A DNA stretch of 64,000 nucleotides from Hyphomicrobium sp. (GTDB taxonomy: Bacteria > Pseudomonadota > Alphaproteobacteria > Rhizobiales > Hyphomicrobiaceae): NCBI RefSeq assembly GCF_051860585.1, contig NZ_JBHYDS010000011.1, forward strand, positions 27,093 to 91,092. Reading direction: 5' to 3'. A model generated the notes under the pieces. It was given only the letters and a program-made list of their open reading frames with translations, ran no database searches and was not told where the DNA came from. The position numbers were made by a program, and so were the translations under genes. Shown here piece by piece: positions 1 through 64,000 of this stretch; position 1 is the stretch's first letter, and the number at the start of each line of letters is the position of its first letter.

Positions 1-80
1 GTGGCCGCCTCGGCGGCGGACACGGAGGCGGCGGCCGGCGCCGCTGATCGCCCCTAATGGAAAATTCAGTGGAGGCTCCC

Positions 81-1028
81 ATGACCCTCGCCGCAACGAT
101 CGCCAGAACATTTTTTCTCAGCATCGCCGTCCCGGCCGCGGCACTTGCCTTCGTGTCCTGCGCAGCTTCGGCAGCGCCAACCAAACAGGCGACCTTCGCG
201 TCGCCGCAAGAGGCCGCCGAGGCGCTCGTCGCGGCCGTGCGGTCGGGCGACGCGGCCGACATCGTCAAGGTGCTCGGACCGGACGGCCGCGCGATCGCGA
301 GTTCGGGAGACGCCGTCGCCGACGCGTCCGCACGTGAGCGCTTCGTCGCGGCTTACGATGAACAGAACCAGATCCGGCAGGCGGGCGACGGCCCGCTGAC
401 ACTCTACCTCGGCCATGACGACTATCCCTTTCCGCTGCCGCTGGTGTCGGCTGATGGCAAATGGCGCTTCGACACGGCAGCCGGCGCGGAAGAGATCCTC
501 GACCGGCGCATCGGCGAGAATGAGCTGGCGGCGATCGAAGTGATGCGCGCGTACGTCGACGCACAGCGCGAATATGCCGAGACTGACTGGGACGGAAAGG
601 GCGCGCAGTACGCCCGCCGCCTGCTGAGCCGGGAGAACGTGAAGGACGGTCTCTATTGGCCGACCGCGGAAGGCGAACCGGAAAGTCCCCTCGGCCCGCT
701 TGTCGCCGAGGCCCGCGCGGAAGGGTATCGCAAGAAGAGAAGGGAACCCGAGCCCTACCACGGCTACCTCTTCCGGGTGTTGACCGCACAAGGCCCGCAC
801 GCCTCCGGCGGCGCGCGCACCTACATCGTCAACGGACGCATGATCGGCGGTTTTGCGCTCATCGCCACGCCGGCCGAATACGGAAATTCCGGCGTGAAGA
901 CCTTTGTCGTCGATCAGGACGGCGTCGTGTTCGAAAAGGACCTGGGCGAGAACACGCCCCCCGCGGCCAATAGCATCGAAGCCTTCAACCCCGAGAGCGG
1001 ATGGTCGTCCGTATCGAACACAAAGTGA
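81..1028 (+). CDS. DUF2950 family exported protein
   Basis: Signal peptide; FASPQEAAEALVAA, PFPLPLV, RRIGENEL, GLYWP, PYHGYLFR and FALIATPAEYGNSGVKTF motifs typical of DUF2950. ATG at 81 follows GGAGG. Confidence 0.85.
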   Translation: MTLAATIARTFFLSIAVPAAALAFVSCAASAAPTKQATFASPQEAAEALVAAVRSGDAADIVKVLGPDGRAIASSGDAVADASARERFVAAYDEQNQIRQAGDGPLTLYLGHDDYPFPLPLVSADGKWRFDTAAGAEEILDRRIGENELAAIEVMRAYVDAQREYAETDWDGKGAQYARRLLSRENVKDGLYWPTAEGEPESPLGPLVAEARAEGYRKKRREPEPYHGYLFRVLTAQGPHASGGARTYIVNGRMIGGFALIATPAEYGNSGVKTFVVDQDGVVFEKDLGENTPPAANSIEAFNPESGWSSVSNTK

Positions 1029-1203
1029 TCGAAGCGCGCTGGAAACCGATGAAAGTGAGCCGGCAGCGCAGCCGCATCCTCCGCGGGCGCCGGCATGGCG
1101 CTGCTCAGCCCTGAGACCGAGACGGAACAGCAGTGTCCAACCCGCAGGTCGGGCTGTTGTTCTGCCGCGACTAATCGCTTGTTTTTGCTAGTGTATTTAG
1201 CGA

Positions 1204-1222
1204 ATGGCGGTCCCTACGGGAG
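1204..1222. repeat. att core repeat (left junction), copy of the tRNA-Glu 3' end
   Basis: ATGGCGGTCCCTACGGGAG, identical to 44410-44428. Confidence 0.93.
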
Positions 1223-1253
1223 AACTAAGTCCAGTTCAAATCAATGAGTTAGG

Positions 1254-1314
1254 GTGGCAAACCCTCACTGGAGGCCACATTGATTTATTTGCTTTTTTAA
1301 ATGCATTGGCAAAC
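1254..1314. promoter_or_regulatory. Putative integrase arm-type sites (TGGCAAAC), left end
   Basis: GTGGCAAAC 1254-1262 and TGGCAAAC 1307-1314, just inside the left att. The same motif occurs inside the right att. Confidence 0.55.
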
Positions 1315-1394
1315 CGCATGCGCGGAGCGCCACGCGAGGCCTCGTGGATCGCGTCATTGCCGCTCGTTGGTGGCCAGAGGGTCGCGACCACGCA

Positions 1395-2420
1395 ATGAGC
1401 ACAAAAGAAAAGGCGTCTCCCGGCGCAACCGGGAAGCACACTCAGAACTCACTCAATGGTGCGTCGAATGTCTCTGCGGATATTTTCGTAGCAGACCATC
1501 CCCGTAAGAAGCGGCAGATCGACAAGGACGTTCCGATCGAGATCGTTCCGATCTTGGCGGGTGGATGCGTCGTAGGCCATCTCTGTCCCACAGAAAGGCC
1601 TCCAAAACGGAAGCTCAAGTACAAGCCCGGATCCCATCGTCGACGCGAGATTGAAAAGGTATTCAAACACCTGTTCCCCATAGAAGAAGGAGTCGTTCCA
1701 ACACGCGCGGAAGCGCGCGCATTTGCCATTGTGATCGCCGATCACGCCACGCAAGCCGAAGCATTCGGTTGGATATCCAAGAACCTCGCCCTCGAACTGC
1801 CTCCCGATGAAGTCCTGGCTATCGTCACGAACGCGCGCATGCGCAGTTGGAAGGCTGATGAACTGGCGAAGTTCCTCGCCGTGACGAAGGAAATTCGCGA
1901 CCAACTGCAACTGCGGACAATCGGAGCAACAGATTTTAACAAGCGGCAACGGATTGCGGATCGGAAGCGAAAAGCCCGATTGCGCATGCGCGCGGTACGC
2001 GCGCGACAGCAGGCCGGCAAGTCGCGACCGATTTCTGTTGCGGAGTCCAAACCGTGGGAGCTTGAAAACATTTCGCGCGCTTCGTGGTACCGCCGCAGGG
2101 CGGCCCGTATTGCGGCTGATGAGACTACCAGCGTGCGCAATACCAATAAAGAGAACCGTGCGCACAAAATCAGTCTCATAGCTGCAATATTGGAGGCCCT
2201 GGCAGACGGCGTGCGGAGCGTGCCCGAATTGAACCAAGCAACTGGATTCCCCTGCACAACCATCCGCCCAATTCTATCGCGCCTCAAAGCAGTTGGGATT
2301 GTCGACCAACCGCGCCACGGCCTCTGGCAGTCAAGCAAGCCGGCTGCGGGAGGCCCCCTGGCCGCCGCTCCAGATCGAAATACCGTATCGAAATACCGTA
2401 TCGAAGGAGATGAAGCCTAG
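1395..2420 (+). CDS. Putative replication-initiator-like protein with C-terminal HTH/wHTH
   Basis: KPWELENISRASWYRRR resembles the KPWxxxGISRxTWYRR motif of ColE2-like/island Rep proteins; basic helix; terminal winged-helix segment; position at island end. Confidence 0.5.
   Translation: MSTKEKASPGATGKHTQNSLNGASNVSADIFVADHPRKKRQIDKDVPIEIVPILAGGCVVGHLCPTERPPKRKLKYKPGSHRRREIEKVFKHLFPIEEGVVPTRAEARAFAIVIADHATQAEAFGWISKNLALELPPDEVLAIVTNARMRSWKADELAKFLAVTKEIRDQLQLRTIGATDFNKRQRIADRKRKARLRMRAVRARQQAGKSRPISVAESKPWELENISRASWYRRRAARIAADETTSVRNTNKENRAHKISLIAAILEALADGVRSVPELNQATGFPCTTIRPILSRLKAVGIVDQPRHGLWQSSKPAAGGPLAAAPDRNTVSKYRIEGDEA
2374..2405 (+). repeat. 13-bp tandem repeat (ATCGAAATACCGT x2.4)
   Basis: ATCGAAATACCGT-ATCGAAATACCGT-ATCGAA read directly. 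Confidence 0.85.
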
Positions 2421-3109
2421 CGTCGACTGACAGTCTAGACGCCGCCAATGGACGTGCCCAGCACCTTCCTACCGCCGCTTCGCCCGTAGTTGCTTCGCCA
2501 AAAGACGTGGCGGCAGCCCTGCGGCGCGCCGCCAGCGCGACGTCGCTTCTAAATGCCCAACCGGACCCTCAAGTAGTCCCCTCAATCCGGCGGGTTGTCG
2601 GGCCGATCTTGGAAATCAATGTGGAAAACAAAATGACTAACCGACTACCAAACCAAATGCATGATCCGAACAGTCGGTCGGTTCGCCATCGGTAGGGACA
2701 CCGCGAGCCCCCTCAACACGCGCGCAAGCGCTCACTTCTCGGAGGCGGGCGTCGTCCAGACATCCTGGGGATAGCAAGTCGACGATCTTTTGTGCAGCGA
2801 GCGAGAGCGAACTCATACTAGCCCGCAACGTCGCTGATAGCCGAAAGCATCATGCTGCTCGAACAATGGTGCAAAATGCTCCGACATCCGGCGCGTAACA
2901 GACAGCGAAAAACCGCTGGCTCCCACGGCCCCCAAGCAAGCAACGTGCTACATTCAGCGGATCCCGTGCGGCTGGTCAGCAATCGAGGCTGCGACAATCC
3001 GACATGATTTTGCATGAGACAAAAATTCTGGAATCGGGGTGTATTGACGGCAAGCTTGGGAGCCGTGCGTGACACACGGTGTTTCGCGATGCTCTCGAAG
3101 CGATGAACG

Positions 3110-3133
3110 ACCCGCCATCGGCGGGTTTTTTTT
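3110..3133 (+). terminator. Intrinsic terminator hairpin 1
   Basis: ACCCGCC-ATC-GGCGGGT followed by a T tract. Confidence 0.75.
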
Positions 3134-3158
3134 GCCTCGCTACCCTGACTATCTCAAT

Positions 3159-3190
3159 AAAACCCGCCTGTTCGGCGGGTTTTTGTTTTT
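3159..3190 (+). terminator. Intrinsic terminator hairpin 2 (possibly bidirectional)
   Basis: AAAACCCGCC-TGTTC-GGCGGGTTTT then TGTTTTT; same stem as hairpin 1. Confidence 0.75.
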
Positions 3191-3202
3191 GGAGAACAAA
3201 CC

Positions 3203-3409
3203 ATGCGTCTGAAGGAACTTTATTTCTTGCCGCCCCGCCATGCAGCAACTCTGCTGGAGCTTCCAGTCAGCGTCCTAAACAAATTGCGCATTGATAGCCG
3301 TGGGCCGAAGTGCATCAAGATCGGCCGGCAGGTCCTGTACCCCCTACACGATCTCTTGAATTGGCTTCCAACAGAGCGCCGAAAAGCTCGCAAGTATTTC
3401 AGCATTTGA
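3203..3409 (+). CDS. AlpA/Xis-like helix-turn-helix DNA-binding protein
   Basis: 68 aa; AATLLELPVSVLNKLR..GPKCIKIGRQVLY..DLLNWL pattern of the HTH_17/AlpA family; GGAGA RBS. Confidence 0.8.
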   Translation: MRLKELYFLPPRHAATLLELPVSVLNKLRIDSRGPKCIKIGRQVLYPLHDLLNWLPTERRKARKYFSI

Positions 3410-3461
3410 GCGTCCCGCAAGCCAAATAGAATTCTGAGGCACCCGCACAAAAAGGGATGGA

Positions 3462-3668
3462 ATGTACAAAGGCGTTAGATGGATCGTGGACATTACGTAC
3501 CACTCAGAGGCTGGTGACGTCGACGTTCGCCATCATCTGATGGAGCTGAAAGATCTGCATAATGTTGTCGAAGCAGGGCCGGATTGGCACTGCCTCAAAG
3601 GCATCGCGGTTTCGCTCGCCCGCCCTCCAGGCCAAGGGATCAAGACGCTGGAGGCCGCTGACGAATGA
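3462..3668 (+). CDS. Small hypothetical phage/island protein
   Basis: 68 aa, GGGATGG RBS, plausible composition (RWIVDITYHSEAGDVDV...GPDW). Confidence 0.55.
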   Translation: MYKGVRWIVDITYHSEAGDVDVRHHLMELKDLHNVVEAGPDWHCLKGIAVSLARPPGQGIKTLEAADE

Positions 3669-4317
3669 TCGCTTGGGCGCGGCAGCTGTTGCGTTGCCGC
3701 GCTTGCTCTTTCGCCCCCTCCGCAAGGCAAGTTCTGCTAATGCCTGCTTGTCACCAGTATGCAGACACGGCGTGCCGACGGAACGTATGCGTCGTTAATT
3801 GGCCGCCTATGTCGGTCCAGGGACGATGCGGTCGTACGCAGCTTCCGCAAGCAAGAAAGGGAAGTGTGGCCTCAGTTTGGACCTCACCAAATAAGCGGAC
3901 CACCCGCGTCTGCCCGCCACGACCGCACCGACTGTTCGCCGCTTCGTTATGCCAAGCCGAAAGCGAATGCTGCCGGGGGTGACAGTCTCGCTGTAGGCGT
4001 GAAGCTCAAAGCGAGACGGTTGATCACTTCGAGGCCGGCACCGAACCCGAAGAGGACCTCGCTCGTTGTCGCAACGGCGATGCGACCGGAACACCGCCAA
4101 AGCGAATTTCGAAACTCTCGTCGGATAATTCGCGAAGGTTGACGACGTCCAATTGTGAAATCCGGGAGCGATGCGGAGCTGAATAGAGCGTCTGCTCGCA
4201 GCGGCCGAGGAGGCGCACCGTCGTCTTGATCGGCTTACGTCCGCTCAGGACTTCGATGTGCCGACCCCGTGTCGAGCGCCGACTTCTATTGATGGGGCGA
4301 TCGCGGTCATACGCAAC

Positions 4318-4411
4318 GTCCGCTTTGCCGAGGAAGCAGACGCCGGAGAGATAGCTCTCGCACTTGCTTGCGCTCGGCGGTCGGATGTCGGCATTCCATC
4401 GCAAAGCGGAC
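4318..4411. repeat. Paired palindromic element (12-bp and 13-bp spacer sites), copy 1
   Basis: GTCCGC-N12-GCAGAC, 45 bp, GTCGGC-N13-GCGGAC. Confidence 0.75.
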
Positions 4412-4451
4412 GTGGGAGATACGACTCGGTGGGCCATGTGTGGACGGCTCC

Positions 4452-4708
4452 GGGCTGTCAAGGGTTTGGTCACGTAGCAGTGTTGGTCGGAGCAGCCATG
4501 TGTTCGGCCTTTGAGTGCGGCTCACAGGGCCGCTGGCCATAATGCCCTCCGCGGATCAGGTCCCGGTCAAAAGCTCGCATTCGAAGATGCTCTGGCCCAA
4601 GTGGGTTGTCCTGATCACCGGATCGACCGGTTCTGCATTACGTGCTGTCTGCCCTTTCCAACCGTTTCATCACGCCGTTGCCGGCGCGATCTCGCTAGCG
4701 TCGCGGCC
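4452..4708 (-). ncRNA. Putative bridge/seek RNA of the IS1111 element
   Basis: 257-bp non-coding region downstream of the transposase, containing segments that match both target flanks and the element end (see findings). Transcript ends unknown. Confidence 0.75.
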
Positions 4709-5740
4709 CTATCGAGCCAATGCGACGGGTTCCCTGTAGCTCTCGCCCTTGGCCATCATGGCCCAGGCCATACGTGCGATCTTGTTGGCGAGCGCGATCG
4801 CCGCGACTTTCGTCGGTCGGCGCTCGAGAAGTTTTGCAAGCCACGGGCGATGTTTGGTGCCGTGGATCCTGGCGTAGCGGATCACGGCCAGTGCGCCCGC
4901 ACAGAAGAGCGAGCGCAGATAGCGATCGCCCTGCTTGGTGATGCTGCCGAGCTTCTCTTTGCCACCGCTGGAGTTCTGTTTCGGCACCAGACCGACCCAT
5001 GCCGAGAAGTCGCGGCCGGATCGGAACGCCTTCGGATCGGCAACGCTCGCGACCAGTGCGGTTGCGAGTGCAGGACCGACGCCGGGGAGTTCGTCGAGCC
5101 GGCGGCTTGTCTCGTTCGAGCGATGCCAGGCGTTGATCTGGCGGTCGAACTCCAGGATCTGAGCTTTGAACTTGCTGAGCAGCGCACCCAGGGCTTCGAG
5201 ACACGCACGCGCGACCTCGGGAATACGCTCGTCCCTTTCATCGGCAACGGTGTAGAGCAACTCCTCCACGCCGTTGCGTCCGACCGGCGCCACGATACCG
5301 AACTCGGCCAGATGGGCGCGGATGGTGTTGATGACCGCAGTCTGCTGCCGGATGAAGAGGTGTCGCGTACGATGAAGCATTAGGCAGCTCTGCTGCTCGG
5401 TCGTTTTGGTCGGCACGAAGCGCATGCTCGGCCGCTGCACCGCCTCACAGATGGCCTCGGCATCGGCAGCACCGTTCTTCTGGCGTTTGACATAGGGCTT
5501 CACGTAGGCCGGGGGCATGAGCCGCACGGTATGCCCGAGGGCCTGCAGCTCGCGCGACCAATGATGCGACGTGGCACAGGCCTCAATGCCAACTAGGCAG
5601 GGCGGCAGCTTCTTGAAGAACGCGAGCACGTACCGGCGCTTCAGCTGTCGGCCGACAACAACGCTGCCCTGCGCATCGACCCCATGAACCTGAAAGACAG
5701 ACTTTGCGATGTCGAGGCCAACGACTGTGATTGCCTGCAT
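4709..5740 (-). CDS. IS110 family DEDD recombinase/transposase
   Basis: GLDIAK, GIEACAT, KNGAADAEAI, LDELPGVG, GLVPKQNSSGGK, KQGDRYLR, ALANKIAR motifs. One catalytic Asp (usual KND) reads KNG. Confidence 0.96.
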   Translation of the reverse strand: MQAITVVGLDIAKSVFQVHGVDAQGSVVVGRQLKRRYVLAFFKKLPPCLVGIEACATSHHWSRELQALGHTVRLMPPAYVKPYVKRQKNGAADAEAICEAVQRPSMRFVPTKTTEQQSCLMLHRTRHLFIRQQTAVINTIRAHLAEFGIVAPVGRNGVEELLYTVADERDERIPEVARACLEALGALLSKFKAQILEFDRQINAWHRSNETSRRLDELPGVGPALATALVASVADPKAFRSGRDFSAWVGLVPKQNSSGGKEKLGSITKQGDRYLRSLFCAGALAVIRYARIHGTKHRPWLAKLLERRPTKVAAIALANKIARMAWAMMAKGESYREPVALAR

Positions 5741-5874
5741 GATGAGCTCCTCCGGATCCTGGTCGCCTCATCGGCAACCGATTCCAAGGCGCTTGCGCGC
5801 CCCGTGAGGAGCCGTCCACAGCATCAAAAGCGGAAGCGACTAGCTCAGCCTCGCCACTCAGAAAGTGAGCTGGC

Positions 5875-7476
5875 TTATTTCGGCGCGATGACGGCCTTAG
5901 GCGGTTCGTTGCGATAGCGCCAGAATGCGGCTGCGCCCTGCTCAATACGCTCCATCATCGTTCCGCGAGCGTCGGGTGGATGGGTGCCGTCCATCAAGAG
6001 CACGCCGAGGTCCTGAAGGAGTGCAGCCTTTTCGGCGAATCCGCTGTGGTTCAAGCCAAAGAACTCCGTGCTTGTCGCCGTTACGTCAATCGTCTCCACG
6101 CCGGCGACAACAAGAGGAGTCGAAGGTGGGGCCGGGACGTCACCAGCACGCGCAACGCCGCCCGCAACGGTCCGAGAAGCGATAAGGGCTTTATCGCTCG
6201 AAGACGCGTAAAGGGTCACCCCTTGCGCAAAACTACCCAGATTGGTCGCGAGCGTCTCGAACACATCCCGGTCGATATCCGGCGCCGCGAGAATAATTTG
6301 GGAAACGACAGCACCGCCCTTAAGTCCGCCGGCGAGTTGAATCTTTTCAAGAGTGCGCAAGAGCGCCGCGTTGCCCATGCTGTGCGCGATAAGATGGACC
6401 TTTGTGGCTTTCGACTGCGTCGCCACCAGCTCGATGAAGTTGCGCAAGTAGTCGACGGACTGGTCAGCACTGTCCTTGTCGTATAGGTAGCCGGTCAATC
6501 CGCCGCCAGAGGGCCAGCTATAGAGGAAAGGTACACCGTCGAAGCCTATATCGTAGGCGATCTGGGCCGTGCGATAGAGGGCATTTTCGAACGAGACGTT
6601 GTAGCCGTGCACAAAGATGAAGGCTTGGTCCTTGAACGTTTGTGACGCGCCAAGCTGCTGTCGAACCGCCTCGATAAATTTCTCGCGACTGAGAACGCCG
6701 ATGTCTTGGATTGTAAAGTGTCGCCGCGGATCTTCGCTCAGCTCCAGTAGGGTGACGCCGAAAATCGAAAGCGCCCAGGGTCTTTCAATTATTGCCCGGT
6801 AATGGTCCTTGGGAATCGTAACAAGGGCTTTTCCTAGAACGAGGGCGCGCGCTCGCGCGCCAGCGAAAGATGCGCGCTCCGTTCCCGACGCTTGTTTGCG
6901 GTCGGTGCCGAAGAACACTGGGACGGCGTCGTAAGGCTCGTCTGCCGCTTCGTCAACGCCGGGGACCGGCCCTCTTTCGACCAACGCGTCATCGGGGCTG
7001 GACGATCCGCTGGCGTTAAGCTGGCTCGCCATGGCCTCATCGGTTTCAGCTTGGTCTCCGTCACCTCGCAGGCGGTGGACCAGCGCGCGCTCCTGATAAG
7101 CGGAGGCAAGCTTTGGATCGAGGGTGATCGCGTGCGCAAGCTCGGCGAGCGCACGGTCCACATCGCCGGCCAGTCGCAACACCAAAGCCTTGGCGACATA
7201 TGACCTCGCTTTATTCGGATCGAGCGCGATTGCCTTGTCCGAGTCGGAAATTGCACTGTCGATCTTCCCCAGCTCGGCGTAGGCGCGTGCCCGGAACAAG
7301 TGGGCCTCGACAAGCCGTTCGCTGGCTGTGTCGCCCGCGACGATGATTTCCGTGCAAGCTTGTACTCTTGTCGAAAGCTCGCCGCTTTCGCAGTCCTGCA
7401 AAACGTCCGCGCTGCCAACCGAGCTCACGGCGAGCCAGACGATCAGCGCAAGAAGGCCAGAAGGTCGGCGCAGCAT
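5875..7476 (-). CDS. Exported TPR-repeat + DUF900 alpha/beta hydrolase (esterase-like)
   Basis: Signal peptide, three TPRs, VPVFFGTDR, FVHGYNVSF, YSWPSGG, HLIAHSMG, LAAPDID, terminal HS; GGGGAG RBS. Confidence 0.85.
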   Translation of the reverse strand: MLRRPSGLLALIVWLAVSSVGSADVLQDCESGELSTRVQACTEIIVAGDTASERLVEAHLFRARAYAELGKIDSAISDSDKAIALDPNKARSYVAKALVLRLAGDVDRALAELAHAITLDPKLASAYQERALVHRLRGDGDQAETDEAMASQLNASGSSSPDDALVERGPVPGVDEAADEPYDAVPVFFGTDRKQASGTERASFAGARARALVLGKALVTIPKDHYRAIIERPWALSIFGVTLLELSEDPRRHFTIQDIGVLSREKFIEAVRQQLGASQTFKDQAFIFVHGYNVSFENALYRTAQIAYDIGFDGVPFLYSWPSGGGLTGYLYDKDSADQSVDYLRNFIELVATQSKATKVHLIAHSMGNAALLRTLEKIQLAGGLKGGAVVSQIILAAPDIDRDVFETLATNLGSFAQGVTLYASSSDKALIASRTVAGGVARAGDVPAPPSTPLVVAGVETIDVTATSTEFFGLNHSGFAEKAALLQDLGVLLMDGTHPPDARGTMMERIEQGAAAFWRYRNEPPKAVIAPK

Positions 7477-7502
7477 TTGCAATCTCCCCACGCACGTTAC
7501 GA

Positions 7503-10466
7503 CTATGGCGGCGGCGACCGCTGCACACGGGCAAGCAAAAGATCGGGGACCGCGAGCGGCATGTTGACTGTCGGCGTTTGGCGATTGGCGGTCAGGTCTC
7601 TGACGCGCTCCTTGACGTACGTCTGCAGCATCGACGTCGTAATGTAGTCGCGATCGCGATATTCGGCTGCCCCGTTTATCCCTTCGACGACGGCCTTCGT
7701 GAAGGCTCCGTTTTTCCAGATTGCGGTTTCCAGAGAATTCTGCTTTCCGGTCGACGAAGCATACACGATGACGCCCATGGACGGCTGGCTTACTTGACTG
7801 ACGAAACCGATCACGTCCATCGGCACAAGTCCTGGGCCGAATATTCCGCCAGCGCGACAGGTATCGACAAAAAGCACCCTGCTGCCGACAATGCGCTTCA
7901 AGGCGGAGAGCAACTCGACGTAAGAGAGCGCAGTGTTCGGGAGCTGGGAGAGATTGGCGTCACGGGGTAGAAAATAGTAAATCCCGTCGCGGGTATCCAA
8001 ACCGTGACCGGCAAGGAAGACCATTCCAATGTCTGTCGGGCCGACCATCTTTGTCAGCCAGTCAAGTCCGCTGCGCATTCCTTCCAGAGTCGCCTCTTGG
8101 TTCGTAATGATTTTTGAAACCACGTCGACGAACGCTTTGTCTTTTTGCTGCACGACGGCGCTTACGAAGTCAGAGGCGTCCTTGGCGGGAAAGCTAAGTT
8201 TCAATTTCTTGTTGGCGTATTCGCTGACGCCGATGGCCAGCACATAGACTTTGCGTTTTTCAGCAGCGATGCCGGCTTGCTCGCCTGTCCATTTGAGGCG
8301 GACAGATGCCGGCTCGCTCGTCGAGAATCGATTGCTTGCAAAGAGCACCACTTCGCTATCCCGTTGCGGAACGATGATCTTGCGTTCGCCGATGACCTCA
8401 TTGCCCGCGCCGAGAGGAGGCGCCTCAAAAGTTCCGAGCGGATGGTCATCACTGCGTATGATGACCTCGTTTATGGGCTCACCCGATGGCGCTCGCAGAC
8501 GGTAACGCAGGACGACCTCGGGGCTGTTGATGCTTGCTCCGTTCTGAGGCTCCAGTATCTCGATGACCGGCGGCAGCAGCTCGGCGAAGTCCCGTTGCTT
8601 TTCCTCTCGGCCGCCTTCCGCGTTCGCTTCGCGAATTGCCTGAGCTTCGTCCAGAGCAGCGAGGGTCTTCACGACGATGCTTGGCTTGTAGTACTTGTCT
8701 CTGAAGCGTCCGACCGAAAAGAAATCCGCGGAATTATCGCGGCCGCGATTGACCTGCCACCCAACAAGCGAGTCGCCGCCTACGGACGACATGAAGTATC
8801 CGGATGGTGTCCAAGCGACCCAGCGCGCTCCGTCCGGATGTGGGAAGAAGGCCAGCAGTTCGGTCCCGGTGTCCATCGCGTACCAGCGGATGGTGCCGTC
8901 TCCGAGCGCGGCAACGACCAGCCGGTTGTCAGCGGTGGCCACCAAACCGCGAGCGGCGAAAGGAAGTTGAGTCGACCATAGAACCTTCGCTTCCGCATCG
9001 TAGCGTATGATGCGCCACGCGGTTCCCAAGAGAAGCGTCTTTGCGTCCGCCGCAAAGGTCAGGGACAAAGCCTGTTCCAGGGTTTTCAGCGGCAAAGGAA
9101 TGCCGTTGAGCGTTGGCTCGTAGCTTCGGCTCCAGTTGCGCACGTCGAGATCGGGCACATTGGTGACAGGAGAGGTCATCTCGATGTCGGCGGGTCCGTC
9201 GCCCTTCTCGATCACGCGGTCCAACAGAGAGAAGTACGCCGGCTCTGCACCAGATGGCTCGTAGGCGAACCGAATGGCAGTTCCGTCACGCGATACGGAA
9301 AGTCGGTCACCGACCTCGGTGTAATCAGCGACCTTGAGCCGCCGTTCCGTCGTCAACTTGTCGTTGGGTCCGATGAGCCCGATGTAGGGAACCTCGCTCG
9401 TGAAAGCCAATCCCCCGGTCGAGATGCCCGTCATACGCATGATTTGATTGGAGGGGCCCGGGATATCGAGCGGTCGCCCCCTGCCGCCGTCCGCCCAGCG
9501 GCGGAATGGAAAGCGATTCCCCTTTTGCCAGGTGCCTCCCGCATACAGCGACTTGCCGTCGGGCGACCACACGACACGCCACAAGGCACCATTGTCGACC
9601 CCACGCACGTCGGGACTGAACAGATCGGTCAGGTCGGTCGCGGAGATGACGTCGACCGCTGCGTGCCAGCGCTCTTCGGATTTTATGGACTCGTCATATG
9701 CGACGGCAAGCTGCGTCCCGTCCGGCGAGAAGCTTACGCCATCGGGCCGGCGACCCTCGCGCATGGTGCGGCTGGCGATCAGTTTGAAATTGCTGTCGTA
9801 GAGGCGAATCTTGCCATCGTAGCAGGATGTGACGAGCCGGCCGGTCGGGTCGAACTCAACCCATACGCTGTTCGAGCCATAGTCACGATCCTCGAACGCG
9901 AGGGAATAGTCGCTTGTCCGATAGACACGCAGGCCCTTTCCCGCCTTCAGCGCGAACGCAAAATACTTCCCATCTTTGGAGTAGGCAATGTGGTTGGCCC
10001 GATGCGGCAAATCGCAGACGGACTTGCGCATGTCGCCCACTTTGACGTCGATCACGTAGAAGCACCAGGGGCCGTCCACTCCGGCCCAGGCGCCCGTCCA
10101 GCCGGTTGTGATCAGCGTGTTGCCGTCAGGAGAGAATTCGACCGCGTACACCGCGCCTTCGTTGCCTTTGCCAACCGGCAGACGGATCGTGCGCGTCGGC
10201 TCCAGCTTCGGAATGGACCAGATGCGGACGGTCTGGTCATAGGCCGCGGTCGCCAGATGCGTGCCATCGGCGCTCGACGCGAGACCGAGAATAATGCCGG
10301 TGTGATCGCCTGTTTCGATTCGGAGTTTGGGATCCGGAACGACGTCCTGCGCCGGCGCAAAGCTTGTCCAAGCGCTTAATAAAAGCCCAATCAGAATGGT
10401 CTTAAGAGGAGAATTACGCAACCATGACCCCCGTGGCGTTGGCGATGAGCCTACGCGAACCCGCAA
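7503..10466 (-). CDS. Exported WD40 beta-propeller + caspase-like (peptidase C14) protein
   Basis: LRIETGDHT start, WD repeats, WVAWTPSGYF, Ig-like linker, VLAIGVSEY, FLAGHG (His), VDTCRAG (Cys), NGAFTKA, QTP. True start may be ~50 nt downstream. Confidence 0.88.
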   Translation of the reverse strand: MRVRVGSSPTPRGSWLRNSPLKTILIGLLLSAWTSFAPAQDVVPDPKLRIETGDHTGIILGLASSADGTHLATAAYDQTVRIWSIPKLEPTRTIRLPVGKGNEGAVYAVEFSPDGNTLITTGWTGAWAGVDGPWCFYVIDVKVGDMRKSVCDLPHRANHIAYSKDGKYFAFALKAGKGLRVYRTSDYSLAFEDRDYGSNSVWVEFDPTGRLVTSCYDGKIRLYDSNFKLIASRTMREGRRPDGVSFSPDGTQLAVAYDESIKSEERWHAAVDVISATDLTDLFSPDVRGVDNGALWRVVWSPDGKSLYAGGTWQKGNRFPFRRWADGGRGRPLDIPGPSNQIMRMTGISTGGLAFTSEVPYIGLIGPNDKLTTERRLKVADYTEVGDRLSVSRDGTAIRFAYEPSGAEPAYFSLLDRVIEKGDGPADIEMTSPVTNVPDLDVRNWSRSYEPTLNGIPLPLKTLEQALSLTFAADAKTLLLGTAWRIIRYDAEAKVLWSTQLPFAARGLVATADNRLVVAALGDGTIRWYAMDTGTELLAFFPHPDGARWVAWTPSGYFMSSVGGDSLVGWQVNRGRDNSADFFSVGRFRDKYYKPSIVVKTLAALDEAQAIREANAEGGREEKQRDFAELLPPVIEILEPQNGASINSPEVVLRYRLRAPSGEPINEVIIRSDDHPLGTFEAPPLGAGNEVIGERKIIVPQRDSEVVLFASNRFSTSEPASVRLKWTGEQAGIAAEKRKVYVLAIGVSEYANKKLKLSFPAKDASDFVSAVVQQKDKAFVDVVSKIITNQEATLEGMRSGLDWLTKMVGPTDIGMVFLAGHGLDTRDGIYYFLPRDANLSQLPNTALSYVELLSALKRIVGSRVLFVDTCRAGGIFGPGLVPMDVIGFVSQVSQPSMGVIVYASSTGKQNSLETAIWKNGAFTKAVVEGINGAAEYRDRDYITTSMLQTYVKERVRDLTANRQTPTVNMPLAVPDLLLARVQRSPPP

Positions 10467-10502
10467 ACGGACGATGCTCTATTTGCGGGCTCGATCCGTC
10501 GC

Positions 10503-10682
10503 TTATTCGCCGCTTCCGCTAGGGGTCGGAGTGTCGCCTCCCTCGCCGGAGCCACTTTCACCAGAACCACTTTCGCCCCCACCTGCGACGACGGGATCGT
10601 AGCTGAGAACCAAAACGGCCGCAGATGCGGTCAGCAGTGCCGCGAGCGCCCAGGCGACAACCGAATACTTCCTCATCGCCAT
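10503..10682 (-). CDS. Small secreted Gly/Ser/Glu-rich peptide A (59 aa; not in ORF track)
   Basis: MAMRKYSVVAWALAALLTASAAVLVLSYDPVVAGGGESGSGESGSGEGGDTPTPSGSGE*, translated by hand; GGTGAGG RBS; paralog directly upstream. Confidence 0.8.
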   Translation of the reverse strand: MAMRKYSVVAWALAALLTASAAVLVLSYDPVVAGGGESGSGESGSGEGGDTPTPSGSGE

Positions 10683-10780
10683 GGCAAATCGACCTCACCT
10701 CAATGGTTCGAATCAACGCTTCCAACCAAACGTTTTTCTAGATGCGTCGCGGCCGTTTGGTCTGGCTCGCCGAGCCAAGC

Positions 10781-10936
10781 TCACTCTCCAGACGTCTGGA
10801 CTTCGCCGGTTCCGCTTGTCTTGCCTTCGTCGTCAGGCCCGGCGGCAACGGGGTCGTTGCTCAGAACCAGCCCGGCAATCGACGTCGTGAGCAACGCAGC
10901 CAATACCCACGCGAGAATGGAATTCTTCATAGACAT
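10781..10936 (-). CDS. Small secreted peptide B (51 aa; not in ORF track), paralog of peptide A
   Basis: MSMKNSILAWVLAALLTTSIAGLVLSNDPVAAGPDDEGKTSGTGEVQTSGE*; AAGGGGG RBS. Confidence 0.8.
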   Translation of the reverse strand: MSMKNSILAWVLAALLTTSIAGLVLSNDPVAAGPDDEGKTSGTGEVQTSGE

Positions 10937-11094
10937 GACCCCCTTAAATTCTTGCGGAGCGAGTTTTCAGCAAAACTTGTAACTTACGATTATCATGCGT
11001 GCACAGACAGCGATAGGTCATTGCTATCTATAAATTGTGTTGTCGACTGGTTTGTCACAGCGCCGCTTCAGCGGTCATCCAAACAGGGATTGCC

Positions 11095-12870
11095 ATGGCG
11101 GAAGATCATCAAGACTCACGATTGTTTTCAACGGACTTCCAGTCCCTGAGCCTGTTTCGCATTGTTTTTTCGATCTACCTGCTCGGGGATTTCTTTCTCA
11201 TGAACGCGCCGTATTTCGGCGACTTTTATACCGACGCCGGTTTTCTGCCATTATCGTCACTCGAGGCGAACCGCGACATATCGGGCATGCCGGCCATCTA
11301 TCCCGTGCTCAAGTTGCTGGAATGGCTGCAGCTTCCAGCCCTATTGCCGTACCTCTATCCCGCCGCGTTGATTGGCTTTGCACTGGGATACCGGACGCGT
11401 TGGTGCAACGGCATCGCCTTCCTCCTCTATTGTTACCTTTTCTGGCGCAATCCCTACATCAGATCGGGGGCGGAGAGCCTCGCACATCTGTTGCTGTTGT
11501 GGTGCCTTTTCCTGCCGATGAACCGATACTGGGGCGTCGATGCGGCGCTCGACAAGGGCGCGCGCAATCGCGCCTACCCTGTGCTTCCGTACATCGCGAT
11601 CAAGCTGCAGGTTTGCTCGGTCTACTTTTTTGCGGCACTTTTCAAGCTGGGCGGTGCACCCTGGCGAGACGGCTTCGCGATCTCCTGGGCGCTAAGCGAC
11701 AACGCATTTGGAGGTACTCCGGCGGGGCTCTATCTCGTCGAGAATGCCCCCTTCGTCCTCACGCTGGCGACCTACGCGGTGATGGCTCTCCAGCTGTCGT
11801 TTCCGCTGCTCGTATTCGCACCCTGGCGAAACGACGTCGCGCGCGCGGTTGCGTTGGGCGGTGTAGCGCTGATGCACATTGCATTCGTGTTTGCGCTGAA
11901 CATCGGAGGATTTCCATTCCTTTGCTTGACGATGCTTCTGCTGTTCGTCCCCGACTCCTGGGTTGAGAAGCTCTTCCAATGGCGCAGGGAGAGACTCCGG
12001 CGCGTTTCGATCTATTTCGAGCCGGACTGCGGGTTCTGCGAGAAGACCGCGCTACTCCTGCGCGAATTCCTGCTGCCCCCGTCTACGCCTGTGCTGCCGG
12101 CATCCGCCGATCCTGAAATGCTGCGGCTTTTGCGCGAGCAAAACTCCTGGGTCGTTCGTGGCGCCGACGGCCAAGTGCATCTCAAGTGGCGCGCGGTGTC
12201 CTACGTCTTGAGCGAGAGTCTTTTGCTTTGGCCGTTGGCCTGGTTCATGGATCTAGGCTTGCTCCGGCGCTCCTTTGAACGGCTTTACGACCTCTTCGGC
12301 CGACACCGGGGGCCGCTCGGATCACTCGCCGCGTTCTTTCTGAAGTTCAGAAACGAGGCTGTACCTGGCCAGCCTGCTCTCGCTCTATGCGCTTGGTTGA
12401 TGCTGCTCGCGCTCGTCGGCAACATTCATCATGCCCTGAGACCCTCGTATGACAGGCCGACGGGGCTCGATCATCTCGTGGCCGCATGGCAAGTAGGGCA
12501 GCGTTGGAGTTTGTTTGCCCCAATCCCGATACACTCCCAACATAGCTACGAGGCGATCGCGCGCACGGCCGATGGCTCGACCTTCGATATCTTGGCGTTG
12601 TCCACAAAGCCCCTCCTGTGGATGCGGGGTAAAGACGGGCTGGAATTTCCCAACCATCGCTGGCTCAAATACTTCAATCGGGTCGATAGCCTAGCCGAAA
12701 GGGATCGCGTCGCGCTAGGCCACTATCTCTGCCGGCTCGCGCGCGAAAGGAGCACCGCGACCGTTGATGTCCGGAATGTCGTTTTCACGTCGTCACGCGC
12801 GTCGTTCGTGGCGCACTTGCCAGAGAGTCCCTCACGCTCCAAAACGCACACATTCGAATGCGGCAAGTAA
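11095..12870 (+). CDS. HTTM-domain membrane protein (gamma-carboxylase/SdpB-like) fused to a DCC1-like thiol-disulfide domain and an SdpA-like C-terminus
   Basis: SLSLFRIVF, LALGYRTR, WRNPY, VYFFAALFKLGGAPWRDG, ALMHIAF TM block; FEPDCGFC (DCC1/DUF393); QRWSLFAPIP. Confidence 0.8.
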   Translation: MAEDHQDSRLFSTDFQSLSLFRIVFSIYLLGDFFLMNAPYFGDFYTDAGFLPLSSLEANRDISGMPAIYPVLKLLEWLQLPALLPYLYPAALIGFALGYRTRWCNGIAFLLYCYLFWRNPYIRSGAESLAHLLLLWCLFLPMNRYWGVDAALDKGARNRAYPVLPYIAIKLQVCSVYFFAALFKLGGAPWRDGFAISWALSDNAFGGTPAGLYLVENAPFVLTLATYAVMALQLSFPLLVFAPWRNDVARAVALGGVALMHIAFVFALNIGGFPFLCLTMLLLFVPDSWVEKLFQWRRERLRRVSIYFEPDCGFCEKTALLLREFLLPPSTPVLPASADPEMLRLLREQNSWVVRGADGQVHLKWRAVSYVLSESLLLWPLAWFMDLGLLRRSFERLYDLFGRHRGPLGSLAAFFLKFRNEAVPGQPALALCAWLMLLALVGNIHHALRPSYDRPTGLDHLVAAWQVGQRWSLFAPIPIHSQHSYEAIARTADGSTFDILALSTKPLLWMRGKDGLEFPNHRWLKYFNRVDSLAERDRVALGHYLCRLARERSTATVDVRNVVFTSSRASFVAHLPESPSRSKTHTFECGK

Positions 12871-12880
12871 GGGGTCTCGA

Positions 12881-14101
12881 CTAGGAAGCGTCGGCGCTGG
12901 TTGCAATGACGTTCTTGAGTCCGCTTGGCAATCGCGCAATGGCGAGAGCGAGCAATTGTGCCCGCGGAACAAGCGAACTCACCTCGATATACTCGTCATC
13001 TGAATGACCGTTGTGGCCAACAGGCCCGACCGAACAAAGTGTCGGGCAGCCCTGAGCCGCTGTAATGGCCGAGTCGGCGCCTCCTCCAACTGAAATGCCT
13101 TGGACGTCGAGGCCCAAAACCTGTCCTGCCATCTTGTATTCCGCCAAGAGCCAGGTTGACTCCTCGGTGATTTCGAGTGGCTCACGCTCGCTGTCGATCG
13201 TCAGCGTCGCATGAGTCCCTTCGAGGTGAGCGGTCTCGATAACCCTTCGGACTGCGGCTAGAGCCGCTTCACGGTCGTTGCAGTGGACATAGCGCAAGTC
13301 GATACGCGCAGAGGCGTAAGGGGCGATCGTGTTGACGCTCTGGCCGCCCGAGACCATGCCGACGTTGACCGTGACGCCTTTGTCGAAATCTGTGAGCGCG
13401 TGAAGGCGCACGACCTTGCGCGCCAGTTCCTCGATAGCTGAGATGCCATCTTTCGGGGCTGCGCCGGCATGGGCCGCCTTACCGAAAATTTCGACCGTCA
13501 TGAATACTCCGCCTTTTCGCGCGACGACGACGATATCCTTTGTGGGCGAAGGCTCGGAGTTGAAAGCGGCCCGCGCACGCCGACCCTGAACCTCGATATA
13601 GGCGCGTGACGACGGCGACGAGATCTCCTCATCGGCGGTGATGAGTGCCACTAGCGGACCAGGATGGCCCCCGAAGCGCTTGAAAGCCGCCAGCACGAAT
13701 GCGTTCATGACCAGCCCTGCCTTCATGTCCGCGACGCCAGGACCAAACGCATTGTCGCCGTCGATGCGAAAAGGCCGCCGTGTCGCCTCACCGGAGCCGA
13801 AAACCGTATCTCGGTGACCCATCAGCAGGATATCCCGCTGGTCTTGCGCGGCCGGCTGGGGGAGCAGCACGCGCATCAGTTCGCCATACGTGTCGTTTGG
13901 CGTGACCTCGATCTCGATCCCCGCTGCAGAGAAGAAGTCCCTCAGAATAGTACCTGCCGCATCGACGCCGCGCTTGTCGAAAGAGCCGGAATCCTGGTTC
14001 ACCAGTCTGGCGAGCAGGTCGAGCATCGCTTGTTGCTGAGCAGCCAACCACTCGAGGACATTCTGTTGCGCGATGTCGGTCAGACGCGCGTTAGCCGCCA
14101 T
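12881..14101 (-). CDS. M20 family metallopeptidase (glutamate carboxypeptidase-like)
   Basis: MGHRDTV, GPGVADMKAG, DEEISS, NSEP, GKAAHAG, GGGADS, GHSDDEY. Confidence 0.9.
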   Translation of the reverse strand: MAANARLTDIAQQNVLEWLAAQQQAMLDLLARLVNQDSGSFDKRGVDAAGTILRDFFSAAGIEIEVTPNDTYGELMRVLLPQPAAQDQRDILLMGHRDTVFGSGEATRRPFRIDGDNAFGPGVADMKAGLVMNAFVLAAFKRFGGHPGPLVALITADEEISSPSSRAYIEVQGRRARAAFNSEPSPTKDIVVVARKGGVFMTVEIFGKAAHAGAAPKDGISAIEELARKVVRLHALTDFDKGVTVNVGMVSGGQSVNTIAPYASARIDLRYVHCNDREAALAAVRRVIETAHLEGTHATLTIDSEREPLEITEESTWLLAEYKMAGQVLGLDVQGISVGGGADSAITAAQGCPTLCSVGPVGHNGHSDDEYIEVSSLVPRAQLLALAIARLPSGLKNVIATSADAS

Positions 14102-14245
14102 GGCATGCCTGCCTTTAGATCATCGCCGCCATCGTTTTCGGCGCACTCGAAGCTAGTACCGTAGGTACCTATCTCGCAAGTCGTTCGAAGGAAAATCGCG
14201 CCACGGGAATCCGTTGGGCGAAAATGTGGGTGGTGAGTGGGTCAT

Positions 14246-14383
14246 TTCAGCTGAGGGTCAGTCGCTGCCTTGCTTGATTACGCTTGAACGTCTGATCAGC
14301 TTCGACAAGCGGACCTCGCAATCGCGTCATTTGGTCAACGTCGGTTCACCAGCGCCTATGTCTGCTTGTGGCTCATAGCCGAC
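14246..14383. repeat. Palindromic site cluster, copy 2
   Basis: TTCAGC-N12-GCTGCC (14246-69); GTCTGA-N13-GCGGAC (14290-314), 45 bp, GTCTGC-N12-GCCGAC (14360-83). Confidence 0.7.
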
Positions 14384-14635
14384 CTCAGCGTCTGCGCAGT
14401 CGCCTGGCTCGCGACGTCTGCATTGTAGGGTCTGTCCCTTGATATTGAGCAACTCCGGAGCGTCTTCGCTTCGGTTATCAGTAAGCTGAAATCATTGTCA
14501 TTCGCCGGGTTGTGACATTGCCGCCGATAACTGCAGAGCCCGATCTCTCTCTTGCACCCCGCTCTCAGGCGGGCGAGGCTTGGAGACGACGCACAATTGG
14601 ATTTAAGGTTTCTCGTGGCTATTGGGAGACTTCAT

Positions 14636-15781
14636 ATGAAACAGTCCATCACTCTTGTGCATGGAACGTTTGCCCCCGAAGCGCCATGGACCAACGAAGG
14701 GTCCTATCTTTGCCAAGCATTGCAGGTTCGCTTTACCGGTACGGCAGAAATCCATCGCTTTCAATGGACCGGAAAAAACAACCACAGACACCGTCGGCAG
14801 GCCGCCTCTGAATTAGAGGCGCACTTGACAGCTGAAGTTGAGCGGAAACCGCATTCCGATCACTTTATCATCTGCCATAGTCACGGCGGCAACATCGCCC
14901 TTATGGCACTCCGGGACCCCTCGCTACAGAGCAAAGTCGCGGCAGTTATTTGCCTCAACACACCTTTCCTCCACGCTTTTCAACGGAGCCTCTTCACAGC
15001 ATTGTTTCTACCGGTCACAATCATTTTGGTAGCCAGCCTAATCATGTTCTACCCGGCCGCACTTGCCGCGACCGAAGCTTCCTGGTCGGCGGAGTTCACG
15101 CTATTGGCAGCGGGATGCTGCTTAGTCTTGCTCGCAGCTCTCCTGAATCGGCTGTTTCCAATTGATGCATTGCAGAATCTCGTGCCCAAAGTCATTGACG
15201 AATTGACGTTGCCCGCTATCAGCAACGTGCGGGTCACCTGCATCACCACAGCGAGCGACGAAGTCTTCGACGGGTTGAATGGGTTATCTGCATTCAACTC
15301 ATTCCTACTGCATCTTCTTCGTCCCAGACCGCTGTTCGTAACTTTGACCGCAATCGCCGTGACGAGTTTGGCGGGCTGGCTGCCACCGTTCCCTGCGCTT
15401 GAAAGCATTCCATTCCTCGGTAGTGAGCTTGCGCGGATTCGTACTGGTAACGCGGAGACGCTGTCCGCTGCGTCAATCCTCATCTACTCTTTCGCTTCGG
15501 CAGCACTCTATGGCGCTACCCTCATCGTCGTCGTACATCTTTTCGCCTGGGCGAGGCTGAAATGGTACGGCGCTCAAGGGATCCCTCTCTATGCTGCGCC
15601 GCACGTAGCGGTGTTGACAACGCCGACCCCGGTCACTGCGGAAAGCATTCGCTTCGTGGAGATAGACGCATTTCAGCTGAGGCTGAACCATTCGGCCTCC
15701 TACACCAACCCGGAAATCGTGGCACTCGTCGTTGACTTGTTGAAGCCAGCGCCAAAACCGCCAGAGCAGGCTATGGCCTAG
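14636..15781 (+). CDS. Membrane-associated alpha/beta hydrolase (lipase-like)
   Basis: ITLVHGTF, FQWTG.N, ICHSHGGNIAL nucleophile motif, several TM helices, terminal NHSASY. Confidence 0.75.
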   Translation: MKQSITLVHGTFAPEAPWTNEGSYLCQALQVRFTGTAEIHRFQWTGKNNHRHRRQAASELEAHLTAEVERKPHSDHFIICHSHGGNIALMALRDPSLQSKVAAVICLNTPFLHAFQRSLFTALFLPVTIILVASLIMFYPAALAATEASWSAEFTLLAAGCCLVLLAALLNRLFPIDALQNLVPKVIDELTLPAISNVRVTCITTASDEVFDGLNGLSAFNSFLLHLLRPRPLFVTLTAIAVTSLAGWLPPFPALESIPFLGSELARIRTGNAETLSAASILIYSFASAALYGATLIVVVHLFAWARLKWYGAQGIPLYAAPHVAVLTTPTPVTAESIRFVEIDAFQLRLNHSASYTNPEIVALVVDLLKPAPKPPEQAMA

Positions 15782-15856
15782 GTCCAAACAAACTTCATCT
15801 CGGCTTACGTGACGACCCTTCGATCTAGGATAACGTCTCAGCTGAGCTGACGTAAT

Positions 15857-15915
15857 GTCAGTTTCTGGCCCTTTGCTGCCGTGAGCCGTTAGACAGCAGA
15901 GTCCCAACAGCCGAC
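15857..15915. repeat. Two N12 palindromic sites downstream of the minimal recombinase
   Basis: GTCAGT-TTCTGGCCCTTT-GCTGCC and GACAGC-N12-GCCGAC. Confidence 0.6.
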
Positions 15916-15989
15916 ATCGACATCAATGCAATCGGCGACGCAACAACGCCGCCGACGTTGTCCGGAATCGGGAGAAGAGCGTCAGTCGC

Positions 15990-16637
15990 TAAGATATCGA
16001 TCTTCTCGGCGATTTCTATCGCGTCGTCGACCTCAATGCCGAGGTACCTTACCGTGCTTTCGATCTTCGAATGCCCAAGCAGGAGTTGGACAGCTCAAAG
16101 GTTTCCGGTCCGCCGATAGATGAGCACCGCCTTTGTCCGACGCAGCGAGTGCGTACCGAACTTGGCCGGGTCGAGACCGATACTGGCGATCCACTCAAGA
16201 ACCAGGCGAGCATACTGCCGCGTTGTCAGCCCACCTCTGTCGCCACGACCAGCGAATAGGAATTGACCCGGCTTGCGTCCAGTCAAGCGCAGATACTAGT
16301 CGATGGCCTGGCGTGTCTGATCGGCCAGCTCAAACCGTACCGGTCTGCCAGTTTTCTTCTGTCGGATTGTTGCGCGGTCCATCGAGTATCCGCTCGGCGC
16401 AACATCATCTACGCGAACGGCCACTACGTCACAGCCGCGAAGCTTGCTGTCGATCGCTAGGTTGAACAGAGCAAGGTCTCTTTTCTTGCCCTCGATTTGG
16501 AGCTTTGTACGGATCGACCAGACGTGGCTCGGGCGCAAGGGCGGCTTCGCGCCCACCAGTTTGCCCTTGTTCCAGGGGACGCGAGCGGGCTTGGCAGCCG
16601 GTTCAGTAGCAGTAGGTGCACTCGGATGGTCTTCCAT
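15990..16637 (-). pseudogene. Minimal (~210 aa) tyrosine recombinase of the PWNKGK type, two in-frame nonsense codons
   Basis: PWNKGKLVGAKPPL, IDSKLRGCD, QKKTG, THSLRRTK, LLGHSKIESTVRYLG all in one frame, interrupted by TAG (16296-98) and TGA (16095-97); AAGGAG RBS. Confidence 0.9.
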
Positions 16638-16850
16638 GGTCAGTCTCCTTTTCTGAGAGACAAACCAGCATGCGCCTCCGTCCACCTAACCTGCTGATCT
16701 CACGACCGGTCTCAGCCTACTTCTTCCATTTATTGGTTACTGCCCGTCGAGTTTGACCCATAGCTGTCATCGACACCGGCGATTGCGGCTCATTCGCGAA
16801 TTGATTGCCCGTTGCCGCACGAGCGGAGGTACAGACTTCCGCTTTGCTTT

Positions 16851-17666
16851 TTAGACCGGCAGCTCATTAAATTTCCGGATGCTCTTGTCGACCATGGATT
16901 CGGGAAGGAAACGACGCAGGAAGCGGACTTGGCCGGCCTGTTTTCCAGCCGTATATCGCCTTCTCGGCGTCGCCGTCGTTGCAGCCTTCACAACCGCATC
17001 TGCGACAATGTCGGGTGCATCTCCGGTTTCTATGAATTTCCGCATCAACGCTGCCATGCGGTCGCGAACGACTTCATAGATGGGAAGTGGTTGGTCTGGC
17101 TTCGTGATGTTTTCTTCGAAGGCCGTACGGGTAACGCCGGGCTCGACGAGTACAACACGAATTCCGAGGGTGCGAAGTTCGTGGTCGAGGGATTCAGAAT
17201 AGCCTTCTATGGCGTGCTTCGTCGATGCATAGAGGGCATTGTAGGGAGCCGGGACGAGGCCTAGGACGGAACTCACGTTGATGATCCGGCCTACTCCTTG
17301 ACGGTGCATCGTCGGTAACACGGCGTTCGTCATTCGGAGGACGCCGAAGACATTGACGTCGAACAGTGCCTGGGCCTGGGCAATTGAGGATTCTTCTGCG
17401 CCGCCGAGCAAACCGATGCCGGCATTGTTGACGAGGAGATCTATGCGCCCGGCCTTGGACAGCACTTCATCAACGAGCTTGGTAACGGATGCGTCATCGG
17501 TGACGTCGCAGGTCAGCATGGTGACGCCGTCGGTCCTTTCGGCGGCAGCGCGACGGCCGGTTCCGAACACGCGAAAACCCGCGTTCTGCAGGGCTTGAGC
17601 CGTCACCCGTCCAATGCCTGTGGATGCGCCCGTGACAATCGCTACGCCATTTTTAGTCTTGCTCAT
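16851..17666 (-). CDS. Short-chain dehydrogenase/reductase
   Basis: TGASTGIG, NNAG, YASTK. Confidence 0.95.
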   Translation of the reverse strand: MSKTKNGVAIVTGASTGIGRVTAQALQNAGFRVFGTGRRAAAERTDGVTMLTCDVTDDASVTKLVDEVLSKAGRIDLLVNNAGIGLLGGAEESSIAQAQALFDVNVFGVLRMTNAVLPTMHRQGVGRIINVSSVLGLVPAPYNALYASTKHAIEGYSESLDHELRTLGIRVVLVEPGVTRTAFEENITKPDQPLPIYEVVRDRMAALMRKFIETGDAPDIVADAVVKAATTATPRRRYTAGKQAGQVRFLRRFLPESMVDKSIRKFNELPV

Positions 17667-17717
17667 GGAATCGTACTCGCTCTGTTGAGGATGTCATTGT
17701 CTCGATGTGACATTCGT

Positions 17718-20700
17718 TCAAATGGAAGCCCCGATTATTCGACTTGATCCCAACGGTTTCTCATGTCGTGGCAACATGAGTGTCACTTCCGCACTCGGAC
17801 GTCGGACCCGGAACCAAGCCGCATAGAGGGCGGGGAGGAATAGTAGCGTCAGGATTGTCGCCACCAGCAGCCCGCCCATCATGGTGATCGCCATCGGACC
17901 CCAGAACACGGACCGCGACAGTGGGATCATGGCCAGGATGGCGGCCAGCGCCGTCAGCACCAGCGGACGCGAGCGGCGCACCGTCGATTCGATGATCGCA
18001 TCCCAACGCGTGAGGCCAGACGTTACGTCCGCATCAATCTGATCCACCAGAATGACGGTGTTGCGCATGATCATGCCGGCGAGGGCAATAAGTCCGAGCA
18101 GCGCCACGAAACCGAACGGCGCATTGAACGCGAGCAGCGAAAAGCTCGCGCCTATGATGCCCAAGGGCGCTGTCGAGAACACCAGAAACAGCGTCGAAAA
18201 GCTCTGCAACTGCACCATGAGAAGGGTCAGCATGACCAGGAACATCAGCGGGAATATCTTGAACAGAGCCGCATTGGCCTTGGCGCTTTCTTCTACCGCG
18301 CCGCCGACCTCGATGCGGATGCCAGGCGACAGCGTGGCGGCGATCGCGTCGATGGCCGGCTGGATCTGCGCCGTCACATCGGGAGCCTGCATGCCGGGCG
18401 CGATGTCGGACCGGACCGTCAGAACCACGTCGCGGTTGCGCCGCCACAGGATCGGCTCCTCGAACCCGTAGTGCACGCGCGCCACCTGGGTAATGGGTAC
18501 CGCAGCGCCCGAGCGCGTCGGAATGGTGAGGTCTTCGAACGAGCCAAGACCCAGACGCTCATCCGGAATGGCGCGGGCGACGACCGGCACCAGCTCGATG
18601 CCTTCCTTGTACTCCGTCACCGTATAGCCGGAGAGGAGAGTTTCGAGCGTCTGCGCGATGTCCTGCGGCGTCAGACCCAGCGAGCGAGCGCGATCCTGGT
18701 CGACTTCGAGCCGGATGGATTTCTTCTGCTCGTTCCAGTCGAACTGAACGTCGCGCGTATTCGGATTGGCGCGCATGGCGATGCGCACCTTGTCGGCCAC
18801 CGCGCGCACGCTGTCGCTGTCGGGCCCGAGCACGCGGAACTGCACCGGGAAGCCGACCGGCGGCCCGAAGTTCAGCCGGTCGATCCTGAGGCGAGCTTCC
18901 GGAATGACGTTGTCGGCAACAAGCCCCTCGAGGCGGGTCTTGAGCCGCTCTCGCGCCTCCGCACCCTTCGTCATCATCACGATGAGTGCGAAGTTCTCGT
19001 TCGGCAGCACTGGATTCAAGGCCAGGAAGAAGCGTGGCGAGCCTTCGCCGATATAGGTCGTGTAGTATTCGAGATCCGGGTCGCCCTTGATCAGCGCTTC
19101 CGCCTTCTTGGCGGCAACTTCCGTGACGCCGATGGAGGTGCCCTCGGGCATGCGGATCTCGATGAAGAGCTCCGGGCGCGAGGAGGTCGGAAAGAACTGC
19201 TGCTGGACTTGCGTGAACGCCGCGATGGCCGCGACGAACGCTCCAAGCGTGAACCCGATGACCACCCACCGGAAGCGCACGGACCAACCGACCGAGCGGC
19301 GGAGAGCGCGATAGAGCCGCGTGTCGTAGAGGTCGTGCGAGGTATGTGCTGCGCCGTGCTTCGCAAAGTCCGGCAGAAATTTGACGCCGATGTAGGGCGT
19401 GAAGATCACGGCCACGATCCACGACACGACAAGCGCGAGGCCGACGATCCAGAAGATGTTGCCGGCGTATTCTCCGGCGGTAGATTGCGCCAAGCCGACA
19501 GGGAGGAAGCCGGCCGCAGTCACGAGCGTGCCGGTCAGCATGGGGAAAGCGGTCGAGTCCCAGGCAAAGGCCGCGGCCTGCATGCGGTTCCAGCCTTGCT
19601 CCATTTTGACGACCATCATCTCGACGGCAATGATCGCATCGTCGACCAGCAGGCCGAGTGCGATGATGAGCGAGCCGAGGGTAATGCGGTCGAGATTGAC
19701 GCCGGCGACCGACATGACGAGAAGGACGACCGCGAGCACGAGCGGCACGGACGTCGCCACCACGAGGCCGGAGCGCCATCCGAGCGAGATGAAGCTGACG
19801 ACGAGCACGATGCCGAGCGCCTCGACGAATGAGCGCAGAAACTCGCTGACCGATTCTTCGACGACCTGCGGCTGATCGGTGATCTGGTCGATCTCGACAC
19901 CGGTCGGCACCTGCATCTTGGCGTCTGCGATCGCTTCCTTGAGCCGCTGACCGAGCTCAAGCACGTTTGCGCCCGTGGTCATGGCGACGACCACTCCCAC
20001 GGCTTCGACCCCGTTGTGGCGCACGATGCTGCTGGGCGGATCCTCATAGCCGCGCCTGACTGTGGCAATGTCGCCGAGCCGGAACGTGGTTCCGCCGGCT
20101 TCGATCGGCACCTCCGCGATGGCCGCTTCGCCTTTGAAGGCGCCGGTGACACGAACGTCGATGCGATCGGCGCTGGTCTCGACCGTGCCGGCAGCCGTCA
20201 CCGCATTCTGGCGCGCGACGCTGTCGAAAATGGTCTGCGGTGTGATGCCGAGCGTCGCCAGCTTGCGATGGCTAAATTCGATGAAGATGCGCTGTTCGCG
20301 CACGCCGACGATATCGACCTTGGAAACGCCGGGCGTGCGGAGCAGACGCTGGCGCACGATCTCTGCATAGTCCTTGAGCTTAGCGAGCGACACGTCCGCG
20401 CCCGACAGCATGTAGACGGCGGAATAGACGTCGCCGTACTCGTCGTTGAAGAACGGGCCTTGCACGCCTTGCGGCAGAGTCGAGCGGCTGTCGTTGAGCT
20501 TCTTGCGCACTTGATACCAAGCGTCGTCCACGGACTTGGCCCGCGCCAGATCTTTGAGCTGGACTTGAATGACCGTGACGCCGGGACGCGTGTAGGTCTT
20601 CACGTAATCGAAGAGCTCGAGCTCCTGGAGGCGTTTCTCGAGCTTGTCTGCGACCTGATCCTGCATCTCCTCGGCGGTCGCGCCCGGCCACGCAGCCGAG

Positions 20701-20876
20701 ATGATCATCGTCTTGATCGCAAATGTCGGATCCTCGGCGCGGCCGAGGTTAAGGTAACTCATCAGGCCTGCAATCGAGAACACGATGATAAAAAATAGCA
20801 CCAAAGCCGGATGAGCGACCGCCCAGGCGGAAAGATTGCCACGCGAGACGTGCTCGGGATCTGTAGGAGCGGTCAC
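17718..20876 (-). CDS. RND efflux permease (AcrB family)
   Basis: GRAEDP, ALGLLVDDAII, FPMLTGTL, IMRNTVILVD, RSRPLVLT; GTG start overlaps the MFP stop. Confidence 0.95.
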   Translation of the reverse strand: MTAPTDPEHVSRGNLSAWAVAHPALVLFFIIVFSIAGLMSYLNLGRAEDPTFAIKTMIISAAWPGATAEEMQDQVADKLEKRLQELELFDYVKTYTRPGVTVIQVQLKDLARAKSVDDAWYQVRKKLNDSRSTLPQGVQGPFFNDEYGDVYSAVYMLSGADVSLAKLKDYAEIVRQRLLRTPGVSKVDIVGVREQRIFIEFSHRKLATLGITPQTIFDSVARQNAVTAAGTVETSADRIDVRVTGAFKGEAAIAEVPIEAGGTTFRLGDIATVRRGYEDPPSSIVRHNGVEAVGVVVAMTTGANVLELGQRLKEAIADAKMQVPTGVEIDQITDQPQVVEESVSEFLRSFVEALGIVLVVSFISLGWRSGLVVATSVPLVLAVVLLVMSVAGVNLDRITLGSLIIALGLLVDDAIIAVEMMVVKMEQGWNRMQAAAFAWDSTAFPMLTGTLVTAAGFLPVGLAQSTAGEYAGNIFWIVGLALVVSWIVAVIFTPYIGVKFLPDFAKHGAAHTSHDLYDTRLYRALRRSVGWSVRFRWVVIGFTLGAFVAAIAAFTQVQQQFFPTSSRPELFIEIRMPEGTSIGVTEVAAKKAEALIKGDPDLEYYTTYIGEGSPRFFLALNPVLPNENFALIVMMTKGAEARERLKTRLEGLVADNVIPEARLRIDRLNFGPPVGFPVQFRVLGPDSDSVRAVADKVRIAMRANPNTRDVQFDWNEQKKSIRLEVDQDRARSLGLTPQDIAQTLETLLSGYTVTEYKEGIELVPVVARAIPDERLGLGSFEDLTIPTRSGAAVPITQVARVHYGFEEPILWRRNRDVVLTVRSDIAPGMQAPDVTAQIQPAIDAIAATLSPGIRIEVGGAVEESAKANAALFKIFPLMFLVMLTLLMVQLQSFSTLFLVFSTAPLGIIGASFSLLAFNAPFGFVALLGLIALAGMIMRNTVILVDQIDADVTSGLTRWDAIIESTVRRSRPLVLTALAAILAMIPLSRSVFWGPMAITMMGGLLVATILTLLFLPALYAAWFRVRRPSAEVTLMLPRHEKPLGSSRIIGASI

Positions 20877-22000
20877 GGCGCGACCTCCACGATGCGCACC
20901 GGAATTCCGGCGTCTAGTTTGTGCACGCCCGCCGCAACCACTTTTTGGCCGGCCGATAGTCCGCTCGCGATGATCGCGGACGTTTCGGTCCACGCGCTGA
21001 CCTCGACACCGGTCTTGATCAGGCGTCCGTGAGCTTCATCGATGAGCCACACCGAAGCCTGGCCCTGGTCCTTGAATACCGCGGCCAGGGGAAGCGCGGC
21101 CCGGAGGCTGTTGCTGCGGTTGGAAAGGTGCACGGTGGCTGTCTTGCCGAGGGCGATCGTCGCATTGGGCTTCACCAGCGAATACCGGGCCTGATAGGTG
21201 CGCGTTGCCGGATCTGCCTGCGGAGATATCTCGCGCAGCTTGGCGTCATAGACGCGATCGGCGTCCGCCCAAAGCGTGACGGTTGCCGTGGCGTTAGGGT
21301 CTCCGTCTATGCGGCTTTCAGGGATCGCGACGACCGCCTCCAGCTCATCGAGACGCGCGACGCGCGCGATCATTTGCCCCGCGCTGACGACTTGCCCGAC
21401 CTCGACCGGGAGCGCGGTGATGATGCCGCCTTCCGTGGCGACGAGGTCCGTATAGGCGAGCTGGTTATTCGCGAGAGCGAGCGATCTCTCAGCCCGCTCC
21501 GCGCGGCCGCGCGCTTCGTCGGCGGCGGCCTTCTTCTGATCGTAGCTGGCGTCGCTGACCCACGTCTTCTTGTTGAGCGCCGCGTAGCGGGCTTCGTCGG
21601 AGTCCGCCTGTTTGAGGTTGCTTTGCGCGGCTTTGAGCTCGGCCTCGGCAGATTCGAGCGAGAGCCGGTAGTCCGTCGCGTCGAGACGGGCGAGGGTCAT
21701 GCCGGGCGTCACCGCATCGCCGATGTTGACGAAGCGCGCGACGATCTTGCCCGCGACGCGGAAGCCGAGATCGCTCTCGTAGCGCGGTTTGACGGTACCC
21801 GTGTAGGAGCGCGTGTCAGTAGAGGCGGAAAGGACCACTGTTGCGGCACGCACCGGCTGAGGCGCGGCTACATACGGCGCGCCTTCGCTTTTGCAGCCGG
21901 ACAGCCCAGCGGAGAGAACCAGGAGCGCGCCGGCTCTGAAAGCGGTGCGCGCGAGGCGCGGCTGTCCATTGCTGAACCGGAATACGGATGTCGCACTCAT
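20873..22000 (-). CDS. RND periplasmic adaptor (membrane fusion protein)
   Basis: Lipoprotein cysteine (LSGC), GFRVAGKI, biotinyl-lipoyl-like and beta-barrel segments. Confidence 0.93.
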   Translation of the reverse strand: MSATSVFRFSNGQPRLARTAFRAGALLVLSAGLSGCKSEGAPYVAAPQPVRAATVVLSASTDTRSYTGTVKPRYESDLGFRVAGKIVARFVNIGDAVTPGMTLARLDATDYRLSLESAEAELKAAQSNLKQADSDEARYAALNKKTWVSDASYDQKKAAADEARGRAERAERSLALANNQLAYTDLVATEGGIITALPVEVGQVVSAGQMIARVARLDELEAVVAIPESRIDGDPNATATVTLWADADRVYDAKLREISPQADPATRTYQARYSLVKPNATIALGKTATVHLSNRSNSLRAALPLAAVFKDQGQASVWLIDEAHGRLIKTGVEVSAWTETSAIIASGLSAGQKVVAAGVHKLDAGIPVRIVEVAP

Positions 22001-22050
22001 TTAAGACCCCATCGCTGTGTCGGCCGAAGAGAACGAGCGTGTCAACTTGC

Positions 22051-22155
22051 AAGTTAGCGTCGCTTACTTAAGTGAGTATCACTAACTTTGCAAGCGGAAA
22101 TCGGCGCGAGGAGACAAAAGTTAGGCGAGCTAACTTAAGTTAGATATGCTAACTT
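22051..22155. promoter_or_regulatory. Four 19-bp palindromic TetR operators (AAGTTAG-N5-CTAACTT)
   Basis: Copies at 22051-69, 22070-88, 22118-36 and 22137-55, between divergent MFP and TetR genes. Confidence 0.85.
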
Positions 22156-22192
22156 ATTGGCTCGCCAGCCGATGGCATCGGGAAAGTTCGTT

Positions 22193-22852
22193 ATGGCAAA
22201 AGCGCAAAAACAAACCGCCGTACGCCCAAAAAGGAGCTTCCACCACGGTGACCTTCGCGAGGCGCTGATCGCCGCGACGCGTGAGCTTCTGATCGAGCAT
22301 GGCCCCGATGGCTTCACGCTGGCCGACGCTTGCCGCCGCGCCGGCGTCACCACCGCTGCGCCCTACAAGCATTTCCGCGACAAACAGGAGATCCTGGAGG
22401 AGATCGTAGCGCGAGGCTTCGAAGAATTGACGGCCGCCAATGCCAGGGCTGTTGCCGAAGGCGGGCCTGGCACGATCGCTGGTATCACGGCCATGGGCAT
22501 CTCTTATCTCGAATTCGCCGTTGCCCAGCCTGCCATTTTCCGACTCATGTTCGGCCACAAATCCGAACTGAGGAAGGTCAAACAGGTCGATGAGAGCGGC
22601 AATCAGTGCTTGAAAGGCGTGATCGATGAGGTCGCAGCCTACAGCCGCAAGCACGGGCACACCGCCGACGCGGAGGCAATCGCGCTCAGGCTTTGGACGT
22701 TCGTGCACGGCGCGTCGTCACTCGAGCTCGACGGCGACTATGAACGTGTCGCGCCGGGTCTCGACGTTTACAAGCTGATCGCTGACGTAACGCCGAGACT
22801 CCTAGGTGCCGGTCAGGCAGTTCGCTCCACGGCACGCCGCAAGACGCGCTGA
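22193..22852 (+). CDS. TetR family regulator
   Basis: FHHGDLREALI..GPDGFTLADACRRAGVTTAAPYKHF; W.FVHG C-terminal motif. Confidence 0.95.
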   Translation: MAKAQKQTAVRPKRSFHHGDLREALIAATRELLIEHGPDGFTLADACRRAGVTTAAPYKHFRDKQEILEEIVARGFEELTAANARAVAEGGPGTIAGITAMGISYLEFAVAQPAIFRLMFGHKSELRKVKQVDESGNQCLKGVIDEVAAYSRKHGHTADAEAIALRLWTFVHGASSLELDGDYERVAPGLDVYKLIADVTPRLLGAGQAVRSTARRKTR

Positions 22853-23194
22853 TCTGTGGGCGCCCAGGATCTCGGGGGGGCTGCCCCGCAACGTCCGTTC
22901 CTGGCCCTTAGCGCCGGACACTCGACGGAAGCTATCGGATCACCTCGAGCCTCGACATGCTGTGGCCAGGAGGCGTGGCTGCCTCGGCAGCGTCGACGAT
23001 CGGTCCCAAAAGCGGAAGTCTGACGACGATCACCGCTTGTTTGTTCCGCTTATCTATTCAGCGTCTGCTTTTGTGTGATGGTCGGTCATCGACGGCATTC
23101 GTGAGAACCACCAAAATGTCTAAGTCATCGAAATTATTGGCGCTCCGGATGAAGATAAAAACTTCTGCTTTCGCATGGAAATTTGGGTAGGCGA

Positions 23195-24049
23195 TCAAGC
23201 CGGCGCAATGAACTTGGCGATTTCGGAGGCGAACTTTTCGGGCGTGTCGTGAGGAATCCAATGAGATGCGTTCTCGACGCGCACCAACTGAGCGTTCGGT
23301 ATTTCACGCGCGAGGCGCTCGCCGTCGCGGATGGTCTGCCACGGGTCGTGAACTCCCCAGAGGCAGAGTGTCTTGGCCTGGATCTCGCCGTGGCGATCCA
23401 CGAGCATGGTCGTGTGGTTGGAGTTAAGTGCGCTGGCGTTGCGGATCATCGAAATTTTACCCTCTTCGTCGTTGTAGGGCGCGACGATGCCGGCGATGAA
23501 CGCGGGCGTGAGGCGGTCCGCATTGAATAACCCATCGGGCAGTCCGGAGGCGAGGAAGTCGCAGACCTCTTTCGGAGGTTTGGAACGCCAACTCGGATTG
23601 CCGAGCGCGATCATGTCGTCGATAGGCCAGGAATCGTAGGCCACGACGTTGGTCAGAACGAGCTTATCGACGCGTTCGGGATGATGGATTCCCATGATGA
23701 GCGCGACGCCGCCACCCGTGTCGTGTCCGACGATATGCGCACGATCGACCCCGAGATGATCCATGAAGCGCAAAATCATCGCCGTCTGCGCCAAAAGTGA
23801 GCGATCGAAGAAATCGCGCTTGTCGGAGTAGCCATGCCCGAGGAAATCGGGTGCGATGACGTGCGCGTGCGACGCCAGGAGCGGGATGACGTCGTGATAG
23901 AGGTATGACCAGGTTGGAATTCCATGCAGGAGGATGATCGGCGCGCCGTGGCCGGATTCGGTCCATGCGACTTTCAGCGGACGGTGACTTAGGCCTTCGA
24001 GTTCGGCGGTCTTTTGACCGCTCTGGAACGCCACGTGTGGATGCTGCAC
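23195..24049 (-). CDS. Alpha/beta hydrolase (epoxide hydrolase/dehalogenase-like)
   Basis: LLHGIPTWSYLY, APDFLGHG, GHDTGG (Asp nucleophile), ASHW. Confidence 0.9.
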   Translation of the reverse strand: MQHPHVAFQSGQKTAELEGLSHRPLKVAWTESGHGAPIILLHGIPTWSYLYHDVIPLLASHAHVIAPDFLGHGYSDKRDFFDRSLLAQTAMILRFMDHLGVDRAHIVGHDTGGGVALIMGIHHPERVDKLVLTNVVAYDSWPIDDMIALGNPSWRSKPPKEVCDFLASGLPDGLFNADRLTPAFIAGIVAPYNDEEGKISMIRNASALNSNHTTMLVDRHGEIQAKTLCLWGVHDPWQTIRDGERLAREIPNAQLVRVENASHWIPHDTPEKFASEIAKFIAPA

Positions 24050-24100
24050 CGATTGCCTCTATCTGTCCTGGGCGTAAAGTATGCCGTGCCGTGCCGGTCC

Positions 24101-24904
24101 TTAGTACTGTTCCGATTTCTCCGACACTTCCTGATACCACTTGCTCCGCGTGCCAATGACCGAGCGCATTTTCCAGCCGATCGTCTTTGGCGCGCTTTCG
24201 ATCTTTTGCAGGAGCTCGTCGATACGCGATCGTATCAGCTCGGCGTCGGCGGGCTTGATCGAAGGGAACTCATGAAGGTATTCGGGCACGCGCTTCATAT
24301 TGGTCGTGAAGGTGTAGTAGAATCCCCAGTCCCTGCGCATCATGTCGACGATGTAATCCGTATCGATGGACTTGTGCCCCGGCTGTTGATGCGACAGCGG
24401 ATGCTCGAGCATCAACACGATGGTGTCCTTGAAGTCCTTGAGGTTGATTTCAACGATCTGCATCTTCTCGAGCAGAAGATCGGTATTGCAAATCGTGGGA
24501 CTGTCGATGTGTAGGCGACCCTTGAACGGGACCTTGTGACAAAAATTGAGCTCGTCGGCGAACACGTCGACGTTGAGCTTCGTATCCTTGTGCAGATAGA
24601 TGTGGCGTGACCCCTCCGAGGCGACATATACGCCCTCGTCGGGCACGTATCCGCGCGCCATGAGGAACTCGCGGATGGCGCGATTCTGCGTTTTCTCCGC
24701 TCCGAAGTCGACGTCCGTGAGCACGCGTTTCATGTCCTGAAACAGGTGCAGGTTGTTCGGGCATTGCAGCCGGTAGGCAATGGATCCGAGAATGCGGAGC
24801 CGTATGCCCTTCGCCTCCGCCTCGCGCACGAGGATCAGGGCTTCATCCACAAACTCGAGATTGAGACCCGGGTCATTGCTCATCTGGTTCACATCTGCCT
24901 CCAA
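24101..24904 (-). CDS. Uncharacterised nucleotidyltransferase-fold protein
   Basis: LRILGSIA..LTDVDF..NVDVF pattern (GS + DxD + third Asp). Confidence 0.55.
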   Translation of the reverse strand: MEADVNQMSNDPGLNLEFVDEALILVREAEAKGIRLRILGSIAYRLQCPNNLHLFQDMKRVLTDVDFGAEKTQNRAIREFLMARGYVPDEGVYVASEGSRHIYLHKDTKLNVDVFADELNFCHKVPFKGRLHIDSPTICNTDLLLEKMQIVEINLKDFKDTIVLMLEHPLSHQQPGHKSIDTDYIVDMMRRDWGFYYTFTTNMKRVPEYLHEFPSIKPADAELIRSRIDELLQKIESAPKTIGWKMRSVIGTRSKWYQEVSEKSEQY

Positions 24905-25080
24905 GAGTGCGCCGTCTTATTGAAAATGCGGATCGCGCGAGATCTCGCGTGCCCATCGTCGATCTCAGATGTGGCGGCCCGGCGTTTGGCTGGGCCGCCA
25001 CATTGAGGAGGGTGACAGGGAGCGGGGAGCAATCCTCTCTCTACATCCTCGAACGGTGTAGCTTCATATGCGATCAAGGT

Positions 25081-26703
25081 TCATTCGATCGGGATCTCCT
25101 TGAATGCGAGCGTGACGTCGATGCCCTGCGCAGCCCGTATCATCTTCATGATGAAGTAGAAGACGAGACCGAACGCGAACACACCCCCGACAATCGCAAC
25201 CTGCGCCGGGTCGTGGCCCGCCGCGACCGGATCGGAATACAGCGTCCAGAAGAAGAATTGGGATCCCAGGAAGCCGAGGAAACACGTCACCGACATGATC
25301 GGCAGGCCGAGGAACTTGCGGCCGGCAATCGGAGACTTCTCGTAGATGTGCGGCCTGAGATACGGGAAGAAGACGCCCGCCAGCAGCACCACGGACCATG
25401 CGAGAAGCGCGGCCTCGATGAAGATGACCACCTTCGAGAACCACGGCACGAACACGAATGCCGCCATTCCGAGGATGGTGACGATGCAGGTCACGATGAT
25501 CGCAACGACCGGCGTATGGTGCGTCTCGGAGATCCGAGCGAGAGGAGACGGTGCGACCCGGTCGAACGCCCAGGCGACAACCGCACGAACGCCGAAGGTT
25601 TGCATCGCCGGAATCCACATCCACATCCAGAGCGCAAGCCCAAGGCTTGTGATGACGGTGATGAGAGGCGATTTCGTCAGCACGCCCGTGAGCAGAGCCA
25701 CGGCCGGATCGGTCGGCGTCGTGAGACCGCCGTTAGCGCTCAGAAGGTTGAAGACGGCAGTGCCGAGGAACTCGAAACCGAAGACCTTGAGCGCGAAGTA
25801 GATCGTCGTCATCCAGAAGAGGGTGGCCAGGAGCACGGCGCCGAGCATGCCCCACTTCTGGGATTTTTCGACCGACTTGATCTCGCCGCCGATGGCGATC
25901 GAGAATGCGGCACCGATGAGCGGCAGGAACGGCCAGTTGGAGACCAGGATGGTCTGCCCCCAATCGAAGCCCTCATTGCCCCAGCCCTTCTCCTTGCCGC
26001 TGGCGATGATCGCATTGTAGGCGTCAGGCACGCCCAGAGCCGGCCCGAAGAGCTCGTTCACGTGGGCGACGAACTCCTCGCGCGTGCCCATGGCGAGCGT
26101 CGCGATCAGCAGGATCGAACTGGCCATAGCCAGTACGAAAACCCACTTGTTGACGGCCAGGAAGAAGCGCATGCCCATCGACAGAATAACGGCCGATAGC
26201 GCCAGGATCGCCGAGCCGATCGCGAAGGTGACCCAGGGTGTAAGCATCCAAGTCGATATCTCGGTGAACGTCGCCGTTCCGGTCAGCAAACCGAGCGCGG
26301 CGAACATTGGCGCGAGCGCCAACGTCACGATCCAGTAAGCGGCAATGGCGCAGTAGAAGAGCCAGGCCGTGATTTCGACCAGGCTGAGCGTGAGCGCCAG
26401 TGACGGCGGAAGGATGCGGGACGCGAAGACATAGATGCCGCCGGACCGCGGCAGCGTGACGGTCCAGGATATGAAGCCGAGCGAGATCATAGCCATGGCG
26501 ATGCCGGCGATCACGCAGCCGATGAGCAGGTTGCCCATCGGGTAGAACGCAGGCCCGTAGTAGAGGATGGTGCCGACGCCGAGCCCGATGCTGACGACGC
26601 CGAGATTGTAGATGAAGGTGTCTAGCCCACTCGCTGTCCTGATTAGGCCTGAAGCCTTCCGCAGAAAGATACGTTTCTCGCCTGGTGCATCCGAAATGGA
26701 CAT
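25081..26703 (-). CDS. APC family amino acid/amine permease
   Basis: FLRKASGLIR, PRSGGIYVFASR, WAFDRVAP, ~12 TM helices. Confidence 0.9.
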   Translation of the reverse strand: MSISDAPGEKRIFLRKASGLIRTASGLDTFIYNLGVVSIGLGVGTILYYGPAFYPMGNLLIGCVIAGIAMAMISLGFISWTVTLPRSGGIYVFASRILPPSLALTLSLVEITAWLFYCAIAAYWIVTLALAPMFAALGLLTGTATFTEISTWMLTPWVTFAIGSAILALSAVILSMGMRFFLAVNKWVFVLAMASSILLIATLAMGTREEFVAHVNELFGPALGVPDAYNAIIASGKEKGWGNEGFDWGQTILVSNWPFLPLIGAAFSIAIGGEIKSVEKSQKWGMLGAVLLATLFWMTTIYFALKVFGFEFLGTAVFNLLSANGGLTTPTDPAVALLTGVLTKSPLITVITSLGLALWMWMWIPAMQTFGVRAVVAWAFDRVAPSPLARISETHHTPVVAIIVTCIVTILGMAAFVFVPWFSKVVIFIEAALLAWSVVLLAGVFFPYLRPHIYEKSPIAGRKFLGLPIMSVTCFLGFLGSQFFFWTLYSDPVAAGHDPAQVAIVGGVFAFGLVFYFIMKMIRAAQGIDVTLAFKEIPIE

Positions 26704-26765
26704 CGACGTCTCCCTTTCCCGACCGTTGCAGCTCTCCCTTTGAGCTCTTTATTCGCTCGTTGATT

Positions 26766-27746
26766 TCAGCCTTGTGTGAGATTGACTGATTTCACTTCTC
26801 CATCCCGCAGTGCGATGACCGCACCCTGCAGAATTCCTTCCGGATAGACGCTGCCCGGATTGATGCAGATCGTCTTGCCGATATTGATTTTCGCGCGTCC
26901 CTCGTGGATGTGCCCATGCAGGCCAAGCAGCGGCTGATGCTGCTTGATGACGTCGACGAGCGTCTGACAGCCCGCGTGCAACTGCGCCGGCATCCCCATC
27001 TCGTAGACAACCTGCATATTCTCATCGAGTTTCGGGCACGCATCGAGCGTCGTGCCGAAGGGCGGCACGTGCACATTGAAGATGCACCGGCTCATGTCCT
27101 TGACCTGAGGAAGGAGCTCGGCGAAGCGGGCGATGTACTGATCTTCGGAGTACTCGCGCTCCGTATCCCACGGCGTCGGAGTGGAGCCGCCGCAGTAGAG
27201 CATCTGGTAGCCGCCCTTGAAGTCACAGACCTGCATCTCGTGGAAATCGAAGTGCGGCGCGCTGGTCAAAATTTCGTCGATCTCGTGGAAGTCGTCGTTG
27301 CCGGGGATGGCGACGAGCGGAATTTCAGTGCCCTTGAGTTTGTCGGCGGCGATGGCCGCCCACTCCCGGATCCGTTCGAGCACCAATGTCTTGAAAAGCG
27401 CATCCTGGGCGTTCTGGTCGCTACTGAGCCGTTGGAACTCAGCTTCCGAGATCACCGTCGGATAGAAGCCCATGTTGGCGTTACGCTTCGAGAAAGCATC
27501 AACCTCAGCCCTGCCTTTGAGGACGTGTGTTTCTCCGTGAAGAAAACTGAGAAACGTCCCGTCTGTCTGTTCGGCGATGGGGATGACGGCCTTACCCGTC
27601 AGATCCCCACCGAGGACCAAAACGTTGGCGCCATAGAATGCCGCGCTGTTGATGAACTTCTTGAAGCAGACCGTGGAGCCGTGGAGATCGGAGGCGAAGA
27701 AGATCTTCACCTCGTCGCCACCGTTAGTTTTCTTTCGCCAGAACAC
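26766..27746 (-). CDS. Metallophosphoesterase (Icc-like)
   Basis: SDLHG, GGDLTG, PGNDD, HVPP, GHIHE, NPGS. Confidence 0.9.
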   Translation of the reverse strand: MFWRKKTNGGDEVKIFFASDLHGSTVCFKKFINSAAFYGANVLVLGGDLTGKAVIPIAEQTDGTFLSFLHGETHVLKGRAEVDAFSKRNANMGFYPTVISEAEFQRLSSDQNAQDALFKTLVLERIREWAAIAADKLKGTEIPLVAIPGNDDFHEIDEILTSAPHFDFHEMQVCDFKGGYQMLYCGGSTPTPWDTEREYSEDQYIARFAELLPQVKDMSRCIFNVHVPPFGTTLDACPKLDENMQVVYEMGMPAQLHAGCQTLVDVIKQHQPLLGLHGHIHEGRAKINIGKTICINPGSVYPEGILQGAVIALRDGEVKSVNLTQG

Positions 27747-27764
27747 AGACGACCTCCGCGCGAG

Positions 27765-29219
27765 CTAGAATTTGGTCAGGTACTGGTCGACTTCCCATTG
27801 CGAGATCGAATTGTGGTAGTTCCACCACTCGGCCTTCTTGAGAGAAATGTAGGATTTGAAGAGGTCGTCGCCCATGACCCGGCGGCCGAGGTCATCGGCT
27901 TCAAAGGCCTCGATCGACTCGATCAGCGTACGCGGCAGCTGCTTGACGCCACGCCGCTCGAGCTCCTGATCCGGCAGCTCGTACATGTTCACGAGATCGG
28001 GGTCGCCGGGATCGAGATCCTGCTCCACTCCATCAAGGCCGGCAGCAAGGAACATTGCGGCCGAGAGGTAGGGGTTTGTCGACGGATCGACGGCGCGGCA
28101 TTCCCATCTGGTGCTCGATAGGTTGATGCCCGTCTCGCTGGCGTGATCGCCTTCGATCTGAGGCCGCAGCATCGGAACTCGGAACATGTGCGTGCGATTG
28201 TTGCCGCCGTAGGAAATGAAAATCGGCGCCCAGGTGTAACCCGTCATCGAGCCCGATTTGATCAGGCGCTTGTAGGAATTGACGATCGGGCAACTGGTGG
28301 CGACGATGGCCGCGGCGTGTTTGCGCATGCCGCCGAGGAACTGGTAGGCCTTTTTGGACAGACCGCAGCCGCGCTTGTCGTTGGGATCACCCGAGATGTT
28401 CTTGCCTGTCTTGATGTCGGCGATCGACATGTTGAAGTGCGCGCCGGACCCGGTCCGGTCGGCGTACGGCTTCGCCATCATGGTCGCTTCCCAGCCGTAC
28501 TTCCTGGCGATCTCCTTCATCATGAGCCGCCAGATGATGAAGCGGTCACACATCGTCATGACGTCGGCATAGGCGAAATCGAACTCGAACTGGCCGTTGG
28601 CGTCCTCGTGATCGAGCGAGTGAACCTGCCAGCCGAGTTTGTCCATCGCGGTGACGACGTCGTGGAGAAATTCCATGTTCAGTAGAGTCAGCGAAACGTC
28701 GTAGGCGGCCTTTGGAATGTTGTCGCGCGGATCGTTGGGCGCGATGCCGTTGTGAAACGACTGATCCTTGCGCACGACGTAAACTTCGCACTCAATGCCG
28801 AGGTTGAACTTCAACCCCAACTTTGCTGCACGCTCAACCTGCCTAGCAAGGATACTGCGAGAGCACATGGGCCACGGCTGATTGTGATAGCTGAGCTGCC
28901 CAGGTATGAGCGCCACGTTGGGGCGCCAGGGGAGCTGGACGACAGCGTCCGGATCCGGGATGACCGCGAGTTCGTCATCGTGCGGGCCTTGCCCCAATCC
29001 GTCGAGGGCGGCACCGGTGAACAGCTCCGAACCGCGCATCATGCGATCGAAGTGGCTTATGGGCACGACTTTGGTTTTGGGAATGCCGTGCACATCGACG
29101 TAGCAGGGCATGCAGTACTCGACGCCTTTATCAATAAGGCTCTGCATTGTCTCGCGCGCAGGACCTTCTTCCTGCGTGCCCTTCGCCTTCACCTTTGCCT
29201 TGTTTGTAACGTCGCCCAT
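27765..29219 (-). CDS. glnT: Type III glutamine synthetase-like ligase (gamma-glutamylmethylamide synthetase/GlnT-like)
   Basis: FTGAALDG, GIECE, LDHEDANGQFEFDF, KPYADRTGSGAHF, YGGNNRTHMFRVP, ECRAVD; GGAGG RBS. Confidence 0.8.
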   Translation of the reverse strand: MGDVTNKAKVKAKGTQEEGPARETMQSLIDKGVEYCMPCYVDVHGIPKTKVVPISHFDRMMRGSELFTGAALDGLGQGPHDDELAVIPDPDAVVQLPWRPNVALIPGQLSYHNQPWPMCSRSILARQVERAAKLGLKFNLGIECEVYVVRKDQSFHNGIAPNDPRDNIPKAAYDVSLTLLNMEFLHDVVTAMDKLGWQVHSLDHEDANGQFEFDFAYADVMTMCDRFIIWRLMMKEIARKYGWEATMMAKPYADRTGSGAHFNMSIADIKTGKNISGDPNDKRGCGLSKKAYQFLGGMRKHAAAIVATSCPIVNSYKRLIKSGSMTGYTWAPIFISYGGNNRTHMFRVPMLRPQIEGDHASETGINLSSTRWECRAVDPSTNPYLSAAMFLAAGLDGVEQDLDPGDPDLVNMYELPDQELERRGVKQLPRTLIESIEAFEADDLGRRVMGDDLFKSYISLKKAEWWNYHNSISQWEVDQYLTKF

Positions 29220-29444
29220 GAGCGCACTCTCCTCCCGTCGGCGTGTGCTGCGGCCCGCTATCCGGGACACATCGATCGGCTGGAAGAGGCGTGGGTCCTA
29301 CGTGCGTGACGCGACCAAAACACAAGACGGCCGCTCGGCGTCCGTAGAATTCAAAATGCTATTTCAGTCCCCGTTCCTCCCAGGCGGGCAGTCTGCGGAA
29401 CCTGCCGCGACCGCCTCGTTAGCAGAGCGCATAGTACGGAGTGT

Positions 29445-29462
29445 TAATTGATTAGTCAATTA
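29445..29462. promoter_or_regulatory. Palindromic operator upstream of the glnT operon
   Basis: TAATTGA-TTAG-TCAATTA. Confidence 0.7.
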
Positions 29463-29526
29463 TCAATTTACGTTTCATGATGTCGCTTCCAAAAAAATGT
29501 ATATTGGAAACGTCGCGCAACGCGTG

Positions 29527-30228
29527 TCAGCGCCGCGTCTTGCGCGTCGTCTTCGGCTGCGCTTCGCTTTCGAGATGATCGAGAACGAAGCGATGCAGGT
29601 CGCCGACGGCAGCCTTGAGCGGGAAATCCGGAAGAATGACCATGCGCACCATGCACCCATCGAGGTGGGTCGAGATGAATTGCGCCATACGACCGGGATC
29701 GACGCGCTTGAACCGTCCCTGATCGATACCAAGCCGGATGAAGCGCGACAGCAGTTCCCGTTCTTTGGCGTAGAAACTTGCGATCGTCGCATCCACAGCC
29801 GGATCCCGCTCCGACGAGCCTTTGTAGTCGAGGGCAATCTTCACGAAGTGATGAATTTCCGCGTAGCGCTCGACGTGATTGTCGAGCCACGCCGAAATGA
29901 GATCGGCGGGATCCGCACTGCCACCTTCGATGGCGCGCATGTTCGCAAACGCATTCTCCAAGGCGAAGTCGATTGCCGCCCGAAAGAGATCCGTCTTGTT
30001 CTCGAAGTAGTAATAGATCAGCGCCGTGTTGACGCCTAAAGACTGCGCGATGTCCTTGATCGTGACGGATGCGAAGTTGCTCTCCGCGAAGAGGTTGAGC
30101 GCTGCTTTTAGGAATTCGGCTTCCCGGCCCTTCGGCCTCTCGGCCGCCGCGGGCGCCAGCGCCGCCTTACGGGCAGCGGAAGCCACTCGAACCGAACGCG
30201 CGGCATCCTTGGATTTCCGGTTCGACAT
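29527..30228 (-). CDS. TetR family regulator
   Basis: AALNLFAESNFASVTIKDIAQSLGVNTALIYYYFENK. Confidence 0.95.
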   Translation of the reverse strand: MSNRKSKDAARSVRVASAARKAALAPAAAERPKGREAEFLKAALNLFAESNFASVTIKDIAQSLGVNTALIYYYFENKTDLFRAAIDFALENAFANMRAIEGGSADPADLISAWLDNHVERYAEIHHFVKIALDYKGSSERDPAVDATIASFYAKERELLSRFIRLGIDQGRFKRVDPGRMAQFISTHLDGCMVRMVILPDFPLKAAVGDLHRFVLDHLESEAQPKTTRKTRR

Positions 30229-30357
30229 CAGTTCCCCTTCGCCTTCGAAATAACTCGTGAGGTCTTGTCGTGCTGCGCAGTGCAGCCGGAGCTTAGCGCG
30301 CATCCCGCTCCGAATTCAAACTGACGCTTGCTTTCGGTTCAATGCTGAGCAATTATT

Positions 30358-30375
30358 TAATTAAACAACCAATTA
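30358..30375. promoter_or_regulatory. Related operator between the TetR and DUF1116 genes
   Basis: TAATTAA-ACAA-CCAATTA, imperfect version of 29445-62. Confidence 0.55.
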
Positions 30376-30394
30376 ATTTTGGAAGGTGGAGAAG

Positions 30395-31648
30395 ATGCAA
30401 GACGGGACCGATCTTCGATCCGATGCAAACGCCCATGCCTTCAACTCTTTGGTTACGGCAGACCCTGTTCTGTTGGACGTGCAGCCTGCGATTGATGTCG
30501 TTCCAGGAATGACGAGAACCACGATCCTGACGTCTGGCCCCCCAATGCCGTGGGAGAAATACACAGGCGGCCAGAGGAATGCGATCCTTGGTGGAATATT
30601 ATTCGAAGGCCTCGCCTCGAATCGTGACGAAGCGATTGCAAAGCTCCAAGCCGGCGAAATCACCCTTGCGGGCTGCCACGACCACGCGTGCGTGGGATCG
30701 CTGGCAGGCATCTATACCGCGTCGATGCCAGTCTTTGTCGTCACCAACAAGGCAGCGGACAACACGGCGTTCTGCAATATGTACGAGGGCAGCAATCCTC
30801 GCCGCCTCAACTACGGCGTCTACGACGACGGCGTTCGCGATCGGCTCATGTTCGTGCAGAATGAAGTCGCGCCCGTCATTGCCGAAGCGGTTCGCAAGAC
30901 TGGTGGCATCCCCCTCAAGCCGATCATGAAGCGAGCGCTCACCATGGGCGACGAGCTTCATTCGAGGAACGTGGCCGCAGCCTTGCTTTTCCTCAGGGAA
31001 CTGATGCCGGCCTTGCTTTCGATGGCGACAACCGGACCCGGCAGGATCGCGCGCGCTGTCCAGGCCATGACGGATGACCAGTATTTCTTCCTGCGCCTGT
31101 CGATGGCCGCGGCGAAAACAACTGCCGACGCGGCGCGAAATGTCGAGCGATCGAGCATCGTTACGGCCATGGCATTCAATTGCCGAGGCTTCGCCATTCG
31201 CGTCAGCGGCCTCGGCGACACATGGTACGAAGGACCAAGCGCAACAGTGCAAGCCAAGCTCTTTGAAGGACATACCGAGGACGAGATCACTTGGATGGGC
31301 GGAGAGAGCATCATCACCGAGACAATTGGGCTCGGAGGATTTGCACAGGCGGCCGCGCCTGCATTGCAGAACTACCAAGGCGGTTCTTACGAGCCGATGA
31401 TCGCGCGAAACAGAGAGCTCTACCGCATTACGTTCGGCGAGAACCCGGACTACCTCGTCGCGGCTCTCGACTATCGCGGCACACCGACAGGCATCGATAT
31501 CTTCAAGGTCGTCGAAAGCGGAGTTTTACCGACGATGGACATCGGCATTGCCGGCCGTGACGGAGGCCAGATCGGCGCTGGAATCGTACGTGCGCCGCTG
31601 GCTTGTTTCGAGGCCGCAGCGGCGGCCTATCGAGAGCGCTACGCCTGA
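30395..31648 (+). CDS. DUF1116 / YlbE-YahG family protein (AllG oxamate carbamoyltransferase subunit-like)
   Basis: GPPMPW..TGGQRNA, CHDHACVG..AG, MGDELHSRN, GGESIITETIGLGG, GTPTGID. Confidence 0.8.
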   Translation: MQDGTDLRSDANAHAFNSLVTADPVLLDVQPAIDVVPGMTRTTILTSGPPMPWEKYTGGQRNAILGGILFEGLASNRDEAIAKLQAGEITLAGCHDHACVGSLAGIYTASMPVFVVTNKAADNTAFCNMYEGSNPRRLNYGVYDDGVRDRLMFVQNEVAPVIAEAVRKTGGIPLKPIMKRALTMGDELHSRNVAAALLFLRELMPALLSMATTGPGRIARAVQAMTDDQYFFLRLSMAAAKTTADAARNVERSSIVTAMAFNCRGFAIRVSGLGDTWYEGPSATVQAKLFEGHTEDEITWMGGESIITETIGLGGFAQAAAPALQNYQGGSYEPMIARNRELYRITFGENPDYLVAALDYRGTPTGIDIFKVVESGVLPTMDIGIAGRDGGQIGAGIVRAPLACFEAAAAAYRERYA

Positions 31649-31869
31649 TGGATGCGCGCCAAGGCTACCTGTGCTGCAATGTCGTCGGTGAGGCGCTCCA
31701 GTGATGCCAATATCAGCGCGACGCATCGTGTTGCAAGCTCGCTTCCAAAGCCAAAGCACACCCTGCAGAGTGGCGCAGCTGGCGACAAATTGCGTAGGAT
31801 CCCCCTTGCGAACGAATTGGTTTGTCCGCGATTTCGACAAGTCGGCGCCGAGCCACAATGGAGATAGGA

Positions 31870-32499
31870 ATGAAGGCTTTCGTTCTGTCATCGAGTCCTC
31901 GCCGCAACGGCAATTCGTCGATCCTGGCGCAAGCCGTTCGCGATGGTCTCAACGAGGCCGGCCACGATGTCGAGTTCGCTTACGCTGACGACTTCATTGG
32001 CTCCTTCCTTCGGGATTGCCGACAATGCCGCAAGCCGGACGGGGAATGCGCAATCGACGACGGATTCCGCTCCGTCTTCTTCGAGCGGTATCTCCCGGCG
32101 GACGGCTTCATCGCCGCGACGCCGATCTACTGGTACGGCGCAGCAGCGCAGCTCAAGGCCTTTTTCGATCGGGCATTCTGCTACTACGCCGCATCCCACC
32201 CTCAATCTGCAGAGGTGATTGAGGGCATGCTCGGCAAGCGCGTCGGTCTCGTGTTGAGCTCGGAAGAGACCTTTCCCATGGTCTCGGGCGGCATCGTCAG
32301 CCAGATCCAGGAGTTTTCGCGCTACACGCGTTCGACGTTTGTCGGCGTCGTGCATGGGGTTGGCAACGCGCGAGGCGACGTCCACAAGGATCCGCTTGAT
32401 CCGGTCGGATGCGCGCGCCGGTTCGGGCACGAATTTTTCACGCGCCATGCCACGGACTATCAGCTCGACACCCCACGCTCGGGACGTGTTTGGGGTTAG
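31870..32499 (+). CDS. NADPH-dependent FMN reductase / flavodoxin-like protein
   Basis: SSPRRNGNS, CRQC...C, TPIYWYG..AQLKAFFDR. Confidence 0.9.
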   Translation: MKAFVLSSSPRRNGNSSILAQAVRDGLNEAGHDVEFAYADDFIGSFLRDCRQCRKPDGECAIDDGFRSVFFERYLPADGFIAATPIYWYGAAAQLKAFFDRAFCYYAASHPQSAEVIEGMLGKRVGLVLSSEETFPMVSGGIVSQIQEFSRYTRSTFVGVVHGVGNARGDVHKDPLDPVGCARRFGHEFFTRHATDYQLDTPRSGRVWG

Positions 32500-32689
32500 A
32501 CCCTACGTGCGGCCGGCGAGCGCTCCGGTTCCCGGGGAAAATGATCCGCATGAGAGAGAATGGTATCCGCCGCGCTTCTGAGAGAGTTGGGATGTTCGGT
32601 TTTGAATGCCGATGACGCTATTTGCGACTCGTGTCATTCGGCCCTACGTGCATCAGCTTCGCAGAACGGGGTGGAGTTGATCTCCATCA

Positions 32690-32890
32690 CAGCGGGGAAC
32701 CAAATATCACCCCCGGCCAAGATTGAAAAACTAGCCGAATCAGCTCGTCAGGCTTGCGCTCGACTTGCCCTGCGCGAGGTCAGCGTCACGGACCAAAAGA
32801 TCCGGATTTTGGGGTCAAGCAACCGATCGTGCGGGCCTCGGCTCGCACCGTCTTCTCGTCGATCCGCTAACGAGTGGCTTGAAACGAAAA
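32690..32890 (+). pseudogene. Possible relic of a large serine recombinase C-terminus
   Basis: ISPPAKIEKLA..EVSVTDQKIRILGS..RSANEW recalls C-termini of alphaproteobacterial recombinases; no intact N-terminus. Confidence 0.3.
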
Positions 32891-32980
32891 ATTCTCAGTC
32901 CAAGGGATAATTTCGGTGTTCCTCTCATTTAGGTGTCCGACTCGCGTTAAGGCTTTGGTCGCTCTCGGTGGGGACCTTCA

Positions 32981-34489
32981 ATGCCTAGGAAGGCTTGCAA
33001 GCACCAAACGCGAATCGAACTGTCGCGCGCGGCCACGCTGTTCCGGTGCGGGACTGCTTGTTGGGCGTTGTTGGCCGGCGGGTGCGCGGTCGGCCCCGAC
33101 TACATTCGACCCGATCTCAATCTTCCTGCAGCCTACCTCCCCGGTAACGAACCACCGGCGGTCAAGAATGATGCCCAGCGCTTTGTCGAATCACGCGGTT
33201 TGCCCGCGCGATGGTGGCTGGTGTTTGGGTCCAACAAGATCAACTCCCTCGTGGATATGGCTTTTGCGCAAAATCCATCTGTCGGCGAAGCCATCGCCGC
33301 GTTGGAACAAGCCAAATGGAATGTCCGCGCTCAGGAAGGAGCCTTTTTTCCGCAAATCACCGGAGAGTGGGCATCAACACGCCAGAAGCTGGCGGCCCCG
33401 GAGACCGCTCCTCCGCGATTCAAAGGCGAAATCTTCACGCTCCATACGCCGCAGGTGAATGTGGGGTTCCTTCCTGACGTATGGGGGAAGAACCGCCGCG
33501 CCGTCGAAACTCTGATGTCCGTCGCGGATGCGCAATATTACGAGTTGGAAGCCACCTATCTGACACTTGCAACGAACGTCGTCGTGGCAGTGATTGAAGA
33601 AGCCTCGCTCGCCGAGCAGATCGCGGCCACGCGCGATATCGTAAATATCAACAAACGCATTCTCGGCGTGCTCGACAAGGAATTCAAAGCGGGAACCGCA
33701 TCGGGGCTCGACGTGGCGTCCCAGGAAGCCCAGCTCGCGCAAGCTCAATCGCTCCTGCCTCCCCTTGAAAAAGCCTATGCGCAGCAGCGCAATCTGATTG
33801 CAGTATTGACAGGAAACTTTCCCGCTGACGCGGATTGGACCCCGACGAGCCTGAACGGTATCCGTCTCGAGCGCGAGTTGCCCGTCATCCTCCCCTCACA
33901 GCTCATCGAGCAGCGTCCCGATGTGCGTGGTGCGGAAGCGCAAGTCCACGCCGCAAGCGCGGAAATTGGCGTTGCAACAGCGAACCTGCTGCCGCAGTTC
34001 GGGATTAGCGGCGATGTCGGATCTTCCGCGCGATTGCTGTCGGATCTGTTCACGCCTCAATCGCTCGTGTGGTCACTCACGGGTAGCATCATACAGCCGA
34101 TCTTCAAGGGCGGCACACTGCTGGCACAAAAACGCGCGGCCGAGGCAGCATTCCTCGAGGCGGCGTCCGCCTATCGCTCGACAGTTCTGACTGCCGTGCA
34201 GAACGTGGCCGATGTCCTGCGTGCGATCGAAGCAGACAACAATGCCGTCCGCGCCGCGCTCGCCTATGCGAAAGCATCCGAGAAGGCTCTGAACATGGTG
34301 GAGACGGAGTTGCGAGCAGGCCAGGTCGCGATCTCCGTTCTACTCACATCTCAGCAGAATTATCAGCAGTCGAGGCTTTCCGTCATTCAAGCGCGCGCGC
34401 TACTGCTCGCGGATACGGCCGCCCTGTTTCAGGCCCTCGGTGGCGGCTGGTGGGACAGCGATGCAAGCCTAATCGCAGCCGTGGAGTGA
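32981..34489 (+). CDS. NodT/OprM-type efflux outer membrane lipoprotein
   Basis: LAGGC lipobox, VGPDY.RP, WW..F, RPDVRGAE, LFQALGGGWW. Confidence 0.93.
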   Translation: MPRKACKHQTRIELSRAATLFRCGTACWALLAGGCAVGPDYIRPDLNLPAAYLPGNEPPAVKNDAQRFVESRGLPARWWLVFGSNKINSLVDMAFAQNPSVGEAIAALEQAKWNVRAQEGAFFPQITGEWASTRQKLAAPETAPPRFKGEIFTLHTPQVNVGFLPDVWGKNRRAVETLMSVADAQYYELEATYLTLATNVVVAVIEEASLAEQIAATRDIVNINKRILGVLDKEFKAGTASGLDVASQEAQLAQAQSLLPPLEKAYAQQRNLIAVLTGNFPADADWTPTSLNGIRLERELPVILPSQLIEQRPDVRGAEAQVHAASAEIGVATANLLPQFGISGDVGSSARLLSDLFTPQSLVWSLTGSIIQPIFKGGTLLAQKRAAEAAFLEAASAYRSTVLTAVQNVADVLRAIEADNNAVRAALAYAKASEKALNMVETELRAGQVAISVLLTSQQNYQQSRLSVIQARALLLADTAALFQALGGGWWDSDASLIAAVE

Positions 34490-34607
34490 GACCGGTGCTT
34501 TTCGCGGTATCGCGTGAGACCCGCAGGCTGGCCGCCGGCAGCACCGGTCCGGAGCTGTACGGAGCATCTTGAATAGCCTACGCTGCGTCGCGTAACGTGA
34601 ATACAAG

Positions 34608-35843
34608 ATGCGGTTTGCCATGGAATGCGATCTATCGTTCCTGTCATTTACCAAGTTCGCGCAAGGCGCCGGTCGCGCTCCACGTATCGTCGTCCGCAGA
34701 TATCTCGTAGGGTCAATCCTCTTGGCAGCAATGTTGGCCGTCGGAGCCTGCGGCCAAAACAATACCTATGTGCCCCCGCCTCCGCCGAAGGTCGACCTCG
34801 CATTTCCGCTCAAGCAGACCGTCGAGCAGTACCTCCTGTCCACCGGCAGCACGGCCGCCGTTAACAGCACATCGCTCGTTGCACGCGTTCCCGGGTTCCT
34901 TCAGGCGATCAACTACAAGGACGGCGACGCGGTCAAAGCCGGCACCGTCTTGTTCGTCATCGAACAGAGGCCGTACCAGCTTGCGCTCGAACAGGCCCAG
35001 GCTGGACAAGCGAGTGCCGTGGCGTCGACAAAGCAGGCACAGGCGGACTATGCACGCCAGTCGGAGCTCGCGGCGCAAAAGATCTCGAGCCAAGCGACCC
35101 TCGATCAATCCACCGCTTCCAAGCAATCCGCAGTTGCAAAGGAGAAGCAGGCGGATGTGGACGTCGAGCAGGCCCAGCTCAACCTCAACTACACGGAAGT
35201 GAAGGCCCCGTTCGACGGTATCGTCACGGCGCGAGAGGTTTCGCTCGGCCAGTACGTCGGGGCCGGTTCCGCCACGACGCTGGCCACGATCGTCCAACTC
35301 AATCCGATCTACGTCAATTTTTCCGTCAGCGAAACCGAGGTGCAGCGCATTCGCGCCAACTTCCAGGCGCGCGGAATTACTCCTGAGGACCTGAAGAAAA
35401 TTCCAGTCGAGGTCGGGCTGCAGACCGAGACGGGATTTCCGCATCGAGGGACGCTCGACTATGCGACGCCCGGTGTCACCGCGACAACCGGCACATTGCT
35501 GGTTCGTGCGATCCTGGAGAATGCCAAGCGGCAGCTTTTGCCCGGCTACTTTGTCCGCGTGCGCGTACCTCTGCAAAGCCAGCCAGACGCGCTTCTGGTT
35601 CCGGACCACGTGATAGGCAGCGATCAGGGCGGGCGCTACGTGCTCGTTGCAGGAAAGGACGATGTCGTTGCCCAGCGGAAGGTCGAGCTCGGCCAGCAGG
35701 CAGGGGACTTGCGCGTCATCACCAAGGGCCTCGAGGTCAGCGACCGCATCCTGATAACCGGCTTGATGAGCGTGGTTGCGGGACAGAAGATCGATCCGGT
35801 CATGCGGGACCTATCCGGCGTTGAGCAAGGCGCTCCGCAATGA
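34608..35843 (+). CDS. RND periplasmic adaptor
   Basis: VGAC lipobox, ARVPGFL, APFDG, LLPGYFVRVR. Confidence 0.93.
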   Translation: MRFAMECDLSFLSFTKFAQGAGRAPRIVVRRYLVGSILLAAMLAVGACGQNNTYVPPPPPKVDLAFPLKQTVEQYLLSTGSTAAVNSTSLVARVPGFLQAINYKDGDAVKAGTVLFVIEQRPYQLALEQAQAGQASAVASTKQAQADYARQSELAAQKISSQATLDQSTASKQSAVAKEKQADVDVEQAQLNLNYTEVKAPFDGIVTAREVSLGQYVGAGSATTLATIVQLNPIYVNFSVSETEVQRIRANFQARGITPEDLKKIPVEVGLQTETGFPHRGTLDYATPGVTATTGTLLVRAILENAKRQLLPGYFVRVRVPLQSQPDALLVPDHVIGSDQGGRYVLVAGKDDVVAQRKVELGQQAGDLRVITKGLEVSDRILITGLMSVVAGQKIDPVMRDLSGVEQGAPQ

Positions 35844-38800
35844 TCTCAAAATTCTTCATCGAGCGCCCGGTCCTTGCGAACGTCATCGCGATCCTGATGG
35901 TCGTCATCGGTACGGTCGCCGTTTTCCGCCTGCCCGTTTCGCAATACCCCAACGTCGTCCCGCCGACGGTCCAGGTGACAGCGCGGTATCCCGGCGCGAG
36001 TGCGCGAACTGTTATCGACACCGTTGCACTCCCGATTGAGCAGCAAGTGAACGGCGTGGAGGGCATGCTCTACATGCAGTCCTTCGCGACGTCCGACGGC
36101 ACGTACGCACTCACGGTGACCTTCGAGATCGGCACGGATCTCAACGCGGCGCAGGTTCTCGTACAGAACCGCGTTTCGTCGGCCATGGCGTCTCTGCCGC
36201 AATCCGTCCAGACCCAGGGCGTGGTGGTTCAGAAGAAGTCGACGGCCATCCTGCAGATCATCACCCTGACCTCGCCGGACAACAGCTTCGACAGCCTTTA
36301 CCTCAGCAATTACGGAACGATTAAGCTCAAGGACGAGCTCGCTCGTCTCCCGGGCGTGGGTAACGTCAACGTCTTCGGTGCTGGCCAGTATTCGATGCGC
36401 ATTTGGCTCGACCCAGCCAGCATGCAGGCGCGCAATCTCAACGCCCAGGACGTCATCCAGGCCCTTCAGCAACAGAGCGAGCAGGTCACGGCCGGACAGC
36501 TCGGTATGCCGCCTGCGCCGTCGACCCAGTCGTTTCAGTACACGATCGATGTCGTCAGCCGCTTCGATGACCCGGCTCAGTTCGCGAATGTCGTCGTAAA
36601 GACGGGCGCGAACGGCGATCTGACGCGCCTGCGGGATGTCGGACGCGTGGAACTCGGCGCGCAGACCTACAGCCAAGTCTTCAACCTTGACGGCAAGCAG
36701 GCCGCCGGGCTCGCGATATTTCAGACGCCTGGCGCGAACGCGCTCGATGTGGCGCAGCGCGTAGCTGACAAGATCCGGGTCTTGTCGCACGAGTTTCCGC
36801 AAGGAATGGCGTATTCCATCCCGTTCGACACGACCCTGTTCGTCCAGGCGGCGATATCGGAGGTCTACAAAACACTTCTCGAAGCTGCGGTGCTGGTCCT
36901 GATTGTCATTCTCGTATTCCTGCAGGACTGGCGGGCAACTCTTGTTCCGGCGACCACCGTGCCCGTGACGATCATCGGTGCCTTCGCCGCCATGGCTGCG
37001 CTCGGCTTCTCGATCAATCTGTCGACGCTGTTCGCCATCGTGCTGGCAATCGGCATCGTCGTGGACGACGCCATCGTCGTCGTCGAGGGCGCTGCGCACA
37101 AGATCGAGAAGGGCCTGTCGGGTCACGACGCGGCTATCGGCGCCATGAACGAACTCATGGGGCCAATCATCGGCATTACGCTGGTCCTGATGGCGGTGTT
37201 TCTTCCGGCGTCGTTTCTGCCCGGCCTGACCGGCCAGATGTACGCCCAGTTCGCCCTCGTGATTGCAGCTACCGCACTCATCAGCGCCATCAACGCCGCA
37301 ACGCTGAAGCCCACGCAATGCGCGCTCTGGCTGCGCCCTCCCGTACCGCCAGAGAAGCGCAACTTCTTCTATCGCGGCTTCAATGCGATCTACGACCGCG
37401 CCGAGAAAGGCTATTCGCGGCTCATCGGGTCCATGGTCCGGCACAGCGGCGTAATGGCGCTCATCGCGGCCGCGATCGTCGGCGCGGCGATTTACGGAAT
37501 GTCGCGCGCGCCGACCGGCTTCCTGCCCATCGAAGACCAAGGCTACCTGCTGGCCGCCGTACAGCTTCCGGATGGCGCAAGCCTCGACCGCACGCAGAAG
37601 ACCTTGCAACAAGTGGAGCAGATCGCGAACTCGGTTGACGGCGTCGAGCGGGTCATAACGATCGGGGGCATTTCGGTGCTCGACAACAGCGCCTCGCTCG
37701 CAAACGGCGGCGTCGCCTACATCATGCTCAAGGACTGGAGTGTGCGCGGCAAGGGACAAGATCTCGCGTCTCTCTACAAGACGATCAACGACAAGCTCAC
37801 CAATATGAAGGACGGAAACGTACTCGTCTTGCCGCCACCTCCCATCCAGGGCATCGGAAACGCGGGTGGCTTCACACTTCAGATCGAGCTGCGCGACGGC
37901 AGTTTTGATCTTTCCAAGTTGGGAAGCGCGACCACCGCCGTCGTCGCCGCCGCCAGCACCCAATCCGGCATTCAGCGCATTTCGACGTCCTTCCGGGCTA
38001 GCGCACCGCAGTACAAGGTCAATATCGATCGAGAGAAGGTGCAGGCGCTGCTACTGACGACCGATCAGGTGTTCTCGACTTTGGCCACGTACATGGGCTC
38101 AAGCTACGTGAGCCAGTTCAACAAATTCGGTCGCGTCTTCCAGATCTACGTTCAGGGCGACGCAAGCTTTCGTATGAACCCGGACGACGTTCTTCGCCTG
38201 AAAGCTCGCAATCAGAACGGCGACATGATCCCGCTAGGCACGGTTCTCACCATTGAGCCCAGCCTCGGGCCGTCATTGATCAGCCTCTATAATCTTTACC
38301 CATCCGCAACGGTCGTCGGCGTGCCGGCGAAAGGTTTCTCGTCCGGCGATATGATCGCGCTCATGGATGGGATCACGGCGCATACGTTGCCGACGGGAGT
38401 GGGCTCATCCTGGACGGCGCTGTCCTATCAAGAAAAGCTGGTTGGCGGGCAGATCTATTTCGTCTTCGCGCTCGCGATGCTGCTCGTGTATCTCGTCCTC
38501 GCAGGTCAGTACGAGAGCTGGTTTGCGCCGATGACGGTTCTCTTCGCAGTTCCACTCTCTCTGGTTGGACCCGTTCTGGTATTCCTGCTCTTGCGCATTG
38601 AGATCAATCTATACGCGCAGATCGGTCTCGTGCTCCTGATCGCGCTGTCGGCCAAGAACGCCATTCTGATCGTCGAGGTCGCGCGCGAATTGCGCCATGC
38701 CGGAAAGCCCATCTTGGACTCGGCGATTGAAGCCGCGCGCGCGCGCTTCCGTCCGATCCTCATGACATCGTTCACATTCGCATTAGGTGTACTGCCGCTC

Positions 38801-38989
38801 GTACTTGCAGAAGGAGCAGGGGCTTCGGCGCGTAAATCCATCGGCATCACGGTTTTCACCGGCATGCTCGCGTCGACCTGCCTTGCGGTCCTGTTCGTTC
38901 CCTCCCTGTTCGTCGTAGTTCAGAAATTTGAAGAATGGCGGGGCGGGAAAAAAGGCGCGGCAAAGGTCGAGGCCCCTCAGTTGGGATGA
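35840..38989 (+). CDS. HAE1 RND efflux permease
   Basis: FFIERPVLA, SQYPNVVPP, GIVVDDAIVVVE, SAKNAILIVE, RFRPILMTS. Confidence 0.96.
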   Translation: MISKFFIERPVLANVIAILMVVIGTVAVFRLPVSQYPNVVPPTVQVTARYPGASARTVIDTVALPIEQQVNGVEGMLYMQSFATSDGTYALTVTFEIGTDLNAAQVLVQNRVSSAMASLPQSVQTQGVVVQKKSTAILQIITLTSPDNSFDSLYLSNYGTIKLKDELARLPGVGNVNVFGAGQYSMRIWLDPASMQARNLNAQDVIQALQQQSEQVTAGQLGMPPAPSTQSFQYTIDVVSRFDDPAQFANVVVKTGANGDLTRLRDVGRVELGAQTYSQVFNLDGKQAAGLAIFQTPGANALDVAQRVADKIRVLSHEFPQGMAYSIPFDTTLFVQAAISEVYKTLLEAAVLVLIVILVFLQDWRATLVPATTVPVTIIGAFAAMAALGFSINLSTLFAIVLAIGIVVDDAIVVVEGAAHKIEKGLSGHDAAIGAMNELMGPIIGITLVLMAVFLPASFLPGLTGQMYAQFALVIAATALISAINAATLKPTQCALWLRPPVPPEKRNFFYRGFNAIYDRAEKGYSRLIGSMVRHSGVMALIAAAIVGAAIYGMSRAPTGFLPIEDQGYLLAAVQLPDGASLDRTQKTLQQVEQIANSVDGVERVITIGGISVLDNSASLANGGVAYIMLKDWSVRGKGQDLASLYKTINDKLTNMKDGNVLVLPPPPIQGIGNAGGFTLQIELRDGSFDLSKLGSATTAVVAAASTQSGIQRISTSFRASAPQYKVNIDREKVQALLLTTDQVFSTLATYMGSSYVSQFNKFGRVFQIYVQGDASFRMNPDDVLRLKARNQNGDMIPLGTVLTIEPSLGPSLISLYNLYPSATVVGVPAKGFSSGDMIALMDGITAHTLPTGVGSSWTALSYQEKLVGGQIYFVFALAMLLVYLVLAGQYESWFAPMTVLFAVPLSLVGPVLVFLLLRIEINLYAQIGLVLLIALSAKNAILIVEVARELRHAGKPILDSAIEAARARFRPILMTSFTFALGVLPLVLAEGAGASARKSIGITVFTGMLASTCLAVLFVPSLFVVVQKFEEWRGGKKGAAKVEAPQLG

Positions 38990-39025
38990 CGACCTCGCAA
39001 TACGCAGCACGCGCTGGATGCCAGC

Positions 39026-39120
39026 GTCAGCTCTTTGAGGCGCAGCGGAAATCACCCGGACGGGACGAATGCACTGACAACGCTCACCAGGCTGACTTCC
39101 GCTGTCTCGGCATTGCAGAC
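39026..39120. repeat. Paired palindromic element, copy 3
   Basis: GTCAGC-N13-GCGGAA, 46 bp, TTCCGC-N12-GCAGAC. Confidence 0.7.
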
Positions 39121-40165
39121 GTGACGATGAGGCGAGGGGAAAGTGTTCTTGGGGTCGGGAGCGGAAACCATCCCTGCGGTCGCGAGCGACCGGAACAACC
39201 GACCTACCGAGATTGGTGGCGTGGTGATGGGCGGTTTAGCGGTTCGGCAAGTACGGCTACCTGTTAGCCTCGACTTTCGCTCCTCCCTTTGGCGAGATTA
39301 CTTCGCCTTAGCGCTAAGATTGCCTTGAGCGCGGCGTCTTGCGCGAGTAACAACGCGCGTGGCGAGACCGGCCCGCTGGACCACGCGCCGCAGGCTGCGA
39401 GGCTGGTCGGCAACCGTTCCGTCGCACAACGTGGTGGTCGGATCGCGTACGCGACCGGAAGGAACGCTAATCTCTTCGATTTCCGAAAAGTGAGCCGTGG
39501 TGAACGAGCGAAGACCCTTATCCTTCGCGATCTTGCCCCGGTGCCCCTACAGATCGAGGCCGATCGTGCCCCTTGCCCCTATAGACCAACACCAAGCCCT
39601 TGCCCCTACCCCCGTAGAGAAGGCAACGCCCCGCGACCGGGCGGGCGGAGCCCCGCCAGCGGCAAGCCCGCGCCTCAATACCGGTGGTATCGCTTGCAAC
39701 GATCGCCCCACACATCAGGTGAACGAGGCACGTGTCCTTCGAGGGTCTGCGCCCCCTTGTCCTGCACCCCCTCGCCCGTGCACGGCCTTGCACGTCAGCC
39801 GTAGGGCCTAATGCGAGGCGACGGCCCCCCGCCCCTGCGGGTCCTTCCGGCCTTCCTCGCCCCCTGCGGCGCGCGGCCCCCCAGGTTTTGAGCGTTTTCC
39901 CTAATTGTATTTTCCCGCTTCGTTTCGTTTCTGCGAGGCACTGCCGATTTGACCTCGCATTTTCGAACCGGTGGCTGCTGAGCGACATCATTCGCTGCGG
40001 GGGCCATTCTGATCCCCGCTGAGCGAGACGGCTTAGCGACCCAAGCGCGGCACGTAGCGAGTGCCAGGGGCCAAATTGTAAAACATATCACCAAGGCCTG
40101 TGAGTTACGGGGATTGCCACGATGCGTTGCGTGCGAGGGGGAAGATGTCGGCGTAATAGTAAAGT

Positions 40166-40711
40166 ATGGCTGAGAGCCCTCCCGGGTCGCAATTGATGGC
40201 CGTGCTTGGGCAAGTCAACGACTGGCTGAAGTACGCGGAAGTCAAAAATGGCGCGCTGTTGACCATCAACGGCGCGCTCATCCTGGGCGTACACCAAATG
40301 CTGGACTGGCACGACCAGCGGCCCGGCCTCCTCGACGCTTTTACGTGGATGGCGACAGCGTTCTTTGCAACATCAATGCTAGTCGGGCTGGCGTCTTTCT
40401 ACGCGCGAACAAAAACGTTCGGGTTCGACATCGAGCAGGCCACCGGCGACGGCGCGACGAACGCCCTTTACTACGGCCACTTGGCGGACATGACGCGCTC
40501 CGAGGTGTTGACGCGTTTGATCGACGGCTACGATCCGGCCACTCCCAACCGGCATCTCGACGACCTCGCCGACCAGATCATCATCAATTCAAAAATTGCA
40601 CGACGGAAGTTTGCTCTTTTTAACTGCGCGCTGATGCTAACGATCGCGGCTGCCGTGACGCCCGTCGGCGCGCTCCTGTATTACTGGAGCTTATGCGATG
40701 ACAGACTTTAG
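40166..40711 (+). CDS. pycTM: Pycsar transmembrane effector (PycTM/DUF5706-like)
   Basis: VNDWLKYAEVKNGALL, TM pair, LYYGHLA, DLADQIIINSKIARRKF, C-terminal TM. Confidence 0.85.
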   Translation: MAESPPGSQLMAVLGQVNDWLKYAEVKNGALLTINGALILGVHQMLDWHDQRPGLLDAFTWMATAFFATSMLVGLASFYARTKTFGFDIEQATGDGATNALYYGHLADMTRSEVLTRLIDGYDPATPNRHLDDLADQIIINSKIARRKFALFNCALMLTIAAAVTPVGALLYYWSLCDDRL

Positions 40712-41579
40712 GAATGTGGTGACCAACATCGCCGAAGCGGCCGCAGAAGTAGTCGGGCTACGGACGGACGCGGTGCAGGCAATTATCGACGACGAAACAC
40801 GCATATTGGGTGAGGCGGTTGGGGTGACGCGGCGTAACGCCATTCCAGCGACCAGCGAGATCCCGCTTCAGAACGCCACCAGCTGGTTCGAAATCCCGGA
40901 CGTGATCGCATGCTTCGTCGACATGGAAGGCTCGACTAAGCTGAGCGCGACCACGCATCCAAAGACGACGGCAAAAGCGTATCGCTACTTCACCAACACG
41001 GCGATCCGCATCTTCGACGACTTCGACGCGCAATACATTGACGTGCGCGGTGACGGCGTGTTCGCGCTGTTTAACGGCGACCGGCCACACACGGCCCTGG
41101 CGGCGACGGTGTCGTTCAAGGACTTCGTCAGTAGGGAATTCACACCGCGCATCAAGAAGCTGACGGAACTCAATATTGGCGGGCACTACGGGATTGATCG
41201 TAAAAACGTGCTGGTCCGGCGGATGGGCCTGAAATTCTACAACAACGACCTTCACCGGCAGAACGAGGTGTGGGCCGGAAAACCCATCAACATGGCGGCC
41301 AAGTTGGCCAGCAGATCGAGCAACGGCGAGATCTGGGTATCGGATCGCTTCCATAAATTCTTGTGGGGCGAGAACTCGCTTGTGACCTGCGGCTGCGTTG
41401 GCGGGCAGTTTACCGGCGTGAGAACCAAACTTTGGAGCGAGATATCGGTCAAGGACGACGATCGCTTCGACTTCGAAAACGCTCACGTCCTGACGAGCGA
41501 TTGGTGCAAACACCACGGTAAGGCGTTCTGTAAATCCATCGTTAAATACGACCAAGATCAGTCGCGTCGCGCGAGCTAA
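40698..41579 (+). CDS. pycC: Pycsar pyrimidine cyclase (class III nucleotide cyclase)
   Basis: FVDMEGST and RGDGVF metal-binding Asp motifs, VWAGKPINMAAKL; 14-bp overlap with the effector gene. Confidence 0.85.
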   Translation: MTDFRNVVTNIAEAAAEVVGLRTDAVQAIIDDETRILGEAVGVTRRNAIPATSEIPLQNATSWFEIPDVIACFVDMEGSTKLSATTHPKTTAKAYRYFTNTAIRIFDDFDAQYIDVRGDGVFALFNGDRPHTALAATVSFKDFVSREFTPRIKKLTELNIGGHYGIDRKNVLVRRMGLKFYNNDLHRQNEVWAGKPINMAAKLASRSSNGEIWVSDRFHKFLWGENSLVTCGCVGGQFTGVRTKLWSEISVKDDDRFDFENAHVLTSDWCKHHGKAFCKSIVKYDQDQSRRAS

Positions 41580-41779
41580 CGGAGCGACGAGGCGTATGTG
41601 GCCCGAGCTGGACCACCAACGCTTTCGCTGCGCGAGCGAGAGAACCTGGGCGAGGACGCGCGGTTCTGGCCATGAGGCACCTTCGCTGACCATCAGAACG
41701 GCGACCTCGCGGAACGCGCCGTTCGCGTCCGCAGTCTTGGTTTCGGCCTCAAGTATTAGCGCATCCCTGGCAGATCCCA

Positions 41780-42895
41780 ATGAGAACACCGACCAATGCG
41801 CTCCCAACGAACGTCGGACTTGCCGACCTGAGCGGTGTTGGGAAGATTTTCTATCATCTTCGATACAGGTTTTTGCCGGTCGAGTTCGCCGACCTTTGCA
41901 CGCTGATCGAAGAAATTGTTCTTCGCGATCATATTTTGCTTATCGGCAAAGGGGCTACCACGCCAAAGCATTATGTCGACGCCATTGAGCCGCTGATAAG
42001 AGCGCAGGTCTTCCAGTTTAACTTGAAATCGACGCCGATAGGTCGGATCGAGCGCCCGTCAACTTCCGCTCTTAATGCGTCGCACTCGGCGTACGTCCAG
42101 GGACTTACGAAGTCCACCATCACGGATGCAGATCTTGAGATCACGCGCCTCTTAGGAGCGGAAGCGGACCTCAAAATTCCGGCCACGGTCCTCCTTCGCA
42201 ACCTCCACAATTTCGGAGTGGCTCGCCGCCCCCGATTTGAGCACGTACTGTGTGATTTAGTGGAAAGGAACAAAAAGCTCGCCAGGGATGCGCAGTCACT
42301 TCACGGAGAAATTCTGAGGTACGGCCCTCCTGCAAGGGGCTTCGTGAACCTCAACCTTCCGCCGCTAGCGCTTGCCGTCTTTGAGAGGGCCGCTAGCTTC
42401 GAGAAGGTCATTGAAATGATACTTGACCTTCGCGCTGCACTTACTGATTTGAGAAATGAGACGCGCGCCCTGAATGAGCAACTTTCCGATCCGGCGACCC
42501 CCTTCGAAGATTTCGACCGTCTCATTCAAGAATGGGAAACCAGATGGAGGATGTCGTGGAATACCGCGCTCGCATCTCCCATGTACGTAGCCAACACTTC
42601 GGTCGCGCTGCTCATTCGCAGCGGCCTAGTTGTGAAATCCCTGTGTACCGGCGAGTGGGCAGGGGCGTTTAAGGACGGAGCCGGCGTGCTCAAGGATATC
42701 TACAACGAAGCCCAACTGAGAGCGCTAAGACCCCTGCATCGCCCAGTTGCGAACTACCTCAATTCGTCTCGTAATCAAATGCGCGAACACGTGTCTCGCG
42801 TGTTCGAAACGGATCCTGATAGAGTTGACATCATGATGCACCGTTTAGCGGCGCCCAAATCTCTCTGGAGGCAGGCTTTCCGTGGCGACGGCTGA
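41780..42895 (+). CDS. Hypothetical protein (371 aa), defence-island context
   Basis: Long ORF with protein-like helical composition; no family recognised. Confidence 0.7.
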   Translation: MRTPTNALPTNVGLADLSGVGKIFYHLRYRFLPVEFADLCTLIEEIVLRDHILLIGKGATTPKHYVDAIEPLIRAQVFQFNLKSTPIGRIERPSTSALNASHSAYVQGLTKSTITDADLEITRLLGAEADLKIPATVLLRNLHNFGVARRPRFEHVLCDLVERNKKLARDAQSLHGEILRYGPPARGFVNLNLPPLALAVFERAASFEKVIEMILDLRAALTDLRNETRALNEQLSDPATPFEDFDRLIQEWETRWRMSWNTALASPMYVANTSVALLIRSGLVVKSLCTGEWAGAFKDGAGVLKDIYNEAQLRALRPLHRPVANYLNSSRNQMREHVSRVFETDPDRVDIMMHRLAAPKSLWRQAFRGDG

Positions 42896-43041
42896 CCGAC
42901 GACGCAGTTGGAGAGGCGCGGAGCCTCATGTCCCCGAAGGAAAATTAGGGTGTTGACTTTTTCAAGCCTTTTACAAATATAAGTTTGGCCTCAGACACGC
43001 GTCGGGGCGTCGGCAGACACCCCGCAACTAGCCGGGGTCGA

Positions 43042-43278
43042 ATGCAAAAACTCAGCCCACAATCGCTTATTCTCCCGCGCGGCCTCGGCCGGATCGCAGC
43101 GGCGGCTTACGTCGGTATATCTCCTTCGAAGTTTGACCAACTCGTTCACGAGCGTCGGATGCCGCCGCCCCGGCGCATCGACGCCCGCAAAATTTGGGAT
43201 CGCTTAGAGCTGGACGCGGCTTTCGAGGAACTCCCTAATGAAGGAAGGCCCCCTTCCGAAGCGAATGACTGGGAGTAA
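43042..43278 (+). CDS. Excisionase/AlpA-like recombination directionality factor
   Basis: PRGL..AAAYVGIS.SKFDQLV..RMPPP..ID.RKIWD..ELDAAF; 5 bp before the integrase. Confidence 0.85.
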   Translation: MQKLSPQSLILPRGLGRIAAAAYVGISPSKFDQLVHERRMPPPRRIDARKIWDRLELDAAFEELPNEGRPPSEANDWE

Positions 43279-43283
43279 ATGCG

Positions 43284-44327
43284 ATGGCGCGGATCAAGCT
43301 CAAGTTTGTTCATGAGTTCACCGATCGCCACGGGACCGTGCGTCGCTACTTCAGAAAGGCCGGCAGGCGCGTTCCGCTCTCTGGCCCGCCCGGCTCCCGT
43401 GAATTCATGGAGGCCTACCAGGACGCCCTGGACGAAGTCTCGAAGCCGCGCAGCGACATCGGCGCTCCTAGGACGACGGCCGGGACCGTTTCCGCGCTGA
43501 TCGCCGCTTTTTATCTGTCCTCTCGTTTCAAGCAGCTCGCTCCGGTAACTCAACAGACTTACCGCAACCGCTTGGAACGTTTCCGAGTGGCCCACGGAGA
43601 GAAGCGTTGGGCCCACATCCAAACTGTTCACATCCGCACGCTTATCGACGGCGTGGCCGATCGGCCGGGTGTGGCGAACGAACTGCTGAAGACCATTCGG
43701 ACTATCGCGCGTTTTGCCGTCGAGCGCGGGTTCCGCGCAGACGATCCCACTCATGGCCTCAAAACCCTCCGGGCTAAGACCGATGGCTTCGCAACGTGGA
43801 GCGAGGCCGACATTGTCAAGTTCGAGGCTCATTTCGGTTTGGAGACCCGGCAGCGCCTCGCCATGGCGCTGCTCCTCTACACCGGTCAGCGTCGAGGCGA
43901 CGTGGTGCGCATGGGGCGAAAGCACGTCCGAGAAGGCGTCCTCACGATCGTGCAGTCGAAGACAAGCACCGAGGTCGCGATACCCATGCACCCGGATCTC
44001 GCGGCCACCATCGCGACCGGGCCCGTGGGCCTCTCGCATTTTCTCGTGACCGAGTTTGGCAAGCCGTTTACGGCGAACGGTTTCGGGAATTGGTTCCGCG
44101 ACGCCGTTGACGCGGCCAGGCTCCCCAAGGGTCTGAGCGCGCATGGCTTGCGGAAGGCGGCTTGCCGCCGCCTCGCAGAGGCGGGCTGCTCATCTCACGA
44201 GATCATGTCGATCAGCGGCCATAAAAGCCTTCAAGAGGTCGAGCGCTATACGCGCGCAGCGAACCGCGAACGCATGGCGCAAACCGCAATGGATGCGGTG
44301 GTCTTGAAGTTCGGTAGGAAGGGATGA
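43284..44327 (+). CDS. Phage-type tyrosine integrase
   Basis: TGQRRGD, QSKT, HGLRKAA, SGHKS, RYT: catalytic R-K-H-R-H-Y set present. Confidence 0.95.
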   Translation: MARIKLKFVHEFTDRHGTVRRYFRKAGRRVPLSGPPGSREFMEAYQDALDEVSKPRSDIGAPRTTAGTVSALIAAFYLSSRFKQLAPVTQQTYRNRLERFRVAHGEKRWAHIQTVHIRTLIDGVADRPGVANELLKTIRTIARFAVERGFRADDPTHGLKTLRAKTDGFATWSEADIVKFEAHFGLETRQRLAMALLLYTGQRRGDVVRMGRKHVREGVLTIVQSKTSTEVAIPMHPDLAATIATGPVGLSHFLVTEFGKPFTANGFGNWFRDAVDAARLPKGLSAHGLRKAACRRLAEAGCSSHEIMSISGHKSLQEVERYTRAANRERMAQTAMDAVVLKFGRKG

Positions 44328-44338
44328 CGAACATCCGA

Positions 44339-44365
44339 GTGGCAAACTCAAGTCTGGGTTTGCCA
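44339..44365. promoter_or_regulatory. Putative arm-type sites, right end
   Basis: GTGGCAAAC 44339-47 and inverted GTTTGCCA 44358-65. Confidence 0.55.
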
Positions 44366-44410
44366 GTTCGGTTGCTAACCACTAGATATGAAAGGGAAAT
44401 TTTTTAGAGA

Positions 44411-44485
44411 TGGCGGTCCCTACGGGAGTCGAACCCGTCTTTCAAGATTGAAAATCTCGCGTCCTAACCGATAGACGAAGGGACC
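44411..44485 (-). tRNA. tRNA-Glu (TTC)
   Basis: GGTCCCT acceptor stem/AGGGACC, CGAGA-TTTTCAA-TCTTG anticodon arm, GGTTCGACTCC T-arm, encoded CCA; 75 nt. Confidence 0.95.
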
Positions 44486-44640
44486 GTCCGGGGCGTCATG
44501 CGCCGAGACAGCGGCCTGATATAGAAAGGTTTGCCGGGCGACGCAAGCAGAGCCTCAGCTTCACGGGCGTCACCAGTGTCGCGCCGGGCAAATCCGGCTG
44601 CCGCATGGGAAATTCCCCGCACGGAGCAACGCCTTGCACC

Positions 44641-46500
44641 CTATTGCGCCCGCGGGTCGGCCGCATCCTCGATCTGCAGTTCGATACGATTACGCCCGCC
44701 CCACGTGTCACGGCGCAGTTGCCCGACGATATGCAGCGGAAAGCCACCCGAGGCCGCGACCAGCATCTCGCCGAGCGGTTGCCCGGCGGCCCGGAACGCC
44801 ACGGCATCGAGCCGCGAGCCGTCCCCCGCTTCCAGCACGCACCGGATATGCGCCGTGCCGACCGGCTTGGCGAATTTCACGCGATGCGCCGGGAAGGCGA
44901 ACCGCGGCTGCGGATTGCCCTGCCCATAGGGCCCTGCACGCTCGAGCAGATCGATCAGCGCCTCGTTGGCTGCAGAAGGAGTGAGCGCCCCGTCGATGGC
45001 GAGCGACGCCCGCGCCGCGAGCCGCGCCGCAGAGCCCGTCAGCGCGGCTGCAAAGAACGCGGCCAGCGTTTCCGATTTCGATTGGTCGACCGTCAGCCCG
45101 GCCGCCATGGCATGCCCGCCGCCCTTGAGCAGATGACCGGCCGCCACCGCCTCACGCACCACGCCGCCGATGTCGATGCCCGACACGGACCGCAGCGACC
45201 CGGTGCCGGCGATGATCCCATCCACGGGGCTCTTGTCCCACGCGATCACGCACGACGGCCGCTTGAAACGCTCCGTCAGCCGGCTCGCGATCAGCCCCAC
45301 GACGCCACGATGCCAGTCCGGAGATCCAACCACGACGACCGCGAGATCGGGCGTCGCTTCGAGCAGCCGGTCGGCCATCGCCAAGGCTTCCTCGAGCGCG
45401 GCCTGCTCGATCTCCTTGCGCTCCTTGTTGAGGCGGTCGAGCAGGATGGCGATCCGCGCCGCCTCCGTCTCGTCGTCCGTCGACAGCAGCTTCGCGCCCA
45501 GCGCCGCGTCCCCGATGCGCCCGCCCGCGTTGATGCGCGGGCCCAGGATGAAGCCGAGATGATACGCCGTCGGCGCCTCGCTCAGGCTCGCAGCGTCCGC
45601 CAGCGCCCGCAGGCCGACGTTATCGCGCCCGCGCATCACCGCGAGCCCCTTCGTGACATACGCGCGGTTGAGCCCCTTGAGCGGCACCACGTCCGCAACC
45701 GTCGCCAGCGCCACGAGATCGAGATCGCGAATGAGCGGCGGCTCGGCCGCTCCGCCGTTGTAGAGCCCGCGCCGTCTCAATTCACGCTGCGTGGCGACGA
45801 GCACCAGGAACACGACGCCCGCCGCGCACAGATGCCCCTGCCCGGAAATGTCGTCGCGCCGGTTCGGATTGACGAGCGCATGCACCGCCGGCAGCACCTC
45901 ATCCGCCTGATGGTGGTCGATGACGACGACGTCGATGTTGCGCCGTCCCGGCCCGGCCAGCACGTCGACGCTGGTCGTGCCGCAGTCGACTGTCACGATC
46001 AGCTTCGCGCCTTCCGCGATGAGTTGTTCGAGCGCGGCGGCATTGGGGCCGTATCCCTCGGTGAGACGATCCGGGATGTAGATCCGCGACGGCGTCTCGT
46101 GATGCGCCAGAAAACGCGCCACCAGCGCGGACGAGCACGCGCCGTCCACGTCGTAGTCACCGAATATCGCGACCGGCTCGCGGCGCTCGATGGCATCCGC
46201 CAGCCGCCGGGCCGCCTTGTCCATATCGGTCAGCGACGACGGATCGGGCATCAGCGCGCGAATGGTCGGATCCAGGAACACGGGCACGTCGTCGAGGCCC
46301 ACCCCGCGCGCGGCGAGCACGCGCCCGAGCAGCTCCGGCAATCCGTGATGCTGACTGATCGCGATGGCGTCCTTGGCCCGCGCCGGCTCCAGCATCTCCT
46401 GCCAGCGATTGCCGCGCGCCGAGCGCGAAACCCCGAGAAATGCGCCGTCGCCGGGCTCCTCCGCTTGAGGTCCGACGCGCATCTTGCGAACTGCCGTCAT
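44641..46500 (-). CDS. recJ: ssDNA-specific exonuclease RecJ
   Basis: GDYDVDG, TVDCG, DHH, GPRINAGGR, GGGHAMAAG, PYGQGNPQP. Confidence 0.97.
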   Translation of the reverse strand: MTAVRKMRVGPQAEEPGDGAFLGVSRSARGNRWQEMLEPARAKDAIAISQHHGLPELLGRVLAARGVGLDDVPVFLDPTIRALMPDPSSLTDMDKAARRLADAIERREPVAIFGDYDVDGACSSALVARFLAHHETPSRIYIPDRLTEGYGPNAAALEQLIAEGAKLIVTVDCGTTSVDVLAGPGRRNIDVVVIDHHQADEVLPAVHALVNPNRRDDISGQGHLCAAGVVFLVLVATQRELRRRGLYNGGAAEPPLIRDLDLVALATVADVVPLKGLNRAYVTKGLAVMRGRDNVGLRALADAASLSEAPTAYHLGFILGPRINAGGRIGDAALGAKLLSTDDETEAARIAILLDRLNKERKEIEQAALEEALAMADRLLEATPDLAVVVVGSPDWHRGVVGLIASRLTERFKRPSCVIAWDKSPVDGIIAGTGSLRSVSGIDIGGVVREAVAAGHLLKGGGHAMAAGLTVDQSKSETLAAFFAAALTGSAARLAARASLAIDGALTPSAANEALIDLLERAGPYGQGNPQPRFAFPAHRVKFAKPVGTAHIRCVLEAGDGSRLDAVAFRAAGQPLGEMLVAASGGFPLHIVGQLRRDTWGGRNRIELQIEDAADPRAQ

Positions 46501-46673
46501 GCCGAACTGCCCCGCACTGATTCGTTCCCGAAAAGCGTAACGTCCCAGGTGAGCCGCCCCCAGGCGAGGCCGCCACTCATGTTATCAACAGCCGAGCATG
46601 CTTGTCCGGAGACTGACGCTATGGCAGAGGTGGGCCAGACACACACGACCACACACAAAACCGAGGCGCCCAA

Positions 46674-46805
46674 ATGAGCGACCCTAAAAACCTTGTCATT
46701 GCCCTTCTGGTCATCGGCGTCGCGGTGCTGGGCTATCTCTACTACGACAGCCAGCAGTCCCACGTGCGCATCGACGTGCCTGGCTTCAAGCTGGAAGCCA
46801 AGTAA
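46674..46805 (+). CDS. Small single-TM protein (43 aa; not in ORF track)
   Basis: MSDPKNLVIALLVIGVAVLGYLYYDSQQSHVRIDVPGFKLEAK*; GAGG RBS; host-like codon usage. Confidence 0.75.
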   Translation: MSDPKNLVIALLVIGVAVLGYLYYDSQQSHVRIDVPGFKLEAK

Positions 46806-46849
46806 GCGATAAACCTTGGCCCGCTGCGACGCGGCGCGACTGAAGCGCG

Positions 46850-47848
46850 TCAGTCGCGGCTTTCGGCGAACCGCAATCCGACATCGCGGAACCGGCTCGA
46901 GATCCGGCGCACCGTGCCGGTCTTCGAGCGCATGATAAGCGTCTCTGTCTCGGCCGTGTCGCCGCGGAACCGCACGCCCTTGAGCAGCGATCCGCTCGTG
47001 ACGCCGGTCGCTGCGAAGATCACGTCGGACGACGCCAGGTCCTGCAGCCGGAAGATCTTGTCGATGTCTTCGATGCCCATCTTAGCGGCGCGCTTGCGTT
47101 CGTCGTCGTTCGACGGCATCAGCCGCCCCTGGATCTGTCCGCCGATGCAGCGCAGCGCGGCCGCCGCCAGCACGCCCTCGGGGGCGCCGCCCGATCCGAG
47201 ATAGATGTCGATGCCCGTCTCCGCCGGGTCCGTCGTCCAGATGACGCCTGCGATATCGCCGTCAGGAATGAGCTGCACCGCCGCGCCTACCCGGCGCACC
47301 GCGCGGATCATGTCCGCGTGACGCGGCCGGTCGAGCAGGCACGCGGTGATCTCGTTGATCTTGACGCCCTTCGCCTTGGCAAGCGAAGCGAGGTTGTCTT
47401 CCACCGAAGCATCGAGGCTGATAACGCCTTCAGGATAGCCGGGGCCGACGGCGATCTTGTTCATGTACATGTCGGGAGCATGCAGCAGCCCGCCGCGCTC
47501 CGATACCGCGAGCACCGCCAGCGCGTTCGGCATCAGCTTGGCGCAGATCGTTGTGCCTTCGAGCGGATCGACGGCGATGTCGACTTCCGGCCCCGTGCCG
47601 TTGCCGACCGTCTCGCCGATGTAGAGCATCGGCGCTTCGTCCATCTCGCCTTCGCCGATCACCACCGTGCCTTGCAGCGACACGCGGCCGAGCTCGTAGC
47701 GCATGGCGTCGACGGCGGCCTTGTCTGCGGCCTTTTCATTGCCGCGCCCGTTGAACCGCGCCGCAGCGATGGCCGCCGCCTCGGTCACGCGCGCGACCTC
47801 CAGCACCAACATGCGGTCGAGCCCAGCGCTCCCGTTACCATTCGCCAT
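46850..47848 (-). CDS. glpX: Class II fructose-1,6-bisphosphatase
   Basis: RVTEAAAIAA, VIGEGEMDEAPML, VDPLEGT, GGAPEGVL. Confidence 0.97.
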   Translation of the reverse strand: MANGNGSAGLDRMLVLEVARVTEAAAIAAARFNGRGNEKAADKAAVDAMRYELGRVSLQGTVVIGEGEMDEAPMLYIGETVGNGTGPEVDIAVDPLEGTTICAKLMPNALAVLAVSERGGLLHAPDMYMNKIAVGPGYPEGVISLDASVEDNLASLAKAKGVKINEITACLLDRPRHADMIRAVRRVGAAVQLIPDGDIAGVIWTTDPAETGIDIYLGSGGAPEGVLAAAALRCIGGQIQGRLMPSNDDERKRAAKMGIEDIDKIFRLQDLASSDVIFAATGVTSGSLLKGVRFRGDTAETETLIMRSKTGTVRRISSRFRDVGLRFAESRD

Positions 47849-47869
47849 CGCCGTGTCCTTGCCTGAAGT

Positions 47870-49204
47870 CTAGAGGTCTTCGATGCGGATCATCTGCGGA
47901 CTCTCGGTGACGTTGCCGTCGTCCTCGATCGCCCGGAGCGCCTTGCGCATCGCATCTTCCGTCGTGTCGTGCGTGATCAGTATGACGTTCGCCGCCGTTT
48001 CCTTATGCCCCGGCGCCGGCTCGCCCGCCTGGCCCGGGTGAACGGGTCCATGCCGGCGCTGCACGATGCTTTCGAGCGACACGTTCTCGTCGCTCATCCG
48101 TCGCGTGATGGATGCCATGGCGCCGGGCCGGTCGTAAACGGACAGCCGGACGTAATAGTTACCCTGGCGCGCCGCGCCCGTGAGCCGCTTGGCCGTCGCG
48201 AGCGCGGCCGTGGGCCGGATGAACGGCGGCATCACCAGCCCCCGCGCGATGTCCACGATGTCGCTGGCGACCGCGGAGGCCGTGGGCTTCGAGCCCGCCC
48301 CAGGGCCGACCAGCAGGAGGTTGCCGACGTAGTCGCCGTCGATGCCGACGCAGTTGGTGACACCCGACACCTCGGCCAGCGCCGATTCCTCGTCGATCAG
48401 CACCGGCGTGACGCGCGCTTCGACCCCGTCGGGCGAAGACACGGCGACACCCAGCAGCTTGATGCAATAGCCGAGCTCGGTGGCCGCCTCGATATCGGCC
48501 GTCGTGATCCGCTCGATGCCCTCGACGTCGATCTGGTCGAACGCGATGGTCGTCCCGAACGCGAGGCTGACCAGCAACGACAGCTTGTGCGCCGCGTCGA
48601 ACCCGCCGATGTCGAACGTCGGATCCGCCTCGGCGAACCCGCGGTCCTGCGCTTCCTTGAGGGCATCCCCGAAGGCGCGCTTCTCGTCGGTCATCTTCGA
48701 GAGAATGAAGTTGCAGGTACCATTGAGAATGCCGTAGACGCGCCGCACCTCGTTGGCCGCCAGCGCCTCGCGCAGCATCTTGATGATCGGGATGCCGCCG
48801 GCGACGGCCGCTTCGAAGTTGAGCGCGACGCCGTTCTCCTCGGCCAGCCGTGCCAAGGCGAGCCCGTGCTTGGCGAGCAGCGCCTTGTTTGCCGTCACGA
48901 CGTGCTTTTTCGCCCGCAGGGCTGCTTCCACCGACGCCTTCGCAGGCCCCTCGTCGCCGCCCATCAGCTCGACGAACACCGCAATCGACGGGTCCGTGGC
49001 CAGCGCGATCGGGTCGTCGAACCAGCGGGCCTGCCCGAGATCAGCGTCCCGCGTCTTGTCGCGCGAGCGGGCGCAGACGCCCGTGACCACGATGGAGCGG
49101 CCGAGCATCCTTTCGAGGCGCGGAGCGTGAGCGGCAAGAAGTTGAATGAGACCCGTGCCGACGGTGCCAAGTCCGGCGACGCCGAGGGTCAAAGGCTCTG
49201 ACAT
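47870..49204 (-). CDS. hom: Homoserine dehydrogenase with ACT domain
   Basis: GLGTVG, VVTANK, EAAVAGGIP, NGTCN, GFAEADP, GPGAG. Confidence 0.97.
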   Translation of the reverse strand: MSEPLTLGVAGLGTVGTGLIQLLAAHAPRLERMLGRSIVVTGVCARSRDKTRDADLGQARWFDDPIALATDPSIAVFVELMGGDEGPAKASVEAALRAKKHVVTANKALLAKHGLALARLAEENGVALNFEAAVAGGIPIIKMLREALAANEVRRVYGILNGTCNFILSKMTDEKRAFGDALKEAQDRGFAEADPTFDIGGFDAAHKLSLLVSLAFGTTIAFDQIDVEGIERITTADIEAATELGYCIKLLGVAVSSPDGVEARVTPVLIDEESALAEVSGVTNCVGIDGDYVGNLLLVGPGAGSKPTASAVASDIVDIARGLVMPPFIRPTAALATAKRLTGAARQGNYYVRLSVYDRPGAMASITRRMSDENVSLESIVQRRHGPVHPGQAGEPAPGHKETAANVILITHDTTEDAMRKALRAIEDDGNVTESPQMIRIEDL

Positions 49205-49216
49205 GGCTTGAGATGC

Positions 49217-50446
49217 CTAGCGGCTGGCTTTCTGTGGGATGGGAATGACGTTATGCAGCGTTTCCGGAGATTGCGCGAGGAACTTTTTAATCGAGCGAGC
49301 CGCCTGCCGGATGCGATGCTCGTTCTCCACCAGCGCAATACGCACGAAACCTTCACCATACTCGCCGAAGCCCAGTCCCGGCGATACGGCGACGTCTGCC
49401 TTCTCGATCAAAAGCTTTGCGAACCCGACCGAGCCGATGGCGCGGTAGGGCTCCGGGATCGGGCACCACGCGAACATGGTGGCCGGCGGCGGGGGCACTG
49501 GAAAGCCGGCCCGCCCGAAGCTGTCGACCAGGCAGTCGCGCCGGCTCTTGTAGGTCTTGCGGATCTCCTCGACGCAATCCTGCGGCCCGTTGAGGGCCGT
49601 GGCCGCGGCCACCTGGATCGGCGTGAACGCGCCATAGTCGAGGTAGGATTTGACGCGCGCCAGCGCCCCGATCAGGCGTTCGTTGCCGACCGCGAAGCCC
49701 ATGCGCCAGCCGGGCATGTTGTAGGTCTTGGAGAGCGACGTGAATTCCACCGTGATGTCGATCGCGCCCGGAACCTGCAGCACCGACGGCGGCGGATTGC
49801 CGTCGAAGTAGATTTCGGAGTAGGCGAGATCGGAAAGGATGATGAGGTCGAGCTTCTTCGCCAGCGCCACCGCGTCCTTGTAGAAGTCGAGATCGGCCGT
49901 CATCGCCGTCGGATTGGAGGGATACGACAGCACGACCGCCAGCGGCTTCGGAATCGAATGGCGCACCGCGTGCTCGACCGCGCGCAGGAAATCCTCCCCG
50001 TTGCCGGCCTGCACGTGCCGCATCGACGCGCCCGAAATCAGAAAGCCGAACTCGTGGATCGGATAGGTCGGGTTGGGCACCAGGATCACGTCGCCCGGCG
50101 CGGTGATCGCCTGCGCCATGTTGGCGAAGCCTTCCTTCGAGCCGAGCGTCGCCACCACCTGCGTTTCGGGATCGAGCTTCACGCCGAAGCGGCGCTGGTA
50201 GTAGGCGGCCTGCGCGCGCCGCAACCCCGGGATGCCCTTGGAGGCGGAATAGCGATGCGTGCGCGGCTTGGCGACCGTCTCGACGAGCTTGTCGATGATG
50301 TGCTGCGGCGTCGGCAGATCGGGATTGCCCATGCCGAGGTCGATGATGTCCGCCCCGCGCGCCCGCGCCGCCGCCTTGAGGCGGTTCACTTCCGCGAAGA
50401 CATAAGGCGGCAAGCGCTTGATGCGGTGAAAATCGTCGTCGATCAC
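49217..50446 (-). CDS. alaC: PLP-dependent class I aminotransferase (AlaC / LL-DAP aminotransferase-like)
   Basis: RIKRLPPYVF, DLGMGNPD, GSKEG, DLAY, SLSKTYNMPGWR. Confidence 0.85.
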   Translation of the reverse strand: MIDDDFHRIKRLPPYVFAEVNRLKAAARARGADIIDLGMGNPDLPTPQHIIDKLVETVAKPRTHRYSASKGIPGLRRAQAAYYQRRFGVKLDPETQVVATLGSKEGFANMAQAITAPGDVILVPNPTYPIHEFGFLISGASMRHVQAGNGEDFLRAVEHAVRHSIPKPLAVVLSYPSNPTAMTADLDFYKDAVALAKKLDLIILSDLAYSEIYFDGNPPPSVLQVPGAIDITVEFTSLSKTYNMPGWRMGFAVGNERLIGALARVKSYLDYGAFTPIQVAAATALNGPQDCVEEIRKTYKSRRDCLVDSFGRAGFPVPPPPATMFAWCPIPEPYRAIGSVGFAKLLIEKADVAVSPGLGFGEYGEGFVRIALVENEHRIRQAARSIKKFLAQSPETLHNVIPIPQKASR

Positions 50447-50693
50447 GAGCGTCTCTTGGCGGTTAGGACCTGCCCATGCGTGACGCCCACGTGGTCGGCG
50501 CGCAGTCGGCCCCCAGCGGCCGGGCACGCGCGATGCGTCATAAAAGCGAGGTCGGTTTCGGATGATATCTACGCCAAGCGGCCCATCATCGTCTAGTGTC
50601 ACGCAATTGCCGCCCAAGTGATGTTCACACCTCGATGAGCATTCGCCTTTGATCCTACTAGGCGATCCAGCAGGGACGTCCTATCTTTGCCTC

Positions 50694-52499
50694 ATGACTG
50701 AGCAGCCGCACATTCCTACGACACCCTATCGCATCGAAAATCCCGAAGAATTTGCGCGCAACATGCTGCGCCTCTTCGAGCAGGGCGGCCGCGCGATGGG
50801 CGACCTCCTGGACCGGCCCGACGCCAAGATCAGCCCGTTCTCCGCCGCCAGCGAGGCGACCGAGGCCATTGGCACCCTGACCGACATCGCCCGCCTCTGG
50901 TTCACCGATCCCGCCAAGCTGGCGGAGGCGCAGGGCGCGCTCGTCAGTTCCTACATCGACCTCTGGAACAACGCGCTTCGCAAGCTCCTCGGCGAACAGG
51001 TCCAGCCCGTCGCCGAGCCGGAACCGTCGGACAATCGCTTCAAGGATCCGGAGTGGTCGTCGAACCCCTATTTCGATTTCTGGAAGCAGGCCTACCTCCT
51101 CACCACCAATTGGGCCGAGGACGTGCTGCAGCAGACCGAAGGCCTGGACGGCCCCACCCGCCAGAAAGCGGAGTTTTACCTGCGCCAGCTTTCGAGCGCC
51201 TTCTCGCCCTCCAACTTCCCGATGACCAACCCCGAAGTCGTGCGCGAGACATTCGCGACCAACGCGGGCAACCTCGTGCGCGGCATGACGCACCTGGTCG
51301 ACGACATGGAGAAGTCGGGCGATCTTCTCAAGATCAGCCAGACCGACACGGCCGCGTTCGAGGTCGGCCGCAACCTGGCCACCACGCCGGGCAAGGTCGT
51401 CTTCCAGAACGACATCTTCCAGCTCATCCAATACACGCCCACCACCGATAAGGTGCGCGAGGTGCCGCTGCTGGTCGTCCCGCCGTGGATCAACAAATAT
51501 TACATCCTCGACCTGACGCCGCCGAAGAGCTTGCTGAAATACGCGGTCGACCAGGGCTTCACGGTCTTCGTCGTATCGTGGGTCAATCCGGACGAACGCC
51601 TCGCGCACAAAAGCTTCGAGGACTACATGCTCGAAGGCGTGCTGACGGCGACCGACGCCGTCACGCGCGAGACCGGCGTCGAGAAAATAAACATCGTCGG
51701 CTACTGCGTCGGCGGCACCCTGGTCGGCTCGACGCTCGCCTATCTCGCGGCCCGAGGCGAAGAGCCCTATCGCTCCGTCACCTTCCTCACGACGCAGCTC
51801 GATTTCTCGAAAGCCGGCGACCTCCTCCTGTTCACGACCGACAGCCAGCTCTCCTCGCTCGGTAAAATGATGGCCGAGCGCGGCTATCTCGACGGCTCGC
51901 GCATGGCGAACGTGTTCAACATGATGCGCCCGCGCGACCTCATCTGGCCGTACATCGTCAACAACTACATGCTGGGCAAGAAGCCGTTCCCGTTCGACCT
52001 GCTCTACTGGAACCAGGATTCGACGCGCATGCCCGCCGCCAACCACGGCTTCTACCTGGGCGAATTCTATAACGCGAACAAGCTGGCCAAGGGCGAGATG
52101 ACGCTCGCGGGCATCAAGCTCGATCTCAAGAAGATCAAGCTGCCGGTGTTCGAGGTCGCCACCAAGGAAGACCACATCGCGCCCGCCAAGTCCGTCTTCA
52201 TCGGCTCGAAGATGCTCGGCGGCCCCGTCGAGTTCGTGCTCGCCGGATCGGGCCACATCGCCGGCGTCGTCAACCCGCCCGACAAGATGAAGTATCAGTA
52301 CTGGACCGCCAACAAAGCCGCCGCCGACACGCTCGAAGAGTGGATCGGCATGGCCAAGACGCACCCCGGCTCCTGGTGGCCCTACTGGGTCGAATGGGTG
52401 ACCAAGCACTCCGGCGACTGGACCATCCCGCGCGAGCCCGGCGAAACCCTCGGCGTCATCGAAGACGCCCCCGGCAGCTACGTCAAGACGAAGTCTTGA
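50694..52499 (+). CDS. phaC: Class I PHA synthase
   Basis: PPWINKYYILDL, GYCVGG lipase box, DLLYWN, DHIAP, GSGHIAG, GSWWP. Confidence 0.97.
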   Translation: MTEQPHIPTTPYRIENPEEFARNMLRLFEQGGRAMGDLLDRPDAKISPFSAASEATEAIGTLTDIARLWFTDPAKLAEAQGALVSSYIDLWNNALRKLLGEQVQPVAEPEPSDNRFKDPEWSSNPYFDFWKQAYLLTTNWAEDVLQQTEGLDGPTRQKAEFYLRQLSSAFSPSNFPMTNPEVVRETFATNAGNLVRGMTHLVDDMEKSGDLLKISQTDTAAFEVGRNLATTPGKVVFQNDIFQLIQYTPTTDKVREVPLLVVPPWINKYYILDLTPPKSLLKYAVDQGFTVFVVSWVNPDERLAHKSFEDYMLEGVLTATDAVTRETGVEKINIVGYCVGGTLVGSTLAYLAARGEEPYRSVTFLTTQLDFSKAGDLLLFTTDSQLSSLGKMMAERGYLDGSRMANVFNMMRPRDLIWPYIVNNYMLGKKPFPFDLLYWNQDSTRMPAANHGFYLGEFYNANKLAKGEMTLAGIKLDLKKIKLPVFEVATKEDHIAPAKSVFIGSKMLGGPVEFVLAGSGHIAGVVNPPDKMKYQYWTANKAAADTLEEWIGMAKTHPGSWWPYWVEWVTKHSGDWTIPREPGETLGVIEDAPGSYVKTKS

Positions 52500-52749
52500 G
52501 TGGGGAGCGGGGGCGTTCGCGCGCATCCGAATTGACGCTCAAGCCGGACGTCGCAGGTCACGACCGCGGATGTCTGCTCCTGACCCATTGCAGACAATGG
52601 CCCTTTAGCGAAGCGTTCGCGCCATCGATGAGATTTGAGCAATCCCCCTGATCCCACTTGGCGCAACCAAGCTGCCGGGTTGACCCGCAGCAGTGGCAGA
52701 GCTGTGACGGCGAACAAGCTTACGTGAAGCACAATCTGCAGCGACGATT

Positions 52750-54774
52750 TCAGAAATCCTGCGAGAGGCCGACGCGGGCGAGGTAGGTGGTATCCCCCTC
52801 ATCCTCGGGGATCGATGCGGTGACCGAGCCTGTGATCGCGCCCTTGTCCCAGGCCGGCAGGCGCACGCCGCCGCCGACCTCGAGCCAGTCCTCCGTGGCC
52901 GCGACGCCAGGCACGCTCATGGGAACCCAATTGACCAGCGTGGCCGTGACGTCTGCGCCCTTGCCGCCGTCGAGGCGATGGCCCCAGGCCAGTGTGCCCC
53001 AAATCCAGGTGTCCGGCTTGAAGGTGTAGCGCGCGTCGGCGCCGAAGCGCGCCGTCTCCGCCGTGCTTTTCATCCCTTCGAACGACGATGTGAACACGCC
53101 GTCCGTCTCGGTGTAGGCATCGAGGGTCGTCTGCGAGAACGTGTAGGACGCAAAAGGCGTCAGCTGCAGCGCGCCGAATTGCTCGGTCCAGCCGACGCGG
53201 GCGATGGCTCCGAAGCCGTCGCTCGATGTCTCGCCTTTCGAGTATACGCGCCCGACTCCGTTCGTGTAGCCGCGCTCGATGTCGCCATCGAGGAGCAGAC
53301 CATTGACGCCGACGAGCCATTGCAGCCCGGTGTCAGGCACGCGGGCGAGGAACGCCGACAGGCCGCCGCCGCGCATATCGGCGGAGCCGTCATAGACCAT
53401 CTCGGTTTCGACACGCGCGGCCGACACCGAGAAGCCTGCAATCATCTGGTCCGGAAGATCGACCGTTATGCCGAGCGTACCGGACGTCACCGGATCGCTG
53501 TCGTAGGCGCCATAGGCAAAGACGGAATACGGCGAGCTGCGCGAGCCCTGCGAAGCGCGGGCCTGCGTCGCGTATTCCTGCATGGTGGTGAGCGCACCGC
53601 CGATCGCGGCGTTGGCGGTGTGGCCCACGGCCGCCTGACCGCTGTACGAGTTCGCAAGCTCACTTTCTGTAGTAAGCCCCTGGCAGAACATCGAGACGCA
53701 GCGCACCAGCCAGATATCGTCGGTCACAGTTGCCGGGTTCAGGCCGCGGCCGGCGATGATGCTGCCGTCCGCGGAGATGCCTTGGGCGAACCAGAGCTGC
53801 CAGCCGCCGAGATTGACACCGGATTCGGCGAGGAGGCTCTGGATCGACCGCATGCCGGTCACTGCGGTCCAGCGGAACGCTTGCGTAGGGCCGCCACCCG
53901 AGCTGTAGCCGACGACGATCGATCCGTCGGCGCTGACGGCAGTCGCAAGGCTCCGGGTATTGCCGGAAACGAAGCCGAGACTGACGAGGCCGGTCGCCTG
54001 CGTCCAGCGATAGGCCTCCCCAGTGGAGCGGCTGCTGTCGCCGTGGCCGACGATGACAGAGCCATCATGGTTGACCCCGTGCGCATACGTGACGGTGCCG
54101 CCGTTCAGGAAACCGAGGCCGGTCATGCCCATGGCCTGAGACCAACGGAAGGCTTGCGTTGTTGGGTCAGCCGCATCGCCGATCACGACCTTACCGTTGC
54201 CGCTGATGGCCTTGCCGAAGCTGTCGGTGTAGCCGGGCAGCGTTCCGATGCCCACCATGCCGGTCGCCTGCGTCCAGACGTAAGCCTGGTCGATCCCGCC
54301 TCCGTTCGTGGCAGAACCGGTCACCACAGTGCCATCGCCACTAACGCCGTCGGCGCGGCTGGTCGCATAGCCGTTGAGCGTGCCGCCGGGGTCGAATGCC
54401 GCGCCGAAGTGCAGGTCGGTCGGGACAGCGCTGCCGGCGGTCCACATCACCCCGTGAAAAGTGCCGCCACCGGTGTCCGCGTTGCCGACAATCACCGAGC
54501 CGTCAAAGTTCGCAGCAAATTGGGCTGCGAAGCCGCCAAAGCCGACCGGAAACGTATAGACGCCGTTGGACCAGACCCATATCTGCGTATCGGTCATCCC
54601 GATCAACACCTTGCCATCGCCGCTCATACCAGAGAGCATGTTATAGAGGGCGCCGGGTATCGATCCCGTTTCCTGGACCCAATCGAGCGCCTTCGCCGGC
54701 GAGGTGATGGCAAACGTCGTGAGCGCCGTGCCCGCGAGCAGGCCCGCCTTTACAATCCAATTTGACCGGATCAC
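52750..54774 (-). CDS. HAF-repeat passenger + autotransporter beta-barrel
   Basis: Signal peptide, repeated SxDGxVIVG / AFRWT units, C-terminal barrel ending in F. Confidence 0.85.
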   Translation of the reverse strand: MIRSNWIVKAGLLAGTALTTFAITSPAKALDWVQETGSIPGALYNMLSGMSGDGKVLIGMTDTQIWVWSNGVYTFPVGFGGFAAQFAANFDGSVIVGNADTGGGTFHGVMWTAGSAVPTDLHFGAAFDPGGTLNGYATSRADGVSGDGTVVTGSATNGGGIDQAYVWTQATGMVGIGTLPGYTDSFGKAISGNGKVVIGDAADPTTQAFRWSQAMGMTGLGFLNGGTVTYAHGVNHDGSVIVGHGDSSRSTGEAYRWTQATGLVSLGFVSGNTRSLATAVSADGSIVVGYSSGGGPTQAFRWTAVTGMRSIQSLLAESGVNLGGWQLWFAQGISADGSIIAGRGLNPATVTDDIWLVRCVSMFCQGLTTESELANSYSGQAAVGHTANAAIGGALTTMQEYATQARASQGSRSSPYSVFAYGAYDSDPVTSGTLGITVDLPDQMIAGFSVSAARVETEMVYDGSADMRGGGLSAFLARVPDTGLQWLVGVNGLLLDGDIERGYTNGVGRVYSKGETSSDGFGAIARVGWTEQFGALQLTPFASYTFSQTTLDAYTETDGVFTSSFEGMKSTAETARFGADARYTFKPDTWIWGTLAWGHRLDGGKGADVTATLVNWVPMSVPGVAATEDWLEVGGGVRLPAWDKGAITGSVTASIPEDEGDTTYLARVGLSQDF

Positions 54775-54859
54775 TCGCCCCCCTGGAAAAAGCGGCCTGC
54801 CGTCGCAGATCGGCAGGCCGAATCGAACTTTATTATCGTGTACGAATGAACAGTAGTCG

Positions 54860-54876
54860 TCTCATTCCGCGCAAAG
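54860..54876. promoter_or_regulatory. 17-bp direct repeat, putative AraC box (copy 1)
   Basis: TCTCATTCCGCGCAAAG, identical at 55244-55260. Confidence 0.6.
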
Positions 54877-54912
54877 CGTCGTGCCGAGGCACATTCACTT
54901 ACTGACAGGCGC

Positions 54913-55182
54913 TTACTTGCCCGTCCAGCCCGCATCCTTGCTGCACTTCTCCATCACCTTGGGGTTGGCCTTCTCCCACTCGGTGACCGAGCGCGATTCA
55001 TCGTCGGACATCTCGTTGTTCATGCAGGTGCAATATTTGGTGACGACGTCGGCCGGCTGGCCCTCGTCCTTGTTCTCGATCACGCAGTCGCCGATCCACT
55101 TCGAATCGTCGGATTTTTTGTCGGCGAGGGCAGGCGTGGCGAAGCATGCAAGCATCGCGATCAGGGCTACGTGACGTTTCAT
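54913..55182 (-). CDS. Small secreted Cys-containing protein
   Basis: Signal peptide, C..YCTCM..C; GGAGG RBS. Confidence 0.8.
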   Translation of the reverse strand: MKRHVALIAMLACFATPALADKKSDDSKWIGDCVIENKDEGQPADVVTKYCTCMNNEMSDDESRSVTEWEKANPKVMEKCSKDAGWTGK

Positions 55183-55243
55183 TTCTTATTCCTCCATCCG
55201 GGATTGGACGAAGCTCTATGCCCAAGCGAATCGGGGCGCGTCA

Positions 55244-55260
55244 TCTCATTCCGCGCAAAG
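55244..55260. promoter_or_regulatory. 17-bp direct repeat, putative AraC box (copy 2)
   Basis: TCTCATTCCGCGCAAAG. Confidence 0.6.
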
Positions 55261-55310
55261 TGCGACGGTGCACGAAATCGGTGGCGGAAATACCTCAGAT
55301 AACCGAGCAA

Positions 55311-56261
55311 TCAGCTTTCGGCGGCGCGCACGTCGCCGGGTGTGAGACCGTAGGCGCGGCGGAAGACGCGGTAGAACGTCGCCAGGCTTTCAAAGCCGCA
55401 TGCGAAAGCTATGTCGGCAACGGGGCGGGCGGCGTCGGCCAGCAACTGCCGGCGCGCCTCGTCGAGCCGCATTGCGGTTATCGTGCGCGAGAAGCTTTCG
55501 CCGGTCGGCTCGAACAGGAGATGGATCTGGCGCACGGACACGCCGAGCAATGTGGCGACGAGCGCGGGCGAGAGATCGGGGCGGAAGAGATTCTGTACAA
55601 TGACGTGCCGCGCAGCGTGATACTGGCCGAAGTGAAGTGCGGCCCGGCTTTCCGGCGAGCCCGGCGCCACGCGCCCGCGCGCCAACAAGGCGAGCTGCCC
55701 AAGGTTTGCCACCGCCGCTGCCTGATCGGCGATGCGCGGCCCCTGCCCCACCAACGCCGCAAAGCCGGCCGCGATCAGCTTCGTTAGTCGTAGTCCCGCG
55801 GCGAGCGGCTCATGATCGAGATTGCGTGCGCTTGCGGCGAGACTGTCTCTCCCCTTCAGCGGAATCTTGAGGGCGCGGAAATGAAATCCGTCGGTCCGCG
55901 TAGGGATCGCCGCATAGGGCATGTCCGAATGACTGACGACCAGCGTCGAGTTGGTGATGGCGCGAATGCGATCGCGGCCAATGTCCATCCAGCCGGGACC
56001 GCGCACCTGCTCAGCGATGCAGAGGCTGTCGCTCGCGAGCCGGTCGATATCGGCCTGCGTGCGGCTGACATGATAGGTGGAGGCGTGCATTTCGGCGAGC
56101 GTGGCGCCGCCGATCGCGACGGCCGAGAAGCGTCCCTTGAAGTCGAGCCGCTTCGCCTTCTCGAGCTCGATGGTGACGCCGAAAAGCTGCTTCCCCCTGA
56201 CCTCGACCCAATGGTCGAAGCGCTCCTTCGCCGGCAGGTCGTCGGTGGAAAACGTCAGCAT
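55311..56261 (-). CDS. AraC family regulator (FeaR-like)
   Basis: FSTDDLPAKERFDHW N-terminus; C-terminal double HTH with IAFACGFESLATFYRVFRR. Confidence 0.92.
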   Translation of the reverse strand: MLTFSTDDLPAKERFDHWVEVRGKQLFGVTIELEKAKRLDFKGRFSAVAIGGATLAEMHASTYHVSRTQADIDRLASDSLCIAEQVRGPGWMDIGRDRIRAITNSTLVVSHSDMPYAAIPTRTDGFHFRALKIPLKGRDSLAASARNLDHEPLAAGLRLTKLIAAGFAALVGQGPRIADQAAAVANLGQLALLARGRVAPGSPESRAALHFGQYHAARHVIVQNLFRPDLSPALVATLLGVSVRQIHLLFEPTGESFSRTITAMRLDEARRQLLADAARPVADIAFACGFESLATFYRVFRRAYGLTPGDVRAAES

Positions 56262-56434
56262 GCTGCACCTTTGCCTGCGAATGATCGGCCCCGCAAGCCG
56301 AAAAGATGCCCTTAGACGCACACCTAGGCGCAGGCGCGGGCTAGTCCTACGACGATATGTCGGGCGCATGTCGATGACCGGGGATTGCCTTCGGCAGTTG
56401 GTCCGCTTCTGGCCCAGCCAACTTCCAAAAACTT

Positions 56435-56530
56435 TATCCCCGCCCCTCATTTCTCCGCATACGCTCAGTCCATCCCGCTCATTCGGGGACGCTCCTTGAT
56501 GCATGCTTCCAGCATGACCTGCGAGCGGGC
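56435..56530. repeat. ~90-bp dispersed intergenic repeat, copy 1
   Basis: CCCTCATTTCTCCGCATACGCTCAG...TGATGCATGCxTCCAGCATGACCTGCGAGC shared with 60444-60532. Confidence 0.75.
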
Positions 56531-56811
56531 GTATCTTGCCGAAGGCGAGCGCAAATGAGCATGAGCGGGAGCCGCGCCTCCTCAACGATGGCGGCATTTC
56601 CAAATCAGCCGCATGGCCCCAACGTCATGGCCGCGCAGGCGGCCATCCACGACACGGAAACGCACGGGCAACCTTAGTCACAGTTTACACCTGTGAACGC
56701 AGTGGGCCTCAACGCGCATAGAACGTGCTGAGACTTGCGGAGATGGCCGCCGTCCATGCGCAGCATGGCTTCGCCATGGCGCGGCCATGACGTTGCGTGT
56801 TACAACAAACC

Positions 56812-56930
56812 TATCCCCGCCCCTAATTCCTCCGTATACGCTCACCGCATCCCGCTCATTCGGGGGCCGGCGCGAGCTGGGCGTGTCATGCCAGAGGCAT
56901 GCTTTCATCATGACGTGAGCGGGAGCTGCG
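56812..56930. repeat. Degenerate copy 2 of the dispersed repeat
   Basis: TATCCCCGCCCCTAATTCCTCCGTATACGCTCA..CATCCCGCTCATTCGGGG. Confidence 0.65.
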
Positions 56931-57420
56931 CCTCCCTTAACACTAGTACCATCAGCTAGGCTGGAAAGGTTCGAAGTGGATTTCTCGGTTGGATGGACCG
57001 TGAAAGCCAACGTGTGCACGATGGATGGTCGTGCCGAAGGCGCGCAATCCATGAGCGCACACGCCTTCGCGCCGGTGAGGTTGCATCCCTGCGGGGCCCA
57101 TTCATTAGGGCATCAATTTCGCGGTGATGCGCAGCAGCGGCGAAGCATCCCGCGTAAACTCAGCGCCTACCGCTCCGCTCCCCGGATTTTCCCGGGCACC
57201 ACCCGCTCTTTGAGCCCAACCGACCTGAACCCCGCGAAACCGAGCCCTCGCGGCTATCCAAGCGTGCCTGTTGCCGACTGCCTACTGCCGACTGCCTCAC
57301 TCCCGTTGCACGCTGCCCTTGAGGCGACGCTGTTCTGCGCCGAAAAAACTTGCTCCGGCCGTTACCGGCTCATAGCCTCCGGCGAATGGCCACTTGAGCC
57401 TGAGCAGTTTGGAGTCCCCG

Positions 57421-58422
57421 ATGGAGAGCGAGCAGCCGTCGCACTCGGAAACCTTCATCGATCCGGATGCGATCGGGGAACTTTGCAAAGAGGTGTCCTT
57501 CGCGCCCGGAGAGGTTCTTCGCCGCAAAGGCCTGCACTACAAAAGCATGTACCTGCTGACCGACGGCGAGGTGGAGATCGCGCTCGAAAAGATGGGAACG
57601 GATCCCACGATCCTGACCCGCCAGCGCGGCTCGCCCATCGGAGAGATCAGTTTTCTAACGGGACGGCCCGCCACGGCAACCGTCACAGCCCGCACAACGA
57701 CCAAGGCACTCGTCATAAACGATGAAGTGTGGGCCATGCTGGAAAGGGACCATCCGGCACTCGCGGCCGGCCTCTACCGTCAACTCGCCGAAGTCGCGGA
57801 CGGACGGCAGAGTTTCAATCTGCTGTTTCATAAGGACGCCTCCGGCAAGCCACAAGAGGCAAGCGTTGAGGTCCGCCTCTGCCGCAACGCGCAGATGCTC
57901 CACCAGGCCCAGCGCATCCGGTACGAAGTCTACTGTGAGGAACTGGGACGCACGTCGCCCTTTGCGGACGTGGAAAACAGGATCATCGCCGACGAGCTCG
58001 ACAGCTTCGCGCATGTGCTCATTGCGCTGCAGGGCGACGAGCCCGTCGGCACGATGCGCCTCAACAGGGCTGCAGAAGGCCCGCTCGGCCCGCTCGTCGA
58101 ACTCTACGGCATGCAGAACTCAGCGCATCACCCCACCGCCACCTCCATCTGCACGAAGTTCATCGTCAGGAAGGCGCACCGCTACAGCAAGGCCTCGTTC
58201 AAGTTGATGGCGACCTCGATGGAGGTCGGCATGCGGACCAAAGTGAAGGAAAGCTTCATCGACTGCATCCCGCAATTGCTGCCGTTCTACATGTCGATGG
58301 GATTCCGGCAGAGCGCGCCGGCATTCCTGCACCGCGAAAACGGCCGGTCGATCCCGCTCATGCTCGACGTCGAGCGCTACGCCCCGCGCATCAACCGCCT
58401 CACGGGGTTTGTGCTTCGCTAG
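57421..58422 (+). CDS. cNMP-binding domain + FeeM/LuxI-like GNAT acyltransferase fusion
   Basis: GEVL..G..MYLLTDGEVEI..GSPIGEISFL..PATATV; then AQRIRYEVYCEELG, DELD, VGTMRL, YMSMGF. Confidence 0.8.
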   Translation: MESEQPSHSETFIDPDAIGELCKEVSFAPGEVLRRKGLHYKSMYLLTDGEVEIALEKMGTDPTILTRQRGSPIGEISFLTGRPATATVTARTTTKALVINDEVWAMLERDHPALAAGLYRQLAEVADGRQSFNLLFHKDASGKPQEASVEVRLCRNAQMLHQAQRIRYEVYCEELGRTSPFADVENRIIADELDSFAHVLIALQGDEPVGTMRLNRAAEGPLGPLVELYGMQNSAHHPTATSICTKFIVRKAHRYSKASFKLMATSMEVGMRTKVKESFIDCIPQLLPFYMSMGFRQSAPAFLHRENGRSIPLMLDVERYAPRINRLTGFVLR

Positions 58423-58642
58423 CCGGAAGTCCTTGCCAGCAGCGCCTTTCTAGGGAAAGGCCGCCACGCTACGGGCGGGGTGCAGGCGTTTACTGAGATC
58501 GATTGGGCGGCATGGATCGGGCTTAATGTGGCGCGCAGGAAAATCCTCATGGGGCAGGTCGAGATTCTCGATAGACTGGTAGAGTTGCGGACGCGGAAGC
58601 GGCCGTAGGCTTTGAGCGGCAAATTTTGCATAGGAGAGCATC

Positions 58643-58879
58643 GTGGACGATCTGGCGAAGTTAGTCGATGAAGCGCGGAAGGCCTATCAAAGCGGCAAGC
58701 CGGAGTTGGAGGTTCTCAAATCGCGCGTGGATGTCCTGCGGGCGACAGTCTCGCACATTGAGGCGCATGTTGCGCAGGGAAAGAAAGGCGACGCCCGCAT
58801 CATGCTCATGACGCTCGCGCGGATGGCAGACAAATATGCGCATGAACCGTTGGCCATGGAGGCGGGCGACCTCACCTAA
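58643..58879 (+). CDS. Hypothetical helical protein (78 aa)
   Basis: GGAGAG RBS, host-like codon usage. Confidence 0.55.
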   Translation: MDDLAKLVDEARKAYQSGKPELEVLKSRVDVLRATVSHIEAHVAQGKKGDARIMLMTLARMADKYAHEPLAMEAGDLT

Positions 58880-58896
58880 TCTTGCGAACCGCGCTG

Positions 58897-59103
58897 CTAT
58901 CGGCTCAGAAGCCACAGGATGAGACTCAGCGCGACGCTGATAAGCAGCGACGTGGCGATGGGCGCATAGAGCCGGAAGTTCTCGCGCTCGATAACGATGT
59001 CGCCCGGCAGCCGGCCGAGGCCGAGTTTGGTGAGGACTGGCCAGAGAAGCCCGACGGCAATAAGCACTATGCCGAAGATGATGAGCAACTTCGATATATG
59101 CAT
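58897..59103 (-). CDS. DUF2905 family membrane protein
   Basis: LGRLPGDIVIERENFRLYAPIATSLLIS. Confidence 0.85.
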   Translation of the reverse strand: MHISKLLIIFGIVLIAVGLLWPVLTKLGLGRLPGDIVIERENFRLYAPIATSLLISVALSLILWLLSR

Positions 59104-59229
59104 AAGGCGGATCCTCACGCTGGTTTGTACTTCGACACCGGACAAACGCCCGAGCCGGCTTACGCGCGGGAGCCTCGACTCGCGGTTGCGTCATCCGATT
59201 AACTTGGAAGAGCCTTCCACTCTATGGCC

Positions 59230-60324
59230 TCACTTCAACAACCCGCGGATCGCAGCCTGAGTGACTGCATGCGCCCGTTCGTAGACGGCCTCTCTCCACG
59301 AAACGTCGTCAGGAGAAAAGACTTCGACCAGCTGTTTGCGATACGTCTCGACGCCTGGATCCCTGGAATGATGGGCCCAGTTTTCATTGATCATGGCATT
59401 GAGGACCTGCAGCATCGGGTAGGTGCCAAACTCAAGCGCAACGGCGGACAGATGATTGCCGCTGTTCCGCGTATAGCTCAGCAGGTCGCCCGATAAGCCG
59501 GTCGATACGGCATCGCTCTTCTCCGGGTTTATGATTTCGTCGTTTTCAAAGCAGTCTGCCAGCACGGCTGAACGCCCGTCGCTGTATCCCGAACCGAAGG
59601 AAGAGCCCCATTGGCTGATGAGCTGTCCGCTGCCGCGAGGTCCAAGGCCCGTGTGATAGTCCACGACCATGACCTTGTGCTTGTCCGTCAGGCCCGCGAG
59701 AATCCGATCCCACGTGTTGCGAGACCAGGATGGTTTGTTCCCGCCAAAGAAAAGACCGGTAGGATGATTGTATTGGCCCTTGGTCACGGCTTCCCGCAGC
59801 GCCCATTTGCCTCTTCTGGCGACGAAAGAGGCGAATGCGATCCCCCGGCGCACACGAGTTAATCCACCTGGTCGCATGGTCAGCACGCCATGGAGTTCGT
59901 CGTACGCAGGATTGGGCAGAATGGCCGGAAAAGTTGCGAAGTTGCGATTGAGGTCGACACTATCCTCATTGACCCGGCGCTTGAACGCGGCGCCGTATGG
60001 GTTGAGGGCGTGAACGAGAAGGATGGCCAGATCCGCGTTGGGCGGTGGGCGCAGGCCGGATTGCACTTGAGCGACTTGCAGCCCTGATCCAGCCAAACCT
60101 TCAACTCCGTGCGTACCCGACACAAGGACGAGGACATTTTTAGCATGAGGGCTACCGAGCAGCGCGACGTCCGTTGCCAAATCTTCCCCGGATGGGCCGC
60201 GTGCGGTGTGCACATAGGAAGCGACCGTGCCCCCTGCGCTCTCAACGGCCTTGAGAAAACCGCTACGCGCCGTGGCGTAGTCATGCGGAAAGCATCGATC
60301 GGGCTTGAAGTCTCGCGGCGCCAT
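59230..60324 (-). CDS. DUF2817 / M14-like zinc carboxypeptidase
   Basis: SGTHGVEG, HALNPYG, RRVNEDSVDLNRNF, DYHTGLG, LEFGT. Confidence 0.88.
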   Translation of the reverse strand: MAPRDFKPDRCFPHDYATARSGFLKAVESAGGTVASYVHTARGPSGEDLATDVALLGSPHAKNVLVLVSGTHGVEGLAGSGLQVAQVQSGLRPPPNADLAILLVHALNPYGAAFKRRVNEDSVDLNRNFATFPAILPNPAYDELHGVLTMRPGGLTRVRRGIAFASFVARRGKWALREAVTKGQYNHPTGLFFGGNKPSWSRNTWDRILAGLTDKHKVMVVDYHTGLGPRGSGQLISQWGSSFGSGYSDGRSAVLADCFENDEIINPEKSDAVSTGLSGDLLSYTRNSGNHLSAVALEFGTYPMLQVLNAMINENWAHHSRDPGVETYRKQLVEVFSPDDVSWREAVYERAHAVTQAAIRGLLK

Positions 60325-60443
60325 ATCTGATCCTGGCCCAGAACTCTCAGCTTGGTCGGCGACTGTGGGACCGTTGCCGACCTGACATGCGGCCGAAGCT
60401 CCATAATATCATGAAGAACAGAAGCCGAGCCACCAAAACGCAG

Positions 60444-60532
60444 CCCTCATTTCTCCGCATACGCTCAGCCCATCCCACACAATCCGGGATGCACCTTTGA
60501 TGCATGCGTCCAGCATGACCTGCGAGCTGGGC
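60444..60532. repeat. Dispersed intergenic repeat, copy 3
   Basis: See 56435-56530. Confidence 0.75.
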
Positions 60533-60653
60533 TCCCGGAGTCGAACGCGGCCTAGGCCGATGTTGAGCCAGCCACAACCACGCCCTTTGACCAACCCGCG
60601 CCGTCCGCCCGCACTGCCGATCAGCCATGACGCGCGCCGAAGATTGAGTGTTC

Positions 60654-61253
60654 TCAGATCTCCGACTTCAGGTCCGCGAAGGCGTCACGCAGATGTTTCT
60701 CGGGGGATCGTTTACCGCCCGCCTCAACCCAAGCCTCGATAGCGAGACGTAGCGCGCCGATCGAAACCATCGCCACGACACGCAGAGCATTTCGTCTTTT
60801 CGGCTGAGGCCAGAGCTGGCATAGCGCTTCGAACAGCACCTGCTCCTGCTGCATATACTTGGCCTGTTTGCTTGCGCGCAGCCGCTCCGTGGAGCGCAGC
60901 AGCCGATCTATGACGATCAAGTGTTCGGAGTCGAAACGCGAGTTCAGCTTCAGGAGCGCATTGAGCACGGCGTCAAGCGGGGCCTGGTCCGTGGATTCCA
61001 GAAGCACGGCATTGTGGATCATGTCCCCGATGCCGCTCTGATACGCGAGAAGGATCTCTTCCTTCGACTTGAAGTAATAGAAGATGGTCCTCCGCGAGAC
61101 GCCCGCTGCCTCGGCAATGGCATCGAGGGTCGTCGCCTCATAGCCATTGGCCACGAAAAGTTTCAGTCCGGTTTCCGCGATACGTTGCAGTGTCTCCCTG
61201 CGCTTTTTCTCGCGCAGACCTTCGTGCTCTTCGCCCGGCGGGTCATTTTCCAT
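60654..61253 (-). CDS. TetR family regulator
   Basis: GLREKKRRET..GYEATTLDAIAEAAGVSRRTIFYYFKSKE. Confidence 0.95.
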   Translation of the reverse strand: MENDPPGEEHEGLREKKRRETLQRIAETGLKLFVANGYEATTLDAIAEAAGVSRRTIFYYFKSKEEILLAYQSGIGDMIHNAVLLESTDQAPLDAVLNALLKLNSRFDSEHLIVIDRLLRSTERLRASKQAKYMQQEQVLFEALCQLWPQPKRRNALRVVAMVSIGALRLAIEAWVEAGGKRSPEKHLRDAFADLKSEI

Positions 61254-61289
61254 GCCCGAATGTTGCCATGAATCGCACCCCTTGCAAAA

Positions 61290-61326
61290 TTACACCTAGT
61301 GCATAAATAGTTTGCACTGAGTGTAA
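61290..61326. promoter_or_regulatory. Pair of palindromic TetR operators
   Basis: TTACAC-CTA-GTGCAT and TTGCAC-TGA-GTGTAA between divergent TetR and SDR genes. Confidence 0.65.
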
Positions 61327-61351
61327 CAATTTCGGCGTAAGGGCGAAGCTT

Positions 61352-62278
61352 ATGACCAAGTGGACGACATCGGACTTATCTCCTCAGCGCGGCCGGTCGG
61401 CCGTCATCACTGGCACAGGCGGCCTGGGATACGAGACGGCCCTCGTGCTCGCTCGCGCCGGCGCAGATGTGATCGTCGCGGGGCGCGATCCCGCTAAAGG
61501 GCAAGCAACGGTCGCACGCATTTGCGACGCCGTGCCGAATGCGATCGTGCAATTCGAACTTGTCGACCTGGCCAGCCTGAAATCTATCGAGGCCTTCGGA
61601 AAGCGCTTGCGCGGCAAGCGCAGGAGCCTCGACCTGCTGATCAACAATGCCGCGGTCATGACGCCGCCGACTCGGATGGAAACGTCCGACGGTTTCGAAC
61701 TGCAGTTCGGCACCAACTATCTTGGACACTATGCGCTGACCGCCGAAGTCCTACCGCTTCTGGTTCAGGGAAGCAGCCCGCGTGTTGTGACGGTCTCGAG
61801 CGTCGCAGCGCGGAGCGGCTCGATCGACCTAGCCGACTTGCAGGCGACACGCGCCTACAGACCCATATCGGTCTACGCTCAATCGAAGCTCGCCAATTTG
61901 ATGTTCGCGTTCGAACTGCAGCGCCGAAGCGACGCGGAACGGTGGGGTATCGCCAGCATCGCCGCGCACCCCGGCATCTCGCGTACCGATCTCATTCACA
62001 ACGGCGCCGGACGCTTCAGTGCCGCCGGTTTCGCACGATCGTTTATGTGGTTTTTATTTCAACCTGCGGAACGGGGAGCGCTGCCGACGTTGTTTGCGGC
62101 GACCTCGCCCACGGCGCGCGCTGGCGGGTACTACGGTCCGGACAGGTTGAGCGAGACGCGGGGGTATCCGGCGCCAGCCAAGCCGCCGCAACAAGCATTG
62201 GATGTCGAAATGGCGGCGCGCCTCTGGGACGTTTCCGGCCGGCTGACCGGCGCGACCTTTCAATACAATGCGGCCTGA
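61352..62278 (+). CDS. SDR oxidoreductase (retinol dehydrogenase-like)
   Basis: TGTGGLG, LINNAAVM, FELQFGTNYLGH, YAQSK, AHPG. Confidence 0.95.
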   Translation: MTKWTTSDLSPQRGRSAVITGTGGLGYETALVLARAGADVIVAGRDPAKGQATVARICDAVPNAIVQFELVDLASLKSIEAFGKRLRGKRRSLDLLINNAAVMTPPTRMETSDGFELQFGTNYLGHYALTAEVLPLLVQGSSPRVVTVSSVAARSGSIDLADLQATRAYRPISVYAQSKLANLMFAFELQRRSDAERWGIASIAAHPGISRTDLIHNGAGRFSAAGFARSFMWFLFQPAERGALPTLFAATSPTARAGGYYGPDRLSETRGYPAPAKPPQQALDVEMAARLWDVSGRLTGATFQYNAA

Positions 62279-62453
62279 ACGGACACCCGCCAGCTGTCAG
62301 TCATTCGTGACGTGCCCCCTCGCGGCTATCCGGACGCGCTTGCGCTGCTAGGGCGAGCAAACCCCGCTAAATTTTTTCCTGCCATGAAAGGTTAAGTGTT
62401 TATCCATTTATTTCGGACACTTGTACGCATAGCCTAATCTAGATTCTTGGATC

Positions 62454-64000
62454 ATGACCATGCATATGCGTTCGCTTCCCGTCAAAATAGCGCTGGTTGC
62501 CGCCGCCACGATTGCAACCGTCTTCGGCATCGGCACCTACTTCCTGGCCTCCAACGCCGGCAGCGTGATCGATCAGCAGAACACTGAGATCCAGAACAGC
62601 ATCGCCCAGAGCCAGGCCCTCGACGCCAGCAAGACGCTGAATGTCGCAGCGCGCACCGCAGAGAACATCGCCGCCGTCGTCAGCGCCCTCAAATCGACCG
62701 GCGTCGTCGATCGCGCCGTCCTCGACGAAACGCTCCGCTCGCTGCTGGACAAGAACACCAATGTGCTCGGCACCTGGACGGGCTGGGAGCCGAACGCGCT
62801 CGACGGCCGCGACAGCGAATTTGTAGGCCACGCCGGTTACGACGCGACCGGTCGCTTCATGCCCTATTGGAACCGCGCCGGCGGCAAGCTCGTGCGCGAC
62901 GTCCTCCTGGATTACACCAAGCCCGGCGCCGGCGATTACTACATCCAGCCGTTCACGCAGAAGCGTGCCGTGGCGATCGAACCGTACCTCTACCCGATCG
63001 ACGGCAAGGACGTGCTGATCACCACGTTCAGCCTCCCGATCGTCGTCGATGGCAAGACGCTCGGCGTCGCCGGCATCGACATCAATCTCGAGAGCCTCAA
63101 CGAGAGCATGCAGAAGATCAAGCCGTTCGGAACCGGCTACGTCACGCTGGTCTCGAAGGCCGGCCTCGCCGTCACGCATCCAAACACGGCGAGCGTCGGC
63201 AAGCCGCTCGCCGATTTCGACGCGCCCTCGGCTCAGGCCGCCAAGCAGGCGATCGAAACCAGCACAGCCGTTTCGACCCATGGCACCGGCGCCGACGGCG
63301 CGGACTGGCGCTTCCTCGCGACGCCGATCGCAGCCGGCGGCAGCGCCGACACGTGGGCGGTCGTCATCGCCGTCCCCGAGGCGACCCTCCAGGCGACGAT
63401 TACCGAGACGCAGACCTCGATGGTCGGCCTCTCCGCCGCCTGCATCGTCATCGTCGCCGGGCTTCTGTTCCTCGCGCTCAGGTCCTTAGTCGGCACACCG
63501 CTCGAAGCGCTGACAAAATCCTTTGACCGCATGGCCGGTGGCGATCTCGACACCAACGTACCCGGCGCCGACCGCGTGGACGAAATCGGCAGCATCGGCA
63601 AGGCCGTGTTGCGGCTGCGCGACAGCCTGCAGGACAAGGCCCGCATCGAGGCGGACGAAAAGGCTGCGCGCGAAGCGGCGACGGCAAAGGACCGCAAGGC
63701 CCAGATGCATCGCCTCGCCCACGAGTTCCAGCAGGCGGTCGGAAGCATCGTCGAGACGGTCTCGTCCACGGCAAGCCAGCTCGAAGGCGCCGCGCTGTCG
63801 TTGACCGAGACGGCGGAGACGACGCAGCAGCTATCAAACGGAGCCGCGGCTGCGTCCGAACAAACGTCGGCCAACGTGGAAGGCGTCGCCGCCGCATCCG
63901 AGCAGCTCGCCTCGACGGTGACTGAGATCAGCCGCCAGGTTCAGGAGAGCAGCACGATCGCGACCCAGGCCGTCCACCAGGCCGCCAAGACCAACGATCA
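62454..64000 (+). CDS. Methyl-accepting chemotaxis protein (dCache + HAMP + signalling domain), truncated by window end
   Basis: Hand translation: TM1, GRFMPYWNR, YYIQP, IEPYLYP, GVAGID, TM2, HAMP (DRVDEIG), then VAAASEQLASTVTEISRQV; open to the end. Confidence 0.93.
   Translation, partial: MTMHMRSLPVKIALVAAATIATVFGIGTYFLASNAGSVIDQQNTEIQNSIAQSQALDASKTLNVAARTAENIAAVVSALKSTGVVDRAVLDETLRSLLDKNTNVLGTWTGWEPNALDGRDSEFVGHAGYDATGRFMPYWNRAGGKLVRDVLLDYTKPGAGDYYIQPFTQKRAVAIEPYLYPIDGKDVLITTFSLPIVVDGKTLGVAGIDINLESLNESMQKIKPFGTGYVTLVSKAGLAVTHPNTASVGKPLADFDAPSAQAAKQAIETSTAVSTHGTGADGADWRFLATPIAAGGSADTWAVVIAVPEATLQATITETQTSMVGLSAACIVIVAGLLFLALRSLVGTPLEALTKSFDRMAGGDLDTNVPGADRVDEIGSIGKAVLRLRDSLQDKARIEADEKAAREAATAKDRKAQMHRLAHEFQQAVGSIVETVSSTASQLEGAALSLTETAETTQQLSNGAAAASEQTSANVEGVAAASEQLASTVTEISRQVQESSTIATQAVHQAAKTND

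What the first reader, a model, noticed from the sequence alone, without database searches (positions are those of the whole stretch)
10503..12870. Two hidden paralogous secreted Glu/Gly/Ser peptides head-to-head with a gamma-carboxylase/SdpB-like enzyme: candidate new peptide-modification system
Seen: two sub-60-aa ORFs missed by the ORF track, each with an RBS. They share the leader AWxLAALLTxSxAxLVLSxDPVxAG and then diverge into acidic tails built from (S/T)G(S/T)GE units; both end in SGE. That is a conserved-leader/variable-core layout. About 160 bp away on the other strand is an HTTM protein whose VYFFAALFKLGGAPW segment (11620-11664) aligns with the YFIAGVKKLDADW segment carrying the catalytic Lys of vitamin K-dependent gamma-glutamyl carboxylase. 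Known: the HTTM protein SdpB and SdpA mature the exported peptide SdpC in Bacillus subtilis. Inference: these peptides are exported substrates, possibly Glu-carboxylated (metal-binding) or otherwise matured by the HTTM enzyme, or they act as ligands/substrates for the downstream WD40-caspase.
Basis: partly seen in the sequence, partly recalled or inferred. Interest (0 to 1): 0.85.

Follow-up and report, generated by a model that had tools for sequence, protein, structure and literature searches.

The report
Exported mini-peptides with GGCX-like enzyme
Two tiny genes beside a membrane enzyme related to the human vitamin-K carboxylase belong to a rare, apparently undescribed family of exported mini-peptides. 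These peptides nearly always sit next to that enzyme and, where the flank is long enough to read, beside a periplasm-facing caspase or TIR death-type protein. This points to a new peptide maturation or signalling system, but not specifically to Glu carboxylation.

Summary
Two paralogous small genes (59 and 49-51 aa) lie about 160 bp from a divergent HTTM gene, and upstream of, on the same strand as, an exported WD40-caspase gene.

They are real genes: pN/pS is 0.09-0.43, and both are already called in public annotation.

They belong to a rare family. I collected 38 unique members; a profile search of 1.84 billion proteins gave 35 small hits. A family profile hit only within about 800 bp of HTTM genes at least 46% identical to the window's, and nowhere else in 1.7 Mb.

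Each peptide is a Sec-type signal peptide (the -3/-1 rule holds in 38/38) followed by a 4-29 aa polar tail. Between orthologues the tail is usually as conserved as the signal part, or more so.

The enzyme has the GGCX fold (Z 24.5) and keeps the catalytic Lys. However, it has Gln at the Asp263 position, Arg at His160 and Phe at Asn290. It carries a DCC CxxC insert, and the genome has no detectable menaquinone pathway.

The partner proteins swap between loci: an exported WD40-caspase, or a TIR-STAND protein with a TM helix and a PvdO-like domain predicted to face the periplasm.

Best reading: exported precursor peptides are matured by the HTTM enzyme and then bound or processed by these periplasmic partners. 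Glu carboxylation is not supported, since only 12/38 tails contain Glu.

The parts
10781..10930 (-). pepB: precursor mini-peptide, 49 aa (51 aa if read from the ATG at 10936). Signal peptide MKNSILAWVLAALLTTSIAGLVLSNDPVAA, then a 19-aa tail GPDDEGKTSGTGEVQTSGE.
   Evidence: ORF and RBS. The 49-aa form is a called gene in public records. Orthologue in L108 has pN/pS 0.40 and 84% tail identity. Family HMM E 7.5e-14.
10503..10682 (-). pepA: precursor mini-peptide, 59 aa. Signal peptide ending DPVVA, then a 26-aa tail GGGESGSGESGSGEGGDTPTPSGSGE.
   Evidence: ORF and RBS GAGGTGAGG. Called gene in NCBI. Orthologue in L108 has pN/pS 0.19 and 81% tail identity. Family HMM E 1.4e-14.
10457..10492 (-). 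Stem-loop of about 12 bp directly after the pepA stop codon, between the peptide genes and the caspase gene. It has no U tract. It may be an attenuator or an mRNA-stabilising element; its role is inferred only.
   Evidence: RNA fold -33.6 kcal/mol, z -2.4, 3 of 200 shuffles fold as well. The pattern scan did not call it a terminator.
11095..12870 (+). HTTM-DCC membrane enzyme, 591 aa. It has a GGCX-like transmembrane domain (K184, Q233, R144), a thioredoxin-fold DCC1-like insert with C312-x-x-C315 (about residues 303-415), one more TM helix (426-447), and a C-terminal domain (457-591) predicted to be periplasmic.
   Evidence: Pfam HTTM 1.7e-17. DCC1-like E 0.008 and DUF5819 E 0.07, both weak. 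AF2 model pLDDT 88. GGCX is the only strong structural match, Z 24.5 over 393 residues. Residue mapping.
7503..10421 (-). Exported WD40 (two propellers)-caspase protein, 972 aa from the TTG at 10421. It has a signal peptide MRNSPLKTILIGLLLSAWTSFAPA|QD. The His (AGHG) and Cys (DTCRAG) motifs of the catalytic dyad are present.
   Evidence: Pfam WD40 9e-23 and Peptidase_C14 4e-11. Sequence. Signal peptides are present in all homologues beside HTTM. Adjacent to HTTM in 12 distinct loci.
5875..7491 (-). Exported TPR-DUF900 alpha/beta hydrolase, the last gene of the minus-strand block.
   Evidence: Pfam DUF900 5e-56 plus TPRs. Signal-like N-terminus. Follows the caspase in the P0002 contig and in L023 as well.
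12881..14101 (-). M20 peptidase, convergent with the HTTM gene. It is a neighbour only in the closest relatives, so membership in the system is doubtful.
   Evidence: Pfam M20 6e-27. Adjacent in the P0002 contig, L023, L024 and L107. Not found beside the more distant family members.
4709..5740 (-). IS110-family transposase flanking the block. This marks an accessory, mobile context.
   Evidence: Pfam Transposase_20 7e-25 and DEDD_Tnp_IS110 1e-11. HTTM and peptides were not found in 60 related genomes.

Best explanation
The locus is a peptide-plus-enzyme module.

Shown:
- pepA and pepB are real genes of a rare family of 35-68-aa precursors.
- Each has a positively charged N-terminus, an 18-23-residue hydrophobic helix, a Pro, and an A/V/S/T/I-x-A/S site. 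A 4-29-aa, almost purely polar tail follows (Gly, Ser, Asp, Pro, Asn, Thr, Glu).
- These genes occur, in one to four tandem copies, essentially only next to one subfamily of HTTM-DCC membrane proteins with the fold of vitamin-K-dependent carboxylase.
- Wherever enough flank is available, that pair sits beside a protein that puts a binding or hydrolytic domain into the periplasm. This is an exported WD40-caspase (often with an exported TPR-alpha/beta hydrolase), a beta-lactamase-fold hydrolase, or a TIR-STAND protein with a TM helix and a PvdO-like domain predicted to be periplasmic.

Inferred:
- The peptides are inserted by Sec with the tail in the periplasm.
- The tail is acted on at the outward-facing active site of the HTTM enzyme, which has Lys184 as base, a Gln233/Arg144 pocket, and a cytoplasmic CxxC domain that may supply or remove electrons through a quinone, presumably ubiquinone.
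- Signal peptidase I or the partner hydrolase then releases a short modified peptide.
- That peptide is the ligand or substrate of the WD40-caspase (in this window) or of the TIR-STAND receptor (in other loci).
- The chemistry of the modification is unknown. It is probably not classical Glu gamma-carboxylation.
For: Real genes:
- pN/pS is 0.09-0.43 with pS about 0.6.
- RBSs are present.
- Both are called genes in public data.

Linkage, starting from HTTM:
- 28 of 36 loci with an HTTM at least 41% identical carry 1-4 family peptides, usually divergent upstream and sometimes just downstream on the same strand.
- The 8 without are contig-truncated on one side or are the two most divergent.
- There were 48 HMM hits, all within about 800 bp of such an HTTM gene. 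None occurred elsewhere in 1.71 Mb, including about 130 loci of HTTM genes at or below 36% identity.

Linkage, starting from the peptide:
- A profile search of 1.84e9 proteins gave 39 hits, 35 of them 37-68 aa.
- At least 15 of these are the peptides of my HTTM loci or near copies of them (judged by eye, not by alignment).
- Of the new ones with usable context, 2 of 4 have HTTM as the divergent neighbour, at 53% and 55% identity.

The block moves as a unit:
- The window is an inversion of [pep-HTTM] relative to L023 and L024.

Signal-peptide anatomy:
- Position -1 is Ala or Ser in 38/38.
- Position -3 is A/V/S/T/I in 38/38.
- Pro lies at -4 to -6 in 34/38.
- Tails are 2% hydrophobic.

The tail is functional:
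- Orthologous tails are mostly as conserved as the signal part, or more so. Examples are 84 vs 50%, 81 vs 66% and 100 vs 75-81%, though two pairs run the other way (50 vs 87%, 40 vs 68%).
- Paralogues in one locus share the C-terminal motif: SGE, STGY, NGSN, DSDR, ANC, GGST.

Enzyme:
- GGCX is the only strong structural match (Z 24.5).
- K184 corresponds to K218 and is invariant.
- CxxC is conserved in 80/82 sequences.

Partners:
- All the WD40-caspases have signal peptides.
- TIR-STAND-FGS proteins have one TM helix after a KGRKRR stretch, so the PvdO-like domain (227 bits) is predicted to lie outside.
- Peptide class follows the HTTM clade, while the partner type switches.
Against: - There is no direct evidence of export, cleavage or modification.
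- The hydrophobic region is long for a cleaved signal peptide, so the peptides could stay membrane-anchored.
- No single residue is common to all tails that could be 'the' modified residue. Asp or Asn occurs in 35/38, Glu in 12/38 and Cys in 8/38.
- The active site departs from GGCX at Asp263, Asn290 and His160, so even quinone-dependent oxidation is an assumption.
- Two peptide-profile hits (P0122, P0137) have no HTTM gene on their 3.9 and 6.8 kb contigs.
- WD40-caspase homologues exist in 18 related genomes without HTTM or peptides, so the caspase does not depend on this module.
Confidence: 0.5

Rival explanations
1. The peptides are ligands or substrates of the periplasmic partner proteins only (the caspase, beta-lactamase-fold hydrolase or TPR hydrolase as processing enzymes; the WD40 or PvdO-like domain as receptor). 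The HTTM-DCC protein does not modify them. It acts instead as a co-receptor, membrane scaffold, redox sensor or immunity component.
For: In the window the peptides are transcribed in the same direction as the caspase and DUF900 genes, and elsewhere with a beta-lactamase-fold gene. The HTTM active site lacks Asp263, Asn290 and His160. No conserved target residue exists in the tails.
Against: Peptides follow the HTTM gene, not the partner. The partner type switches while the peptide-HTTM pair persists. In some loci the peptides lie downstream of HTTM on its own strand (L026, L114, L117, L129). None was found beside three HTTM-less caspase homologues. The catalytic Lys and the CxxC are invariant in the subfamily.
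Confidence: 0.2
2. The small proteins are not cleaved precursors. They are permanent single-pass membrane micro-proteins that act as accessory subunits or regulators of the HTTM enzyme, bound helix-to-helix in the membrane with a short periplasmic tail.
For: The hydrophobic stretch of 18-23 residues is the length of a TM helix, and an aromatic Trp is conserved near its start in many members. A preprint predicts an HTTM-DCC protein complexed with the N-terminal TM helix of a DUF5819 partner (10.64898/2026.08.19.745780).
Against: The -3/-1 site with an upstream Pro holds in 38/38 and 34/38. Up to four tandem paralogues differ mainly in the tail. Between orthologues the tail is usually better conserved than the helix. 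The window enzyme already carries its own DUF5819-like C-terminal TM helix and domain.
Confidence: 0.15
3. One reading: the HTTM enzyme is a vitamin-K-type gamma-glutamyl carboxylase that converts Glu in the (S/T)G(S/T)GE repeats into Gla, making metal-binding peptides.
For: The window-clade tails are Glu-rich with a repeated GE. The enzyme has the GGCX fold and Lys218 is kept.
Against: Glu is absent from 26 of 38 family tails, including all tails of several clades. Asp263 is Gln in 26/26, although only Asp or Glu is reported to sustain GGCX activity (PMC13486548). Asn290 is Phe and His160 is Arg. No MenB or Mqn pathway is detectable in a 99.99% complete genome, whereas UbiA is present.
Confidence: 0.07
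4. An SdpC-like or bacteriocin-like toxin system: the peptides are antimicrobial and the HTTM protein is their maturation factor, as SdpB is for SdpC.
For: HTTM proteins are needed for SDP production (own knowledge) and occur in linaridin clusters (PMC9927463). The genes are tandem and variable, and the context is accessory and IS-flanked.
Against: The tails are 4-29 aa, 2% hydrophobic and mostly acidic or neutral. That makes them unlike membrane-active toxins. No immunity or ABC export genes are conserved nearby. The SdpB model scores 37 bits against a cut-off of 178.
Confidence: 0.05

Closest known systems
[quoted passage not shown]
   Same: Whole-protein fold (Z 24.5, 393 residues aligned, model 4-589 to GGCX 32-490). 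The HTTM domain and the catalytic Lys218 (K184) are shared. The active site is expected on the non-cytoplasmic face. The substrate logic is also shared: a recognition segment followed by a flexible acidic segment.
   Different: Asp263 is Gln, Asn290 is Phe and His160 is Arg. A thioredoxin-fold CxxC domain is inserted. The host has no menaquinone pathway. The candidate substrates are 35-68-aa signal-peptide precursors, most without Glu.
SdpA/SdpB/SdpC of Bacillus subtilis
   Same: A Sec-exported precursor whose maturation needs an HTTM membrane protein (own knowledge). There is a distant sequence match to the SdpB model (E 3e-9).
   Different: The score is far below the family cut-off (37 vs 178 bits). 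SdpC is a 203-aa protein that yields a 42-aa hydrophobic toxin. The window has no sdpA/sdpI/sdpR-like arrangement, it lies in a Gram-negative-type locus, and it has the extra DCC and C-terminal domains.
Linaridin clusters (LinH-type HTTM protein plus LinL-type alpha/beta hydrolase)
   Same: [quoted passage not shown]
   Different: Linaridin precursors, as I recall them, have cytoplasmic leaders and hydrophobic Thr-rich cores. The precursors here have signal peptides and polar Gly/Ser/Asp/Asn tails. No decarboxylase, methyltransferase or transporter genes are present.
HTTM-DCC proteins paired with DUF5819 proteins; MloH (bacterial vitamin-K-type carboxylase of malonomycin)
   Same: The HTTM + DCC1-like architecture, with a C-terminal TM helix and domain weakly matching DUF5819. 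As in MloH, this region is fused to the enzyme (preprint 10.64898/2026.08.19.745780).
   Different: Those systems have no associated signal-peptide mini-genes. MloH acts on an Asp in a PKS-NRPS intermediate. The broader HTTM-DCC family has Glu at the Asp263 position in 49/56 sequences, whereas the peptide-linked subfamily has Gln in 26/26.
Phr/RRNPP-type signalling propeptides of Firmicutes
   Same: The precursors are about 40 aa and made of a Sec signal peptide plus a short C-terminal active peptide. They occur as tandem or variable copies with lineage-specific tails (own knowledge).
   Different: No cytoplasmic TPR receptor-regulator is present. The TPR proteins here are exported and fused to hydrolases. 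A dedicated membrane enzyme is present, and the organisms are Pseudomonadota.
NTP-dependent conflict systems with caspase/alpha-beta-hydrolase pairs, TIR, FGS domains and accessory modified-peptide modules (Kaur et al. 2020, PMC7159879)
   Same: The same effector vocabulary: caspase paired with an alpha/beta hydrolase, TIR-STAND and FGS domains. The same idea that a processed or modified peptide could serve as a signal.
   Different: That paper does not mention HTTM or vitamin K. Here the caspase and hydrolase are exported, the STAND protein is membrane-spanning with the FGS domain predicted outside, and the peptide module is HTTM-based rather than radical-SAM or metallopeptidase-based.

Membership tests
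[quoted passage not shown] | HTTM domain and overall GGCX fold | tested here: met
   Pfam HTTM 64 bits against a cut-off of 27.7. VIA-align Z 24.5, 393 aligned; the next unrelated fold scores Z 6.5. Foldseek E 4e-9.
[quoted passage not shown] | Catalytic base Lys218 | tested here: met
   K184 aligns to K218 in the phmmer and profile alignments. It is Lys in 26/26 of the subfamily.
[quoted passage not shown] | Asp263 paired with Lys218 (only Asp or Glu is reported active), Asn290 binding the hydroquinone, and His160 | tested here: not met
   Gln233, Phe264 and Arg144 occupy these positions and are invariant in 26/26. The roles of Asp263 and Asn290 are taken from PMC13486548. The role of His160 rests on my own knowledge. 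The mapping relies on sequence and profile alignment at about 18-20% identity.
[quoted passage not shown] | Conserved carboxylation motif (residues about 374-418) and propeptide exosite | tested here: inconclusive
   The structural alignment spans GGCX 32-490, but no residue-level mapping is available. Model residues 303-415 form a thioredoxin-fold insert that GGCX lacks.
[quoted passage not shown] | Naphthoquinone (vitamin K / menaquinone) cofactor available | tested here: not met
   The best MenB match is 150 bits against a cut-off of 343. There is no MqnA/D match. UbiA scores 368 bits, above its cut-off, in a 99.99% complete genome.
[quoted passage not shown] | Glu-rich substrate segment | tested here: not met
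   This holds for the window clade only. Glu occurs in 12/38 family tails.
SdpB family (TIGR04033) | Score above the curated cut-off | tested here: not met
   37 bits against a cut-off of 178.4.
SdpB family (TIGR04033) | Partner genes sdpA and sdpC-like precursor | not tested
   No SdpA or SdpC model was searched. The neighbouring genes are of other families.
Sec/SPase-I signal peptide | Basic n-region, hydrophobic h-region, and small residues at -3 and -1 after a helix breaker | tested here: met
   All 38 collected peptides were selected to have a K/R in the n-region and a hydrophobic stretch; it is 18-23 residues long. Position -1 is A or S in 38/38, -3 is A/V/S/T/I in 38/38, and Pro lies at -4 to -6 in 34/38. 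No SignalP-type predictor was available.
Sec/SPase-I signal peptide | Actual export and cleavage | not testable with these tools
   This needs fusions or proteomics.
RiPP-like precursor/enzyme pair | Short precursor gene(s) adjacent to a candidate tailoring enzyme, with a conserved recognition part and a variable core | tested here: met
RiPP-like precursor/enzyme pair | Enzyme-dependent covalent modification of the core | not testable with these tools
   This needs LC-MS/MS.
DCC1-like thiol-disulfide oxidoreductase (PF04134) | Family model match and CxxC motif on a thioredoxin fold | tested here: inconclusive
   Pfam 17.8 bits against a cut-off of 27.8, although the family is recorded for many homologues. 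C312/C315 are conserved in 80/82. Residues 299-417 match glutaredoxin/GST folds at Z 4-6.5.
Peptidase C14 (caspase-like) | Domain match and catalytic His/Cys | tested here: met
   43.4 bits against a cut-off of 21.4. The AGHG and DTCRAG motifs are in the sequence.
Known anti-phage defence systems (PADLOC) | Match to a defined system's proteins | tested here: inconclusive
   Only generic caspase and TIR domain hits appeared. HTTM, DUF900 and TPR548 gave nothing.

The most novel reading that the evidence does not exclude
This would be a previously unrecognised periplasmic peptide-signal system. The cell secretes its own lineage-specific mini-peptide, matured by a GGCX-fold enzyme that has been repurposed (the Lys-Glu pair changed to Lys-Gln plus Arg). 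The peptide is read in the periplasm by a WD40 propeller fused to a caspase, or by the PvdO-like ectodomain of a membrane-spanning TIR-STAND (NLR-like) receptor. Self or kin peptide sensing would thus be coupled to proteolytic or NAD-depleting death or immune effectors.
Probability: 0.2. Interest if true: 0.9.

Novelty: new variant of a known kind. Interest (0 to 1): 0.72.

Why it matters
- No substrate or function was found in the literature searched here for the bacterial HTTM-DCC proteins. This subfamily now comes with genetically linked candidate substrates of 4-29 residues. That makes the chemistry of a bacterial GGCX relative directly testable by co-expression and mass spectrometry.
- The peptide family is absent from Pfam and NCBIfam and from the papers searched. 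It uses the Sec signal peptide as the conserved 'leader', which is an unusual layout for a ribosomal peptide system in Gram-negative bacteria.
- The partner swap offers a concrete candidate ligand for bacterial NLR-like and caspase-like proteins, whose triggers are mostly unknown. An exported WD40-caspase alternates with a TIR-STAND protein whose PvdO-like domain is predicted to be periplasmic.

Tried and rejected
- Single-sequence searches with pepA found nothing convincing in 60 related genomes (best E 0.02). In the 5.8-billion protein index it found only itself. The family was reached only through the HTTM neighbour and then by profile.
- Complex prediction (HTTM alignment + pepA) gave no verdict, score 0.00. 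This is not used as evidence either way.
- The look-up of sequencing runs listed no RNA holder, so there is no expression data.
- The sigma-70 promoter and intrinsic-terminator scan of 10300-11200 found none.
- No inverted repeats flank the inverted [pep-HTTM] block. The one weak pair is 74% complementary.
- PADLOC gave no defined defence system.
- A class-level genome search with the peptide alignment gave only weak hits in large ORFs, which are generic signal peptides.
- Peptide-profile hits P0122 and P0137 have no HTTM gene on their contigs. P0121, P0132 and P0139 sit on contigs too short to judge.
- L030:4397-6124 and L032:6190-7908, which lie next to the peptides, are unrelated to each other; L030:4397-6124 was also compared with TPR548 and is unrelated to it. 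They may not be real genes.
- The window ORFs 16095-16685 looked to me like fragments of a tyrosine recombinase, but Pfam gave no hit.
- Rejected: that the two ORFs are chance ORFs.
- Rejected: that the M20 peptidase is a core component. It is adjacent only in the closest clade.


Full report
OBSERVATION

The minus strand carries two small ORFs: 10503-10682 (59 aa) and 10781-10936 (51 aa; more likely 49 aa from the second ATG at 10930). They are 60% identical (E 1e-13). Each has a purine-rich RBS: GAGGTGAGG lies 10 nt upstream for the first ORF, and AAGGGGG lies 8 nt upstream of the second ATG for the other. The HTTM gene starts at 11095 on the plus strand, about 160 bp away. An exported WD40-caspase gene (7503-10421) and a TPR-DUF900 hydrolase gene (5875-7491) follow the peptides on the minus strand.

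ARE THEY GENES?

Yes. Orthologues and paralogues from four other contigs give pN/pS of 0.09-0.43 while synonymous differences are near saturation (pS about 0.6). A contig 96% identical at the HTTM protein has the same 59-aa and 49-aa genes in the same layout.

THE FAMILY AND ITS LINKAGE

Neither the peptide nor the HTTM protein was found in 60 genomes of the same genus, family or order. The block is flanked by an IS110 transposase, so it is accessory.

The HTTM protein has about 95 full-length relatives in metagenomes. I fetched their loci. Among 36 loci whose HTTM protein is at least 41% identical to the window's, 28 carry one to four tandem small ORFs of the same design. These lie divergently upstream of HTTM, or just downstream on its strand. 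The remaining 8 are either cut by a contig end on one side or are the two most divergent.

A profile of the 38 unique peptides hits 48 ORFs at E<0.01. All lie within about 800 bp of such an HTTM gene. None lies elsewhere in 1.71 Mb of six-frame sequence, which includes the rest of the window and about 130 loci of more distant (36% or less) HTTM-DCC genes. Most of these 48 hits are the sequences the profile was built from; the independent parts of this result are the absence of hits elsewhere and one new member (L130).

In the unbiased direction, the same kind of profile run against 1.84 billion representative proteins finds only 39 hits, 35 of them 37-68 aa. At least 15 are the peptides already found beside HTTM or near copies of them, judged by eye. 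Four new hits had usable context:
- Two have an HTTM gene (53% and 55% identical) as the divergent neighbour.
- Two (P0122, next to an IS66 element; P0137, a borderline hit) have none on 3.9 and 6.8 kb contigs.

In the window the [peptides-HTTM] block is inverted as a unit relative to L023 and L024. There the order is M20, peptide, HTTM, caspase, DUF900.

The module is rare. Among 400 genomes sampled across the class, two carried a strong match to the HTTM profile. One of them (G444) has a family peptide just downstream. The other (G312) has none within 1.5 kb and groups with the peptide-less outgroup in the tree.

ANATOMY OF THE PEPTIDES

All 38 start with a K/R-containing n-region and an 18-23-residue hydrophobic stretch; these two features were the criteria used to collect them. 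Not selected for: a Pro at -4 to -6 in 34/38, and then a site with A/V/S/T/I at -3 (38/38) and Ala or Ser at -1 (38/38). Examples are DPVVA|G, SQPAYA|A, TPSYS|G and VPASA|D. This is the signal peptidase I rule.

What follows is a tail of 4-29 residues:
- Composition is Gly 27%, Ser 15%, Asp 12%, Pro 9%, Asn 8%, Thr 7% and Glu 6%, with only 2% hydrophobic residues.
- Tails differ sharply between clades. The window clade has E/G/S-rich tails ending in SGE, TTG or STGY. Other clades have xNC/ASC, GPKxDSDR, GNDN, NSNGSN, GTGGST or DPGCxxxxC.
- Paralogues within a locus share the C-terminal motif.
- Between orthologues the tail is mostly as conserved as the signal part, or more so. Examples are 84% vs 50%, 81% vs 66% and 100% vs 75-81%. 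Two of the 14 pairs run the other way (50% vs 87%, 40% vs 68%).

The tail is therefore the selected product and the signal peptide is the vehicle. Glu occurs in only 12/38 tails, Asp in 30/38, Asp or Asn in 35/38, and Cys in 8/38.

THE ENZYME

- Pfam finds HTTM. The C-terminal half matches DCC1-like and DUF5819 only weakly.
- An AF2 model (pLDDT 88) matches only human GGCX strongly: Foldseek E 4e-9, and VIA-align Z 24.5 with 393 residues aligned, model 4-589 to GGCX 32-490.
- Residues 299-417 match glutaredoxin/GST folds at Z 4-6.5.
- Sequence and profile alignments to GGCX put K184 on the catalytic Lys218, Gln233 on Asp263, Phe264 on Asn290 and Arg144 on His160. The roles of Lys218, Asp263 and Asn290 are taken from bioRxiv 10.1101/2025.02.09.637231 and PMC13486548. 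The role of His160 rests on my own knowledge.
- Across 82 HTTM-DCC sequences, the 26 at least 44% identical to the window's (the peptide-linked clade, though no peptide was found beside a few of them) have K, Q and R at these positions without exception. The 56 more distant, peptide-less ones mostly have K, E (49/56) and A (44/56). The peptide-linked clade has therefore remodelled the pocket: the acidic partner of the Lys was lost and an Arg was gained.
- The CxxC motif is conserved in 80/82 sequences.
- The genome is 99.99% complete. It has no MenB above the cut-off and no MqnA/D, but it has UbiA. Any quinone cofactor would therefore be ubiquinone.
- The SdpB model matches far below its cut-off.

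THE PARTNERS

- A WD40-caspase follows or neighbours HTTM in 12 distinct loci. These include Stellaceae MAGs whose HTTM is only 46-50% identical, and there the two genes abut.
- All these caspases begin with a signal peptide followed by a conserved P-I/L-L-R-I-E-T-G start. The window protein keeps the His and Cys motifs.
- In 4 distinct loci, forming two separate branches of the HTTM tree, the neighbour is instead a TIR-nSTAND1-FGE-sulfatase protein.
  - Its C-terminal domain scores 227 bits on the PvdO model.
  - A single TM helix preceded by KGRKRR separates it from the NTPase. This predicts a cytoplasmic TIR-STAND part and a periplasmic PvdO-like domain.
- In the clade with SQPAYA-type signals, the peptide genes are followed on their own strand by a beta-lactamase-fold (PF00144) hydrolase.
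- The TPR-DUF900 and TPR548 proteins also have signal-like N-termini.
- Every recurrent partner thus places a binding or hydrolytic domain in the compartment where the tails and, by homology with GGCX, the HTTM active site are expected.
- WD40-caspase homologues at 28-36% identity occur in 18 of the 60 related genomes that lack HTTM, and no family peptide was found at the three such loci examined. The peptides therefore track HTTM, not the caspase.

INTERPRETATION

What is shown is a three-way genomic association and the anatomy of its parts. What is inferred is the mechanism:
1. Sec insertion places the tail outside.
2. The HTTM enzyme acts on the tail.
3. SPase I or a partner hydrolase releases it.
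4. The WD40-caspase or the TIR-STAND receptor recognises or processes it.

I give this about 0.5. The main rivals are:
- HTTM is not the modifier and the periplasmic partners are the only enzymes or receptors (0.2).
- The peptides are uncleaved membrane micro-subunits (0.15).
- Classical Glu carboxylation (0.07).
- A toxin system (0.05).

COMPARISON WITH KNOWN SYSTEMS

The module works most like GGCX with its propeptide-bearing substrates and like SdpB/SdpC. It fails the membership tests for both: Asp263, Asn290 and His160 are not conserved, there is no menaquinone pathway, Glu is not a conserved feature of the tails, and the SdpB score is below the cut-off.

The precursors resemble Phr-type propeptides in design. 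The partners use the effector vocabulary of the conflict systems described by Kaur et al. 2020 (PMC7159879). That paper proposes modified-peptide signals but does not mention HTTM.

Full-text searches for HTTM together with precursor peptides, DCC1, SdpB or STAND/caspase/TIR found no description of this arrangement.

LIMITS

- There is no expression, export or chemistry data.
- Catalytic-residue mapping rests on alignments at about 20% identity.
- Many metagenomic contigs are short.
- The peptide profile was trained on the loci it was then scored on. The independent checks are the absence of hits elsewhere, the new member L130, G444, and the two peptide-first look-ups.

Noticed in passing
L027:11641-14580 (-), L026:2925-5792 (+), L109:5527-8409 (+): The TIR-nSTAND1-FGE/PvdO-like proteins beside HTTM homologues have one TM helix (about residues 655-689) after a KGRKRR stretch. 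They are therefore predicted to be membrane-spanning NLR-like receptors with the PvdO-like domain in the periplasm.
   Followed up: partly
window 11095-12870; alignment of 82 HTTM-DCC proteins: There is a subfamily-specific active-site switch. The peptide-linked clade has Gln at the GGCX Asp263 position and Arg at His160 in 26/26 sequences. Peptide-less relatives mostly have Glu (49/56) and Ala (44/56).
   Followed up: partly
window 10466-12880 versus L023 and L024: The [peptide genes + HTTM] block is inverted as a unit relative to the closest homologous loci (order M20, pep, HTTM, caspase, DUF900). No flanking inverted repeats were found.
   Followed up: partly
window 10457-10492 (-): A stem-loop of about 12 bp lies right after the pepA stop codon and before the caspase gene (z -2.4). 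It has no U tract. It may tune the ratio of peptide to caspase transcripts.
   Followed up: partly
L025:3685-5106, L027:5639-7060, L109:1810-3321, L112:2437-3861, L122:2297-3793, L210:1720-2721: In one clade the peptide genes are followed on the same strand by a beta-lactamase-fold (PF00144) serine hydrolase. This takes the position the caspase has in the window.
   Followed up: partly
L211:47-473 (+): Three tandem family peptides have tails DPGCNDQYC, DPGCEGSGCY and DPGCNVQYC. The two Cys are spaced for a small disulfide loop. The contig ends 46 bp upstream, so the neighbour is unknown.
   Followed up: no
window 4709-5740 (-): An IS110-family transposase lies directly beside the DUF900 gene. 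L023 has IS21 genes nearby and L208 has an IS66 element next to a lone family peptide.
   Followed up: partly
window 14552-15781 (+): A 409-aa protein has weak alpha/beta-hydrolase (PGAP1-like) matches at the N-terminus and several hydrophobic segments, two genes away from the HTTM gene. No link to the system was established.
   Followed up: no
window 16095-16685 (-): Two adjacent short ORFs look to me like pieces of a broken tyrosine recombinase (the motif GTHSLRRTKA). Pfam gave no hit at E 0.001, so this is unconfirmed.
   Followed up: partly
G048:C397:2466-5231 (L188), G039:C372 (L189), G019:C274 (L190) and others: WD40-caspase homologues (28-36% identical, about 1000-1500 aa open frames) occur in 18 of 60 related genomes that lack HTTM. 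No family peptide was found at the three such loci examined. This is a wider family of probably exported caspases of unknown role.
   Followed up: partly
window 57-1028 (+): A DUF2950 protein (E 4e-108) lies at the start of the window. It is unrelated to the finding.
   Followed up: no
L031:1786-1914 (-): A 42-aa ORF with a hydrophobic N-terminus (MVEYALLLGLISV...), which looks to me like an Flp-type pilin (not tested against any family model), lies 2.5 kb upstream of an HTTM homologue. The profile of the peptide family does not hit it. It shows that small hydrophobic ORFs near HTTM must be checked against the family profile.
   Followed up: partly
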